Source: Sulfolobales archaeon HS-7 (GTDB lineage Archaea > Thermoproteota > Thermoprotei_A > Sulfolobales > Sulfolobaceae). From it: DNA of 64,000 nt. Made by a program: the position numbers and the translations under genes. Of this stretch, positions 1 through 64,000 are shown piece by piece. Position 1 is the stretch's first letter. Every line of letters starts with the position of its first letter. Under the pieces are notes generated by a model, which saw only the letters and a program-made list of their open reading frames with translations, had not been told where the DNA came from and made no database searches. The stretch is from the NCBI GenBank assembly GCA_019704295.1, contig AP024596.1, positions 480,001 through 544,000 on the forward strand, given 5' to 3'.

Positions 1-2876
1 TTGTATATTGAAGGCAATCTATACACTCCAATCCATTCTCCGAGTGATGAATTGTATTGCAATGGTACTCCCAATTCCGCACCAAAAAACTCGGAATCGA
101 AGGAGTAACTCTCCGGTATTATTGTAGCAGTTAGTACACCTGTCTGATTTTGTAGGCCGTTAACTTTAGCGTAAACATACACCCATTGCCCTTCATACGC
201 TTTAGCTTTTACCAAGACGTCAACCTTCGGTGGAGCAGGACTTATGTAAAGCTGCGTAGTGTAATTTCCATACTGAGTTCCTATACTTGAGTTATAGAAA
301 CTGTGAAATACTACCGTGTAGAACCCTGGCGTAAAGTTCTGAGGTATAGTGTAGTTAGCAATATATCCGAAAAATATACCGTAGTCTGGGAGGTTGTTAG
401 CCTGAGACATTGGAATTGTTGCGACTAGGTTTGAGCCCTTATATAGATACACGGTCATATTTGAGGTTTGATAACCTTCGCCAGATGCATCTGTAGTGAA
501 ACTGACAAACGTCACGTTACTTCCTGGATATGCTGAGGGAAGAGCACCGTTAACCTGCGTGAATATTGAAGAACTGTAAACCTCCATGCCGACGTATACG
601 TACTCGTAAACGCTCAATCCACTTCCGTTTATTATCATTATGTAATTACCCTGAGGAACTCCCGGAAGTATCCCGTATTCGCCTTCATATACAATAGTAT
701 TATCAATTTTAATTGGTATAAGTGGTACAGTAAATACTGTTTTCCCGTTTTTAACGAAATATGCAGTGAAGTTGCCCTGTAGAACTGGAGTTCCGTTAGG
801 ATAACTCGCGGTAACAGCGACTCCGAATTGCGTGTTAGGAGGAATAGGGGCAGCGTTTGGGTACGGTACCGGAAGTAATATAGCACCAGAAAGTCCCACG
901 TCGACGTAGGTAGCGCCAGTTCCCGTAAATCCTCCTGATGAGACGTTAACTCCAATAATCCATGAGTTTAATGGTGCGTTTTGAGGAATTGTGTAAGTAC
1001 CGATCCATTCGGTTCCGTTAAACGTAAGGGGTACCGTTGCTATTATTCCATTCATAGTGGAAATACTTGCGTCAACTGTACCGGAAACCACATTAGAGCC
1101 GTTAGGATAATACGCATTAGCTATTATTTCAAACGTGTTATTATAGAGATATTGGGGAAAGCTGTTAAATGGTGAGTAAGTCGTTACTTGAACTTGAATT
1201 GATGACAAAACCATGCTTTTAAGCACCTGAGCCAGCATGCCTGCATTGGGCGAACCAAGACCGGTTACCATATTGTATTTACCATTTGCCTGATAGACAC
1301 CGTTCGAACCCAAGTATATTCTGTGGAAAGTCTCATTATAAAGGGATGGATTCTGATATATCTTGTAGAGGTAAGGATTTAACATGCCAATTGGTTTACC
1401 GATGTAGGAAATTATGTCCGTGGTAATTCCAGCCCATAGTGGGGTAGCAACGGAGGTCCCACCAATTATTTCCTTCTGACCATCAGCCACTATTACAAAA
1501 CCCGTATACGGGTTTGCATCTGCCGCTACGTCAGGTACTTCTCTTTGTGAGGAGTGCGTGACAGGGTATTGATACCACGGAGACGGAGAGAGAGTACTCA
1601 TACCTCCTCCTGAGGAAACTGTTTCCCCAGAATATTGAGGGGAAATGGACCATGCCGTTTCATATCCATAAGTCGTAATTGCGTTACCAATCGAGACGTA
1701 CCCAGAAGTTACGTTAGCCATAAGGGTAGTACCTCCTACTCCAGTCACAAAGGGCGATGAAGCTGGGAACACCACACCGCCGTAACTAGTAGTAGTTCCC
1801 TCGTAGGCTCCCTCATCACCAGAAGCAGCGAAAAACGTGATTCCTTCAGAAGAACCTAGAGCAAAGTAGTAATTAACGTATGGGTAATTCAAGAATTCCT
1901 GACCGTCAAAGAATATGTAAAATCCAGACTCGCCAAATACATTCTCAGGGGCTCCCCAACTCATACTTACTACGTCTGCAAGGTGTTCACTCACGACTAA
2001 GTCTATCGCCTCATAAAGGGGATTGGCAGGAGATGAAGCGGCTATTAAGTCTATATGAGCGTAGGGAGCCATAGAGTGAATGGCCTCGACATCGAGAGCT
2101 GTTTCAACGGACCAACCAGTCAGAATCCCCTGAGTCGGGTGGTATGGACCGACGGGAATCACTGTTAAGTTAACTGGAGGTAGCCCATATAACGAATCAA
2201 ATTTCTTAAGGTCTTGATAGATTGTGGGATCACCGTAAGCATCTATGACAGCTACTGTCACTCCCTTTCCTCCATCAGTTAATAAAGGTGTAACGTTATA
2301 AGCTCCCTGTATTTCCTTTGGAGTATAATAGGTATATGAAAATTGAATACCCAGTGCCCTTATCTCGTTTAAGTTGATGGAATTCGGAACAGGTGATTGA
2401 ACCAGTTGATTTCCCTTAAGTTGTCCCAAAACTATATACTGAGGTCGTATTGTCGTGTAATTCGTTAATCCTCCTATCAGGAAACCCCGAAGTTGTGACG
2501 GTATTTCAGGATACGTATATGGTTTATAATAAATTTCCTCTGGGGTTTCGTACAGATAAAGCTTAGTACGAAATAGGGAGTTAATTTGGGAAGCAGTCCC
2601 TTCTACCATTATACTTAGGTTATCTTTACTAAGGTACACGGGTTTTAGTCCTCTGCTTTCGAGAAAGCTAAGTACTTTTCCGAACATTAATGTCTGAGAT
2701 GGCGTAAAGTAAACGGAAAAACATATTGTTGCATTGTCTTGAAGAGGACGTATTTGAATACCGGTTAGATTAGGTCCTAAATACGACGTTGCTTGACTGT
2801 TACTGATTAGGAATAGTAAGGGATTTCCAAAAATTAAAAGAGCTAACAATGTTAAGATAACTAATTTACTTTTCAT
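1..2876 (-). CDS. Secreted S53 (sedolisin/kumamolisin) serine peptidase with prodomain and long C-terminal extension; 3' end lies outside the window
   Basis: Missed by the ORF track. Manual translation from ATG at 2876 gives a signal peptide MKSKLVILTLLALLIFG, then ETALDVE (catalytic Glu/Asp), SMSWG, AASGDEG (oxyanion Asp) and GGTSVATPLWAG (catalytic Ser). The same frame is open at the left edge (…LQYNSSLGEWIGVYRLPSIY). Confidence 0.93.
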   Translation of the reverse strand, partial: MKSKLVILTLLALLIFGNPLLFLISNSQATSYLGPNLTGIQIRPLQDNATICFSVYFTPSQTLMFGKVLSFLESRGLKPVYLSKDNLSIMVEGTASQINSLFRTKLYLYETPEEIYYKPYTYPEIPSQLRGFLIGGLTNYTTIRPQYIVLGQLKGNQLVQSPVPNSINLNEIRALGIQFSYTYYTPKEIQGAYNVTPLLTDGGKGVTVAVIDAYGDPTIYQDLKKFDSLYGLPPVNLTVIPVGPYHPTQGILTGWSVETALDVEAIHSMAPYAHIDLIAASSPANPLYEAIDLVVSEHLADVVSMSWGAPENVFGESGFYIFFDGQEFLNYPYVNYYFALGSSEGITFFAASGDEGAYEGTTTSYGGVVFPASSPFVTGVGGTTLMANVTSGYVSIGNAITTYGYETAWSISPQYSGETVSSGGGMSTLSPSPWYQYPVTHSSQREVPDVAADANPYTGFVIVADGQKEIIGGTSVATPLWAGITTDIISYIGKPIGMLNPYLYKIYQNPSLYNETFHRIYLGSNGVYQANGKYNMVTGLGSPNAGMLAQVLKSMVLSSIQVQVTTYSPFNSFPQYLYNNTFEIIANAYYPNGSNVVSGTVDASISTMNGIIATVPLTFNGTEWIGTYTIPQNAPLNSWIIGVNVSSGGFTGTGATYVDVGLSGAILLPVPYPNAAPIPPNTQFGVAVTASYPNGTPVLQGNFTAYFVKNGKTVFTVPLIPIKIDNTIVYEGEYGILPGVPQGNYIMIINGSGLSVYEYVYVGMEVYSSSIFTQVNGALPSAYPGSNVTFVSFTTDASGEGYQTSNMTVYLYKGSNLVATIPMSQANNLPDYGIFFGYIANYTIPQNFTPGFYTVVFHSFYNSSIGTQYGNYTTQLYISPAPPKVDVLVKAKAYEGQWVYVYAKVNGLQNQTGVLTATIIPESYSFDSEFFGAELGVPLQYNSSLGEWIGVYRLPSIY

Positions 2877-2956
2877 TAGTTATAGGATAACAGAAGGCTT
2901 ATTTAAGTGTTTTACAAACTTAAAGCCTTAACTCATAAATCTTTCCTTGAAATACT

Positions 2957-3256
2957 TGAGTTAACTTACCCCTACTTAACAAAGTGGCTTCCTTCTTCAC
3001 TGCTCCACCTTGCTATCAGCAGAGGGCATCACAGGCACTAGGGGTCGCATCCACCTCGAACTTAAAGGTAGTGTCCCATATGGGACTCTATTTGGAGTGG
3101 AAGCGTACCACATCAACCCTAGCTTCGGCGTTCCAGTGACGCTTATCCCGTTGATGACAGTCATTAGATATATCAGGCTATTAACAGATATTCAAACTTA
3201 TACAGAGGGGGCTATCCATCTCCATCCCCACGGTTCTTCCTCCCCATTTGAACCCT
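2957..3256. mobile_element. Non-autonomous IS200/IS605-type element (MITE/PATE-like, ~300 bp), degenerate
   Basis: GC-richer than its flanks. Shares colinear blocks with 41249-41505 (CCACCTTGCT, GCGTACCAC, GGG-CTA-CCATCTC) and, inverted, with 38884-39036. Ends resemble recalled Sulfolobales IS605-family ends. No transposase ORF. Confidence 0.7.
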
Positions 3257-3282
3257 CGATGAAGATAAAAGTCTTTATAACA

Positions 3283-3990
3283 TTAACTATGTCCAGAGAC
3301 TGCATTTACTATCTCGTCTATGTGAGCTTTATTAGAGGATTTAGGTATGGGTACTGTCCTCTTCATTATATAAGAAAGAGCTTCCTTCAAACCCACCCTT
3401 GCTGCTGCCCCCTTTTCCAACGGCTCGTAAGCTATCACTTTTATTTTGTTTTCCTCACAGAAGGGGATTATGTCCTTTTCAGGTTCCCTGTAAAAATAAT
3501 TATACTTTATCTCGTTAGCGAAAATCTCATACTTTCTTGTGCAAGACAAGGCTTCCCTTAAATGAGGTACATCGAAATTACTTACCCCTATGTGTCTAGC
3601 TATACCAGATTCCACCAAAGTTTCTAATGCTCTAATCGATTCACACAACGGAACTTGATCGTTTGGCCAATGAATAAGGTATAAGTCTAAAAAGGTTCCA
3701 ACCCTTTTAGCACTGGCTTTTCCCGACTTGATCAAATCCTCATAGTGAAGATGATTACTCCAAACCTTTGAAATAATGAAAACATCGTCCCTAACCTCTC
3801 TTTTAATTGCCTCACCAACTAGCTCCTCCGTATGTCCTCCACCGTACATCTCCGCAGTATCAATCGTTCTTATCCCCTTAGACAACCAGTACTTCATTGC
3901 CTCGATTTCCTCTTTGTCTTTCGTGTAGTCTGCCTTCCAGTAACCTCCCCCTATCCCCCAAGTTCCAAACCCTATCCTTCCAATTTCCAT
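3283..3990 (-). CDS. Aldo/keto reductase
   Basis: GFGTWGIGG, IDTAEMYG, ISKV, DLYLIHWP, IGVSNF, PIPKSS. Confidence 0.93.
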   Translation of the reverse strand: MEIGRIGFGTWGIGGGYWKADYTKDKEEIEAMKYWLSKGIRTIDTAEMYGGGHTEELVGEAIKREVRDDVFIISKVWSNHLHYEDLIKSGKASAKRVGTFLDLYLIHWPNDQVPLCESIRALETLVESGIARHIGVSNFDVPHLREALSCTRKYEIFANEIKYNYFYREPEKDIIPFCEENKIKVIAYEPLEKGAAARVGLKEALSYIMKRTVPIPKSSNKAHIDEIVNAVSGHS

Positions 3991-4024
3991 AACTATTTAT
4001 AAATCACGACGAAATTATGAAGTT

Positions 4025-4876
4025 ATGGAAATCGTTATTCCCATATTGACTCCGTTCAAAGGAGATAAGATCGATCAGAACGCTATGGCAGAACACGCTG
4101 GCAGGCTTACCAAGGAGGGCGCTGATATAATTTTCGTGGCTGGTTCGACAGGATTAGGTGTAGCCCTATCAACTCAAGAGAAGATGTTGGCGCTGGAGGC
4201 AGTATACAGTTCTACAAAGAAAGTGATTTTCCAAGTAGGAGGTTTGAACCTATATGATATTAAGGAACTCCTCTCCTATTCAAAGAAATTCGACATAATA
4301 GGTGTCGCAGCAATTGCTCCCTACTACTTTCAAAGGATACCGGAAGGCGATTTAGTTAGATATTATAAGGACATTTGTTCTTCCTCCCCTCATGATGTGT
4401 ACGTATACAACTATCCTCTTGCCACTGGAAAAGACATTATCCCTAAAGTTATAAGGGAAGCTGGATGTATTAAGGGGTTGAAGGATACCACGTCAGAACT
4501 TTTCCACTCACTTCAGTATAAACGAGATATTCAGGGAATAAAGGTATACACAGGGACTGATACACTTATCCTCTCTGCCTTTACCTCTGGATTAGACGGA
4601 GTCGTAGCAGGTTCAGGAAATTACGCTCTAGATATAATAGTTAAAATAAGAGAAAGTGTAAAAAGAAATGACATTAAGGAAGGATTAAAACTGCAGTTCA
4701 AGTTGTCACGGTTAATAGACCTTGCAAGGCAATACGGCCAATTTTCGGCCAACTACGAATTGGCTAAGGTGTTAAGGGGCTATGATGTGGGAGAACCTAG
4801 AGCTCCAATATATCCACTGTCTGACGAGGAAAAAAATGAGTTAAGAATAAAATCCCTAGAAATTTACAGGGATTAG
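4025..4876 (+). CDS. kdgA: 2-keto-3-deoxy-(6-phospho)gluconate aldolase (DHDPS/NAL family)
   Basis: GSTG, FQVGGLNL, APYYF, YNYPLATGKDI, Schiff-base KDT; closely resembles Sulfolobus KD(P)G aldolase. Confidence 0.88.
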   Translation: MEIVIPILTPFKGDKIDQNAMAEHAGRLTKEGADIIFVAGSTGLGVALSTQEKMLALEAVYSSTKKVIFQVGGLNLYDIKELLSYSKKFDIIGVAAIAPYYFQRIPEGDLVRYYKDICSSSPHDVYVYNYPLATGKDIIPKVIREAGCIKGLKDTTSELFHSLQYKRDIQGIKVYTGTDTLILSAFTSGLDGVVAGSGNYALDIIVKIRESVKRNDIKEGLKLQFKLSRLIDLARQYGQFSANYELAKVLRGYDVGEPRAPIYPLSDEEKNELRIKSLEIYRD

Positions 4877-5000
4877 TATCGTCTAAATAGGTTGTTCATT
4901 ATATACGATAAACTCAATTTTCAGTAATGACCAGCGAAGAATAGTAGATACAGTTTTTCCCATTCTTGAATACACAAAAAAGAAGAAGGCGCAGCTGAAT

Positions 5001-5843
5001 TCAGAGATGGGGTATAAAAGGATAACTTCCTATAAGAAAACTAATTATTCCTATTAGAGCAGTTCCCTTAAGTAAAGTTGCCGATCTGCTCATTCCCTCT
5101 TTAGAAAGAGGTACCCTTATCGAGCTAATTAAATAAAAGTAGAAGGGGATTAATAGTAATAAGTAGAGGATATTATAGCTAAATAGAATAGCCGGAAGCG
5201 GTCCCAATATAGCAGTGAGAATTAGAAGAAGCGCTGAAATCTTCCATGTAGTCCTGATGCCGAACCTTACAGCTAGTGTCTTAACCCCATGCAATCTATC
5301 CCCTTCAAAGTCCTCTATTCCCTTAATTATCTCCCTCCCTAACGTAAGCATAAACGAAAAGGCAAAGGGAACCAAGGTTATCAAATAGCCCTGTTCTGCA
5401 GCTATAGAACCGTAGTAAATTGATAAGGCTGTAGTTAGCGCTACTATTAAATTTCCCCACAGGCCGCTCTTTTTTAGATGCGATGCGTATAAGTAAAGAA
5501 GAACTGATGTAATTATGGATATAAATACAGCATAAAAATTTAATATGAATGAGAGTATTATTCCTATACTAAATAGAATAAGAGCAAGAGTCCTTGCCCT
5601 TTTTGCCGATATTTTCCCGGAAGGTATGGGCCTATACGGTTTGTTCACCTTATCTATTTCGGCGTCAAAAACGTCATTTATTACGTAACCTGCACCGGCT
5701 ATCATACCAACTATAAGAGATGAAATTAGAAGATACCTAACATCTACATCCCACCGCGTAGCCACCAAGTAACCCATTATATCTCCTAACATAGCACCAA
5801 ATACGTTATGGATCCTTACGAGGCGGAGATAGTCGGATATCAA
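5001..5843 (-). CDS. Digeranylgeranylglyceryl phosphate synthase (UbiA family)
   Basis: NDVFDAEIDKVNKPYRPIPSG and REIIKGIEDFEGD Asp-rich motifs; multi-TM; TTG start. Confidence 0.85.
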   Translation of the reverse strand: MISDYLRLVRIHNVFGAMLGDIMGYLVATRWDVDVRYLLISSLIVGMIAGAGYVINDVFDAEIDKVNKPYRPIPSGKISAKRARTLALILFSIGIILSFILNFYAVFISIITSVLLYLYASHLKKSGLWGNLIVALTTALSIYYGSIAAEQGYLITLVPFAFSFMLTLGREIIKGIEDFEGDRLHGVKTLAVRFGIRTTWKISALLLILTAILGPLPAILFSYNILYLLLLIPFYFYLISSIRVPLSKEGMSRSATLLKGTALIGIISFLIGSYPFIPHL

Positions 5844-5947
5844 GCTCTTACTCCCTCTGCGTTAAACCGTGTTGCAAAGTAAAATGTTTTTACTCTACTA
5901 CTTTATTATTTCATTGGCGGTAATTCACGTCAAAAAAGTTCGAGGAA

Positions 5948-8281
<2,334 letters not shown>

Positions 8282-8460
8282 CTCTATATTGTTATTTTCC
8301 ACCCCAATACAGAACATGTACTTCAACCATCAATACAAGCCATCTCCTTCATCTTCAAACTAAGATATTCCCTTAAGTTTCTGGGATAGCCGTCATTAAC
8401 AGTTTCAGATAAATCGTGAAATTTTATATACTATATGTATAATATTTTTAAAACTTTACT

Positions 8461-8655
8461 ACCAGATGTGGATGGGTTTCCCGAAAGGCGGCAAGATATT
8501 ATAGAAGATGTACGGGTATTCCCATACTCCGCAGTGAGTTATCCAGCTAAAGGCACGGAGAGGAATGGACGGGGCAATGCCCCGAAACTTTGGCAAAAAT
8601 CCAATAGTTAAGGATTGGCTATGAATCCATGAAAATTCAACGAAGCCTAAACCCA
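8461..8655 (+). mobile_element. Relic resembling the tnpB 3' end / omega-RNA region of an IS605/IS1341-type element
   Basis: GC-rich non-coding island with hairpin CGGGGC-AAT-GCCCCG (8570-8584). GATGT-GG…CCCGAAAGG and terminal GAAGCCTAAACCC resemble recalled archaeal tnpB downstream regions. Confidence 0.45.
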
Positions 8656-8707
8656 TAGAATCTTAACACTCACTTAACCCCAATTTTGTAAGATAGATTA
8701 AACTTAT

Positions 8708-8744
8708 TTTCATGGGTACCCATGATTTATGGGTACCCATGAAA
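8708..8744. promoter_or_regulatory. Tandem palindromic operator-like site at the start of the ATPase gene
   Basis: Perfect 16-bp palindrome TCATGGGTACCCATGA (8710-8725) followed by ATGGGTACCCAT (8729-8740). Confidence 0.6.
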
Positions 8745-9884
8745 TTCCTCTTTGGAATGCCTACTGACGAACCGTATGACAGAGAAGAAGAGATCAAAAC
8801 GCTAACCGAAATGATTAGAAGAAAACAACCTACAGTGATTGTAGGAGTTAGAAGGATCGGTAAAACATCAATAATTCTGAAAAGTGTGAAAAATATGGAA
8901 TCACCAAAGATATTTCTTTCAGCCAAGGAGTTCGTTGAAGGAAAGAGCTTTGATTTACAGTCATTCCTTTCAGCATACTCATCTCTTATTCTCAGCGAGT
9001 TCCTGAGGGTTATAGATCCCAAGATAAGAATTCCACAAACAATAAAGATCAGAGGGAGGGAATTGCTAGACACCCTCAGAGAGCTAGTAGGATATGCCAA
9101 AATAAGGTTAAATATACCACTCACTGAAGTTGAGCTATTTCTTGATAGTTTCAAGAAGGCGAGTTTTAGGGAAGGAGTGGCGGAGATTATAGAACTTCCT
9201 CAAAGATTGGCGGAAGAATTTAGCCTAAATTTTACAATTATAATTGACGAATTCCAGTACTTAAGGTTGGCTTCTCAAAATTATCCAGGTATTTTCCACC
9301 TTTTAAGATCTAAATGGCAACTTCATGACAGAGTTGCTTACGTTATCTCGGGTTCTTCCGTAGGCTTGTTGGAAAGAACCTTCTCTAAGAAGACAGAGCC
9401 ATTTTATCAGTTCTTTTATCCCATTTACGTTGAACGGTTTAGGAGTGATGTGTCTATTAGTTTTCTTGAACAAGGCTTTAGTGATGAAGGACGAGAGGTT
9501 GAGTACGATGCCATATCTCTCGCAGTAAAAGAACTTGATGGTATTCCAGCGTGGTTAAACTACTTTGGATTGAAGAGTATATCATGTAAAAGAGTTACAG
9601 TTAGCTGTGCTAAAAAGGTACTTGCTAGTTTAAACGAAGATCCGCTAATTAGGAACATCGTTCTTGATGAGTATCGAAAGTTCGGAAAAAACGCAAGGAT
9701 TATTCTTAAGTTTCTGGCAAGTGTAGGAGGGGAAGGTAAATTGAGAGGAATAGACATAAGCAGATCTGGAGTTAACGAGGGAATAAAAAGTCTGCTCAAT
9801 GATGGGTATATTGAAAGAAGAGAGAGAGGCGTTTACAAAATTGTGGATCCCGTTATATCTAAATTAATTCCTACAATCGTCTAA
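8712..9884 (+). CDS. Archaeal ATPase (ATPase_2 family) with C-terminal winged helix; true start probably 8739
   Basis: YDREEE, Walker A GVRRIGKTS, Walker B IIIDEFQ, ISGSS, GIPAWL, C-terminal GYIERRERGVYKIVDP. Confidence 0.88.
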   Translation: MGTHDLWVPMKFLFGMPTDEPYDREEEIKTLTEMIRRKQPTVIVGVRRIGKTSIILKSVKNMESPKIFLSAKEFVEGKSFDLQSFLSAYSSLILSEFLRVIDPKIRIPQTIKIRGRELLDTLRELVGYAKIRLNIPLTEVELFLDSFKKASFREGVAEIIELPQRLAEEFSLNFTIIIDEFQYLRLASQNYPGIFHLLRSKWQLHDRVAYVISGSSVGLLERTFSKKTEPFYQFFYPIYVERFRSDVSISFLEQGFSDEGREVEYDAISLAVKELDGIPAWLNYFGLKSISCKRVTVSCAKKVLASLNEDPLIRNIVLDEYRKFGKNARIILKFLASVGGEGKLRGIDISRSGVNEGIKSLLNDGYIERRERGVYKIVDPVISKLIPTIV

Positions 9885-9936
9885 AGCAACTATTATGAAG
9901 AATATGATTTTTATCCTCACGATCTAAACGTTACTC

Positions 9937-10233
9937 ATGATTAATGTCGGATTCTATTATAGAGTGAAGAAGGGAAAGACAGATGAGTTTGAGAAGATCT
10001 TTACTCAGGTTACCAAAAAGCTGATGGAAGGTAATACAGGTATTATAGGTGCGCGACTTTACAAAAGTGTGGAGGAGCCTAACGAATATCTTATCTATAC
10101 TGAGTGGAATAGTGTAGACGACTTCAAGAAATTTATGATGAGTGAAGACTTTAGACAAACTACCGCGATAGGGAAGGAAATAATAGAAGGGCGTCCTACA
10201 CATAAGGTCTTTAAGGAGTTTACCGAAGCCTAA
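9937..10233 (+). CDS. Antibiotic biosynthesis monooxygenase (ABM) family protein
   Basis: YRVKKGKTDEFE, GARLYKS, EYLIYTEWNS; 98-aa ferredoxin-like pattern. Confidence 0.8.
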   Translation: MINVGFYYRVKKGKTDEFEKIFTQVTKKLMEGNTGIIGARLYKSVEEPNEYLIYTEWNSVDDFKKFMMSEDFRQTTAIGKEIIEGRPTHKVFKEFTEA

Positions 10234-11287
10234 TAATCTTATATTCGTCTTCGTCAGACTCGATCTCATATTCTGTAAGTGAAGATGGTATTTCCTCGCA
10301 CGATTTACATTCCCTTAATTTAGGCATTTTTGTATCAGATAACACTATAACCGCCTTCCCGCTGAATTTTTTCTCTAACTTCTTAACCAAATCGTTAATA
10401 TACTGATATCCCTCGACGATGGTCCAAACCTCCAATTCCAGATATTTTGCTACCTCCAGCAACATATGATAATACTTATTCTCATTCCATCCCTCTAGAA
10501 TGTCAGTCGTCGATGTCCTTAACTCCTTTTTCACGAACCTGAATGGCAAAATAATTACGTCTGGTTCAAAGTCAAGATCCTCAGTATAACCGGACTGTCG
10601 TAAACTTGAAGTTAGAGTTGAGAAACCCCTTCGCATGTATTTTTCCGACAGAGTTCGATTGAAGTTTTTGTCCTTATCATATCCTTCATGAAACTTGGTT
10701 ATAACGTCCATATAAGCACTCACAATATCATTTTCCCTAGCTGATACGTCATCATACCCCCTCACCTCTGATGGAGCAAGAGCCCATAAAGGGCTGTTTC
10801 TATTATAAACATATCCGCCCATAATTGGGTTAGCTATGAGAATCCTCTTACCAGTTATTAGAGGTGCTAGAAAGGCACTCTTTTGCCGCAACTTAAATGG
10901 ATCTCCCTCATCTCCAGTAGGATCGACGGCTATCCCACTTATCATACCGTTTTTCCTGTCCACCATAGAGTAATAGCTAACTCTAAAAAAAGGGACAAAC
11001 GCACTGTCTTTATACATAGAGGAGAAATGCTGAATTCCCTTCTCTACAATTTCATCTAGTTTGGCAATGAAGTGATCATAGGCGTGCTCAGCGTCTCTGA
11101 ACTTCTCCTCTAGTTCGGCATATGGAATCACTGCCTGTTCTCCCGGCAAGGGAAGATAATACTTAAATCCAAACAGCTTTGGTAGGTCGGGTACGGCTGC
11201 ATCTATGACTGACTTTAGAACGGAAATCATAACTTCAGGTAGTTCGCTAATATGTACTACTTTATCCTTCTTTTTTGAGATTAGCAT
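10220..11287 (-). CDS. Hypothetical protein (355 aa)
   Basis: Long ORF with globular composition; no motif recognised. Confidence 0.75.
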   Translation of the reverse strand: MLISKKKDKVVHISELPEVMISVLKSVIDAAVPDLPKLFGFKYYLPLPGEQAVIPYAELEEKFRDAEHAYDHFIAKLDEIVEKGIQHFSSMYKDSAFVPFFRVSYYSMVDRKNGMISGIAVDPTGDEGDPFKLRQKSAFLAPLITGKRILIANPIMGGYVYNRNSPLWALAPSEVRGYDDVSARENDIVSAYMDVITKFHEGYDKDKNFNRTLSEKYMRRGFSTLTSSLRQSGYTEDLDFEPDVIILPFRFVKKELRTSTTDILEGWNENKYYHMLLEVAKYLELEVWTIVEGYQYINDLVKKLEKKFSGKAVIVLSDTKMPKLRECKSCEEIPSSLTEYEIESDEDEYKIIRLR

Positions 11288-11564
11288 AAGGAATTTTTAC
11301 ACGCTTAACTAAAAATTTGTCTGATAATAATCTTTACATCGGTAGCAGTTAATCGGCGGACGACCCATACGTACCAGTAGATCCGAAATAATCTTTCTTT
11401 ATAATATTTAAATAACTATTATTAAGCGTGAAATCAGTAGATAAATGCTTACAGTGATGAACACGTATTATTTCGCTAGTGAGTTAACTAGTAATGCAAG
11501 TTTCTCGCCATATTAATTCTGATATTATCGTAAATTACCTTTTTCACCCTTAGAGTTTCAGGGA

Positions 11565-11990
11565 GAGAATTGATTTTTTGTGATAACTATGAGGCAAGCT
11601 ACTCTTCAGACAGTCCTTGACGGTGGCTTATAGGGGGTTAAGACCTCACGCTTAGTCTCCTAATTCAAATACTTACACCAGGAGAGGTAAAGATCTACAA
11701 CGAATTCAATGTATAAGGATAGAGAAGCCACAGGGTAACTTTCAGGCTAGTAGTCCGTAGGAGATATGATAGCGCGCGTTACATTACTAGGACAATTAAC
11801 CTCTTACTGACCGCCAGGAAAGATTATGACAAGACAGTAACTCAGATTGAAACATCTTATCAGGAACATAAAGTCCTTCCTAATACAACTTCCATTAAGC
11901 GTGCCTTCTGATTCTCAACCTTATTGTTAGCCGCGTTACGTTATTTACGTGTTGCAGAACTAGGGACAATTTTAGACACCCCTGAAGCTC
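11565..11990 (+). pseudogene. Decayed ISH3-family (IS4-like DDE) transposase fragment
   Basis: Manual translation with stops and frameshifts: VLDGGL*…FKY…GEVKIYNEF…VTFRLVV…YITRTINL…IETSY/RNIKSFL/TTSIKRAF. Colinear with recalled Sulfolobales ISH3 motifs LDAGFY, GDVKIYEEF, VKFRLLV, FARATNL, IETSYRNIKAFL. Confidence 0.7.
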
Positions 11991-12131
11991 GTGCAGAAAC
12001 TTAGGAGTAATGTAAACGGTTAGGATTTTTATAGAGATTACCTATACTCATGTGGTTTCAAAGTAGTCAGATTTTGAATCTATAGTAACGGAAAAGCTCT
12101 TCTCCTAACTCCCCCACTAAGATAAAGGAGA

Positions 12132-12920
12132 TTATTCATTGTCAGTGTCTATAATTTCTTTCATAACTATGTCAAAGATAGTATCTTCATTAATTCTATA
12201 AAGTGTTATTCTACAAACTTGCCCTAGTTCTTTTGGATCAATGTCCTTTTTATCGAATGCGATAGACTCCCCCTCTTTGAAGATGCTTAATTTTATTTCG
12301 CCTTTTCGTAACCCCGCAACGAACATTACGTTCCTGTCCGTTGATCTAGCTACTATTATACATGTATTTTTAGAGGCTTTGTTGCTGGCTAATAGGTTAT
12401 TTATTAAAGTACATTCCTGAACTATATCCCTATCAACGAAATTCGTTTTTACATCTGCTCTCATGATATTATATACCAATGAAGCCAATTCGAGCAGATT
12501 GGGTTTAATGTGCTTTATTATATGTTCTGCAGTAAGGTCAACCTTTCCAAAGAAGCTTCTCTCTAACATTAACGAAACCCTTATATCGACCAAGCATCCT
12601 ACACTGCTATCCATTACATTATAGGTTATCTCCCCTGTTGTTTTACCACTCTTCGTCCTAAATGAGTAGGTTATTGTCCGTTCTCCGCTCTTACTCTTAG
12701 TCATGTGTCCATAGACGGGCGGATCTACTTCGTTATCAGGAATTAGCAGGATCGAATACATACCGTTTTCCTCTTTAATCACGTTTATATGCCCTGAAGT
12801 CCCTATTGCTAGATATGGATTATTCAACGCTAGTATTACAAAGTTTGAAGGTATGTTGACTTCTATTCTATCCCTAACTACACTCGACATAACTCCATCC
12901 GCAAACTCAGTCCGTGCCAC
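12132..12920 (-). CDS. Hypothetical protein, possible N-terminal SRPBCC/START-like domain
   Basis: 262-aa ORF; helix-grip-like N-terminal pattern (RIEVNIPSNFVILALNNP…); fold call is weak. Confidence 0.65.
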   Translation of the reverse strand: MARTEFADGVMSSVVRDRIEVNIPSNFVILALNNPYLAIGTSGHINVIKEENGMYSILLIPDNEVDPPVYGHMTKSKSGERTITYSFRTKSGKTTGEITYNVMDSSVGCLVDIRVSLMLERSFFGKVDLTAEHIIKHIKPNLLELASLVYNIMRADVKTNFVDRDIVQECTLINNLLASNKASKNTCIIVARSTDRNVMFVAGLRKGEIKLSIFKEGESIAFDKKDIDPKELGQVCRITLYRINEDTIFDIVMKEIIDTDNE

Positions 12921-13484
12921 TTATTGTGATTAACACCTTGTAAATTTTTAACGTAATTTGAAAATTGTTCCCAAATGTGCACTTTCATGTAAAACAACGA
13001 AATAATCGCACGTTTACGTTCTCTTCTCGGCATGCTCATCGTTATAATGTTTTCATTAAAAAAATTTGCATCAGCGTTTGCGGGCCAATTAAAGTAGTGA
13101 TATTATTTTACCTTTCGCTTGACAGTATAGAATCTACAATAAATGTTATTTACTTTAAAAACTAAATTGTAGGGGATGGAAATAACCCATATTACAATGA
13201 GAGATTAGGCTGATAATATAAGGATTACGAAGAGATTAAACGCCTTTGCTAACATCTAAGCTTAAAATATCTTGTCAAAACCTTAAGTAAACGTTAAAGT
13301 CGATACGCTGAAAACCTAGTTATTAGGCTTGATTCTTAAAAGATGTGGAATTTAGGTTAATGTACTGTTAATAACCTAATTCAGCGTTATTCTCTCGAAA
13401 TTAAGCGACTTTAATCCTGGACAGACATGTTTTATAACTTTTTAGTTTACCTAGCTTTTCACGTTAATTACGCAGTATAGAGTA

Positions 13485-14981
13485 TTACGTATATTCCCAG
13501 ACTCCCCTTCCTTTGTAATTATAGACTATAGATTTGTAAGCAGTAACTAGCTCTACTGTATAGCCTATCCCTTCCCTTCCCGTACCAGAATCTCTTCTGC
13601 CTCCAAAGGGGAAATATCCTATTCCATGCCTCGGGAAATCGTTTATATATATAGCCCCTACTTCGAGGAGTCTTATTAGTCTCCTTATCTTGTTTATATC
13701 CTTTCCAAAAATAGCTGCGTCTAATCCATATCTCCTCTTATTTGACAATTCGATCGCCTTATCTAAATTAGCTACTTTTACTATTACCGCTATTGAAGCA
13801 AATACCTCCTTTTGGTATAAGTAGAGCTGCTCTAGATTGTCTGCCTCAATCAGAGTAGGCTGGATATAGTTTCTATCTCTTGTTCCTCCGTATAATACCC
13901 GTGCCCCCTTCGCCTTGGCATCATTAATTGCATTCTCAAACTCGATTGCTGTCTTCTCATCAATGAGGGGTCCCATTGTAACTCCTGGTACTCGCGGATC
14001 CCCTACCTTATTCTTAGCCAAATTGTTCACAATCTGGTTCTTCAATTCCTCATATATGCCAGGTTCCGAGAATATGAACTTTATTGAATCGCATCTTTGC
14101 CCCGAATAACTAGTTATACCAGTTGCTATCCTTTCTCCAGCCCATTCAACATCAGCATCGTCAAGGACTATAACTGGATCACCGCCCCCTAATTCCATTA
14201 TAAATTGTTTGATACCAGCGTTTTTCATGACCTCTAAGCCGGTTTCCGTACTTCCCGTTAGCGAAATCACGCTAATTCTATTATCTGCAACTAACGAGTT
14301 GGCTTCCTTCCCAGGGAGAGTTACTATGGAGAGTGACTCCTTCGGAAACCCAGCCTCCTCCAAAACCTGAGCAAACATCAAAACAGGAAGGGGGGTTGAT
14401 GATGGGGGTTTTACCACAACCGCGTTCCCTGCTATTGATGAATAGGCTATCTTATTTACAGTATCCATTAATGGGTAATTAAAGGGTATTATGCCCAATA
14501 CTATTCCGTAAGGTTCTCTTCTAACTACCGCCTCTGTTTCAAGCGACTCCCTAGACCAATCCCCAGGCACGTACTCTCCGTAGATCTTTCTAACATCCAA
14601 CTGCGTTTTCCTGAGCCTTTCTATTGATGCCATTACCTCACCATTGGCCGCTGCGGGGATCTTTCCATTATTTTTTACTAGAACTTCTACAAAGTCGTCT
14701 TTTCTCTCTTCGAGGATATCCGCAGCCTTCGAGAAAATTTCTATTCTCTCCTCTCCAGGAATATCGCGTATCCTTCTCCTGCCCTTCTCATACATCAATT
14801 GTAGGTAGGTAGAGAATTCTGCAAAAGATATTCTAGGTATCCTCGCTAATGGAGTGAGATCTATAGGACTTTTCACTTCTATACTTTCCTTACCTGGATA
14901 CCACGTCCCTCCTAGATATACCCTAAATAGAGGTATTTCGCCTTCGTCGACCTTCCATTTATAACTGAGATTTAACTGCAT
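13485..14981 (-). CDS. gapN: Non-phosphorylating NADP-dependent glyceraldehyde-3-phosphate dehydrogenase
   Basis: ALDH motifs [31 protein letters not shown]; GEYVPGDWS is typical of archaeal GAPN; GGTGA SD upstream. Confidence 0.9.
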
Positions 14982-15016
14982 TGAACTTTATCACCTTCGA
15001 TAACGTAATAAACTTA

Positions 15017-15523
15017 ATGGAAAGAGTTCTAATTACAGGGAGACCTGGCGTAGGTAAAACTACTATAATACTTAAGGTAATTGAACTTTTGAATAAAGAA
15101 AGGATTAGAGTTGGAGGATTTGTGTGCCCCGAAATAAGGAGTTTCAGGAGGAGGGAGGGATTTAAGATAATTGATGTTATGACAAATGAACAGGAGTGGC
15201 TAGCAAGAGTTGGAAACGGTAAGAACTCTTATGGCCGATATATCATCAATGAAAAAGCAGGTGAAGTTGGATTTAATGCTGTAAGAAGAGCAATAGACGA
15301 CTCAGCCGTAATAATCATTGATGAGATAGGTCCAATGGAGCTTACTATACCGTTCCTAAGGCGAGCTATAGACATTGCCTTTCAGTCTGACAGAAGTGTT
15401 GTAGGGGTTATTCATAGAAATGTCAATATTCCGTATAAATTCGTGAAGATACCTGTTGACGAGAGAAATAGAGATACACTCCCTAGAAGAATAGTAGAAA
15501 TTATAACTGCGTTAAGACAGTAA
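15017..15523 (+). CDS. NTPase (THEP1 / NTPase_1 family)
   Basis: ITGRPGVGKTT, IIIDEIGPME. Start moved from 14981 (TTG overlapping the gapN start) to the ATG at 15017. Confidence 0.9.
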   Translation: MERVLITGRPGVGKTTIILKVIELLNKERIRVGGFVCPEIRSFRRREGFKIIDVMTNEQEWLARVGNGKNSYGRYIINEKAGEVGFNAVRRAIDDSAVIIIDEIGPMELTIPFLRRAIDIAFQSDRSVVGVIHRNVNIPYKFVKIPVDERNRDTLPRRIVEIITALRQ

Positions 15524-16199
15524 TATGTGTTATACTGTACTCAAAAACATTGCTATGTCCAATTCGTAAAAAGCGTAAAAAGTTATATAAAATAAAAAGT
15601 TATACGTCTATATATTACTAAATTCGTTTAATTATAAGAACGATAAATAATATAAAATCAATTTATTAAGTATAGTAATATGTGATTACGCAATTCTCAA
15701 GAACCACGCTGGAAAAAGACCTTTCCTAACGAGATAAGTTTTGGCATGCTAACGGTCTTAAACCGTTATTTGTTATAGGTTTAAGAGGTTAGTAAACGTG
15801 TTTGACCTTTGGAAGTTCACCTGATTATCGTCTTAATGAGTCCTGCAAGTAGAGCTATTACTATATCCCTAAATTTAGTTCTTTAAGCTAAGATTTGTTA
15901 AAAATTAGACGTTATCTCGTGAAAATGGATTCAGCCTTCAAAGACAGCATTAACAGCGATTTCCCTAAGTTTCATAAAGTTCTTTACTATATATCCACAT
16001 ATGTAATTTAAGAAATACCGATTACGACTAAGGGATTATGTGTAATTAGGAGAAATCGCCATGAAATTAAATATTGACGATACTTTCTTAAATTTCCGAG
16101 TTTTACTATTGCGAAAAGTAACTAAGAGCTTTCGATTCCGATAAGGTGTAATAGTATCTGTTAGTTGTAAAAAACGAAAATACCGCATTGCTTTGATTT

Positions 16200-16329
16200 C
16201 ACTCATAAATCATTTAATATATACTATATATATATATTATTCACACTCATAAATCATTTAATATATACTATATATATATATTATTCACACTCATAAATCA
16301 TTTAATATATACTATATATATATTATTCA
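16200..16329. repeat. Tandem triplication of a 44/44/42-bp unit containing the 3' end of the glycerate kinase gene
   Basis: CACTCATAAATCATTTAATATATAC(TA)nTTATTCA at 16200, 16244 and 16288, with n=6,6,5. Confidence 0.95.
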
Positions 16330-17515
16330 CATTAGTTCCCGTACTTCCAGTTTTAATACACCTATTGTTAACCTCAAAATATGCATAGGTGTTACTACTC
16401 TCTAGGTAATCCTTAACATCGACTTCATCTACCCACATATCGCCTAGGGATACTCCTGCATAATCACTATTCCCATCAATTCCATCTGTCGCAAAAGCTA
16501 TTAGGCCGTAATTAACTCCTTTCCTGACTGTTGTAATGAAACCAATCCCTAATTCACTGTTCCTTCCCCCTACTCCTTTTCCCCTTACTGTTACATCGGG
16601 TTCTCCACCCAATAAAAGGGTTGCTGGAGATTTATGAGGCACCTTGTAATCGTGAATCGAATTAACAATTGATGCAATGAATTTACCTGCCTCTACTGCC
16701 TCGCCCTGTAACTCTGAACCTAAAATAAACGAATTACTTAATTCATTCGCTAATCTAGATAATACTTTGAAGTTATTTAATATGATGTAGTTTCTAACGT
16801 TCTTTAATTCCTTAGGTGTTTCCCCAAGCTCAGCTTGAACCTTTAATAGGAAGTTCTTAAGTTGGTTATCTCCTATTCTCTCTGCTATCCGTATAGCATC
16901 ATGATAAGATGTTGGATCTGGGGCTGTAATACCTCCGCCAATAGTACTCACATCGTCACCAGGAACGTCGCTAACAATCAGGGACACTACCTGTTTCTTT
17001 GTAGATGAAAACATCCTCCCACCTTTAACAAGGGAAAGATGCTTCCTAACTGTATTTATTTTCCATATATCGAGACCTGATCTTATAAGACGATAGTTAA
17101 TCCTTATGTAGTCCTCCAAGGGAATTGCCGGATTCTCTACCATTGCTGACGCTCCTCCGCTAATTAGAAACAGCAGTAGGTCGTAATCATCAGAATTAAT
17201 GAGTTCTGATATTCTCAATGCAGCCCTAACGCTATTCTCACTTACATTAGGATGAGTTGAGAGAATGTTTTCTACACCAGGAGTTTTCTCGCCTAAACTT
17301 ACAGAAACTACCTTAGCGTTTTCAAATTTTTCAATCGCCCACTTGGCCATTTTATGAGACGCCTTGCCTAAAGAGACTATTAAGGGGTGCTTCGTTAGAT
17401 AAAAATCATTTCCAATACTTAAACCATCTCTCCTTACCCTTACGGACTCTTCAAGCGCTGCATAAGGATCGGAATAACGTAATATTTTACTCAATATTTC
17501 GTTTTCTTCTACCAT
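16298..17515 (-). CDS. Glycerate 2-kinase (MOFRL family)
   Basis: GKAS, ISGGASA, INTVRKHLSLVKGG, SDVPGDD, GGRNSE, TDGIDG, TGTNVN. Confidence 0.9.
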   Translation of the reverse strand: MVEENEILSKILRYSDPYAALEESVRVRRDGLSIGNDFYLTKHPLIVSLGKASHKMAKWAIEKFENAKVVSVSLGEKTPGVENILSTHPNVSENSVRAALRISELINSDDYDLLLFLISGGASAMVENPAIPLEDYIRINYRLIRSGLDIWKINTVRKHLSLVKGGRMFSSTKKQVVSLIVSDVPGDDVSTIGGGITAPDPTSYHDAIRIAERIGDNQLKNFLLKVQAELGETPKELKNVRNYIILNNFKVLSRLANELSNSFILGSELQGEAVEAGKFIASIVNSIHDYKVPHKSPATLLLGGEPDVTVRGKGVGGRNSELGIGFITTVRKGVNYGLIAFATDGIDGNSDYAGVSLGDMWVDEVDVKDYLESSNTYAYFEVNNRCIKTGSTGTNVNNIYIVYIK

Positions 17516-17527
17516 TGTACAACATTC

Positions 17528-18739
17528 TTACATAAGTGGATTAAATGGACTATCCAGTGCACCTATAATCTGCCTCAAGTTTTCCCCTGAAAACAGTTTA
17601 CCCTTTCTTATAACGTAAACCATATTACTTGGATGTAATCCAAGAGCGTCATTAAAACTTCTAAATATAGCTACATCAGCGGGATAACCGTTTTCTATTC
17701 TACCTCCTTTTATCCCTAAGCATTCAGCGGCAACAGAAGTCGCGCTAGCTAGGGCCTTTTCTAATGGCATATATCTTGCGAGGAGTACTATTTCCTTGTA
17801 GTTCATCCCGTTTGGTCTAGTTGGGGAGCCCACGAAATCCGTACCAGCCGCTATCTTCAGTCTTTCATCAACAGCGATCCTCATATCCTCGGAAAAGTGT
17901 CTTTTTACAAGGTCCTCTCTCCTTTTCCTTACCTCTCTGTCTACAATCCTCGATATTTCAAGAGGGACGTCGTAAGTAGCTAGGGTCGGTACATAGCATA
18001 TTCCTTTTCTTCTGATCTCTTTTGCCAAAGACTCGGTGATCCCTAGACCGTGTTCAATTGTATCAACAGAAGCCTCAACTACGTTAGATATAGCCTCCTC
18101 TCCGTAAGCATGAGCTGCAACTTTCAGCCCCGCTCTATGAGCTTCATGAACTATTGCTTTGAAATCATCAACAGTTAAAGCAGGTTTGGGATTTCCCGAC
18201 TGAGAAAAACCCCCGGACGCGTAAACCTTAATTACCTCAGCACCTTGTCTTATTGCGAGTCTTACGGCTTTCCTGCATTCATTAGGAGAATCACAATAGA
18301 AGGAATAAGACAACCTTTGTGCTATATCTAATGGCAGAACTCGTGGGTCGTCGTTTCCTCCCGTTTCTGCCAGTGAGTAGCCAGAGGCTATTACTCTAGG
18401 ACCTATAATCGATCCTTCCCTTTCCGCCAGGCTAAGGTGAATAGCGGCTTTGCTTCCAAGATCTCTAACAGTAGTGAAGCCTGCGGCTAAAAGTTTCAGC
18501 ATATCAAGAGTGCTCCTTGCAGTACTTAGACCTTCTGGAGTTAGATTCCATTCCAGCAGATTGTCATTTAAAACCCCGAAAAAATGCATATGACTGTCAA
18601 TGAGACCTGGAAGTGCCACGTAATTTCCCTTAAGCTCTTCCTTTTCCCCGTCACCAGTAGATATTATATCTCCAACTACTGAAAATTCCATTTCTTCGAC
18701 AAACTTCTCCCCATTAAATACTTTCCCTACGTATTTCAT
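17528..18739 (-). CDS. Metal-dependent amidohydrolase (prolidase-like subgroup)
   Basis: PGLIDSHMH, GFTTVRDLG, IKVYASGG, AAHAYG, IEHG, GTD. Confidence 0.9.
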   Translation of the reverse strand: MKYVGKVFNGEKFVEEMEFSVVGDIISTGDGEKEELKGNYVALPGLIDSHMHFFGVLNDNLLEWNLTPEGLSTARSTLDMLKLLAAGFTTVRDLGSKAAIHLSLAEREGSIIGPRVIASGYSLAETGGNDDPRVLPLDIAQRLSYSFYCDSPNECRKAVRLAIRQGAEVIKVYASGGFSQSGNPKPALTVDDFKAIVHEAHRAGLKVAAHAYGEEAISNVVEASVDTIEHGLGITESLAKEIRRKGICYVPTLATYDVPLEISRIVDREVRKRREDLVKRHFSEDMRIAVDERLKIAAGTDFVGSPTRPNGMNYKEIVLLARYMPLEKALASATSVAAECLGIKGGRIENGYPADVAIFRSFNDALGLHPSNMVYVIRKGKLFSGENLRQIIGALDSPFNPLM

Positions 18740-18772
18740 CCAATATACTTCGTAACGGATAAGAATATAAGT

Positions 18773-18830
18773 TATATACTAGATTAATACACACTAACAT
18801 CTATATACTAGATTATTACACACTAACATC
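18773..18830. repeat. 29-bp direct tandem duplication in a divergent promoter region
   Basis: TATATACTAGATTA(A/T)TACACACTAACATC twice, one mismatch. Confidence 0.9.
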
Positions 18831-19006
18831 CAAGTTAGCGAACGGGAAATACGTGATACTTTATACATGTTTTATATCTAATTTTTAAAATATTAATTTT
18901 GTATTTAGAGAAAAATTAGTATTTACTAATTATAAATAATTCATTAGAAGAGTTTTACCCAAGTTCGCACAGGATATTTTTATTTCACGTTATATGTTGT
19001 ATTCTT

Positions 19007-19336
19007 ATGGAGTTTAAATTTAAAATATGGATTGAAGAGAATGGTAACTTTGTGCTAGGGAAGGGAGGGTATCAAATATTAAAGGAGATACAGAAAACAG
19101 GATATATTACGGAAGCAGCAAAAAATTTAGGGATGTCGTATAAATTCGCTTGGGAGTACGTTAAGAGAGTCAATAGGATAGAACAGCTCAAGACTAAGAA
19201 AGGAGTCAAAGGAGGCACCGAAATCCCTGAAAAGATCAATAAAATTTTACAGTTATACGAAATGGCAGAGAAGGAAGTAAATGACGTCCTAAAAAAGTAC
19301 GATAAAATGTTATCCGAGATTATCGAAGGCCCTTAA
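19007..19336 (+). CDS. ModE N-terminal-type winged-helix regulator (no Mop domain)
   Basis: FKIWIE…VLGKGGYQILKEIQKTGYITEAAKNLGMSYKFAW…KGGT. Confidence 0.85.
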   Translation: MEFKFKIWIEENGNFVLGKGGYQILKEIQKTGYITEAAKNLGMSYKFAWEYVKRVNRIEQLKTKKGVKGGTEIPEKINKILQLYEMAEKEVNDVLKKYDKMLSEIIEGP

Positions 19337-19999
19337 AGCACCGTCTACCATATCCCTTAATACTGCCTCCGGATCTTTCGAGAGCATAAAAGCAGAGGCC
19401 AAGCCAACTCCATCAGCCCCTAATTTTATTGCCTCATAGACATCTGCTCCGCTAGTTATTCCAGCCCCTGCTATTAGAATTACATCTGGAGTTTTCTTAA
19501 CCTCATCTACAGCTCTTGTGATTAATTCAGGTCTTTCCTTAGATATGGCTTTTCCTTTTCCTATAAGCTCGGGCGGCTCAATTAATATAGCTGAAGGACT
19601 TAGAATTGCAATAGGGTGAACTAGTTCGTAATGCTGTAGGCATACTACAGATTCTAATCCGTTCTCCTTAAGCCTCTTTATCGTTCCTACTACGGCGTCT
19701 ATTGTTATTCTATGTTCGGAATGATTAATTAGAGCGCCTTTAGCCCCGGCGTCTTTTATCATCTCAGGCAGGATATATCCGGTATAAGCTCCTAATTGGA
19801 AGTGTTCTACATGTTGGGCAAAAATTGGATTTTCCACTGACTGGGAAATCCTGAATATTTCAGTAAAGGGAACAGCTAATATTACCTCTATGGATCTTTC
19901 TCTGCTAACCTTCTCAGCAATCTTCGCCAATTTTAACGCATCTTTACCATATGATAACGGATAAGCCTTAAAGTTAAGAATGATAGATGGCCTTTTCAC
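19310..19999 (-). CDS. tpiA: Triosephosphate isomerase (archaeal type)
   Basis: NFKAY, AQH, NHSEHR, IEPPELIG, GAGI. Confidence 0.95.
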   Translation of the reverse strand: MKRPSIILNFKAYPLSYGKDALKLAKIAEKVSRERSIEVILAVPFTEIFRISQSVENPIFAQHVEHFQLGAYTGYILPEMIKDAGAKGALINHSEHRITIDAVVGTIKRLKENGLESVVCLQHYELVHPIAILSPSAILIEPPELIGKGKAISKERPELITRAVDEVKKTPDVILIAGAGITSGADVYEAIKLGADGVGLASAFMLSKDPEAVLRDMVDGALRAFDNLG

Positions 20000-20029
20000 A
20001 AAGTGAAAATGATAAAAAAGTATATAACG

Positions 20030-21571
20030 TTACATTAATTTTTGGAGCTCCTCTTCCTTTACCTCGCTCTGTGTCTTATAACCTAGCGCAATTGCCATTA
20101 GTGTACCAACTATTGCAACGACAACGTTAATCGCAAGAGATGTTAAACCTATATACACAGGTCCTATTCCTGGAATAGCATATGTTGAAGACTTAAGAAG
20201 TCCAAAATGATTTGCAACTAATGTTAAGTACACTCCGCTAAACATTCCAGCAACCCAACCCGCAATTAATCCGTATTTGTTAAACCATTTTGTGTAAAGT
20301 CCTAAAAATACTGCAGGTGTAGTCTGGAGTATGATTATACCCCCCAATAGCTGGAGTTCTATTGAAAACTCTGCTGAAATTGCAAACACGAATGCAAGGG
20401 CAATAAACTTTATCACTGCAGACAGCCACTTACTTAAAGTAGCCTCGCCTTTAGGTGACATATCCCTCTTGAACTCCTTTACTACGTTTCTTGTTAGGAG
20501 GTTTGCAGACGCTATCGCCATTATGGCGGCTGGAACTAATCCTCCTATGAAAATACCTAATAATGCAAAGCCAGCAACTGGAGCGGGAAGTTCTTGAACT
20601 ACTAGTGTTGGAACGACAAGCAAGGCCCCTGAACTCCCAAAGAGTTTGATCACGTTGAGGGCGCTTGGAAAAGCGTAGATCAGTATACCCAATAGGGTAA
20701 TGAACGCTAATCCAACGCCATAAAGCGGTAAAAGAGATGTTGCCCATCTAAGATTTTGTCTGCTATCTGCACTAAGTGAGCCGTTTACTGCGTGTGGGTA
20801 CAAATAGAGGGCTATCGCACTACCAATGGCTAAACTTAAAAACGCCGAAGACGCGACTGGTGGGAGAGTTAGTGCCTTAGGATCTGACGCGAGTGCCTGA
20901 GAAAACGCATGGGGATTTGTTAGAAACACTACTGCTAATAAAATAATTAACGAGGAGTATATTACAGCGTCCTTAAATATAGCGGTTAAAGTTGCTCCTC
21001 TTAAACCACTAGTAAAGGTAAAAGCTGCAAGTATTATAAAGGCTATTATAAGTGATATCTCTGAGACTAAATGTATACTACTAAAGTAGCCATAAAGCAT
21101 TACGTCTAGAGCTGCTTCCATGCCCACAATTTGGAGTGCTATGTAGGGGAGCTCTGCAACTACTCCAGTTAAAGCTATCAATATAGCTAATGTTCCGCTG
21201 TTAAATCGATCTCTAACGAAATCGGCTGCGGTAACATAGCCCTTATTTCTCGAAACCGTCCATAGTCTCGACATTGTGAGTAGAGCTATTGGAAACGTAA
21301 TTGCAACATAAGGAATTGCGAAAAAGGCAAGACCTCCAGAAGTATAGGCAAGTTCTGGAACGGCTATAAATGTGTAAGCGGTATAAAGATCTGCTCCAAT
21401 CAAGAACCAGGCCAGTAATATACCCAACCGCCTTCCTGCTAGCGCCCACTCATGAAGTGTAGATAAGTCCGCCCTCCTCCACCTAGAACCATAAAATCCT
21501 AAGAAAACGAAGACCCCAAATAATACCAAAAATACAATCCATCCATATATGCCTAACAGCACTTCCGTCAC
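20030..21571 (-). CDS. Sodium:solute symporter family transporter
   Basis: [29 protein letters not shown]; about 13 TM segments. Confidence 0.9.
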
Positions 21572-21577
21572 TGCAGA

Positions 21578-21766
21578 CTACCCCCTTAATAATAACGCGC
21601 CAAGAACCATAGTAACCGTTGTTACTAAAAGACCAACGATTTGATACCAATAGAAGAATGATAGACCCCCTAACTCTGGGTTAACCCTATTATATAGAGG
21701 AAGCGGTAGATAATAAACTAAGGGAATTACAAAAAGTATTCCTGCAATAATATATCTTAGTTTCAT
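21578..21766 (-). CDS. Small 2-TM membrane protein (DUF3311-like), partner of the symporter
   Basis: PLYNRVNPELGGLSFFYWYQ; lies directly upstream of the SSS gene. Confidence 0.85.
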   Translation of the reverse strand: MKLRYIIAGILFVIPLVYYLPLPLYNRVNPELGGLSFFYWYQIVGLLVTTVTMVLGALLLRG

Positions 21767-22052
21767 TAGTTTATAGGATATCGGAAGTTATATATAAATC
21801 TAAACGGTTATTAACTATTATTACTAATTTCTACAATGAAATTATAAGATTAGTAATAAATATTATTAGATTTATATTAGTCCAAAATTTCGTCTTAATA
21901 ATCTTTTCAAGTAAAGATAAATTTAGTAGATTTTAAAGAAAGAGATTGGCCTACACGAAAATTTCTAGACAGGTTAGGATAGCAGCACTTTTTTCTCAAC
22001 TAAGCATATTAAAGTCCTATAGCATTCTTATAATGCGCATCAGATTTTTATA

Positions 22053-23192
22053 ATGTTATTCAAAAACTTATTGATGAATTTCTTAACGATTGTAATGCTG
22101 ATTGGTATTAGCGCGTGGACGCCTTACTCCTTTCTAGTTACAATAGGTGCCATTATCTCTCCGTTCTATAGAACCAAAAAAGGGGAGAAAAAGGCTACTA
22201 ACGTGGAGTTTGTTATAATAACAATCGCATCAAGGAAAGTTAAAAACTCGCTAACGGAAACACTTAGAATGATAGAGAGATATTATCTAGAAGGCTATAA
22301 AATCTGGGTAGTTATTGAGGAAAAAGCGGAATTAAGTGATGAGCTTAGTAAAATGAAATGGATTAATTTGGTCAAAGTGCCTAACGAATATAAAAAGAAT
22401 TTAAAAGGTAAAGGTAGAGCACTTGCGTATTTTACCAGGTTTTATAGTACTCCAGATAAGTGGTACGCATTTTTGGACGACGATAACGTTATTCTTAACG
22501 ATGATTTCCTTTATGAAATACCTATTTATGAGAAAAAAGGATATCAAATAGCAAATCCGATTTTAGTTCCTCGGAAAGGTAAGAACGGAATTACGTATAT
22601 TCTTGATCACTTAAGACTTTTTGACGATCTTACGATAAGTAGGCTCTTCACGGGTGTAGTAGGAAAGCCTTTATTCAACTTCCACGGTGAACTCCTGTTG
22701 GCTAAGGGATCCCTACTGCAACAACTCGTCGAGGTAGTGGATAAGACCATAGCAGAGGATTTCGCATTAGCCCTTAAATCATTGACATCGAACGTTAGAT
22801 CGTGGCAGTCGAGAACCAGAGTAAGTATAAAGTCGCCTAATAGCATACGGGATTTGATTGGTCAGAGGGGAAGATGGTATAAGGGTATTGTCCAGAATTT
22901 TTCTCAACTCTCATCCATATTCTCTTTAATTACTGCACTCGCTATTTTGACATGGAAAATAGGAATGATACTAGGGATTGTACTTTTTCCCTTAATGATC
23001 ATAGAGAGAAATCCTTTACTTCTTACCATATTACCTGGCATTATATACACATGGTCTGCATATCTTTATGGGAGCCTCAGATATGAAAGACCCGTGTTTA
23101 TATTAGGTATACTTTTTTATCCGATACTTGAGAGTGTAGCTGTTTTTGGGATGATGGTTACGAATAAATTCTACGTAATTGACAAAACTTGA
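22053..23192 (+). CDS. Membrane-bound family 2 glycosyltransferase
   Basis: KGRAL, FLDDD (DxD), AED, QRGRW (QxxRW); N- and C-terminal TM helices. Confidence 0.85.
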   Translation: MLFKNLLMNFLTIVMLIGISAWTPYSFLVTIGAIISPFYRTKKGEKKATNVEFVIITIASRKVKNSLTETLRMIERYYLEGYKIWVVIEEKAELSDELSKMKWINLVKVPNEYKKNLKGKGRALAYFTRFYSTPDKWYAFLDDDNVILNDDFLYEIPIYEKKGYQIANPILVPRKGKNGITYILDHLRLFDDLTISRLFTGVVGKPLFNFHGELLLAKGSLLQQLVEVVDKTIAEDFALALKSLTSNVRSWQSRTRVSIKSPNSIRDLIGQRGRWYKGIVQNFSQLSSIFSLITALAILTWKIGMILGIVLFPLMIIERNPLLLTILPGIIYTWSAYLYGSLRYERPVFILGILFYPILESVAVFGMMVTNKFYVIDKT

Positions 23193-23329
23193 ACGTATTG
23201 ATGAGTAGTCAAATCTACGAACAGTAAACTTAGATCGATTTTAAGAAAGAGTTACCTTCGAGGAATTCTTCTCACTACGGTTAAGGATATCGTAAAAAGT
23301 TTTTTTACATTTTCTGTAAATAAGGCGAT

Positions 23330-24115
23330 ATGGCAAATGTAGACGGCGTTGATAAGCATATACTGATGTCGTTATTTTACAATGGAAGATTATCGCAGAG
23401 AGCGATAGCCACTAAACTAAAGGCAAACCCCCCTTCAATCAATTACAGGTTTAGTAAACTCGAATCAGATAAAATCTTATTGGGATATGACCTCTACGTC
23501 AATCCGAACAGTCTCGGAAAATATCATGCATTTATAGCTCTTTCTAATACTGAGAACATTAAGGAATTTTACACAGCCTTTAGGTGCCTTGAAGAGATAA
23601 ACCTCTATCAAATAATAGTTAGTAATGAATCTTACCTTTCTGAATTAATTGAGAGATATAAGCCCTTGATGTCTTACATTCCAAGGCAAGATATAAAGCC
23701 GCTTTTATCCTTCGATAAAAGAATAATACAAACATTGGTGAATAATCCTAGACTTGATATTCATGAGATATCTCAGAAATTTAAGACCTCTAGCAGGACA
23801 ATAAAAAGACACCTAGAATTCTTGCAGAAAAACGATATAGTGAAAGTAATACCAAGGGTTAATCTAGATGAAGCTGGACTAGTAATGGGAATAATATTTT
23901 CTAGGAACGGCTCACAAATAGGTCCTGTAGTCTCCCATTACTCCTTCTTTAATATTGATAATGAAAAAGATTCTTTATATATTTTTGTAGCCGACAACCT
24001 TTCAAGAGCTAAGCAAATAATTAGTAAGGCAAGGCAAATTGACCCAGAGACTAAAGTCATGATAGTATATGAGTATGAAGTTAACAGCGCTTTAATTAGT
24101 GAACTTTTACTTTAA
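23330..24115 (+). CDS. Transcriptional regulator with two Lrp/AsnC-type HTH domains
   Basis: VDKHIL…NGRLSQRAIA…INYRFSKL and FDKRIIQTLVNNPRLDIHEIS…TIKRHLEFL. Confidence 0.8.
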   Translation: MANVDGVDKHILMSLFYNGRLSQRAIATKLKANPPSINYRFSKLESDKILLGYDLYVNPNSLGKYHAFIALSNTENIKEFYTAFRCLEEINLYQIIVSNESYLSELIERYKPLMSYIPRQDIKPLLSFDKRIIQTLVNNPRLDIHEISQKFKTSSRTIKRHLEFLQKNDIVKVIPRVNLDEAGLVMGIIFSRNGSQIGPVVSHYSFFNIDNEKDSLYIFVADNLSRAKQIISKARQIDPETKVMIVYEYEVNSALISELLL

Positions 24116-24135
24116 TTACATAGGAGGGGATTTAC

Positions 24136-24396
24136 CTAGCAATTGGACGAGGATGAGTTTTTCTTCGTGCTTCTTCTTTTGATTACTATATGGTAAACGT
24201 TCCCTTTCTTCTCTGCACTGGTTAACTCCTGTTCTAAAGTCTTAACTCCCTCAACAATCATATCATAACATTTCTGATCAGATGTAATCACCTCTAACGT
24301 ATCCCCTTCTTTCATCTTAGTTAGCGTTGCCATTGCCTTAATAAAGGGGATCGGGCATTCCTCAGACGTCAAGTCCATAACCTTTGACAAAATCAC
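24136..24396 (-). CDS. TusA/SirA-family sulfur carrier protein
   Basis: [10 protein letters not shown] (CPxP), [10 protein letters not shown]; GTG start overlaps the stop of the SelD-like gene. Confidence 0.88.
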
Positions 24397-25781
24397 ACCA
24401 CCTCAAACTGTCCAAGTATATTTTTCCTAACTATTAGTTCTGCTATATCCTGAGGCGCGATGACTTTTCCTTCGCTTTTCGATACTACTTCACCAATAAT
24501 TGAGGGTTGACCTCCAGCCTTATGAATTCTCTCAGCTACCTCATCAATTACATGTCCTTTAGCGAAAATCACTATTCCCCCATTCGTACCAGCTGTGGAA
24601 TTGGGTATAACGAAGTTTTCTGTCGAGAACTTGCAGATTCCCTTATCAATTACAGGGATCTCATCCAACCTTATGGTTACTCCTGCCTTATCGGCGAACT
24701 CCTTTACTACGAAGACTCCAGGCCCTGATACATCTGTTGTCATAGCTATGTGTTCGTTGGGATCGAAGGTCTTTCCAAACTCAGGTAAATGTTCGTAAAT
24801 CACCTTAGCAACGTCGAAGTTAGGCTTTGCCATAAGTTCTATAGCTTCATGCTTTATCTTACTCACGTAACCAACTGATATTCCCGTCTTCTCTAGATCC
24901 TCAATCATATCTGGATTTATCATAAGCCACATATAGAGGTTGATAGGAGTTAATTCCCCCATAGGTCTTGTTACTAATATTTTCATTCCTGGTTCAACAT
25001 CACCATAAAAGGTGGGTAGTTCGTGATCTGTCTCACCTATTACCGTAGCCCCCTGCATAAACGTACCAGTAGTCGGCTGAATCTCATCGACTAATTCGAC
25101 TTTATACTCTTGAGAGTACTTTACGAAGTTATTTCGTATACTCTCTGTAACCTTAAGGTCGGGAGAATCGTAAACTGGTATGATCTTTATGTTCTTAAAG
25201 GTGCCCTTTGCGAATAAGTCGTTTAACGAATTGGAAATAGCCACTTGGGTATGCGTATAAGAAGTAGGTTCCTCCACTGGGTCAATTATTTGAATTGTAT
25301 CGTTGTTAGTTAGTGTATACGATTTCCTAGTATTACCCTTTAGTCTAATAGCATCGATTACTGCAACTTCTCCATTCGGATTAGACGTAATTATCGAATG
25401 CCCCTTACCAATTATCAGTTTATGGGATGTTTTTATTGATAAATATGTTTTTAGAAGGAATTGAGAAAATAGTTCTGGATCCCCCCCAGTTTTCTGATTA
25501 ACCTGAATTAGCGAAACTGCTCTGTCTGCGTCAAAGTTACCCCCATTAATAAGCCGTTTAATCTCAAAATCCTGCGAGATGAATATGTCTGCGTCTTCGC
25601 GAGGGGAAATCTCTATATTGTTAGCGAGCAATACTTCCTTTATTTTCTTGATTGCGGGATATACTATATCGATCAAGTCAACCTTTACTGCACACCCAGT
25701 AGCTAATGATAGCGGATTAATGCCCATAGATTTGTATTTGTTAACTCCCTCCATGAACTTCCTTTGTTCGTCCTCATACAT
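24393..25781 (-). CDS. SelD-like (selenophosphate synthetase-related, PurM fold) putative sulfur metabolism protein
   Basis: ATGCAVK (CxxK), [34 protein letters not shown]. Confidence 0.85.
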
Positions 25782-25838
25782 AAGTAATAAGAATGAAAAT
25801 GCTAATTTAAAAGTAACTAAGGTTGAAAATAATCTGAT

Positions 25839-27125
25839 TTATAAACTTCCGTTTTTATTTAAAGATTTAAAGATATAAGAAGATATAAGTAAAAGTGCCC
25901 CAGCTAGCCCGAAATCGACATCAAATCCTATATAATGAGATATATATCCCGATAAAAGTGAACCCATTAGTTGGGCAATCCCTACCATAGTGCTGTATAC
26001 ACCTAATCCAGTACCCTGCCTCCTTTCTCCAACTACCTTAAATACTAAAGTCGTTGAGGAAATATAGTATATTGCGTATGCGACTCCAGCCGCGAGAGGA
26101 TACATAACAAGGCTAATTCCAATGAGATATGCTCCCACGAGAAACGCCGACGTAATACCTATTCCAATATATGTGATCCCTCTTAATATCAGCGATAAAT
26201 AGGAAGATAAATGTTCACCTATTTTTTTCACTACGTCTCCAGCTTTCATGAACGATATAGTCTGTACTATCATTCCGACCGTTATAACTACCATTACGTC
26301 TAACTCGCTTATGCCGCTCCTATAGAGAGCTACTGGGAACTGCGTATTAAAAAGTCCGCTAGATATGTAGAAAATGAATATTGCCAAATAGAGCAAAGGA
26401 ACGTAATTTATTAAGCCGTTCCTAAGTCTTGACAACGAGAATAACTTGAAATGATTAAGATTAGGAAAATGAAGAAAGATTAAAGGATGCATCTTCAGCC
26501 TGGTTATAAAAGAGTCCTTATGATGAACCATTGCAGTCCTTTCTATTATAGAATGAGTATTCGGAACTAACTTCAATGATGCGAGGAAAGATATAACCTC
26601 AATAAATCCTAATACTTCGATAACCTCGAATATATGAAAGATAGGTGTTATTACTGAGGAAAAAACATATCCTACGACACCGCCTATGGAAGACAACATA
26701 GAAAGGGTTGAGAATTCGGTCGCCCAATCCTTCTTCGGAACGGATTCCATAAGTAGAAGGTTGATCGGGGTATTGTAACCTACATTACAAAAAACAACAA
26801 ATGAGTACAAAATTGAAATTTCCGGTATACTCTTAAATAGAGGGAAGAGAAGTAAACCTAGCGAAGTAGTTCCAAAGCTCACCACCACTAGTAATTTCCT
26901 GTTGAACCTATCAGCTGCCTTTCCCCATATATAGGACGCTGGTATTAAAATTAGGTTTCCAAGAGTAATTACATTACCGACGTCAATAGCGTTTCCCCCT
27001 AGTGAAAGTATATCTAATGTAACCAAAGTTGATATTGGAGCCAATGCCATGTTTACTGGGAGCGTTATCCACATCCAGCTTCTTTTAACACTAATCATGA
27101 ACTGTTTCTCCTTTAACTGATTCAA
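25839..27125 (-). CDS. MFS transporter (start may be the ATG at 27098)
   Basis: WGKAADRFNRK motif A; 12-TM pattern; GGAGA SD before 27098. Confidence 0.88.
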   Translation of the reverse strand: MNQLKEKQFMISVKRSWMWITLPVNMALAPISTLVTLDILSLGGNAIDVGNVITLGNLILIPASYIWGKAADRFNRKLLVVVSFGTTSLGLLLFPLFKSIPEISILYSFVVFCNVGYNTPINLLLMESVPKKDWATEFSTLSMLSSIGGVVGYVFSSVITPIFHIFEVIEVLGFIEVISFLASLKLVPNTHSIIERTAMVHHKDSFITRLKMHPLIFLHFPNLNHFKLFSLSRLRNGLINYVPLLYLAIFIFYISSGLFNTQFPVALYRSGISELDVMVVITVGMIVQTISFMKAGDVVKKIGEHLSSYLSLILRGITYIGIGITSAFLVGAYLIGISLVMYPLAAGVAYAIYYISSTTLVFKVVGERRQGTGLGVYSTMVGIAQLMGSLLSGYISHYIGFDVDFGLAGALLLISSYIFKSLNKNGSL

Positions 27126-27497
27126 CCTAAGTTTTGATTTAAAATATTACCCCAATGTAGTCTAAGACTACTTATATCACCGCACTTAAGGACAGTAGCG
27201 AGATGCTATCCAAAAGCTGCTTGAATACAGTACTCACGAATATTTAGAAGTCCAGCACGTAGCTAGATCTTCATGTAAAATACGTCTTAAGTTATGCTTT
27301 ACTACCTGCTCCCTTAACATTAAATTGACAAACCTAGGATTTCCATAAAGTTGCCTTTCATCAAGATAACGTAGACAGTAAAGGATGTGATGAAATCTGT
27401 TTGAAATGTTAGGATTAGTAGCAAACAAATTAGTAATGTAATATATTCCATATTAATCTCGATAATTTTATATAACTAGTTGTGAATTAAAAGTTTA

Positions 27498-28661
27498 ATG
27501 AAGGTTATAGTTCTAGGCGCTGACGGTTACTTAGGTTGGCCGCTAGCGTTAAGGCTTTCAGCTAGAGGTCACGAAGTAGTAGGAGTTGATAACTTATTTA
27601 CAAGGACAACCGTTGAGAATAGTGGAAGCAGTAGCGCTATACCCATACCACCCCCAGAAAGTAGAATTGAAGCAGCAAGAAACATACATGGTTTTGATAT
27701 TAAGTTTATAAAGGAAGATATAACAAAGCCTGGTTTCCTTAGAGAGTTAATAGAGAAGGAGAAACCAGATGCTGTAGTTGATTTCGCAGAGCAGAGAAGT
27801 GCTCCCTATTCAATGAAAGGGGAGAACGAGAAAGTCCATACAATAGTGAATAACTTAGTGGGCACAATAAGGCTAATAGAAGCTGTAAAGTCGGTAGATC
27901 CATCGATTCACATATTGAAAATGGGTACGATGGGGGAATACGGTACTCCGAACTTCGATATTCCAGAATCACCTTTTGTTCAAGCGATAATAGGTGGAAA
28001 ACAGGACAGGATCATAACTCCGAAAAAAGCAGGTTCAATTTATCACTATTCAAAAGTATTTGATACGTACATATTCCTATTTGAGAATGAGGTATCTAAT
28101 ATAACGGCAACAGACATAATGCAGGGTCCTGTTTATGGAACCAGAACTTCTGAAATAATTCACGAATCTCTTCACACTAGGTTTGACTTTGATGAGACTT
28201 GGGGGACTGTTGTTAACAGATTCTGTGTGGAGGCAGTAATAGGAACTCCACTTACTCCTTACGGTAAGGGAGGTCAGACTAGAGGATTTCTATCCCTAGA
28301 GGACAGTATGGAAGCATTAACTTTACTCCTGGAGAATCCTCCCAAACCTGGAGAATATAGAGTCGCAAACCAGTTCACGGAAATATATAGTATAAGGCAG
28401 ATAGCAGATATGGTAAAGAACGCAGCCGAAGCATTAGGTTTAAAGGTGAGTATTCAACAAGTCGAAAATCCAAGGATAGAAGCTGAACAACATTACTACA
28501 ACCCCGAAATAAAACTTCTACCCTCTTTGGGATTTAAGCCTAAAAGGAGAATGGAAGACGAACTAAAAAGTATGATTAAAGACTTACTGCCGTATAAAGA
28601 AAGGATCTCTCAATACTCACATGTAATCCTTCCTAAAACGAAGTGGAGAACTAAGAGATAA
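27498..28661 (+). CDS. agl3: UDP-sulfoquinovose synthase (SqdB/Agl3)
   Basis: GADGYLG, FAEQRSAPYSM, GTMGEYGTP, YHYSK, DIMQGPVYG, YGKGGQTRG, NPRIEAEQHYY. Confidence 0.9.
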   Translation: MKVIVLGADGYLGWPLALRLSARGHEVVGVDNLFTRTTVENSGSSSAIPIPPPESRIEAARNIHGFDIKFIKEDITKPGFLRELIEKEKPDAVVDFAEQRSAPYSMKGENEKVHTIVNNLVGTIRLIEAVKSVDPSIHILKMGTMGEYGTPNFDIPESPFVQAIIGGKQDRIITPKKAGSIYHYSKVFDTYIFLFENEVSNITATDIMQGPVYGTRTSEIIHESLHTRFDFDETWGTVVNRFCVEAVIGTPLTPYGKGGQTRGFLSLEDSMEALTLLLENPPKPGEYRVANQFTEIYSIRQIADMVKNAAEALGLKVSIQQVENPRIEAEQHYYNPEIKLLPSLGFKPKRRMEDELKSMIKDLLPYKERISQYSHVILPKTKWRTKR

Positions 28662-29103
28662 GAGGATAACTAACTACACTGCCGTATAAGTCCCTTACAA
28701 CTATAGGAAACTTCACTTTTTCAATCAATGCTTTAATTAATGGGTACATTGTGGGCGTCATAGGTAGCCTAATTGCCTCCGATAATGGGAAAAACCTTAC
28801 CTCTTTAGCATCGCTGGAGGCTGATGCTTCTCCATTTACTACGGAAGATACGTAATCGAAAATAACATAGTGATAATTTTCTCTGACTGCTTCTACGATC
28901 GCTGCCAGTTTCTCTATCTTTACGTTAAGATTAGTTTCCTCGCTAACTTCCCTTTTAACTGCCTGTTCAATTGACTCACCGAACTTGACTTTACCGCCAG
29001 GAACGGCCCACATTCCCTTATTGGGCTCGTGACCCCTCTTAATTAACAGTATTTTATCCTCTCGTAGTATTATTCCGCCTACTGCTACTAAAGGAATATT
29101 CAT
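28651..29103 (-). CDS. Nudix hydrolase (ADP-ribose pyrophosphatase-like)
   Basis: Nudix box PGGKVKFGESIEQAVKREVSEETNL. Confidence 0.92.
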   Translation of the reverse strand: MNIPLVAVGGIILREDKILLIKRGHEPNKGMWAVPGGKVKFGESIEQAVKREVSEETNLNVKIEKLAAIVEAVRENYHYVIFDYVSSVVNGEASASSDAKEVRFFPLSEAIRLPMTPTMYPLIKALIEKVKFPIVVRDLYGSVVSYPLIS

Positions 29104-29280
29104 TATAATAATCTTGTTAGGGTAGGTATAAGTATGTAACCCATTTAAAAAAGTTAGATTTCGTAATACCTCGCTGCTAACCCTCGGATCACGATAAGAG
29201 TACTTTATATTCTAATATGCTAGTTTAGGAGGTTATGCGTTATATTACTAATACTACAGAAGTAAGAATATAGGGTAAAA

Positions 29281-30762
29281 TTGAAGCTAACAAGCTTTTA
29301 TGTTAGTAACTTCAAGGGATTGAGAGAGGCCAAGTTTGATAACCTAAATGGTATTAATGTAATCGTTGGATACAATGGATACGGGAAGACTAATGTGTTG
29401 TCTGCGATTTACATGTTCTTAAAGAATATGGAACTGGGGTTAGATAAGAAGGCGATGGACGACCCCAATCAAGAGTATATACTTTGGTGGAAAGATTACG
29501 ATATATCTAAACCGATAATCATGAGCGGGAAACTCTTATTTCCTGCTGGAGAGGCTCAGCGAATAGCGGATACACAGAGGGACATTTCGCTCGACGTGAG
29601 TATGGAGTTAACGTATTCAAAAAATCAGGTGAGCTGGAAGACCAGGGATTTTCTGATAAACGGACGCTCACCTTCAGGTGAGGACATACAAGACATCAGG
29701 AAATTTCTAGCGTATGTAAAGGAAAATGTGGATTACATACCTATATTTGACCAAAACTTCTTCGAGCAAACTTTACGAAAGATGGCTGAGATGAACAGAT
29801 CTCCTATAAATCTTCGAAAGTATTGGTATGATTTCGTAAACTTAACGAGTAAGGTCATTCCCGAGATTAAGGGTTTGGAATTCTGGGAGTTTAAGAAGCT
29901 CGTATTGAACGTGTATAATACTCCCATTTACATCGATATAGTTGCGAGCGGGTTCCAAAAGGTAGTGCTTATGCTGTTCGTGTTATGGCTAAGCGCAAAT
30001 AAGATTCTCTTAATCGAAGAACCGGAAGTAAATATGCACCCGCTCCTTCAAATAAAGGTCTCTAAGTTAATAAGGAAGTGGGCAGATGAAGATGTCTTCC
30101 AGGTGTTTCTTACAACTCATTCCCCATACTTTACTAGTCAGGATATTAGAAAGTTTATTATAATGAGGAGGAATGGAACTTATGGGACAGCCCACTCCCT
30201 TGATATAACGGATGAACTTAAGCTGACCATGTCAATGCTTGGAATCTCCCTGAGCGACTTACTTTTTTCGCGAACTATTATTTTAACTGGAGAACAGTTG
30301 GAACCACCGCTAGTTAATGCATGGCTATACAAAATTTCCGTCGATCCAGAGGAATTAGGAATTAAGGTATTTAAGGTAAGGGGAGATATAGATTTACAAT
30401 TATGGCTGAAAATTAAGGACACAGTCCCTCTGCGAATAATGTTCCTAGGACTTTGTGAGAAGTTAAATGATAACAATAGAGACAGTTGTGTATCCTTTAA
30501 TAAAGATGTGGAGACGTTCTACGACAGAAACGTTATCATTAACATTCTGAAAGAAATGGGAATATATCCAGATGATAAGGAAATGAGAGAACTAGGAAAG
30601 GATGATATATCAAAGTGGATATTAGGCGTCATGAAGCGCAGAGGGTACGAATATTCTTGGTACAGGGAGAATGTAAGTAGAATTATTGCCGAGATGGATA
30701 ATGTAGAAGTACCTCGGGAGATCGAAGTACTCGCAAATAAAATAAAAAGTGTTGAGGTTTAA
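29281..30762 (+). CDS. ABC/Rad50-type ATPase, OLD-family-like, with degenerate TOPRIM-like C-terminal domain
   Basis: NFKGL, Walker [15 protein letters not shown] signature, Walker [13 protein letters not shown]-loop TTHSP. Confidence 0.8.
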
Positions 30763-32024
30763 TTTCCTCCTCTAGCTTTCATTGCCTTAATGACTCTTTC
30801 AACTGCTATTGCCATTGCTGAAGTTCTGAAGTCCTGATCTCCCAGTTTGTTATACTCCTTATACATTTCATCAAACGCCTTTTCCATCCTCGATATTATT
30901 AACTTTTTCGCTTCATCCTCTTCCATTATTTGACCCATTCTATTGTTTGCCCATTCAATATAAGAGCCTACTACTCCCCCTGAATTAGCCAAGATGTCTG
31001 GAATTACAGGTACTCCCCTTTGTTTCATAACATCGTCCGCGTCTGCAGTTAACGGACCGTTAGCTCCTTCTACAATAAGCTTAGCTTTAACTTTAGGTGC
31101 ATTATACTTAGTTATTACGTTTTCTATCGCCCCTGGTATTAGTATGTCGCAATCCTGAATTAATAGCTCATCGTTAGTCATTTTTTTAGCATCGGGATAC
31201 TCCGACACGCTTCCGTTTTTATCCTTATACTCCTTTACTTTTTGTACGTCTATTCCGTTAGGATTATATATAGCTCCTTTTGAATCGCTAATTCCTGTTA
31301 TTTTCGCACCCATTTGTGATAAGAATACTGCAGCGTAGTATGATAAATTACCAAATCCCTGTATCACTACTGTCTTGTCATTGAGTCCGTCTAAAAGCTT
31401 CTCCGAAGCCCTTTTCGTAATAGTAGCTACACCTAGCCCAGTACTGTATTCCCTAACTGCAAGTCCTCCTAGATCTATTGGTTTACCAGTGAATGAGGCA
31501 AAGTCTATTTTCCCCGTGGTCTTTATGTACTGATCCACGAACCACGCCATTACTTGGGAGTCGGTATTGACGTCGGGTGCAGGGATGTCAATTTCACTTC
31601 CCACGTATTTATTTATACTCTCAACGTATTTTCTGGAAACTTCTTCTAATTCCCTCTTTGATAGCTTTCTAGGTTCTAATTTAATTCCACCCTTTCCACC
31701 ACCATATGGAAGCAATAGTAACGAGTTCTTCCACGTCATTATCATTGAAAGGGCTATTACTTCATCCTGCGTTACGTTAGGATGATATCTTACTCCTCCC
31801 TTATATGGACCCAGTGCACTATTATGTTGAGATCTCCAACCGAGAAAAGTCTTTATTTTCCCATCGTCTCCCTTAATAGAGATTTTTACCTGTAAGACTC
31901 TTTCAGGTATAGACAGGGATTCTAAAACATCTTGTGGTAAACCTAATACGTTCCCTACGTGGTATAGTTTCTTTAACTGCTGTGCATAGAGACTTGAGGA
32001 CAAAACCTCCTGAACTTCTATCAT
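30759..32024 (-). CDS. gdhA: Glutamate dehydrogenase
   Basis: [47 protein letters not shown]. Confidence 0.95.
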
Positions 32025-32099
32025 GTTGTCCCATTTGGAATATAACTATAAAAATTTAAATTCTACAGTCAACTCTTTCAATTGTGTTTATATCCTTTT

Positions 32100-33467
32100 T
32101 TATTTCTTCTTATAAAATAACAAAACTATAAATATGATCACCGCAGGTACTAATATCGCCAACTCCAATGAAAGGGTTGGATTTACGGCCTCATAAGGCA
32201 GTGTATTAGGAAGAGTTGTCAACGCGTTTACCGTTTGAGACGAGTTGTAATATACATGACTAACGAGCTGAAGCTCTGAGACTACGTACTTTCCGCTAAT
32301 CGCTTCCTGTTCTATCAGCATGCCTGAAGGGGTAAAGAACATGTACTCAGTCGAATTAGATGAGTTTGAACTTTTGTACAAATAAGTGTATACTGGTAAA
32401 GTCCCTAAAGGTGTGGTTATATTCGTTTCGTTTAATAGGGACATTTTTACTCCCTCATACGTGATCGTTGCGTTTCCGGCATCGGGAATCACAGGGGTTA
32501 ACAATTGAGTATAGTTGCCAATCTGGATCGACATGTAGTAGCCGTTAAGATTAGGGACTAATACAGAACCTTCTGCAACAGCTCTCACGTGTTCTATCAC
32601 CGCAACCGTAATTCCATTAGAGTATAGATATGGTACTATAATTTGCGTGTAACCCGTATTTATCAAATTATAGTACGGGCTCACGTTTAGTAGAGCGGCG
32701 TAGACGTATGATATGTTATAGTCTTCAGCTAACTTAACTTTGGGAAGCGTTATATTGTACGTCGAATTAGAATAATTATAGAGTATAATCTGAATCTGTT
32801 CGGAATTCAATGTTCCATCAAACTCCGCTAGAAGTCCGAACTTCATCAGACCAACATTACCACTAAAGGTTGTATTTTTAGTGCTTAAGGTAGTATCGTT
32901 AAACACATATAGTGACACGTTCTTCAGATTGATCAGATTCGCGACTGCTCTTGTAAAGCCACTCAGCGTAAGGGTAAGATTACCGTCTATTATTTCATAG
33001 GTATTATCAAATATTAAGTTCTTAGATAGAAACGGATATTCGGTTATGTTAAGGGGTATTTCGAGTGCACTTAGATTATAAGTGGCATTCTTAAATGTTT
33101 TGTATAGTTGGACTGCGATAGGATTAGTAGATATATTAGTGATGTTGTTTTTTACTTTAATCTGGATAAACCCGTTATTTTCTGAAATCACGCAGTATTT
33201 CAAATAAAAGTGAATATAACTGGTATTTGACGATGGGTCGTTAGATGGGTCGTTAGAGGAAGTAGTAGTATTGGAAGTGGTGGTTGTAGTCGGGGTAGTA
33301 ACAACAGGTTTAACAGTTTCGTTTTGTATTGTAATTATATAGGTTATATTGCTGGGAAGTATTACAGTCTCCTTGTCGACAACTGCTCCAAGATTTGTGA
33401 AATAAGACGGAAGTCCTACAAAAGTTACACTAGGCAATATGAGAAGTAACAATATCAGCCATTTCAT
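32100..33467 (-). CDS. Membrane-anchored surface glycoprotein, function unknown
   Basis: Signal peptide, Thr/Ser-rich linker, many N-x-S/T sequons, C-terminal TM helix followed by KKK. Confidence 0.8.
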   Translation of the reverse strand: MKWLILLLLILPSVTFVGLPSYFTNLGAVVDKETVILPSNITYIITIQNETVKPVVTTPTTTTTSNTTTSSNDPSNDPSSNTSYIHFYLKYCVISENNGFIQIKVKNNITNISTNPIAVQLYKTFKNATYNLSALEIPLNITEYPFLSKNLIFDNTYEIIDGNLTLTLSGFTRAVANLINLKNVSLYVFNDTTLSTKNTTFSGNVGLMKFGLLAEFDGTLNSEQIQIILYNYSNSTYNITLPKVKLAEDYNISYVYAALLNVSPYYNLINTGYTQIIVPYLYSNGITVAVIEHVRAVAEGSVLVPNLNGYYMSIQIGNYTQLLTPVIPDAGNATITYEGVKMSLLNETNITTPLGTLPVYTYLYKSSNSSNSTEYMFFTPSGMLIEQEAISGKYVVSELQLVSHVYYNSSQTVNALTTLPNTLPYEAVNPTLSLELAILVPAVIIFIVLLFYKKK

Positions 33468-33857
33468 CGTGACAACTTAAATTGGGGATTAATAACGTTA
33501 ATCAAAAATTCTCAGGATAATATCACAAACCCCTCTCGATTCTCTTAGGTATATAAAATTGGTTTAGTTAAAAACTTTATGAAGGTGAGACATTATCGAA
33601 AGTCCTTTACCCCAAGCAGTTTCAGGTTTAGAGGGTAAACTCTCTTTCTCCTCATCCTTTCAGAACTCGGCAAACACATCATTAATATAACTCTATTCAG
33701 TTATTATTGTCTAATACAATCCCGATATATTACACTTACGGTATACATTTTAAAGTATCTAGATATCGAAAGCAAAAACGGAATAGGAAGCTATACACTG
33801 TTTTACGCTAAATGATCGTAGATTTTTCCAACTCCGAAAGCCACATTATCAAATTAT

Positions 33858-33904
33858 GGAAGCTTTCCACCCTCACCCTTTGGGGGTCTTACTCCTTTAA
33901 CTCC
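33858..33904. mobile_element. Short end-fragment of the IS200/IS605-type MITE family
   Basis: GCTTTCCACCCTCACCCTTTGGGGGTCTTACTCCTTTAAC loosely matches the 3211-3256 end. Confidence 0.3.
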
Positions 33905-34104
33905 AGTAAAGATAATGCTATTCTTTTACAAAACAATTTACAAAGTGTTTTAATTTTCCAAGCACTTCCATGAATTTTCTGAAACAAATGTTAATGATAT
34001 CTTGGGGCGTTGACCTCGGAATTGATGATCCTTCAAACACTCTGTAGAAATACTCGATAAAACCCTAATTCTACGTTGTCTTGATTGATTTCGGAAAAAG
34101 ACTG

Positions 34105-35427
34105 TCAGTTAACTTTATGAATCTTTAGGAAATTTACCCCCTCTTTCTCCTCAGGAGAAGAACCAATGAGAATTATCGTTTTACCCTTTTCCGTTATAAT
34201 CTTAGCCGACTCGTTGATCTCCCTTATTATGGAGTTCATGTCGTTGAGCCTTTTCTTTACAGTCGAAATAACTCCATAACATAAATTAAGCTTTCTTGCA
34301 AGCGATATATCTGGCACGATTGCCAGGATCGGTAGCTTTGGTCTTAATCTGGATATTCTGAGTACGATTTCCTCATTATCACCATAAGCTATAATTAAGT
34401 CCGCCCCGGCTAACTCAGAAGCGTCGACCGCCGCTAGAGCCATCGCGTCATCAGAAGTTCTTGGTTCCACTCTTACTGGGTTAAGATACACTTCACTCGA
34501 CTCTATGACTTTATCTAAGTATTTAACAGCCTCTAGTGGGTAGTTACCCGCAGCCGTCTCATCACTAAGCATTATAGCGTCGACGCCCTGCGCGACAGAG
34601 TTAGAAATGTCTATTACTTCAGCTCGGGTTGGAAGTGGATTGTATACCATGGATTCGAGCACTTGTGTTGCAAGAATTACTGGCTTTCCGTAATTTCTGC
34701 TAACTTCTATTATTTTTTTCTGTAAAACTGGAAGACTTTCTAATCCAACCTCTATTCCTAAATCTCCACGTGCAACCATAACTCCATCTGATACCCTAAC
34801 AATCTCCTCTAATCTGTCAATAGCACTCTTCTTCTCTATTTTCGATATTACCCATGCCTCTTTAGCTTTCTGCTTAACTTGAAGTATTTCATCAGGTCTA
34901 GTTACGAATGACAGCCCTATCATATCCGCGCCCAATTCTGCCGCCATCTCCAACAGTTTGAGGTCCTCCGGGGTTAGACCTGCTGGAACGTTGGAATCTG
35001 GAAGATTTATACCCTTCCTTGCGCTTAATATTCCTCCGTTGATTACCTTAGCTTCTACCTTATTTTGACTAACGTCAATTGCAATGGTTTCTATTAACCC
35101 ATCTGCTATTAGAATCCGCTGTCCAGCACTCACCAGTTTGAAGAAAATGGGATCGCTTACGGGAATTCCCCCTATACCAAAGGTTATAGTATCGCCTGGA
35201 TTGACTTGAGTTTTCTCTATATCTCCTAATCTAAGTTTTGGCCCTGGCAAATCCATTAATATCGGCTTTTCAGGCGCATACTCCCTTATTTTCCGATAAT
35301 ATTCCTTATGTTGCACTTCATCGCCGTGCGCCAAATTCATTCTGAAGACATCTACAATAGGGGACAGTTCGTCTAGTTTCTCTATAGAAGTTGGACCTAT
35401 GGTGGCGACTACCTTAGTTTTTCTCAA
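34105..35427 (-). CDS. pyk: Pyruvate kinase
   Basis: TKVVATIGP, RMNLAHG, DLPGPKLR, KIE, MVARGDLG, ATQVLESM, TRAEV, MLSDETA. Confidence 0.96.
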   Translation of the reverse strand: MRKTKVVATIGPTSIEKLDELSPIVDVFRMNLAHGDEVQHKEYYRKIREYAPEKPILMDLPGPKLRLGDIEKTQVNPGDTITFGIGGIPVSDPIFFKLVSAGQRILIADGLIETIAIDVSQNKVEAKVINGGILSARKGINLPDSNVPAGLTPEDLKLLEMAAELGADMIGLSFVTRPDEILQVKQKAKEAWVISKIEKKSAIDRLEEIVRVSDGVMVARGDLGIEVGLESLPVLQKKIIEVSRNYGKPVILATQVLESMVYNPLPTRAEVIDISNSVAQGVDAIMLSDETAAGNYPLEAVKYLDKVIESSEVYLNPVRVEPRTSDDAMALAAVDASELAGADLIIAYGDNEEIVLRISRLRPKLPILAIVPDISLARKLNLCYGVISTVKKRLNDMNSIIREINESAKIITEKGKTIILIGSSPEEKEGVNFLKIHKVN

Positions 35428-35434
35428 TTTAGTT

Positions 35435-35638
35435 TCACCAAAATCTCTTTTCTAACTTCACCCTGATTACTTTATCGTTAATGTCCTCAGCATCGATAAG
35501 AGATACACCATATTTCATTGCCATTCTAGGTAACTCCTCAATCAGATCCCTTACGACTATGAGTTCTGCTTCTTTTTCAGCATGAGAGAACTGTATTATT
35601 ACCTTCTCTAACTGCCTAGCCGTTAATATTATATCCAT
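35435..35638 (-). CDS. Small hypothetical protein, probably co-transcribed with pyk
   Basis: 67 aa; ends 7 bp before the pyk start and contains the GGTGA SD for pyk. Confidence 0.75.
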   Translation of the reverse strand: MDIILTARQLEKVIIQFSHAEKEAELIVVRDLIEELPRMAMKYGVSLIDAEDINDKVIRVKLEKRFW

Positions 35639-36060
35639 AGTTACACTTAGGACAACACATTAATATTCTTACGTTGAGCCCTGCATTAGCTTAATTACAC
35701 TCTTGATTTTCTTTATATACTTGGCTTCATTTTACGTGAGCCAGTGTAAGCTTTATAAACTTAGTCTCAACATTATTCTTCAATACTTTTCTTATTATAT
35801 GTTAAGTAATTAAGTTAAAAGCTATTTGACTGAACTTCCTGGAATTGTGTGATTTCAATCTAAGAATATTAACGTAAAACTATCTGTCAGGAGGGTATCC
35901 AACAAGGTGAGAAATCGGATAGAAAGGTTTTACAGGGTGCTTAATTTCTTCTCCTAACTGTAAGTTCGAGATATCACCCAAAAATTATCATTGTCAAATT
36001 TTTTATTACTGAATTTAGTGCAATAGCAAATTTCGAGCTATCATCCATGGCGGCAAGATG

Positions 36061-36711
36061 TCAGTATGAGGGGTAAATGCCTATAATCTCTTTAATGTGT
36101 TTTAAGGCTTCGCATAACGTATCTACCAGGACTACGTTTTCGGCTTTTATTTCATCGACATGTCCTTTTAATATAAACACTTTTCTAAGTCCAGCTCGAG
36201 TAAATGCGATCATGTCGTGCGGTGAATCACCTATCGCAATTACCTCTGAAGAATCTATAGATAATTTCCTTAGAGCCATGAAAACTGGTTGAGGATCGGG
36301 TTTAGGTTTATCGACCATGTCTGCACTTATAATTACGTCGGGAGTCATATCGATGACCCTAAGCGTAGCTAATGCACTATCAAGAAGGGACGACGTGACT
36401 ATAGCCCTCTTTAAACTCTCAGTTACTCTTAATAACTCATTAACACAGGGTGCAGGTTGTGCATAGATTGTGCATACCTCTCTATATATTCTCTTCTTCA
36501 ATTCCGCCAACTCCTCGGCTCTCTCAGGAGTTATCATTCGGGCTATTTCTATCGTAGTTCTCCCCCATAGTCCCTCAAAGGGAATCAAGAAAGGTATGTT
36601 CATTTGTTGACATGCGGTTTTCCATGCAACATAATGTGCCTTTTTCGTTAAAACCAATGTATCATCAAGATCCATGATTATTCCCTTAACTTTCATTAAA
36701 TCACCTCTCAC
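36061..36711 (-). CDS. HAD-family phosphatase
   Basis: DLDDT, IVTSS, KPKPDP, IGDSPHD. Confidence 0.9.
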   Translation of the reverse strand: MRGDLMKVKGIIMDLDDTLVLTKKAHYVAWKTACQQMNIPFLIPFEGLWGRTTIEIARMITPERAEELAELKKRIYREVCTIYAQPAPCVNELLRVTESLKRAIVTSSLLDSALATLRVIDMTPDVIISADMVDKPKPDPQPVFMALRKLSIDSSEVIAIGDSPHDMIAFTRAGLRKVFILKGHVDEIKAENVVLVDTLCEALKHIKEIIGIYPSY

Positions 36712-36984
36712 AAACTGCTAGGAGAAATTAAGGTATCGAAGTTTATTTGGGCCAAAGGAAACCTATTTCGTATTTGTCGTTCTACTTGCCTATAGGTACT
36801 AGCTATCGGCTTGTTAATTGTCACTATACTAGCTAAATTATTATACACGAAGAGTCCGTTTCTACATAGAGAAGGTTTTGAAAACGATTTTGCCTTTTCA
36901 TCATTAACAAAAGACACTTTACTATTACTACGGTTACGAAATAGTAAAGTAACAGTGAGGTTTCGCAGGTACGTGATATCTCAC
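36708..36984 (-). pseudogene. Probable eroded gene between serS and the HAD gene (possibly THUMP-like)
   Basis: GTGA overlap with the serS stop and overlap with the HAD start, but the protein-like segments (NDEKAK, NLLYVETDS, RQVERQI…INFD) are split over different frames. Confidence 0.25.
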
Positions 36985-38339
36985 TTCCTAGGATAGATGA
37001 ATTCCTTTGGGGCCTTCGTAAACAACTCAAGATATTTCCTTAATACTTTAGGTATTTCGACGACACCGTCCTCTGTTTGATAGTTCTCGAGTATCGCAGT
37101 AATGGTCCTTGTTGAGGCTATAGCGGTACTGTTTAATGTGTGAACATATCCCTTTCTATTATTCTTCCTGTCGACAAACCGTATATTCATCCTATAGCTC
37201 TGCCAATCGAGACAGTTACTGCAACTTATCATCTCTCTAAATCTCCCCTGAGCTGGCATCCATGCCTCAATATCAAACTTCCTGTAGGCGCATGCCCCTA
37301 AATCTCCAGTAGCTATATCGATAACTCTGTAGGGAATCCCTAGCCCTCCAAATATCTCCTCAGCATTACTCAGAAGTTCTTGATGTAACGCTTCACTGGT
37401 CTCTGGAAGAGAAAAGACAAACTGTTCTATTTTATGGAATTGATGTACGCGAAATATTCCCTTCATGTCCTTGTTTGCCGCACCTGCCTCTTTTCTAAAT
37501 GCAGGAGAAAACCCGGCGAACTTTTCAGGAAGGTTCTCAGCCTCAATCGTCTCGTTGTAATGAAGTGCAGCTATTGGATGTTCTGCAGTAGCAATTAAGA
37601 AGAGATCCTCATCGGCAACCTTATATATTGCGTCTTTAAACGTATCTAAATCTATAACGGACTTTATCACTTCCCCCTTTAGCATGTAAGGAGGAATAAC
37701 AAGGGTATAGCCCTTCACTGTCATTTGATCCATTGCGTAGAGAAGGAGTGCGAATTCAAGCCAGACAATATCGTCAAAGAGATAATAGAATCTGGAGCCT
37801 GTAACCTCGCCTGCCTTCAAGGTATTACCATACTTGAGCACGTTCTCTAACATTTCCGCATGGCCCTTAGCCTTCCAGCTAGTTATCTCGTAATCACCGC
37901 CTAATTGCTTAAGTAGGTTGATTGCTTCTTTATCTCCTTCATAAACCTTGATCTTCCCCACGACTTTTATTGTCCTAGATGCGCTTTCATCACCTACCGG
38001 GGAAATTTCGCTAACGAGATTTGGTAAGGTTAATAGTAATTGTTCTCTCTTAAACTCTAAATCCTTGAGTTCCCTCTCCTTCGATTCAAGTATATTCAAA
38101 ACCTCCTTAGCCTTTCTCATAAGCTCGTCTTTATCCTTACTTTCAGCTCTAGCTATTTTACTACTGATAGTATTATGTTCATGTCTAAGCTTATTAATTT
38201 CGTTAAGTTTGTTCCTCCATTCCTTATCTGCGTTTACTATCTCCGTTACAATTGAGGGGTCCATATTCCTTTTCTTCACACTGTCGATTAGCCTTTCAGG
38301 ATTGTTTCTGATTATTTCCAGAAGACTCCAGGACATCAC
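36981..38339 (-). CDS. serS: Seryl-tRNA synthetase
   Basis: N-terminal coiled coil, [45 protein letters not shown]. Confidence 0.97.
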
Positions 38340-38390
38340 ACAACCTAATATAGTTAGAAACTAGTAACTTAAAAGCAATGCATTAGGTTA

Positions 38391-38783
38391 CTAACTTGCT
38401 GTTGAAGTCCCCTTATCCTCAGGTATTCCATAAGTCTGAACCCACATCTCAACAATGTCGTATCCATATAGCTTCTTAAATCGCTCTCTTCCATCTGGAG
38501 TTATCTTAAGTGGATTCCATTCGGTTTCTAAATCTATATCTACCTTAACGTCTTTAGCTGGTACTGTTTCCTGTATTACCTGCTGAACAGTATATATGAG
38601 ATCATCCAGAACAGGACATCCTGGCGCAGTAAGTCCCATCCTCAGATATACGTTACCATCATCTGATATTTTAAGTTCATAAATCAATCCGAGATCAACT
38701 ATATTCACAGGAATCTCTGGATCATAAACTTGTTTTAAAGCGTCCATAATTTTCGATTTCCATTCGGCTTCGTTTACACTCAT
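38391..38783 (-). CDS. Metal-sulfur cluster assembly factor (SufT/DUF59)
   Basis: VYDPEIPVNIVDLGLIY, LTAPGCP. Confidence 0.92.
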   Translation of the reverse strand: MSVNEAEWKSKIMDALKQVYDPEIPVNIVDLGLIYELKISDDGNVYLRMGLTAPGCPVLDDLIYTVQQVIQETVPAKDVKVDIDLETEWNPLKITPDGRERFKKLYGYDIVEMWVQTYGIPEDKGTSTAS

Positions 38784-38883
38784 AATTCCTCCTAATATAT
38801 TTTGGAGTTGTGATTAATATTAGTTAGTCAGTACTGCTACTTTTAAGAACATCAAGCGTAATTTACAATATTATGTTTTAACG

Positions 38884-39060
38884 AAGGGGGAAATTACCTA
38901 GCTTTGGGATGAATAGCACCCTGAAAAGACGTTTTCACATTAAGTTAAGATGGTATCAGTTGGACTAAAACCTGTTGGGAATGTCCGTAACCTTTCTTCA
39001 ATATGTTATTGTTGGAACGGGTTAATGAGTCCCATAGGGAAATTAATGTTACCTACGTAG
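38884..39060. mobile_element. Decayed inverted copy of the IS200/IS605-type MITE
   Basis: Reverse complement AGGGTGCTATTCATCCC matches AGGGGGCTATCCATC at 3206; GAGTCCCATA (39027-39036) is the exact reverse complement of 3079-3088. Confidence 0.5.
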
Positions 39061-39192
39061 CGCGAAATCATGAGTCAATAGTATTACATCACAAATAGTA
39101 ATACAACAAACCTTCGCACCTATCAGAATAAGTGTTTTAGCGATTAAAATTGGCCCTTTTCGAAGAGTCCGTGATGTTCGTAAAGTGTCGAT

Positions 39193-39624
39193 CTACAGAA
39201 GTTTGTTGAGAAGGGGTTTTATACTACGATTTGTTTCAGTTAAGGCATCTCCACTATACCATGTGGGAATGTGAAATACCTCTTTTCTCAGGAGGGGTTC
39301 ATATGTTAAAAATTTTCTAAGAGTGGGATGAATTGAGTTAGAATTGGCAAAGCTTATATCAATACATCCAAGAGTACCAGCGTTTGAAATCCTTATTTCC
39401 TTCTCAAACAGGTAAGTTACAAGGAATTCTTGATCGAGTGATGTCAAATACTTCTTATTACATTCGTTATTCACGTTATTCATAGCCTCCCTCAATGGAA
39501 TAACTCCGTTAAGTTCCCAATGAACCAGGTTTCTTCTAATTGTTACTTTACCTGAATGGATCACATTAGGATCTTCCCTACATAGTCTGATAAGTAACTC
39601 GTCTCTCGTAACTATACATTTCAT
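39193..39624 (-). CDS. Hypothetical protein (143 aa)
   Basis: ATG start with a TTTTAAT box about 24-30 nt upstream; no motif recognised. Confidence 0.6.
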   Translation of the reverse strand: MKCIVTRDELLIRLCREDPNVIHSGKVTIRRNLVHWELNGVIPLREAMNNVNNECNKKYLTSLDQEFLVTYLFEKEIRISNAGTLGCIDISFANSNSIHPTLRKFLTYEPLLRKEVFHIPTWYSGDALTETNRSIKPLLNKLL

Positions 39625-39677
39625 ATTAAATAGTTACTAAGTAGGCGATTAAAATATCGTCTTTCTAAAATGAGGGT

Positions 39678-39720
39678 AAGTGAATCACCCTGTTTCGCAC
39701 TGGCAGGGCCTCCTGCTTCT
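39678..39720. mobile_element. Isolated hairpin end of the same MITE family
   Basis: AAGTGAATCACCCTG…CAGGGCCTCCTGCTTC parallels AAGCGAACTACCCTG…CAGGGATTCC at 41251. Confidence 0.45.
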
Positions 39721-39777
39721 CTCTTTGTCGGAGGCCGAGAGAAAAGAGTATATTATGGCAGTATTTGCACTTAATTT

Positions 39778-41235
39778 ATGGTGGGTTTAATAGATTCGAT
39801 TTTACAGAAGTATGAAAGTGTATGGGCATTAAATCATGCCTTGTCTCTAATGAATTGGGATTTAGAGACGTATATGCCTGAGGATGGTGCGGCGAGAAGA
39901 GGTGAGGCAACAGCTAGCGTGGAATTGTTAAAAAGGAACATAATCCTATCAATGAGGGAGGAGGTTGAAAGAGCAGCAAAACAGGAGGGCCTTGATGACA
40001 TTAACAAGGGAATGATAAGGGTCCTCAAGAGACAACTCGATTTTTACACAAAGATCCCTTCTGAGACAATAGAGAAGTTATATCGCATTACGTCTACAGC
40101 ATCCGTAGTGTGGAGAAAGGCAAGAGCAACAAATGATTTTAAGTCCTTTTCACCCTTGCTTAAAACCATCGTTGAAATAAATAGGGAAATTGCAGAGAAA
40201 ATGGGGTACACTAAGCACCCATATAACGCACTTCTTGATATTAACGAAGAAGGACTTACTACAGAGGACTTAGATTCCATCTTATCCCAGATAGTTCCCG
40301 TAATTAAGGACGTTGTTTCAAAGACCCATATGCCATCTAAGCATGAACTTGAAAAGGTGAGATATAAGGAAGAGGACATGAGAAGGGTTAACGAGTCTCT
40401 AATAGATATTCTACAAATGCCGCGGAAAAAGTTTAGGATGGACGTGTCAGCTCATCCATTCACTGTTGGTATGTCAGTCTCAGATGTTAGGATAACCACT
40501 AGATACGAGGGAATAGACTTCAGATCTACCATGTTTTCTGTAATCCATGAGGCCGGCCACGCTATATATGAACTCCAACTTCCCTCAGAACTAGAGAAAA
40601 CCCCGGTAGGAGTAGCCGTTTCTGGGGGAATTCATGAGTCCCAATCTAGATTCTGGGAAAACGTTATAGGAAGAAGTAGGGAGTTTGTTGAAATAGTTTA
40701 TCCTATATTAACAAAATATCTAGATTTCGTTAAAAAATATGATCACGAGGAAATATATAGGTACTTTAACATAGTTAGGCCCAGCACTATAAGGGTTGAC
40801 GCTGACGAAGTAACCTATAATCTCCACATAGCTGTAAGGTATGAGATAGAAAAAAGACTCATTGACGGTTCGATCAGTGTGGATGAAGCCCCAGAGTTAT
40901 GGAACGAACTTATGGAAAAATACGTCGGAGTAAGACCTAGTTCCGACTCTGATGGAATACTACAAGACATACATTGGTCCGGAGGTGCATTTGGTTCGTT
41001 CCCAAATTACTTGATAGGTAACGTCGTCGCAGGAATGATATATAGTAAGATAGGAAAGTTAAGACGATATATAACTGAACAGGACTTCTCCTCAGTAAAG
41101 GGTTTCCTAAAGGATAAGATCCATCAATACGGCTCTATCTACCCTCCAAAGGAACTTTTAAAGAGGAGCTTCGGTGAGTCCTATAATGCCGAACATCTCG
41201 CAATGTACCTAAGGGAGAAGTACTTGTCATATTAA
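39778..41235 (+). CDS. Carboxypeptidase, M32 (Taq) family
   Basis: HPF, DVRITTRY, HEAGH (HExxH), IHESQSRF, IRVDAD, LQDIHW. Confidence 0.95.
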   Translation: MVGLIDSILQKYESVWALNHALSLMNWDLETYMPEDGAARRGEATASVELLKRNIILSMREEVERAAKQEGLDDINKGMIRVLKRQLDFYTKIPSETIEKLYRITSTASVVWRKARATNDFKSFSPLLKTIVEINREIAEKMGYTKHPYNALLDINEEGLTTEDLDSILSQIVPVIKDVVSKTHMPSKHELEKVRYKEEDMRRVNESLIDILQMPRKKFRMDVSAHPFTVGMSVSDVRITTRYEGIDFRSTMFSVIHEAGHAIYELQLPSELEKTPVGVAVSGGIHESQSRFWENVIGRSREFVEIVYPILTKYLDFVKKYDHEEIYRYFNIVRPSTIRVDADEVTYNLHIAVRYEIEKRLIDGSISVDEAPELWNELMEKYVGVRPSSDSDGILQDIHWSGGAFGSFPNYLIGNVVAGMIYSKIGKLRRYITEQDFSSVKGFLKDKIHQYGSIYPPKELLKRSFGESYNAEHLAMYLREKYLSY

Positions 41236-41248
41236 CTTGATTGCGTCA

Positions 41249-41505
41249 TGAAGCGAACTACCCTGTACGGACAGGGATTCCTTACACCACCTTGCTCAAA
41301 GGGGTTCACGGGGATTATAGGTACCCCACATTGAACTTCATACTGAGGGTGTTGCATGCAGGACCATTGATTGAAACAGAGGCGTACCACGCCGTCTCCT
41401 AGGGGTCTCGTTGACTTCTCAAGTGGATGTTATTATTTAGTTTTCCAAGATCTCGCATTCAAGTATAAGGGACTACCCATCTCAACGGGTCTTTTGCCCA
41501 CAACT
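41249..41505. mobile_element. Non-autonomous IS200/IS605-type element (second near-complete copy)
   Basis: Subterminal hairpin CCCTGT-ACGG-ACAGGG (41261-41276); colinear shared blocks with 2957-3256; no ORF. Confidence 0.7.
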
Positions 41506-41578
41506 CCCTTTGAGATAACAACTATCTTAATACCATGATTTCGGATTTCTAAAAAATCTGCCGCAATGAAGAGTTGCT

Positions 41579-43495
41579 TTAAACATCGAACCTTTCCACT
41601 TCCCTGTCGATCTTAATTTTCCTCTTTTCATCTAATAGTATTATCTCATTAACTCTGGTTTTCTTACTTAGTATAACACTACTACCTCTACGTTCAATAA
41701 CGTTTCCATCTCGTAGCTTTATGACTCCCTCACCCATAATATATAGGTTTAACCCATTCTCGTTAAGCGGTATAACTGAATTATTCCTAATGTATATTGG
41801 GAAGTGTTCGGAGGATGTAATCCATCCATGATGGCACTTTTCCCAATTCCAAAAGTTAACCCATTCATCCCTCGGTAAATACACATCTCTTTCGTCTTGA
41901 GGTAAAGTGTGAGGAGCGTAGAGTATTCCTGAACCAATCATCATTTCGTCATTAATCTGATACGCGTCCTCATCATTAGGGAAATGATATGGTAAAGGTC
42001 TTATAATAGGATGACCAGTTTGGTGTGATTCAAGTACTAACGCATTAATATATGGAATAAAGGAACGCCTTAACTTTATCGTATCCTCAATTAACTTCCT
42101 ATATTTTGATGGAATGGTAAAAATCTCATTATCCTCACCTCTCTTAGATTTATGAGCTCTGAATATAGGTAGAAATAGTGCAACCTGATAAAATCTAACC
42201 TTGAGCAGTGGATCTTCCTCCGTGCCTTTTTCCCTGCTTACGAAGCCGCCTATATCGAAACCAACATAGGGAACACCGGATATCGAGAGACCTAACATAA
42301 TAGGGATCTGTAACTTCAGATCGGAATAACTCTCCCTTTCATCTCCACTCCATATCGCAGCATACTTCTGAATTCCTGCATAACCAGCCCTACTTAAGAC
42401 GAAGGGTTCTAATCCTTCCTCTTCCATGGCCTCATAAGTAGCCATAGCCTCAAAATACGCATAACTATTATGGGCTTCGTTATGCCTTACTTTACGTCCA
42501 TTAATACGATGAGTTGCGTTTTCGGGTAGAGTGGATATTTTGAATACTGCTGGTTCATTCATGTCGATCCACAGACCGTCTATTCCTAATTTCAACCATT
42601 TCCTCACTTCCTCCTTCCACCAACTCCTAGCGTTTTCACTCAGAAAATCAACCCAACAGGAGGGGCCTGACCACATATCCCCTACGAATATAGCCCCAGA
42701 ATCAGTCTCAACGTAAGACCCTAAACCTCTTCTGAAAACTTCATAGTTCTGATCGACTCTAATTGCAGGGTCCAAAATAGTAACAACCCTCGCTCCTAGG
42801 TTATGAATAGAGTCTATCAGGCCTTTAGGGTCGTTAAACTTTTCCTTATCCCAAGTAAACATCTTATAGTTTTCCATATAATCTATGTCCAGGTAAATAC
42901 TGTCAATTTTTACATTATGCTTTTCTAAAAGTTCAATTACCCTCTGTTGTGGATAGTATGAGAACCTACTTATCTGGTAGCCTAGAGCCCACTCGGGAAG
43001 TAAAAAAGGATATCCTGTGAGTCTTGTGTATTTCTCAATTACCTCTTCAACTGACTTACCGTCAAAAACAAAGAGTTCATATGATGGAGAATAAACCTCT
43101 ATAGCTATCTTATCATAAAACCTTACACCGAAATCAAATACGCTTTTCCCAGGATAGTTAAGGAAGTAGCCAGTAGCCTTACCTTTTGAAATTGATATGA
43201 AGAAGGGAATCGACACGTATAGCGGATCGGTGTACCAACTATATCCGTAGGAATCCGTATTCCAATTAGTGAGCACAGTTCTACGTCTATCAATAGGATA
43301 TGCCTTTTCTCCCATGCCTAATATATGCTCATCAATGGAGAGTTCCTTTAAGATAAGATTCTCCCTTATTTCAAGTCTTTCAGGAAGTTCTGTCAGGCTA
43401 CTCTCAGATTCCTTCTCAAATTTGAAATCAACAACAGGTTCATACTCGTTAACTACTATCCTAAATATTCCTTTGCCTTTTTCTACTCTGAACAT
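41579..43495 (-). CDS. Alpha-glucosidase, glycoside hydrolase family 31
   Basis: DPLYVSIPF, YLDIDYM, WIDMNEP (nucleophile), SRAGYAGIQKY, WSGD (acid/base), DIGGF. Confidence 0.93.
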   Translation of the reverse strand: MFRVEKGKGIFRIVVNEYEPVVDFKFEKESESSLTELPERLEIRENLILKELSIDEHILGMGEKAYPIDRRRTVLTNWNTDSYGYSWYTDPLYVSIPFFISISKGKATGYFLNYPGKSVFDFGVRFYDKIAIEVYSPSYELFVFDGKSVEEVIEKYTRLTGYPFLLPEWALGYQISRFSYYPQQRVIELLEKHNVKIDSIYLDIDYMENYKMFTWDKEKFNDPKGLIDSIHNLGARVVTILDPAIRVDQNYEVFRRGLGSYVETDSGAIFVGDMWSGPSCWVDFLSENARSWWKEEVRKWLKLGIDGLWIDMNEPAVFKISTLPENATHRINGRKVRHNEAHNSYAYFEAMATYEAMEEEGLEPFVLSRAGYAGIQKYAAIWSGDERESYSDLKLQIPIMLGLSISGVPYVGFDIGGFVSREKGTEEDPLLKVRFYQVALFLPIFRAHKSKRGEDNEIFTIPSKYRKLIEDTIKLRRSFIPYINALVLESHQTGHPIIRPLPYHFPNDEDAYQINDEMMIGSGILYAPHTLPQDERDVYLPRDEWVNFWNWEKCHHGWITSSEHFPIYIRNNSVIPLNENGLNLYIMGEGVIKLRDGNVIERRGSSVILSKKTRVNEIILLDEKRKIKIDREVERFDV

Positions 43496-43569
43496 CTAGG
43501 TATTATGAAAACCTTTGTTGTAAATAACGTCTTCTAATGAAAAACCGTCTTAATTAGAGTCATTAGGAG

Positions 43570-44148
43570 CTACTCAGGCCTGAACCTAGCTAAAATTATT
43601 CCTCCAGGCGACGACTCTACAGAACTTACCTTCATTCCGAAAGCCTCTAATAGCCTTTTTAATGATTTGCTTGCACAATAGGTAGACTCCCTGCTAAAGC
43701 CAGTTCCAGATACTTGCATCTCTACGTCTCCATTAACTTCCCTGACAACAATACTGGAGATGGGTAGGACTGGCTTTACCTTCTCGTATAACTGTAAAAG
43801 TTCAGTCAACGTCTTAGCGCGTAACTTTAAGTATAACCCTAGCTGTTCTCCCGACTCTGAACAGATCTTATCGAACTCTTCTTTGCTTTCCTTAAACATG
43901 GTTACCGAAACGTTATCTAAATACCAGGCAGTAACTGGTATTACATTTATACTCTTCGTGATTTTAAACAACTCGATTAACGCCTCTAGAGTTGAAAGAT
44001 CTTCCCCCTCCCTTAAGACTTCGAGAACTAGCTTCAGTGCTACGTTGGTTAAGAAGAACATTGTATATCCTTTCTTCTTAGCCATATCCTCCAACTGTTC
44101 AACTATCTTCTCATCTGCAGCTACGTTAACCCTTGCCATAATTAACAT
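43570..44148 (-). CDS. Hypothetical protein with N-terminal ribbon-helix-helix-like segment
   Basis: ARVNVAADEKIVEQLEDMAKKKGYTMFFLTNVAL fits an RHH pattern; alpha/beta C-terminal domain. Confidence 0.7.
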   Translation of the reverse strand: MLIMARVNVAADEKIVEQLEDMAKKKGYTMFFLTNVALKLVLEVLREGEDLSTLEALIELFKITKSINVIPVTAWYLDNVSVTMFKESKEEFDKICSESGEQLGLYLKLRAKTLTELLQLYEKVKPVLPISSIVVREVNGDVEMQVSGTGFSRESTYCASKSLKRLLEAFGMKVSSVESSPGGIILARFRPE

Positions 44149-44229
44149 GTGTATTTGATTAGTGGCTTCTTATAAAACTAGCTATCTATTATTAATTAAG
44201 CATGATTCGCTATTAAAGATTTTATCTTA

Positions 44230-44364
44230 TTATTTCACTACAATTAAATCCCAAATTATAAACAGGATTAGTGCAACTACGAAGCCACCCAAATACCAGT
44301 TATCGTCGTTAAATAGGTTTTTTATCAAATCAAGAAGTGAGTCAACACCAGACCGAGACTTCAT
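44230..44364 (-). CDS. Small single-pass membrane protein (44 aa), not in the ORF track
   Basis: MKSRSGVDSLLDLIKNLFNDDNWYLGGFVVALILFIIWDLIVVK*; AAAATTTTTTATTC BRE/TATA-like element at leaderless distance. Confidence 0.65.
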   Translation of the reverse strand: MKSRSGVDSLLDLIKNLFNDDNWYLGGFVVALILFIIWDLIVVK

Positions 44365-44444
44365 AAGTATAAATTGTAATTACTTTGAATAAAAAATTTT
44401 CCCTTAAATATCCTAATGGTATAATCCTTTTTTATTACTTATTT

Positions 44445-44475
44445 AGTAGAAATTTTATATTATAAAAATTCTACT
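44445..44475. promoter_or_regulatory. 31-bp palindrome between divergent genes
   Basis: AGTAGAAATTTTATA-T-TATAAAAATTCTACT; 15-bp arms with one mismatch. Confidence 0.55.
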
Positions 44476-44546
44476 TTATTTCGTTAACTTAGACGTTAAA
44501 CCTGTTTAATGTATTACTTATATATTCACATTAATAATTTACAATT

Positions 44547-45977
44547 ATGACTTCATATGAAGAGAAGGGTTACGAGATTGTAGCTAGATTAGATAGAATC
44601 CCCACGTGGGCTTTAAACTACATTTTCATAGGCATTCTAGGAGTAGGCGAGTTATTTACTTTTTTCGATATATTTAATATAAACGTCAGTTGGGTACAGA
44701 CTGCAGTAGTTCTGCTTCACGCTACTCCTGCAACAGCCAGCGTATTAGAAGGACCAGTAGTCCTGGGCAATTTAATAGGTTATGTTATAGGTTCCCTCAT
44801 CCTATCTCCGTTATCTGATAGATATGGCCGTAGGGATATGTTAGTTATAACCATGTTAATTACAGCTCTTGGCTCGCTTTTTAACGTATTTGTAGCGAAT
44901 TATATAGAGATACTAGCAGCCAGGACTATCACAGGAATAGGAATAGGCGCTGATCTTGCGATAGTGAACACTTACGTAGGAGAAGTAGCTCCAGTGAAAG
45001 CTAGAGCAAAATACGTATCAATGATTTTCATTTTTTCAACAATGGGAGCGTTCTTGGGAATATGGGTAGGACTTCTTCTAACTACACCGCCAGCCCCTTT
45101 CCCTTATGGCCTTCCCATAGCTCTGGGTAGTTCAGGAATCTTCGCAACCGACGGGTGGAGAATAATGTATGGAATAGGCGCTTTACTCGCATTTATAGGA
45201 ATACTCCTAAGGTTCCAGTTACCCGAATCACCAAGATGGCTCTTATCGAAAGGGCGAATGGCTGATGCAGAGAAAATTGTAGAGCACATGGAAAAAAGAG
45301 CGGAATCAAAGGGAGTAAAGCTTCCCAAACCCTCGATAATACCAGTAAACCTCTCAGGTACGAAACCGGTTCCATATAGCGAAATATTTAAAAACAGGTT
45401 ATACCTGAAGAGGTTTGCATTCTTATTGCCAATGTGGTTCTTAGCCTACTCCACAGTTTACTCTATCGCCGCTGGGCTAACCTCGCTACTAACAGCAGAA
45501 AAGTACAGTGTTCCGGAGGCCGGAATCATCTCAGCAATGGGTGTAATAGGTTTCGTTATAGTAGGTCCAGTTGCAACCTTTCTGGGTGATAAGCTTGAAA
45601 GAAAATATTGGTTAGGAATTGGTGCAATCCTTACCGTAATCGGAGGAGTTGTTGTGGGTCTAACGCCGAATATAATAGTTGATATTATAGCTTCAATCGT
45701 CCTTTTCTTCGGATTTAACATATGGGTTCCCATAGCATATACTTGGACTATGGAAAGTTATCCCACTAGGGCTAGGACAAGCGGATTCGCACTAAATGAC
45801 GGATTAGGTCATCTGGGAGGTGGCATAGGTGTGGTCGCAATTACGTCTTTATCCCTAATTTTACCCGCTTTAGAGTTGTTCGGAGTAATATCAATCTTCC
45901 TCGTTATAGCAGCGGTAATAGCGATAGTTTTCGGTCATTATACGACTAACAGAAGACTTGATGAGGTTTCTCCTTAA
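44547..45977 (+). CDS. MFS transporter (sugar porter / aromatic acid:H+ symporter-like)
   Basis: ARLDRIP, LSDRYGRR, ARTITGIGIG, PESPRWL, ESYPTRAR. Confidence 0.92.
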   Translation: MTSYEEKGYEIVARLDRIPTWALNYIFIGILGVGELFTFFDIFNINVSWVQTAVVLLHATPATASVLEGPVVLGNLIGYVIGSLILSPLSDRYGRRDMLVITMLITALGSLFNVFVANYIEILAARTITGIGIGADLAIVNTYVGEVAPVKARAKYVSMIFIFSTMGAFLGIWVGLLLTTPPAPFPYGLPIALGSSGIFATDGWRIMYGIGALLAFIGILLRFQLPESPRWLLSKGRMADAEKIVEHMEKRAESKGVKLPKPSIIPVNLSGTKPVPYSEIFKNRLYLKRFAFLLPMWFLAYSTVYSIAAGLTSLLTAEKYSVPEAGIISAMGVIGFVIVGPVATFLGDKLERKYWLGIGAILTVIGGVVVGLTPNIIVDIIASIVLFFGFNIWVPIAYTWTMESYPTRARTSGFALNDGLGHLGGGIGVVAITSLSLILPALELFGVISIFLVIAAVIAIVFGHYTTNRRLDEVSP

Positions 45978-46813
45978 CTTATCTTCTTAGGTATATCCCT
46001 TTTTAAGAAGCTGAAAAAGGCCACAAATACCGCTGACACCGAATAGCTAATTGTGTATAAATATGCCTCTAATTGAGTACCTGCGATAATAGGAAAAACC
46101 TCTACCGCTTCAACTATAAGGGAGGCATTAGGAATATGAGATGCTAAGAGGAAGGGGAGTTCGGTCGCCCCCCATGATGGTAATACTATTGCGATCTGTT
46201 GGAAAAGCAGATCGTCAGTCAATCTGGAGACGAATATTAACACTGCCTCAATCAGCAAGGAACCAATAAGAATAGAGCTTGCTGCTAAGAAAGCCAAGTT
46301 ACTTCTCCTAATTATCTCACCTAACATATAAGCAATTGAGTAAAAAGTCAGAGAGGAAAAGATCACCAAAAAGAATAGAGCAGGGATATAATTAAGGCCT
46401 GTTTGATCGCCAAATAGTAAGAACGACATGACGAGAGATATAGTTAACATTAGACCGTAAACAGCTATAAAAAGTATGTATCCGCCGAGGAATTTTCCGG
46501 TAGCAAAACTCAACCTGCTCAATGGCTTAGTTAGGAAAAAATCTACAGTTCCCTGTTCATATTCCTCTGATAATGAACCTGACGCAATAGATATCGCTAT
46601 AAAGTGGAGAAGTAAGCTCTGAGGGAGTAAAGCTCCTGCAATCCAGAGTACGGATTTTAAGGGTTGAATAATGGAGAGTAACGCCTGACTTTTGACTTGC
46701 GACAATGCGACATAAGTCCCAACCTCAAAGATCACCGTTATAGCTATAATTACGAGGACTTTCTTTCTGGCAATGGATCTTTTGATTTCATAGCTAATTA
46801 TTTTTTCTAACAT
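45974..46813 (-). CDS. ABC-2 type permease
   Basis: SEEYEQGTVDFFLTKPLSR…GKF; 6 TM. Confidence 0.88.
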   Translation of the reverse strand: MLEKIISYEIKRSIARKKVLVIIAITVIFEVGTYVALSQVKSQALLSIIQPLKSVLWIAGALLPQSLLLHFIAISIASGSLSEEYEQGTVDFFLTKPLSRLSFATGKFLGGYILFIAVYGLMLTISLVMSFLLFGDQTGLNYIPALFFLVIFSSLTFYSIAYMLGEIIRRSNLAFLAASSILIGSLLIEAVLIFVSRLTDDLLFQQIAIVLPSWGATELPFLLASHIPNASLIVEAVEVFPIIAGTQLEAYLYTISYSVSAVFVAFFSFLKRDIPKKIS

Positions 46814-47708
46814 CTTTCGACGCCTCTATTAAGGCATTAATGTATGCATCCTCCAGGGAGAGATCTGTGGAGTAATCAATAACGGAAACGTTGTCCTCTA
46901 TTAAGGTTTTGAGAAATTCCTCCCTTCTATCCTCTCCCATAAGTACTATTACTTTCCCGTCCCTAATCTCCGTACTTTTTATGAAGCCTAATCCCTTTGC
47001 AACCTCAATTACCTTTTCTGGAGTTCGGGAAGTTATGATTACCCTAAGTCCTAGGAACCTTGCTACAAGATCTTCGGGATCCCCTGCGTAGAACACTCTT
47101 CCCGCAAAGATTAAAAACACCCTGTTACATAGCTTTCTTACCTCCTCTAATTCGTGAGTCGTCATTACTATTAGCGAACCGCTTTTCCTCTTCTCTCTTA
47201 AAACGTCTCTAATGTGTACATTTAACGCCGGATCAGTACCTATATTCGGTTCATCCATAACTATGACTTTTGGATCTCCCAACAAGGCCTCAGCCAACGC
47301 AATCCTTTGCACCATTCCCTTACTATACTTGGCTATTTTCTTCTTAGCGTGGTTTGACATTCCGACGAGATCAAGGTACTCATTAACGCTAAACTCTGGA
47401 ATTCCTTTCAATCTAGCAGATAACTTCAGGACCTCCTCCCCCGATAAAAATGGGGGTAGATTAGGTAGTTCCTGAACATATCCTATTTCCTTAAAAATAC
47501 CCTTCTCCTTAAAGGGCGATTTTCCCATAATTCGTACTTCCCCCATTTCCGGGTAGATTAGACCCAACGCAACTCTTAATAGAGTGGTCTTTCCTGCTCC
47601 ATTTGGCCCCAAAATTCCGTATATAAGAGGCTTATCCATGGTAATCGAGACGCTATCAAGTGCTATCCTCTCTCCATACCGTTTTGACACGTTTACTATC
47701 TCTATCAT
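46794..47708 (-). CDS. ABC transporter ATP-binding protein
   Basis: GPNGAGKTT, YSKGMVQR, VMDEP, TTH. Confidence 0.95.
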   Translation of the reverse strand: MIEIVNVSKRYGERIALDSVSITMDKPLIYGILGPNGAGKTTLLRVALGLIYPEMGEVRIMGKSPFKEKGIFKEIGYVQELPNLPPFLSGEEVLKLSARLKGIPEFSVNEYLDLVGMSNHAKKKIAKYSKGMVQRIALAEALLGDPKVIVMDEPNIGTDPALNVHIRDVLREKRKSGSLIVMTTHELEEVRKLCNRVFLIFAGRVFYAGDPEDLVARFLGLRVIITSRTPEKVIEVAKGLGFIKSTEIRDGKVIVLMGEDRREEFLKTLIEDNVSVIDYSTDLSLEDAYINALIEASKDVRKNN

Positions 47709-47738
47709 TTCAATATAACTCGTTTTCTGGTTTAAGTG

Positions 47739-49424
47739 TTATTGTGATACTTCTTCTTCTGCTCTCCTCAGAGCTCTGTATCCTATATAAAGTGTTAAAG
47801 CCAACACGACCACAAGTATAAATGGGCTAACGGGATTTGACGAATGTGTTAATGATAATATACCCCCTGAAACTCCTGCGCTAACTATTACTTCAAAAGA
47901 CACGATAAGGATGAACATTAAAACGGCAAATATAGGCGAACCGTATTTCCCGAGGAATGCTGTTTTATTCATAATGTCTGTAATTTTTCTCCTGCCTAAC
48001 AGTATTTCATAAATAGGTAAGAACAAAACCGCTATTGATAGCGCAGGACCTAAATAACCTTCGATTGACGTAAATCCGTATAATGAAAACAAGTAAACTA
48101 CGAGAAGGAAGGTGTACGAGACGAAAATATAAGCTAAAAACTCCTTATAAACCTCAATGGCCCCTATCTTCATTGCTTCAGTTATCTTATTCTTGCTTCT
48201 AGATAGCCTAAGGTTCACAGAATCTCTAATGGCAGAAATCGTACGATCAATTCGTTTACTCCATGCGGGAAGCGCGTTCGTTATCTTCTCCTGAAACACT
48301 CTATCATATCTCGTAGATATTGATGCGAAGATTGATGATAGTGCTACCACCATTATTGTGACAAAGTATACGGAGGATGAAGTTACCCCTATGGATAGAC
48401 CGTATGAGGCTATGACTATTCCGAACTCACTTATTGGTGACATATAAAACCCTAATCTGATCGAACTTGAACCTGGTATACCAATAAGGTAAGAAGAAAC
48501 CACAAATGCGAACATTTTGGCGATTATTAAGATCAAAGATATTGCGACGACTTCCCCTACTACGGTTATACTTGGAAGAGAAGGCAATTCTGCACCTGCA
48601 ATTACGAAAAATATGACGTAAAAGAAATCCCTAAGCGGAACAATCAACTTATCTATTGAGTCAGATTCTGGCATGGTGGATATCGAGAGCCCTATAATTA
48701 GTGCCATCAAAGCAGATGAAACGCCGAGAAGGGGAGATATAGTTTCCGTTAAAAGTACAAGGGTGATCGACGCGATTACTACTAAGTCCTGTCCCCCTTT
48801 TATGGTAGTCCTAATAGCTCTTCTCCCTAAGAAAAAGCCCAATCCTATTGAGAAAATTACACCTAAAATGACTTCATTAAGTTTGCTAACGACTTGAATA
48901 ATATTTCCACCGCTAACTAATATTGGGAATAGGGACAGTTGAAAGAGAGCGACTACGTCTTCCATAGAAGCGAGACCTAACATCAAGTTCCTGAAAGAAG
49001 AGTTCTCCAAAAGTCCCTTCTCTTCAAGGAGTTTAAAAGTTATCGCGGTACTAGTGTTAAGTGCGGTAAATAATATAGTGAGTTCGTCTCCGAAATCGTA
49101 GTTCATAATCCGTGTAATTCCATAAGCCACTCCGAAAACTATTACTATCTCTATTAATATTATTGGAATTATCTTACTTAATTCCCTTTTAAGATAAGAA
49201 ATCTTTAGATTCATTCCGATCTCGAAGGAAATAATCGCTATAGCTAGTCCTGAGAAAAAGGTGAGAAGTGGCGAATTGGCGTCTACTAGATGAAGGAGAG
49301 AGCCGAAAATTATACCCGCAATAACGTAGCCTGCAGTCGCCGAGTAACCTCTTATTCTAAGGAGATAACCCATAAACGCAGCCGAAGCCAATAGCAATGC
49401 TATTACAGCTACGTTATTCGTCAT
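47739..49424 (-). CDS. Cation:proton antiporter (CPA2 / KefB-like)
   Basis: GYVIAG, FEIG, TSTAI, MEDVV, LRDFF…FF, ISEFG. Confidence 0.85.
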   Translation of the reverse strand: MTNNVAVIALLLASAAFMGYLLRIRGYSATAGYVIAGIIFGSLLHLVDANSPLLTFFSGLAIAIISFEIGMNLKISYLKRELSKIIPIILIEIVIVFGVAYGITRIMNYDFGDELTILFTALNTSTAITFKLLEEKGLLENSSFRNLMLGLASMEDVVALFQLSLFPILVSGGNIIQVVSKLNEVILGVIFSIGLGFFLGRRAIRTTIKGGQDLVVIASITLVLLTETISPLLGVSSALMALIIGLSISTMPESDSIDKLIVPLRDFFYVIFFVIAGAELPSLPSITVVGEVVAISLILIIAKMFAFVVSSYLIGIPGSSSIRLGFYMSPISEFGIVIASYGLSIGVTSSSVYFVTIMVVALSSIFASISTRYDRVFQEKITNALPAWSKRIDRTISAIRDSVNLRLSRSKNKITEAMKIGAIEVYKEFLAYIFVSYTFLLVVYLFSLYGFTSIEGYLGPALSIAVLFLPIYEILLGRRKITDIMNKTAFLGKYGSPIFAVLMFILIVSFEVIVSAGVSGGILSLTHSSNPVSPFILVVVLALTLYIGYRALRRAEEEVSQ

Positions 49425-49699
49425 CGCTATATCAACCCCTTAACTAACATTAGTTTCTCTTCTCTCTCTTCTTTAAATAAGATCGTAAGTAAGTATTTCA
49501 ATTCGGAACGGGGGGCTAAATTAGTCCTTGTTTTGCCTGATAGTATTAAGATTTTTTCTTCCCCCGTCGCTCTCACTAAGATAATGTATTACAACGAGTT
49601 AAATATTTTCTACGAGTGGAGTTACATTTTTAGCAATAGAAATTCATTACGCTCAATTCATGCATAATAATTTAAAAAGAATCGTCAATAAATAAGTCT

Positions 49700-51394
49700 A
49701 TGGAGAAGTCTTCTTATGATGCAGTTGTAGTGGGAGCTGGACTCGCTGGTTTAATGAGCGCTTATTACATAGCGAAGGACAAGCATAGAGTAGCAGTAAT
49801 ATCAAAGGTGTTCCCAACCAGATCTCATTCCTCGGCAGCAGAAGGGGGGATAGCGGCGTATATTAAAGGAAACTCAGATCCTAATGATAATCCCGACTAT
49901 ATGACTTATGATACAGTTAAGGGCGGAGATTACTTAGTCGATCAAGACGCTGCAGAATTACTTTCAAATAAATCTGGTGAAATTGTAGAGATTATGGAAA
50001 GATGGGGAGCTTTATTCAATAGACAGCCTGATGGAAGAGTAGCTATAAGGTATTTCGGAGGTCAAACCTATCCTAGGACGAGATTCGTAGGGGACAAGAC
50101 AGGAATGGCCCTTCTTCACACCCTCTTTGAAAGAACTTCTGGTGAAAATATAGACATTTTCCCAGAGTGGTTCGCCTTAGATCTCGTCATCGATGATAGC
50201 AAGAGGGTTAATGGAGTTGTCGCGATGGAAATGAAAACTATGAATCCCATATTTTTCAAAGCTAGAGCAGTAGTGCTAGCCACAGGAGGAATGGGTATGT
50301 TATACAGGCATACCACGAACTCATACATTAATACGGGTGATGGTTACGGGATGGCACTAAGGGCTGGGGCCCCTATAAAAGATCCCGAATTCGTGCAATT
50401 TCACCCGACCGCGTTGTATCCCTCAGATATATTAATTAGTGAGGCCGCCAGGGGTGAAGGGGCTATATTAAAGAATGTGAATGGAGAGAGATTTATGACG
50501 AAATATGCGCCACACAAACTAGATCTTGCACCCCGAGACGTTGTATCAAGAGCCATATTAACGGAAGTTAAAGAAGGTCGTGGATATCCTGGAGTTTACG
50601 TCGGACTTGACTTAACTCACTTAGGCGAGAAATATATAAAGGAGAGACTTGCCTTGGCATATGAAGCAGCAAAAACTTTTGCTGGAGTGGACGCAGTAAA
50701 CGAACCCATACCAGTGAGGCCAGCTCAACATTACTACATGGGTGGAATTGACGTAAATACTATGGGACAAAACGAGGAAATAAAAGGACTTTTTGCTGCA
50801 GGGGAAGCTGCGTGCGTCTCCGTACACGGAGCCAATAGGCTGGGTTCTAACTCATTACTTGAAACATTGGTCTTTGGCAGAGAGACCGGCATAACCGTCT
50901 CTAGGTACCTAAGCGCAACACCTGAGTTAAGTGTTGATACAAATCCAGAACCTATTCTTGATGAAGCGTATAAATTCGTTAAAAGCGAATCTGGAGTTCC
51001 ATTTGGGGAAATATTAGAAAAACTAAGGGACGCAATGTGGGACAGAGTGGGAGTGTTTAGAGATGAAGACGGACTTAGAGAGGCCCTCTCTACAATTACA
51101 TCCCTTCGTGAGAAAGTTAAGGAGATGTATGTAACTGATAAAAGCGGAGTTTATAACACCGAATTCTTTAACGCGCTCGAAATGAGGAACATGATGGATC
51201 TGGCAGTGGTAATTGCTAAGGCAGCCCTGGAAAGAAGGGAGTCGCGCGGTGCCCATTATAGACTTGATTACCCGAAGAGAGATGATGCGAATTACCTAGT
51301 ACATACGCTTGCGTATATCAGGGGTAATACCGTAGAAATTACAACAAAGCCGGTAAGAATGACAAGGTGGCAACCCGAGGAAAGGGTGTATTAA
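49700..51394 (+). CDS. sdhA: Succinate dehydrogenase flavoprotein subunit
   Basis: [16 protein letters not shown] (FAD-binding His), [28 protein letters not shown]. Confidence 0.96.
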
Positions 51395-52375
51395 ATGAGT
51401 TCTACCGCTGAATTACAAAAAGGAGTAATAAAGGAAGAAAAAACCGAGATAGTTGTGAAAGTAAAGAGATTTTCTAAAGAGAGAGGAGAATGGTGGCAGG
51501 AATACAAATTGGCAGTGGATAGGTTTACTCAAATTACAGAGGTGTTAAGGAGAATACGTTCAGAACAAGATCCAAGTCTCTCATATAGGGCGGCTTGTCA
51601 TATGGCGGTATGCGGTAGCTGCGCTATGAAGATTAATGGGGCGCCAAGGCTTGCCTGCAAGACGTTAGCGCTAGATCTGGTCAAGCGCTACAATGATAAC
51701 GTAATCACGCTGGAACCAATGGACAGGTTTCCAGTAGTTAAGGACTTAATAACGGATATGACTGAGTTTTACGACAAAATGTACTCAGTTAAGCCTAGGC
51801 TTTATCCATCTCCTCAAGTATTAGAAGATAAAGCTCAGCACAGATTAAGACCTGAAGATCAAAGGCTCCTGTGGAAGTACGCTCAATGTATTTGGTGTGG
51901 CTTATGTGTATCCTCATGTCCCGCGGTTAGAATCGACGAGAAGTTCTTAGGGCCTGCTGCACATGCTAAGGGTTTCAGGTTTCTCGCAGATCCTAGAGAT
52001 ACGATTCAGGAGGAGAGAATGAAGATCCTTTTAGATAGCGCATGGCGTTGTACTTATTGCTATATGTGCTTCGAGGTGTGCCCAAGGGAAATAGAACCAG
52101 TGGAGGCAATAAAACTAACAAGAACTTACACGCCGCCTGAGGGAATGAGTGAGGTTTCACGAATGGGCGAGAAGCATACAGATGCTATAAAGGAGTCTAT
52201 AACTAAAAGTGGGAAACTTATGGAAGCCTATGTTTATGGAAAGGCATACGGCGCTGGAGCGATAAGAGATTTCGTATATTTCCTTGCTAGTGGTAGAGGA
52301 AAGTATCTCTTAGTAAGGGAGAAACCAGTTAACAATATTAGCGAAGTAAAGAAACTCATGGGTGAAGCTAAATGA
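51395..52375 (+). CDS. sdhB: Succinate dehydrogenase iron-sulfur subunit (type E, second [4Fe-4S])
   Basis: CHMAVCGSC…[25 protein letters not shown] (four Cys in the third cluster). Confidence 0.95.
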
Positions 52376-53253
52376 AAATAGCTTATTATCCTGGTTGTGC
52401 TACTCACGGTTATGCCCATGATGTAGATACTGCGACGAAAATTGTCGCAGAGACTCTAGGAATAGAATTAGTAGAGGTTGACGATTGGAATTGCTGTGGT
52501 GGTGGATTTTTGGATGAGAAAGATCCTGTTAGCCACGTAGCTCTTAACCTCAGGAACCTTTCACAAGTGGAGAAAATGGGATTTAACAAGATGACTACGC
52601 CGTGTAGTGTGTGTTTACATAGTCACAGAAAGGCAGAGGTAGTGTATAAGGAAGATACAAACTTAAGGAGGAGTGTTGACGAGAGAATAAAGGAGACCTC
52701 CGTCAAATATAGTGGCAACTCGACTACGGAGCACCTAGTGTGGATATTAGTAAGAGATGTGGGAGTAGAGACGATAAAATCAAGAGTCAAGAAGCCGCTT
52801 ACAGGAATAAGAGTAGCTGCTTTCTACGGATGCCAAATGCTGAGACCGTCAAAGTACTTAGGTTTCGAAGACCCCTTCACTGCTAAGAGCCTTGAAACCT
52901 TAATTCAAACGACAGGAGCTACCCCTGTTACCTTCCCGATGAGAAGCGCGTGTTGCGGTTTTCCATTAATGGGAAGTAATGAGAAAGGAGCTCTAAGGCT
53001 AGCCTTTAATGTGTTAAATAGTGCCAAACAGATGAATTCCGATTTACTAGTTCATCCATGTTCTCTGTGTCATCTACAGATGGATATAACTCAAGAGAAA
53101 GTTAAGGCGGAATTCAATCTGACCTGGAGACTGCCTGCTATATATATAACACAACTTTTAGGATTGGCGTTTGGATATAGTGCGGATGAATTGGAAATTC
53201 CTAAATACGCTAGGGAAGTCCTCACTGAGAAGGGATATCTAACTACCTTTTAA
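52372..53253 (+). CDS. sdhC: Succinate dehydrogenase CCG-domain subunit (SdhC/SdhE, HdrB-like)
   Basis: YYPGC, WNCCGG, CSVC, FYGC, CCG, CSLCH; ATGA overlap with sdhB. Confidence 0.92.
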
Positions 53254-54042
53254 TTTCCAATATAATCCGTCATCTAATATAAAGGCTTCAGCGTTTAAAC
53301 CAGACAGTAGTGATTTCACGAAAATCGAATTCATGAGAACCGATGTTGACGTGGGTATTCTACCTCGTTCTTGCATAACTTTTATTACAATTTGTTCGGC
53401 AGTTAACGGTTTGTCACTAATTAACGAGATCACTTTTTTCTCTAAATTTCTAAGGTATGTTATGTTTTTCTCAATCAATTCTATCATCTTTCTACTATTA
53501 GTTATTATAGGTCCGTGCGCAATAACGGAATACTCCTTGGATTTAACCACCTCTTTCACTTTCTCTAGGGATTCCAACTCTGCCCATACATCTGCATGAA
53601 AGGGAAAAACGAAATTCTCTAGAACCTTTTCGCCTAACACGGTATCACCAAGATATACAACCTTATCGAACAGAAATATAACATGCCCCGGTGTATGACC
53701 TGGAGTCCGGAGGGTCTCGACTGGTGAGTTACCTAATTCCGTGATAATATCCCCCCTTATGAGATCATAAGTAAAGATTTCGTTATATCTTGACGAGAAT
53801 CCATATACCATCATTCGTCTACCAATGTCGGTTAATCCCCATAAATCCTCCTTTGGGAGAAACTTCTTCCCATCTTTCAGCAGACCTGCTATATGATCAG
53901 CGTGTCCATGAGTAGCTAAAAAGTACTCCGCCTTAATTCCTAGCTCCGAATTCTTTCCTCCTAAATCCACAACGAAAGTATCATCAACAATTAATGTATT
54001 AGGACTACCAGGAATAACCTCTATCCCTTGAGCGATTTTCAT
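53239..54042 (-). CDS. Metallo-beta-lactamase fold hydrolase
   Basis: THGHADH, PGHTPGH, LGD, AHG. Confidence 0.92.
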
Positions 54043-54096
54043 GACTCTATGTTGTTACGAAATAGTTATTTAATGTAAGCGTTTGATTTTAGCTAA

Positions 54097-55074
54097 ATGA
54101 GAAGAGTCCTGCTTACTGCGAAGGCGTTCATTCTCGATAACTTGAGAAGCAGATTTACCATATTTTGGATCGTAATTTTCCCTGTGGTCATATTTCTACT
54201 TTTCCTACTTATTTTCGGCAACATGTCTACTTTCTCATATCACGTATACGTACTCGGAACTAATGCATCAACGATTGTAAGGGAATTAAATGCTTTGAAC
54301 ATTCCTTCAAGCGTAGGTAGGGTTAACCTAAACCAAGAACCCGGTATCTTGGTTATCGTTAACAATTCGCAAATTGAAGTTAACTACTCAACCGGTTTAA
54401 AGCTTCAAGCAGCAGGGATTTACTCTTACGTTAAGTGCTTGAAATTAAACAAGACCCCTCCGATCTCCATAGGGGGGAAATTTAGTACGGGAAAGTACAT
54501 AGCTACGGGCATGCTTGGCATTATTGCATTGACGAACGGCGTTTTCGGGATAGTGGGAGTGGCATCAGGATATTACAGAGACGGACTTACAATAAGATTA
54601 GCATCATCACCTCTCTCTAACATTGAATGGGTATTATCGTATGTAATTTACGAGCTGGTAATTACAGCACTATCCACGTTGGCCTTACTGATATTCTCAG
54701 CGATTCTAGGTATACTACCCTCCCTATCACCGATATTAATTCTCGCATTATTACTTGGTACTATAATGTTCGCCGGCATAGGAGAATTCATTTTCGGACT
54801 CACGCCCAAGGACAGGATCTTCATAGGAGAGTCGATCGCGACAGTTTTAATCTTCCCTTTAATGTTTCTCAGTAACTCTTTCTATGCTACGTCAAACTTC
54901 CCTATAGTTGTCTCGACAGCTCTACAATACATGCCTGTGAGTGCAGTAAATTCGATTATACGATTTTCAGTATTCGGTGGTCCTTTTCCGACTATCAGTT
55001 TACTTGAGGTTGTGATCATTGCGACAATTTTCATACTCCTCGGTAGCAAGTCCATGAGGCTAAGGGAAGTATGA
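54097..55074 (+). CDS. ABC-2 type permease (no adjacent ATPase)
   Basis: FWIVIFP, YRDGLTIRLASSPLS, FPLMFLSNSFY. Confidence 0.85.
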   Translation: MRRVLLTAKAFILDNLRSRFTIFWIVIFPVVIFLLFLLIFGNMSTFSYHVYVLGTNASTIVRELNALNIPSSVGRVNLNQEPGILVIVNNSQIEVNYSTGLKLQAAGIYSYVKCLKLNKTPPISIGGKFSTGKYIATGMLGIIALTNGVFGIVGVASGYYRDGLTIRLASSPLSNIEWVLSYVIYELVITALSTLALLIFSAILGILPSLSPILILALLLGTIMFAGIGEFIFGLTPKDRIFIGESIATVLIFPLMFLSNSFYATSNFPIVVSTALQYMPVSAVNSIIRFSVFGGPFPTISLLEVVIIATIFILLGSKSMRLREV

Positions 55075-57293
55075 GAGAAGAGATTTTGGAACGGTTTATT
55101 AGCGATTTCGAGAAGGCGAAGATGTTAAATTACAGACAATTAGCCTACATTGAGGGAAGTGACTCTGTTACAACCGCATTACACTTAGTAAAAAAGTACA
55201 TAGAGACTACAGCTAATCCTAGAATCGTGTATTTCTATCATCCGTGGATAAGTAACGCGAAGGAAAGGTTAAACAAGTTCCTCAATATTTACAGCAACCT
55301 GGTTGATGTAGACTACGACACCTCAGAGAAAATATTAGGAGAGACAAGTGACGTAGCAATTCTAGACATGATAGATGATTTCAGACCGAACTATATTGCA
55401 AGAGCTGTAGAAACCGTAAAGGGAGGCGGACTAATTGTGATGTATACTGACGAAATGTCCTCAAACACTAAGCTTTTCAGAAGTACGATAATAACGGGAG
55501 ATGGAATCGATGATTATTATGAGAGACGTTTTCTGGAAAAAATGAACAAATACAAGGGGATCTTGGTCATTAAAGGAGATGAGGCAAACTACGATCCCTT
55601 ACCTCTTAAACCAAAAGTCGATGAGCCAAAAAAGGGAACTAATGACGATCCAGTCTCCCTCTGCATATCAATTGACGAGGAGGAAGCATTCAGAGAACTC
55701 AGCTTTCTATTACGGGGAGGAAGAAGGGTAGTCAGTATAATATCTCCCAGGGGGAGGGGAAAAAGTTCTGTTACTGGAATATTCCTTGGATATTTAGCGA
55801 GAAAAAGAAGGGATAGAAGAACTAAAGTAATAGTTACCTCTCCATCACCTGAGTCGTCGTCTCAGATCATGAGTCTCCTCACTAAGACGTTGAAACTACT
55901 AATGGTATCGTATGAGGAAAAAAAGGACTCTAGAGGGAACACAGTCTCAGTAATTACAGATAACCTTACAGTGAAGTGGGTTCCTCCACATGTAGCGATG
56001 AAGGAGGATGGGTTTGCCATCGTGGTTGATGAAGCGGCGGCCTTAGGTCTCTCCTTTGTGGATTATTTCGTTAGAAAATGGGACAAGGTAATATTACTTA
56101 CAACTGTCCACGGCTATGAGGGTTCAGGAAGGAGCTTTATAAAATTCCTGAACGAGTACCTTGGGAAAAGGAAAGGTTTAAAGTCGATTACAATATCAAT
56201 GAGTACTCCCTTAAGATATTCCGAGGGAGATTACGTGGAAAAATGGCTTTACGATAGCCTATTGCTTGACGCAGAACCAGCGAAACCTAATCTACGAGAT
56301 ATGATTTTCTTTGAGGAGATCAATAAAGAGGATTTATTTCATGATGATGAGAAATTAAGGAACTTATACGGAATTTTAGTAACTGCACATTACAGGAATA
56401 ATCCCGACGACCTAATGATAATGGCCGACGGCAAACATCATAAGATATTTACTATTACTGACGATATGGGTATTCCCTTAGCGGTAATCCAAGCAGCAAA
56501 GGAGGGGAATCTAGGGAAGGGAATCATTAACGCATCAATGGCGGGCATAACCTATGAAGGCAATCTTATCCCGGACAGAATAATAAAGCATTACAGGTTA
56601 CCCGACTTTGGGAAACTTAATGGGCTTAGGATAGTGAGGATTGCAGTTCATCCGATTTATCAGGATCAGAAGCTCGGGAGTATTCTACTGAAACAGGTCG
56701 TAACTAACGAATCAGAAAAAGTGGACTGGATAGGTTCGTCCTTCATGATAGATAAAAGGGTTTTGAACTTCTGGCTTAGTAACGGATTCAGAGTAGTTCA
56801 TTTATCTCCAAAAAAGAACGTCGAGTTCAACAGTTATTCCGTCATAGTTATCTTACCGATATCAACTAGTGCTAACAAATATATTATGGAAATTGAGAAA
56901 ATTTTAAAACAGAGAATTATCCTGACGATTCATGACGTCTACTTCGATTTGTCCCCAGAGATAGCATTATCCATTTTAAAGCACTTAAATTATAAGGAGT
57001 CTTTGACGATAGACCGTATACATATATTAAAGCTAGTAGCTTTTGTAAACGGGGAGTTACCCTATGAGTCAGTTTCGGATTCGATTAAGCTCCTTTTTCA
57101 TAAGTACATTATGGAGAACATAAGAAATGATCGACTAACACCCGAGATGGAAATGGCGCTAGTATCAAAAGTCCTTCAAGGAAAGCCATGGGGAACGACC
57201 GGATTTCTCCTTGGTCTGAGAAGCCAAGACATTCAACAACTAATACATGAGGCGGTGTTACTACTCCTAGATTCCTTAGGATATACAGTATAG
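55071..57293 (+). CDS. tmcA: tRNA/rRNA cytidine acetyltransferase TmcA/Nat10
   Basis: ETVKGGG, RGRGKSS, VDEAAA, TTVHGYEGSGR, AHYRNNPDDL, GNAT RIVRIAVHP…QKLGS. Confidence 0.93.
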   Translation: MREEILERFISDFEKAKMLNYRQLAYIEGSDSVTTALHLVKKYIETTANPRIVYFYHPWISNAKERLNKFLNIYSNLVDVDYDTSEKILGETSDVAILDMIDDFRPNYIARAVETVKGGGLIVMYTDEMSSNTKLFRSTIITGDGIDDYYERRFLEKMNKYKGILVIKGDEANYDPLPLKPKVDEPKKGTNDDPVSLCISIDEEEAFRELSFLLRGGRRVVSIISPRGRGKSSVTGIFLGYLARKRRDRRTKVIVTSPSPESSSQIMSLLTKTLKLLMVSYEEKKDSRGNTVSVITDNLTVKWVPPHVAMKEDGFAIVVDEAAALGLSFVDYFVRKWDKVILLTTVHGYEGSGRSFIKFLNEYLGKRKGLKSITISMSTPLRYSEGDYVEKWLYDSLLLDAEPAKPNLRDMIFFEEINKEDLFHDDEKLRNLYGILVTAHYRNNPDDLMIMADGKHHKIFTITDDMGIPLAVIQAAKEGNLGKGIINASMAGITYEGNLIPDRIIKHYRLPDFGKLNGLRIVRIAVHPIYQDQKLGSILLKQVVTNESEKVDWIGSSFMIDKRVLNFWLSNGFRVVHLSPKKNVEFNSYSVIVILPISTSANKYIMEIEKILKQRIILTIHDVYFDLSPEIALSILKHLNYKESLTIDRIHILKLVAFVNGELPYESVSDSIKLLFHKYIMENIRNDRLTPEMEMALVSKVLQGKPWGTTGFLLGLRSQDIQQLIHEAVLLLLDSLGYTV

Positions 57294-57355
57294 TGAAAGA
57301 CAAACTTTCTCAGTTAAGGAAAAATTTATTCATTTAAATATCCGAGAATATTATT

Positions 57356-57814
57356 ATGAAGAGATTTAACACCGGACGCGTTAAGAGGGGTTCTTTGAAA
57401 ATACTTATACTTAATGCGGTTAAATCAGGACCTGTAAAAAGCTATGAAATAATGAAAAGTTTAGAGAATATGACTAATGGTATATACTCTCCAAGCCCAG
57501 GCGCAATATATCCTGTGCTCAAGAAGCTTACCGATAGCGGTTTGATCAGAGTGTATGAGGAAGATGGAACAAAATACTACGTAATCGCCCCCAAAGGAGA
57601 GAAAGAGTTACAGGAATTCAAGGAGGAGGTAAAGCACTTACTCACAAATAAGGGAGAAAAAGGACTCATTCTACCCAAGATTTTCGAATTAGGAGTCCTT
57701 CTTTATAAAAACTCTAGAGATATCGACGAGAAGAAGGCGAAGGATATTATAAATATTTTGGATGACTGTAAATATAAAATAGAGCAACTTCTGAAGAGAG
57801 AGATAAGTAACTAG
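57356..57814 (+). CDS. PadR-family transcriptional regulator
   Basis: GSLKILIL, YEIMK, PSPGAIYPVLKKL…G, KYYVI. Confidence 0.92.
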   Translation: MKRFNTGRVKRGSLKILILNAVKSGPVKSYEIMKSLENMTNGIYSPSPGAIYPVLKKLTDSGLIRVYEEDGTKYYVIAPKGEKELQEFKEEVKHLLTNKGEKGLILPKIFELGVLLYKNSRDIDEKKAKDIINILDDCKYKIEQLLKREISN

Positions 57815-58183
57815 AGGAAACTTTTACACTTTGACCGGTATACCCTAAAATTGTCTTACAGAAATAATTTCGATTGGTTAATATTAGTTTATGCAAAAAC
57901 AATGGAATTTATAAGTATATTATACTTTGTCACACCCTGAAAGTCAAGAGAAATTCTCTCATGGGACTCTACGTAACGCGTCTGACTATGTGGAACACTG
58001 GAAATCATACTTTAGAAGATTTATCATATACAAACTAATACCCTGGTTTTAAGCCCTGATAAAGTATATTACTCACATTAATTACGTATTGTCCATCCTC
58101 ACCACAAATAGTGAAGCTTTTCTGATACAGCCACTTTGTAATTTGAGAGGAACTTTTTATCAACGAGATTTATACTTAAAGAT

Positions 58184-58849
58184 ATGTATATGTTTATAGA
58201 CGCCGTAAAATTCACGGAAACTTGGTGGAGTATTGGAAGCGGTGAGAAAAAGAAATTGTTAGGTATAGTCAACGAATATATTAGTGACAAAAGACCCTTA
58301 CTCTTTAGGAAGTACATCTCGTTGCGCTATGACTCGGACATGCTCTTTTGGATCGCTGTAGAGGATCCCGAAGATATAGCTAAATTTAGGGTTTACATAA
58401 ACTCGTTTCTTTACCCTTATCTAAAAGAAATTTTTAGCATGCTATCAATATATGAGCCATCTCCATACGTTAATTCCGATATTAAACAGTTTACTTATCC
58501 CCCAAAAAAATATTTCATAGCTTACCCAATGAAAAAGGAGGTAGAATGGTATCTCCTACCGTTTGAAGAAAGAAAGAGAATTATGGCAGAGCACATAGGT
58601 ATGGCTAGGAGTCATCCAGAAGCCAAAGACATCCTCTCCTATACAACTTATTCCTTCGGATTAGGAGATCAGGAATATGTGGTAATTTACGAAACCGATT
58701 CCCTTTTGCAGTGGTCACATGTTACGGAAAAACTAAGAGAAGCACAGGCCAGAAGATGGATAGTTAAGGAGGAACCTATCTTAGTTGGCAAGCTGTTTAG
58801 CGATGATGATTTAGCTCCATCCAGGTTAGATAGGGGATATTCGAAATAG
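58184..58849 (+). CDS. Chlorite dismutase / coproheme decarboxylase (ChdC/HemQ) family protein
   Basis: YPMKK, WYLLPFEERKRIMAEH (proximal His), YTTYSFGLGDQE. Confidence 0.88.
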   Translation: MYMFIDAVKFTETWWSIGSGEKKKLLGIVNEYISDKRPLLFRKYISLRYDSDMLFWIAVEDPEDIAKFRVYINSFLYPYLKEIFSMLSIYEPSPYVNSDIKQFTYPPKKYFIAYPMKKEVEWYLLPFEERKRIMAEHIGMARSHPEAKDILSYTTYSFGLGDQEYVVIYETDSLLQWSHVTEKLREAQARRWIVKEEPILVGKLFSDDDLAPSRLDRGYSK

Positions 58850-58884
58850 TCGGCACACTAACAATATGATTTAACTTCAGCGTT

Positions 58885-59403
58885 TTAGGTATCCTGTATA
58901 ATACCGAGAAGTTTCCTCACCTCTGCATGAAATTTTCCGTCAGCCTTAAACAACTTAGTGTAGATTATGCTTTTTTCGTCATCAATATAAACTTCAATGT
59001 TGTTATACGCTAGTTTCCCCCATACCCTTTTTGGCGCGCAGTCGTTAGCCACTGACAAGAATCTATTATAAAATAATAAATACATCCTACGAATGCTTTC
59101 TAAATTTATCTCATGTTCACGTCTTGAAATATAGAATGAGGGATTATAGAACATACTTGCAAGCACTTCGGTTGCTGTTAATGACTTCCAATGATCCCTT
59201 CTCTCTAAGGCTTTTTTCGACTCTACAAAAAGATTAATTAATTCATCCCATGGCATATGCTCTATATTGCCCGTATAACTTGTCTTAAGTTTATCCCTGA
59301 TTAGAAATATCCTTTCCTCAATGTGTTCCACTCTAGCTGGGAAGTATGCGTCTACTAAGATATTCTTACACTCATAAAAGGGTATTAACGTTTCATGCAG
59401 CAA
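58885..59403 (-). CDS. Hypothetical protein (172 aa)
   Basis: TTG start overlapping the upstream permease gene; no motif recognised. Confidence 0.6.
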   Translation of the reverse strand: MLHETLIPFYECKNILVDAYFPARVEHIEERIFLIRDKLKTSYTGNIEHMPWDELINLFVESKKALERRDHWKSLTATEVLASMFYNPSFYISRREHEINLESIRRMYLLFYNRFLSVANDCAPKRVWGKLAYNNIEVYIDDEKSIIYTKLFKADGKFHAEVRKLLGIIQDT

Positions 59404-60262
59404 CCTTTCTTAGCCTCGGATTAGAGATTTCGTCAATTCCGTAACTAAAGAGGATCAGTCCTGTCATGAATAGAACTACAGCTATAGACGGGAATAGTAG
59501 ATACCATATCGCTCGTGTCCCATATATGGCACCTGAAGCTAGAGCATTGTTTATAAGTATACCCCAGTTGAACTTATTTACAGGAAGAACTCCTAAGAAG
59601 TAAAGCCCTACAGCTGCGTACAAAGCGCCCTCAACGTTGAATATAAAATGAATTCCTATATATGAGCCTAAGTTAGGCATTACTTCCCTGAATATTATGT
59701 GTCCTGATCCTAAGCCTAGAACTTTGGACACTTCAACATAGGGCATTTGCTTCATTAACAACATCTGGGACCTTATAGAACGTGCCAGCCCAGTCCATCC
59801 ACTTATGCTTAATATACCTGCTAAAATGAAGGGATTAGTACTTCTAATAGAGGTAGCAAGTATTAGAACCAAGATAAGGCTTGGCATCGTCATTACTATG
59901 TCGTTTACTGACATGAGTACGGTATCTATAGTCCCTCCAAGATAACCCGCAGTTAATCCTACGGCTATACCAATAAGAGTTGTAAAGAGTCCAGCCAGGA
60001 AACTCACCTCAAGAATAAATGGTGCTCCCCAGACAATATCACCCAGAATACTGTCACCTATAGGGCCTGTTCCCAAAATATAGTAAGGGTTGTTCAGTTG
60101 AGGAGGTAAGAATTCCATTTTTGGGTTTATCGTAGTTACGTCAGGTTTTGGGACAACTAAAGGGCCTACTGTGGCTAAAAGTATAAAGAATATCGTTATT
60201 AGGAAGCCTACTCTGCCCTTTTTATTAACCCATATAAGTTTCAAGTAGTCAAATAATTTCAT
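59393..60262 (-). CDS. ABC permease, DppC/OppC type
   Basis: ILGTG, GLTAGYLGG, EAA-like YVEVSKVLGLG, EVMPNL, DEISNPRLR. Confidence 0.92.
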   Translation of the reverse strand: MKLFDYLKLIWVNKKGRVGFLITIFFILLATVGPLVVPKPDVTTINPKMEFLPPQLNNPYYILGTGPIGDSILGDIVWGAPFILEVSFLAGLFTTLIGIAVGLTAGYLGGTIDTVLMSVNDIVMTMPSLILVLILATSIRSTNPFILAGILSISGWTGLARSIRSQMLLMKQMPYVEVSKVLGLGSGHIIFREVMPNLGSYIGIHFIFNVEGALYAAVGLYFLGVLPVNKFNWGILINNALASGAIYGTRAIWYLLFPSIAVVLFMTGLILFSYGIDEISNPRLRKVAA

Positions 60263-60329
60263 TATAATCTATTCTTCTTACCAAGTAATTAGAGTTTTTG
60301 CAAAAAAACTTGCGAATACAAACTTGTAC

Positions 60330-62933
60330 TCACTTCCTTTTCCTTATTACAGCTATCAAAACTACTACTAAAATTATAATTATAATACTTATGTATAAAA
60401 TTATTGAAGTTTTGTTGATAGTCGTCAAATCTTTTAGCAGTGTTTGAGAGAGGGAGGGAGAAACGGTTAACGTGAATTGAACGTTCTGGATGAAGGGATA
60501 TAAAGAACCTGTCTGATTCCATTCTAGTGTTAACGGGAGGGTATAGTTAGCAGGAGCTAATACTCCGCTGCTCACACTAACTATATAGGTAACGTTAAAC
60601 ACCTCGCCTGGCCTCACGTCACCAACAAAGGATTTAGAAGCAGTAAGACTTTGGAGGGGATTCGTTGAACTCACATATAGACATATTGCATTGTCACCGC
60701 CTGAGAATATGGCCACTAGGTTCTTCGCCGTCACGTTAGCGTTATTTCTGAGTTCTATAGTAACAGCTACCTTAGATGCGCCAGGAGTTAAGGTTGAATA
60801 ATACACACCAATTACCGAAAAATTAGCTTTTGGATATATAGTTATAGGTATTTTATAATCCAGTACGCCTCCATCAAATTTAATTATTGCGTCCATCTGA
60901 TATAGCCCAGGTTCTATCATGCTTGGAACGTTGATCAAGAAGATCGACTTTTCAACAGTACCAGTAGGTATAGCTCCCAGGTGAACGATGCTAGAGGAAA
61001 TTAGGGGAAACGGTGATGAAAGTGACACGTTAAGTCCCTCTCCTATCCCAGCACCAGTATTACCCAAAATTATCTGAACCTGTACATCAGTGTATCCTTG
61101 GAATATTTGAGGCGGAGTTAACGCATAATTGACTGTTATATTAGGACCTGATATTATAACGGGAATAAAATAAATCTGTGACATACCGTTAAAGTAAGTG
61201 ATCGTAACTGGGATGTTATAGACACCTGGAGTAGCGTTAGGATATACGTTAGCTGTGAAAACAACTGGTACTGGAGTTCCTATGGGTACGTTTCCTACGT
61301 ATTTTGTATTAGTCGTTACCATTATTGGGTATTCCGAAGAGACGCTAACAGACACGTTAGTTGCAACCACTGTACCTCCATTCTGTAAGATAACAGTTAA
61401 CGGTAGTTGAGTTTCTCCTGGAGAGGCAGAAATTGGCGATGACTCCGTACCCCATAACGAAGTAAGGGAATACTTCACGTATCCGGTTATAGAAACGGGA
61501 AGTAACACTGTTTCTTTCATTCCACCATAATATGTTACAGTTACGGGAATGTAATAGATCCCTATAGACGCGTTGTCCACTATATTAGCCATGATAGTGA
61601 CAGTGATTGGTGCTCCAATTGGCATATCCCCTATAAACTGGTGGTCCTGTAACGGAATTATCGGATACGAGTTCCCGATATAAACAGAGGCATTGGTTAT
61701 AGAGACTGTGCCAGAGTTAACTAAAACTATTGAAAGGGGAACATCGGTTTCTCCGGGTGAGACTATTAGTGGTTGGTTTTCACTTCCCCAAACAGTTGTC
61801 CCCGTGAAGTTAACTACGCCCGTGATTACAACTGATACTATTATCTTTTGGGATATACCGTTAAAGTAAGTGATCGTAACTGGGATGTTATAGACACCTG
61901 GAGTAGCGTTAGGATATACGTTAGCTGTGAAAACAACTGGTACTGGAGTTCCTATGGGTACGTTTCCTACATATTGTTTATCGGATAGAAACTGTACTGG
62001 GTACGTTGAGTTAACCTCTACAGTTACGTTAGTAACGGTTGATAGTCCGCCGTTTACTAAAATTATTGACAGGGGGACTCTGCTTTCTCCAGCAGTGACC
62101 TGAATAGGTTGTTGCTCTGTACCCCACACCGACGTTGCAGTGAAGTTAACATATCCCGATATGGTTACAGGAAGTTTCAATTTAGTAACAGAGCCGTTAA
62201 AGTAAGTGATCGTAACTGGGATGTTATAGACACCTGGAGTAGCGTTAGGATATACGTTAGCTGTGAAAACAACTGGTACTGGAGTTCCTATGGGTACGTT
62301 TCCTACGTATTGTTTATCGGATAGAAACTGTACTGGGTACGTTGAGTTAACCTCTACAGTTACGTTAGTGGCAATTACATCTCCTCCATTACTTACATAT
62401 ATAGAAAGTGGTACTCTCTGATCGCCTGCTGAGACCGTCAAAGGATCGGTTTCTGAACCCCAGACCGTATCACCTGTAAAGTTAACGTAACCTAAAATAG
62501 GTACCTGAGATGATACGTTATACACTGGATAAAGTATGTCGTAATAGTAGTACGACGAGTTATATGCTATAAAATACATGTTATAAACTCCGTCATGCGC
62601 CTTTGGATTAACGCCAGTGAAAAGTATGAAGGAGAATTTAAACCCCGGTTGAATTTGCGCAAAAGTGAAGTTAGGTACTCCCCCCTTGTAGTAATATGAC
62701 GTAAACGGAAATACGAAATCTGGCTTTATAATTACATTATACATGACATACGGTTTAATATATACTACAGTGAAGTTTACAGGAACTCCAGATTCGCCTG
62801 GAGCTAATGTTTCCAGTGGCTGTGCATAAATTAAAAAAGGTGAATTATTAGTTGTGGGAACCTGCGCAATCAGAAGAGGAGTGACTAGTCCAATGCACAT
62901 TAATAGAAGCAAAACGATGCTCTTCATGAGCAA
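60330..62933 (-). CDS. Surface protein with tandem ~112-aa beta-sandwich repeats (COG1361 S-layer-domain-like)
   Basis: Signal peptide, repeated VWG…PG…PL…N-G…A-PG-Y-IPVTITY modules, C-terminal TM helix followed by RKRK. Confidence 0.85.
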   Translation of the reverse strand: MLMKSIVLLLLMCIGLVTPLLIAQVPTTNNSPFLIYAQPLETLAPGESGVPVNFTVVYIKPYVMYNVIIKPDFVFPFTSYYYKGGVPNFTFAQIQPGFKFSFILFTGVNPKAHDGVYNMYFIAYNSSYYYYDILYPVYNVSSQVPILGYVNFTGDTVWGSETDPLTVSAGDQRVPLSIYVSNGGDVIATNVTVEVNSTYPVQFLSDKQYVGNVPIGTPVPVVFTANVYPNATPGVYNIPVTITYFNGSVTKLKLPVTISGYVNFTATSVWGTEQQPIQVTAGESRVPLSIILVNGGLSTVTNVTVEVNSTYPVQFLSDKQYVGNVPIGTPVPVVFTANVYPNATPGVYNIPVTITYFNGISQKIIVSVVITGVVNFTGTTVWGSENQPLIVSPGETDVPLSIVLVNSGTVSITNASVYIGNSYPIIPLQDHQFIGDMPIGAPITVTIMANIVDNASIGIYYIPVTVTYYGGMKETVLLPVSITGYVKYSLTSLWGTESSPISASPGETQLPLTVILQNGGTVVATNVSVSVSSEYPIMVTTNTKYVGNVPIGTPVPVVFTANVYPNATPGVYNIPVTITYFNGMSQIYFIPVIISGPNITVNYALTPPQIFQGYTDVQVQIILGNTGAGIGEGLNVSLSSPFPLISSSIVHLGAIPTGTVEKSIFLINVPSMIEPGLYQMDAIIKFDGGVLDYKIPITIYPKANFSVIGVYYSTLTPGASKVAVTIELRNNANVTAKNLVAIFSGGDNAICLYVSSTNPLQSLTASKSFVGDVRPGEVFNVTYIVSVSSGVLAPANYTLPLTLEWNQTGSLYPFIQNVQFTLTVSPSLSQTLLKDLTTINKTSIILYISIIIIILVVVLIAVIRKRK
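61186..62369. repeat. Three near-identical intragenic blocks (61186-61303, 61858-62033, 62194-62369)
   Basis: 113 bp identical in all three. Copies 2 and 3 match over 176 bp with one mismatch. Spacings are 672 and 336 bp. Confidence 0.95.
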
Positions 62934-63129
62934 TAGATATATCGTTTTTACTTAAAAAGTTTCCCCAAAAAGGGATTTACCTTGACATTAAGCACTTTCT
63001 TGATTCTTTGGAGCTATATAGTGGTAAACTATAAGGAATTAACAGCCTTCGATTCCAGTCAGATAACTCTAACAACTCTTAACGCTAGTTGTACAAAATT
63101 TAGGAAAGTTCTGATCGACGTGTAATACT

Positions 63130-64000
63130 TCACTTTCCTTTCGATCTCATTAAGGTATATGTCCTTATTAATTCAGCATGACTCCACACAAGAGGACATA
63201 CTGATGGATACTCCCCAGAAGGGGTCACCTGCTCCGGTAAAACTCCTGTAGGAAGGGCCTTATTCAAAACCCAATTCACTAAGTCTTGAGCACTATTCAG
63301 ATCGTCCTCTAAGATGTATTGCTGAGCTAACCATAAGGTAGTTATTATCCAGGGATTCGGTTTATCCTCCTTTCTGAGATACATGTCGTTCTCGTATCTT
63401 ACAATGCCCCCATTAACCTTAAGGGCTTCCTCAATCCTCTTCCTATTAGATATTACCCTTTCGTCTTTTGGTTCATATAACCCCAAAATTGAGGCTAGAA
63501 GAGTGCTCGCGTCAACGGTTTTATCTATGCTACCGTCTTCATTAATTGTTCTGGCAAAATGATCACCTACGTAAAATTTTGACGAGGCCTTCCTGATTCC
63601 CTCAGCTGCCTGCCTATATCTTTCAGCTACAGCGTCTTCTCCAAAAAACTGTGCAAAGTTTGCTGCAGCGCTTAGACCTGCATAAACCGCGGCTGTTGTA
63701 TAAAGGTGAGTTCCTTTTCTTTCCTCCCATAGGTCATATGAGGGAAGGGGTAATAAAGAGTCCTCATCAATAAATGATGTCATAAAGTTCGCAGCAGACT
63801 TTATTAGACCGCTATATAGAGGCTTAATAAAGTATATATCCCAGAAGGTTTTGAAGTGTTCCCAGGCTAAATAAACGATCATCGCAGTTTCGTCCTCCTG
63901 AATTGGAATATGTTTAGTTGTCCACGGATGCCAAGTACTCCCCCAATTTCCATCAGCTGTGTACTTCTGGAAGAGAAAACCGTTGTAAAGGAGTTGCTTA
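63130..64000 (-). CDS. Glycoside hydrolase family 15 (glucoamylase-like); 5' part lies outside the window
   Basis: Frame stays open past 63882 to the window edge: FQKYTADGNWGSTWHPW…IQEDETA; also YDLWEER, RYEND, LPEQ, PLVWSHA. Confidence 0.92.
   Translation of the reverse strand, partial: KQLLYNGFLFQKYTADGNWGSTWHPWTTKHIPIQEDETAMIVYLAWEHFKTFWDIYFIKPLYSGLIKSAANFMTSFIDEDSLLPLPSYDLWEERKGTHLYTTAAVYAGLSAAANFAQFFGEDAVAERYRQAAEGIRKASSKFYVGDHFARTINEDGSIDKTVDASTLLASILGLYEPKDERVISNRKRIEEALKVNGGIVRYENDMYLRKEDKPNPWIITTLWLAQQYILEDDLNSAQDLVNWVLNKALPTGVLPEQVTPSGEYPSVCPLVWSHAELIRTYTLMRSKGK

Follow-up and report, generated by a model that had tools for sequence, protein, structure and literature searches.

The closest described system is the SelD-like family of Li, Jiang, Ni, Liu and Zhang (2014; BMC Genomics 15:908, PMC4210487), which is modelled in NCBIfam as NF038049, 'SelD-related putative sulfur metabolism protein'. 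The family was described from Sulfolobales and Thermoproteales only and as absent from bacteria, and both an association with TusA and a thiophosphate model were already proposed for it. An initial annotation of the DNA studied here had stated that a SelD-like family had been proposed computationally to act in sulfur metabolism, and the 2014 study is that proposal. A 2022 review states only that these proteins 'might be involved' and still treats their role as a hypothesis.

The window analysed is a 64,000-nucleotide stretch of the genome of Sulfolobales archaeon HS-7 (contig AP024596.1, positions 480,001 to 544,000). The features of the SelD-like locus within it are given in Table 1.

Table 1. 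Features at the SelD-like locus, in window coordinates.
Feature	Position	Strand	Details
Regulator, two winged-helix HTH domains	23330..24115	+	PF13412, PF13404
TusA-family sulfur carrier	24136..24396	-	PF01206, 62.3 bits (cut-off 28.6)
SelD-like/TusA junction	24393..24404	-	read from sequence
SelD-like enzyme	24393..25781	-	462 aa; NF038049 match, PurM-superfamily fold
Intergenic gap, MFS stop to SelD-like ATG	25782..25838	-	57 nt, read from sequence
MFS transporter	25839..27125	-	PF07690, 130 bits

A profile search of the SelD-like enzyme with NF038049 gave 645.6 bits against a cut-off of 250, with residues 8–460 of 462 covered. The enzyme contains the loop motif L-A-T-G-C-A-V-K, which contains Cys30-x-x-Lys33 with the cysteine encoded by TGT as initially annotated, together with the acidic and asparagine motifs D63, D161, D167, N184, D188 and D350. 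Among 24 family members from several orders C30 was invariant, and K33, D63, D161, N184, D188 and D350 were conserved in at least 90%. Three canonical SelD proteins from other Thermoproteota are 339–344 aa long, so that the SelD-like enzyme is approximately 118 aa longer, in line with the excess of about 100 aa over bacterial SelD claimed for it. Approximately 80 aa of this excess form a single insertion between REDAD (61–65) and NNDT (159–162), which bears a conserved GKGHS motif (126–130). Because the N-terminal 170 residues were blocked by this insertion, profile-profile alignment to canonical SelD took in residues 175–445 only; here N184, D188 and D350 aligned with Asn/Asp positions that are metal/ATP ligands of SelD, confirming the metal-binding motifs that had been reported, and the region from N184/D188 to D350 gave an hhalign probability of 97.7%. 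The equivalence of the cysteine loops rests instead on motif spacing, with 33 residues from the cysteine to the first acidic motif compared to 32 in canonical SelD, and on the range of structural superposition. The AF2 model of the enzyme had a mean pLDDT of 92.5, and the closest solved folds were selenophosphate synthetases, with Z scores of 27.5 for human SEPHS1 (317 residues, rmsd 3.1, from model residue 10) and 25.6 for E. coli SelD and alignments beginning at model residues 10–12. The sequence scored below the cut-offs for canonical SelD (TIGR00476, 17.4 vs 125; NF010705, 53.8 vs 291).

The junction contains GAGGTG at 24404–24399 and a GTGA overlap at 24396–24393, in which the GTG start of tusA lies on the TGA stop of the enzyme gene, as had been described. 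An alternative TTG start at 24390–24388, 8 nt past GAGGTG, matches the N-termini of TusA orthologues better than GTG. The carrier is 86 aa long from GTG and 84 aa from TTG, and the two genes abut with either start. This arrangement supports co-transcription, and translation of the two genes is probably coupled. The TATA-like sequence TTTTAAAT lies at 25812–25805, approximately 28 nt before the SelD-like ATG and inside the intergenic gap, and the enzyme gene therefore probably has its own predicted promoter, separate from the MFS gene. By the general pattern of Sulfolobales promoters the SelD-like-TusA mRNA is predicted to be leaderless, and the functional unit is an operon of two genes, SelD-like and then TusA, probably under its own promoter.

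A scan with an alignment of the family found related loci, and gene context was compared in 106 unique SelD-like loci, this one included. TusA was directly adjacent to the SelD-like gene in 62 of these, with both on the same strand in 55. Within five genes a YeeE/YedE-type sulfur transporter was present in 23 loci, DsrE in 20 and rhodanese in 31, and 90 of the 106 had at least one sulfur-trafficking gene. In Thermoproteaceae, dsrAB-like genes and ATP sulfurylase are also present at the loci, and at two divergent outlier loci from another family ATP sulfurylase occurs with PAPS reductase. The association is strongly conserved across lineages, and by this comparison of gene neighbourhoods the SelD-like/TusA pair is well supported as a real functional unit. 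Members above the family cut-off were also found in metagenome-assembled genomes (MAGs) labelled Thaumarchaeota, Hydrothermarchaeales, 'Halobacteria' and, in one case, Acidobacteriota. The family is wider than described in 2014, and its extension to Thaumarchaeota and one Acidobacteriota MAG is new.

The pair had been placed in a four-gene system, in which the MFS transporter imports sulfur species, the double-HTH regulator controls the cluster and all four genes act together. The layout itself was correct: the MFS gene, with a likely start at ATG 27098, lies 57 nt upstream of the SelD-like gene on the same strand, and the regulator is convergent with TusA, with 20 nt between its end and the stop of TusA. 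The proposal also gains from other lineages, where a YeeE/YedE-type transporter sits upstream of TusA and SelD-like; this genome has no homologue of that transporter, so a stand-in importer is conceivable. However, no MFS or regulator homologue (E < 1e-3) was found near SelD-like in any of the 105 other unique loci. Of 40 sampled Sulfolobaceae, 35 have an MFS orthologue, which in the genomes compared lies hundreds of kb from SelD-like; in three genomes of a single genus the MFS gene is present and SelD-like is undetectable. The HTH domains of the regulator are of the AsnC/Lrp type. Among ten Pfam hits at E ≤ 0.01 there was no ligand-binding domain of the AsnC type, though a divergent one may be present. 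The regulator family is multi-copy, with four paralogues in this genome and 2–4 per relative genome, none of which adjoins SelD-like in other loci. The regulator gene is convergent and has no promoter in common with the operon, and the TATA-like box lies between SelD-like and the MFS gene. The co-occurrence check on the four genes failed, and non-conservation of the linkage had been named beforehand as refuting. Judged by gene order, the MFS transporter and the regulator are neighbours and not conserved partners of SelD-like/TusA; the four-gene system is largely refuted by this non-conservation and appears very improbable.

TusA contains three cysteines, in C-P-I-P, in TSDQK-C and as the C-terminal residue after a Ser/Lys-rich linker, which gives the protein the initially annotated end SSSSNC. 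The tail had been called unusual; it is present, but is not peculiar to this gene. All three cysteines are common to the Sulfolobaceae orthologues, and the Cys-ended tail, on a flexible linker of 12–20 aa, is kept in 26 of 28. It is absent from the SelD-like-linked TusAs of every other order. A quick tree was built on 78 columns and left many forks unresolved. It placed this TusA, together with the orthologues from Sulfolobaceae, in the half that also contains the TusAs whose genes directly follow SelD-like in Acidilobaceae and in Vulcanisaeta, Caldivirga and Thermocladium; the reliable features of this tree are the Sulfolobaceae clade (95% support) and the broad two-way split. Other sampled Sulfolobaceae genomes with SelD-like encode this TusA elsewhere, and only the present genome couples the Cys-tailed TusA to SelD-like. 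Three complete genomes of one Sulfolobaceae genus retain the Cys-tailed TusA and have no detectable SelD-like. In another genus SelD-like is present, one copy being a pseudogene, and the TusA lacks the tail. The two proteins thus need not be paired, an observation that counts against the SelD-like/TusA unit. Co-inheritance of the Cys-tailed TusA as a dedicated partner of SelD-like was rejected as a strict rule, as the tail does not track SelD-like in this family.

The tail bears on a second reading of the enzyme, in which HypE-like or other PurM-type chemistry would, at the expense of ATP, activate or dehydrate a group on a carrier cysteine, for example that of the TusA tail, with no free thiophosphate formed, and an acylphosphatase partner would supply or trim acyl- or carbamoyl-phosphate. 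HypE acts on its own C-terminal cysteine and works with HypF, which has an acylphosphatase domain. HypE was the second-closest fold to the SelD-like model (Z 23.3, against 27.5 for the best match), an acylphosphatase domain is fused or adjacent in 58 of the 106 loci, and the Sulfolobaceae TusA tail places a terminal cysteine on a flexible linker. Against these points, the score with the HypE model TIGR02124 was 18 bits for a cut-off of 251.6, and the most conserved feature of the family is the N-terminal Cys-x-x-Lys loop, a hallmark of SelD. The tail is confined and untracked as described above, and no HypF-like YrdC/Kae1 partner was present in any locus. The enzyme ends in QFEVV and has no C-terminal cysteine of its own. 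HypE-like chemistry appears quite improbable. A plain thiophosphate model leaves the recurrent acylphosphatase domain without a function, which counts against that model; in this genome the only acylphosphatase is far off, at 1.93 Mb.

None of selD, selA, selB, selU, SepSecS, PSTK, yqeB and yqeC reached its family cut-off in this genome, a single contig of 91% marker completeness, and no tRNA-Sec was present among its 49 tRNAs. The search for selA, selB, selU and tRNA-Sec had been suggested with the initial annotation, and its result fits no use of selenocysteine. The SelD-like enzyme could still be a true selenium enzyme that makes selenophosphate for an undescribed use, such as the labile selenium ligand of molybdenum hydroxylases; the TusA/YedF-like protein would then handle selenium. 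The nearest other family of the enzyme is SelD, and among its partners the transporters score best against YedE/FdhT (160–166 bits) and the TusAs against YedF (56–74 bits); in bacteria, YedE and YedF are found together with SelD (PMC5322559). For the TusA of this locus the best NCBIfam match was likewise YedF (NF008242), at 35.7 bits and under the cut-off of 79. Seven Sulfolobaceae loci also place SelD-like beside a molybdenum enzyme of the xanthine dehydrogenase family, three of them on the same strand, which echoes the trait of orphan SelD with selenium-dependent molybdenum hydroxylases (PMC2276186). However, the matches to SelD, YedE/FdhT and YedF all lie under the family cut-offs, the selenium genes listed above are missing from this genome, and its SelD-like gene is nowhere near its molybdenum hydroxylase genes. 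The other recurring neighbours, namely DsrE, rhodanese, dsrAB and APS/PAPS enzymes, are sulfur-specific. A selenium function is thus considered unlikely. The best scores of the partner proteins, against families associated with selenium, nevertheless stand as an observation against a sulfur function.

By analogy with SelD, the function of the SelD-like/TusA pair may be ATP-dependent sulfur activation, a reading held with moderate confidence. In such a pathway TusA would carry sulfane sulfur, as a persulfide or thiosulfonate, probably via the cysteine of its CPxP motif, and would hand it to Cys30, which lies on a flexible loop at the N-terminus of the enzyme. ATP held at the conserved Asp/Asn-metal site would then phosphorylate the sulfur, giving thiophosphate or an enzyme-bound equivalent with AMP and phosphate, and the activated sulfur would feed housekeeping thiolation. 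The substrate and product are proposed wholly by analogy, and we infer the direction of sulfur flow and the thiolation acceptor as well. The work that describes thiophosphate formation under selenium deficiency reportedly attributes it to mammalian SPS2. According to a review, formation of thiophosphate is possible under such deficiency, and UGA codons then receive cysteine instead of selenocysteine (PMC6770646). A thiophosphate pathway had also been put forward in the initial annotation; the suggestion is a reasonable one, although Li et al. (2014) had already made it.

The S. islandicus orthologue of the enzyme, M164_2661 (COG0709), is listed as essential by Tn-seq (PMC6249222, supplementary file 6), and the pathway is therefore probably central and not accessory; this listing fits a housekeeping role better than a role in energy metabolism. 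The enzyme is not essential in every relative, since it was undetectable in the three complete genomes of one genus mentioned above. A SufS-like class-V enzyme is encoded by 39 of 40 relatives, and this genome alone has no SufS-like gene. Family-wide replacement of cysteine desulfurase by SelD-like, with a complementary distribution of the two, was considered and is unsupported, as those 39 relatives have SufS-like and, mostly, SelD-like as well. A broader proposal, doubtful at present, is that SelD-like and TusA constitute an undescribed route of sulfur mobilisation free of cysteine desulfurase, in which thiophosphate or TusA-bound activated sulfur would be a general donor for essential thiolations across Thermoproteota, Thaumarchaeota and some bacteria. 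Candidate acceptors would be Fe-S clusters, thionucleosides and the Mo=S ligand of xanthine-dehydrogenase-type enzymes. The present genome may depend entirely on this route; the basis offered is its lack of a SufS-like gene together with its position as the sole sampled genome that joins the Cys-tailed TusA to SelD-like. If the family does make thiophosphate, this would be a biological sulfur donor not demonstrated before and the sulfur counterpart of selenophosphate. As a natural, tightly coupled enzyme-carrier pair without acylphosphatase, the locus could therefore be expressed and assayed as a minimal system of two proteins.

When the locus is compared with the SelD-like systems of Li et al. 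(2014), the Cys-x-x-Lys loop, the Asp/Asn motifs, the long insertion, the SirA/TusA association and the absence of the selenium trait are all in common. It differs in having TusA directly downstream in one operon and no acylphosphatase, an arrangement unseen in other sampled Sulfolobaceae. New here are the conservation of the TusA cysteine tail, the coupling of that TusA in this genome alone, the wider family and the best scores of its partner proteins against YedE and YedF. With SelD/SPS (TIGR00476, NF010705; PDB 3fd5, 3u0o, 2yye) the enzyme has in common the PurM-type fold (Z 25–27.5) and the flexible N-terminal Cys-x-x-Lys loop, at about equal spacing to the first acidic motif, whereas it has approximately 118 extra residues, including the GKGHS insertion of about 80 aa, and lies in a sulfur-related gene context without selenium-using partner genes in this genome. 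The three-part layout of the bacterial YedE-YedF-SelD module (Lin et al. 2015, PMC5322559) recurs in the SelD-like operons of other lineages, in the order transporter (best match YedE/FdhT), TusA-like protein (best match YedF) and SelD-like enzyme, but each of the three belongs to a sister family and scores under the curated cut-off. HypE resembles the enzyme in fold and works by ATP-dependent chemistry on the cysteine of a flexible tail; it has this cysteine on its own C-terminus, whereas here the terminal cysteine is carried by the partner TusA.

The genes encoding the 462-aa SelD-like protein and the TusA sulfur carrier were examined together with their neighbours. The initial annotation of these sequences was confirmed: the catalytic loop reads LATGCAVK with a TGT cysteine codon, a GTGA overlap joins the two genes, and TusA has the C-P-I-P motif, a second cysteine in TSDQKC and the C-terminal end SSSSNC. 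The alternative TTG start, 8 nt past the GAGGTG, matches the N-termini of TusA orthologues better than GTG, and the two predicted genes abut with either start. The element TTTTAAAT was located ~28 nt upstream of the SelD-like ATG, inside the 57-nt gap that follows the MFS stop. Sulfolobales promoters of leaderless mRNAs usually show this spacing from the ATG, so the operon probably comprises SelD-like and TusA and excludes the MFS gene. The UDP-sulfoquinovose synthase gene, divergent from the MFS gene and a few kb from SelD-like, encodes another sulfur-consuming enzyme (sulfite as substrate); its adjacency to MFS was not found at the MFS orthologues of other genomes.

Genes and junction elements in the SelD-like region (window coordinates)
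Feature	Position	Strand	Remark
Regulator	23330-24115	+	
TusA	24136-24396	-	
SelD-like, 462 aa	24393-25781	-	
MFS transporter	25839-27125	-	
UDP-sulfoquinovose synthase (Agl3-type)	27498-28661	+	NF041015, 623 bits (cut-off 575)
AAA_15/AAA_21 ATPase	29281-30762	+	weakly similar to defence ATPases of the retron and PtuA types
GTGA overlap	24396-24393		SelD-like TGA stop plus GTG
GAGGTG	24404-24399		
Alternative TusA start, TTG	24390		

A Pfam search of the SelD-like protein returned no match. In NCBIfam it was assigned to NF038049, "SelD-related putative sulfur metabolism protein", with 645.6 bits (cut-off 250), and canonical SelD models scored far under their cut-offs. Conserved Cys and Asp/Asn residues were described for this family by Li et al. 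2014 (PMC4210487). Across 24 aligned members, drawn from several orders, C30 was invariant, and G29, V32, K33, D35, R61-E62-D63, K126-G127-H128-S129-I130, N159-N160-D161-T162, N184, N187, D188, D350 and a TAGTNG motif were at least 90% conserved. Three canonical SelD proteins from other Thermoproteota have 339-344 aa and an HGCSCK motif, so the protein exceeds them by about 118 aa; the main difference is a ~80-aa insertion between REDAD and NNDT, while the spacing from Cys to first acidic motif is 33 versus 32 in canonical SelD. Profile-profile alignment to canonical SelD (residues 175-445, 97.7% probability) paired N184/D188 and D350 with SelD ligands, as did alignment to human SEPHS1. The AlphaFold model had a mean pLDDT of 92.5, with lower confidence only near the Cys loop, and among solved folds it came closest to selenophosphate synthetases, with Z scores of 27.5 and 25.6 and superpositions that begin at model residue 10-12. 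HypE came after these (Z 23.3), followed by ThiL and PurM; that the protein instead performs HypE-like chemistry on a carrier-bound cysteine is considered unlikely. Two divergent SelD-like proteins (L065:6980-8341 and L067:314-1753; 240-267 bits, at or just under the cut-off) keep the Cys without the Lys, REDAD or GKGHS motifs, and are adjoined by divergently oriented PAPS reductase and ATP sulfurylase genes.

Whole-genome searches of Thermoproteota, combined with a pattern scan that covered 185,579 species genomes, gave 106 unique SelD-like loci after duplicate removal. TusA was directly adjacent in 62 loci, adjacent on the same strand in 55 and within five genes in 76. Acylphosphatase was fused to SelD-like in 27 and encoded by the next gene in 31. 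Within five genes were also found a YeeE/YedE-type Sulf_transp gene (23 loci), DsrE (20) and rhodanese (31), and at least one of TusA, transporter, DsrE or rhodanese occurred in 90. Li et al. 2014 had reported SirA-like (TusA) and "Prx-like" (DsrE) neighbours and, in Thermoproteales, the acylphosphatase fusion and a co-occurring MFS gene (PMC4210487). Thermoproteaceae loci additionally carry dsrAB-like and ATP sulfurylase genes, and SelD-like adjoins the three subunits of a xanthine-dehydrogenase/aldehyde-oxidoreductase-type molybdenum enzyme in genomes of the S. acidocaldarius-like and Metallosphaera-like kinds.

The window's MFS and regulator had no homologue (E<1e-3) in any other of the 106 unique loci. 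MFS orthologues were present in 35 of 40 sampled Sulfolobaceae genomes, hundreds of kb from SelD-like in those compared, and three genomes of one genus carried MFS with no detectable SelD-like. The regulator's family has 2-4 copies per genome, and the flanks of MFS and regulator orthologues contained none of the window's other genes. With no homologues at other loci and orthologues distant from SelD-like, the four-gene system proposed initially (MFS, SelD-like, TusA and regulator) was rejected, unconserved linkage being the refuting outcome set in advance; by gene context the MFS and regulator are neighbours only. The initial sequence observations stand, and of their interpretation the SelD-like/TusA core pair.

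In the other sampled Sulfolobaceae genomes having SelD-like no TusA followed it. The usual neighbour there was a divergent rhodanese, and in some an other-type TusA lay close by in a TusA-flavoprotein-DsrE-DUF1641 cluster, genes present elsewhere in the window's genome. A Sulfolobaceae search with the window TusA gave orthologues in 38 of 41 genomes. In all 28 inspected the CPxP Cys is accompanied by another in a conserved xxKC/xxQC/xxRC motif, and in 26 the chain ends with a Cys that follows a Ser/Lys/Gly-rich linker of 12-20 aa (...GGC, ...SGC, ...STC). The tail had been rightly noted and wrongly called unusual; its recurrence marks it, at the sequence level, as a conserved feature of the TusA subfamily. 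In the other sampled Sulfolobaceae genomes that have SelD-like, this TusA is encoded away from it. Judged by its distribution, SelD-like does not generally need the tail: partner TusAs of other orders lack it, as does one genus having SelD-like, and three genomes in which no SelD-like was detected have it. A quick tree placed the window TusA inside a Sulfolobaceae clade (95% support) sharing its half with SelD-like-downstream TusAs of Acidilobaceae and Vulcanisaeta/Caldivirga/Thermocladium, a placement indicating that the window genome shows, or has restored, the linkage normal outside Sulfolobaceae.

The Cys-tailed TusA neighbourhood that recurs in many other Sulfolobaceae genomes (loci L189-L213 and L228) includes Lrs14-type regulators, a CoA-binding protein, a GcvH-like lipoyl protein, lipoate-protein ligase, a QueC-like PP-loop protein of 201 aa and a conserved 117-aa protein without a family match. 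In the genus whose TusA orthologue lost the tail, one SelD-like copy is a pseudogene interrupted by three in-frame stops (G410:C2:100520-101083). The closest relatives of the window TusA (52% identity) and MFS (53-56%) occur in the genus of genome G404, where SelD-like (L227:6998-8395) lies 400 kb from TusA and has only 40% identity with the window's protein, versus 55-59% in other Sulfolobaceae; this pattern may mean that the gene was replaced in a single lineage.

The window's genome (one 2.15-Mb contig, 91% marker completeness) was searched for selenium genes. Canonical selD, selA, selB, selU, SepSecS, PSTK, yqeB and yqeC were absent or under cut-off genome-wide and no tRNA-Sec occurred among the 49 tRNAs, in keeping with the sulfur role first put forward. 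In other lineages the partner transporters scored best against YedE/FdhT (160-166 bits, cut-off 350), above the thiosulfate transporter TsuA, and YedF was the best match of the upstream partner TusAs (at most 74 bits, cut-off 79); their module accordingly parallels the YedE-YedF-SelD set of bacteria (PMC5322559). At seven Sulfolobaceae loci SelD-like lies beside a xanthine-dehydrogenase-type molybdenum enzyme (same strand in L033, L036 and L039; opposite in L032, L034, L035 and L082), recalling the orphan-SelD/Se-dependent hydroxylase trait (PMC2276186). Because of this resemblance, though all scores are under cut-off, and this adjacency, a selenium enzyme was retained as an unlikely reading; the neighbours are sulfur-specific and the selenium genes are missing, and on both grounds sulfur is favoured. 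Xanthine-dehydrogenase/aldehyde-oxidoreductase-type enzymes need a terminal Mo=S ligand, which makes them a candidate acceptor of activated sulfur.

By analogy with SelD, which acts on selenium, TusA would pass sulfane sulfur to Cys30 of SelD-like for ATP-dependent phosphorylation by that enzyme, and an essential thiolation would draw on the sulfur activated in this way. This relay, with its predicted substrate, product and acceptor, is judged an even call. The thiophosphate model was proposed by Li et al. 2014 (PMC4210487), and the function was still a hypothesis in a 2022 review. Tn-seq of S. islandicus lists M164_2661 (COG0709) as essential, with orthologues Saci_2268, SSO2635 and Msed_0781 (PMC6249222). 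Acylphosphatase, a partner at more than half of SelD-like loci, has no role in the relay model and is encoded far from SelD-like in the window's genome. A ~374-aa SufS-like class-V PLP protein present in 39 of 40 sampled Sulfolobaceae (Aminotran_5 130-176 bits; SufS 142 bits, under cut-off) was not found in the window's genome, where the best class-V hits were transaminases and the proteins of two relatives gave no match in tblastn; nor was a YeeE/YedE transporter found there.

Outside Thermoproteota, SelD-like proteins scoring 543-569 bits, well over the NF038049 cut-off, came from MAGs labelled Thaumarchaeota/Nitrososphaerales, Hydrothermarchaeales and "Halobacteria", and one was encoded on a 406-kb contig labelled Acidobacteriota (L105). 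The full-length genes of L105 and of the Thaumarchaeota loci L130-L143 belong to operons that also encode two TusAs and a double rhodanese, with acylphosphatase in addition at L105 and YedE-like transporters and beta-propeller proteins upstream in L130-L143. Going by MAG labels, the family is not confined to hyperthermophilic Crenarchaeota, and apparently not to archaea either, a wider range than the hyperthermophilic Crenarchaeota or archaea suggested by the 2014 paper (PMC4210487) and the NF038049 model name. By its sequence the window's SelD-like is a further member of this described, functionally putative family, and its operon is unusually compact.
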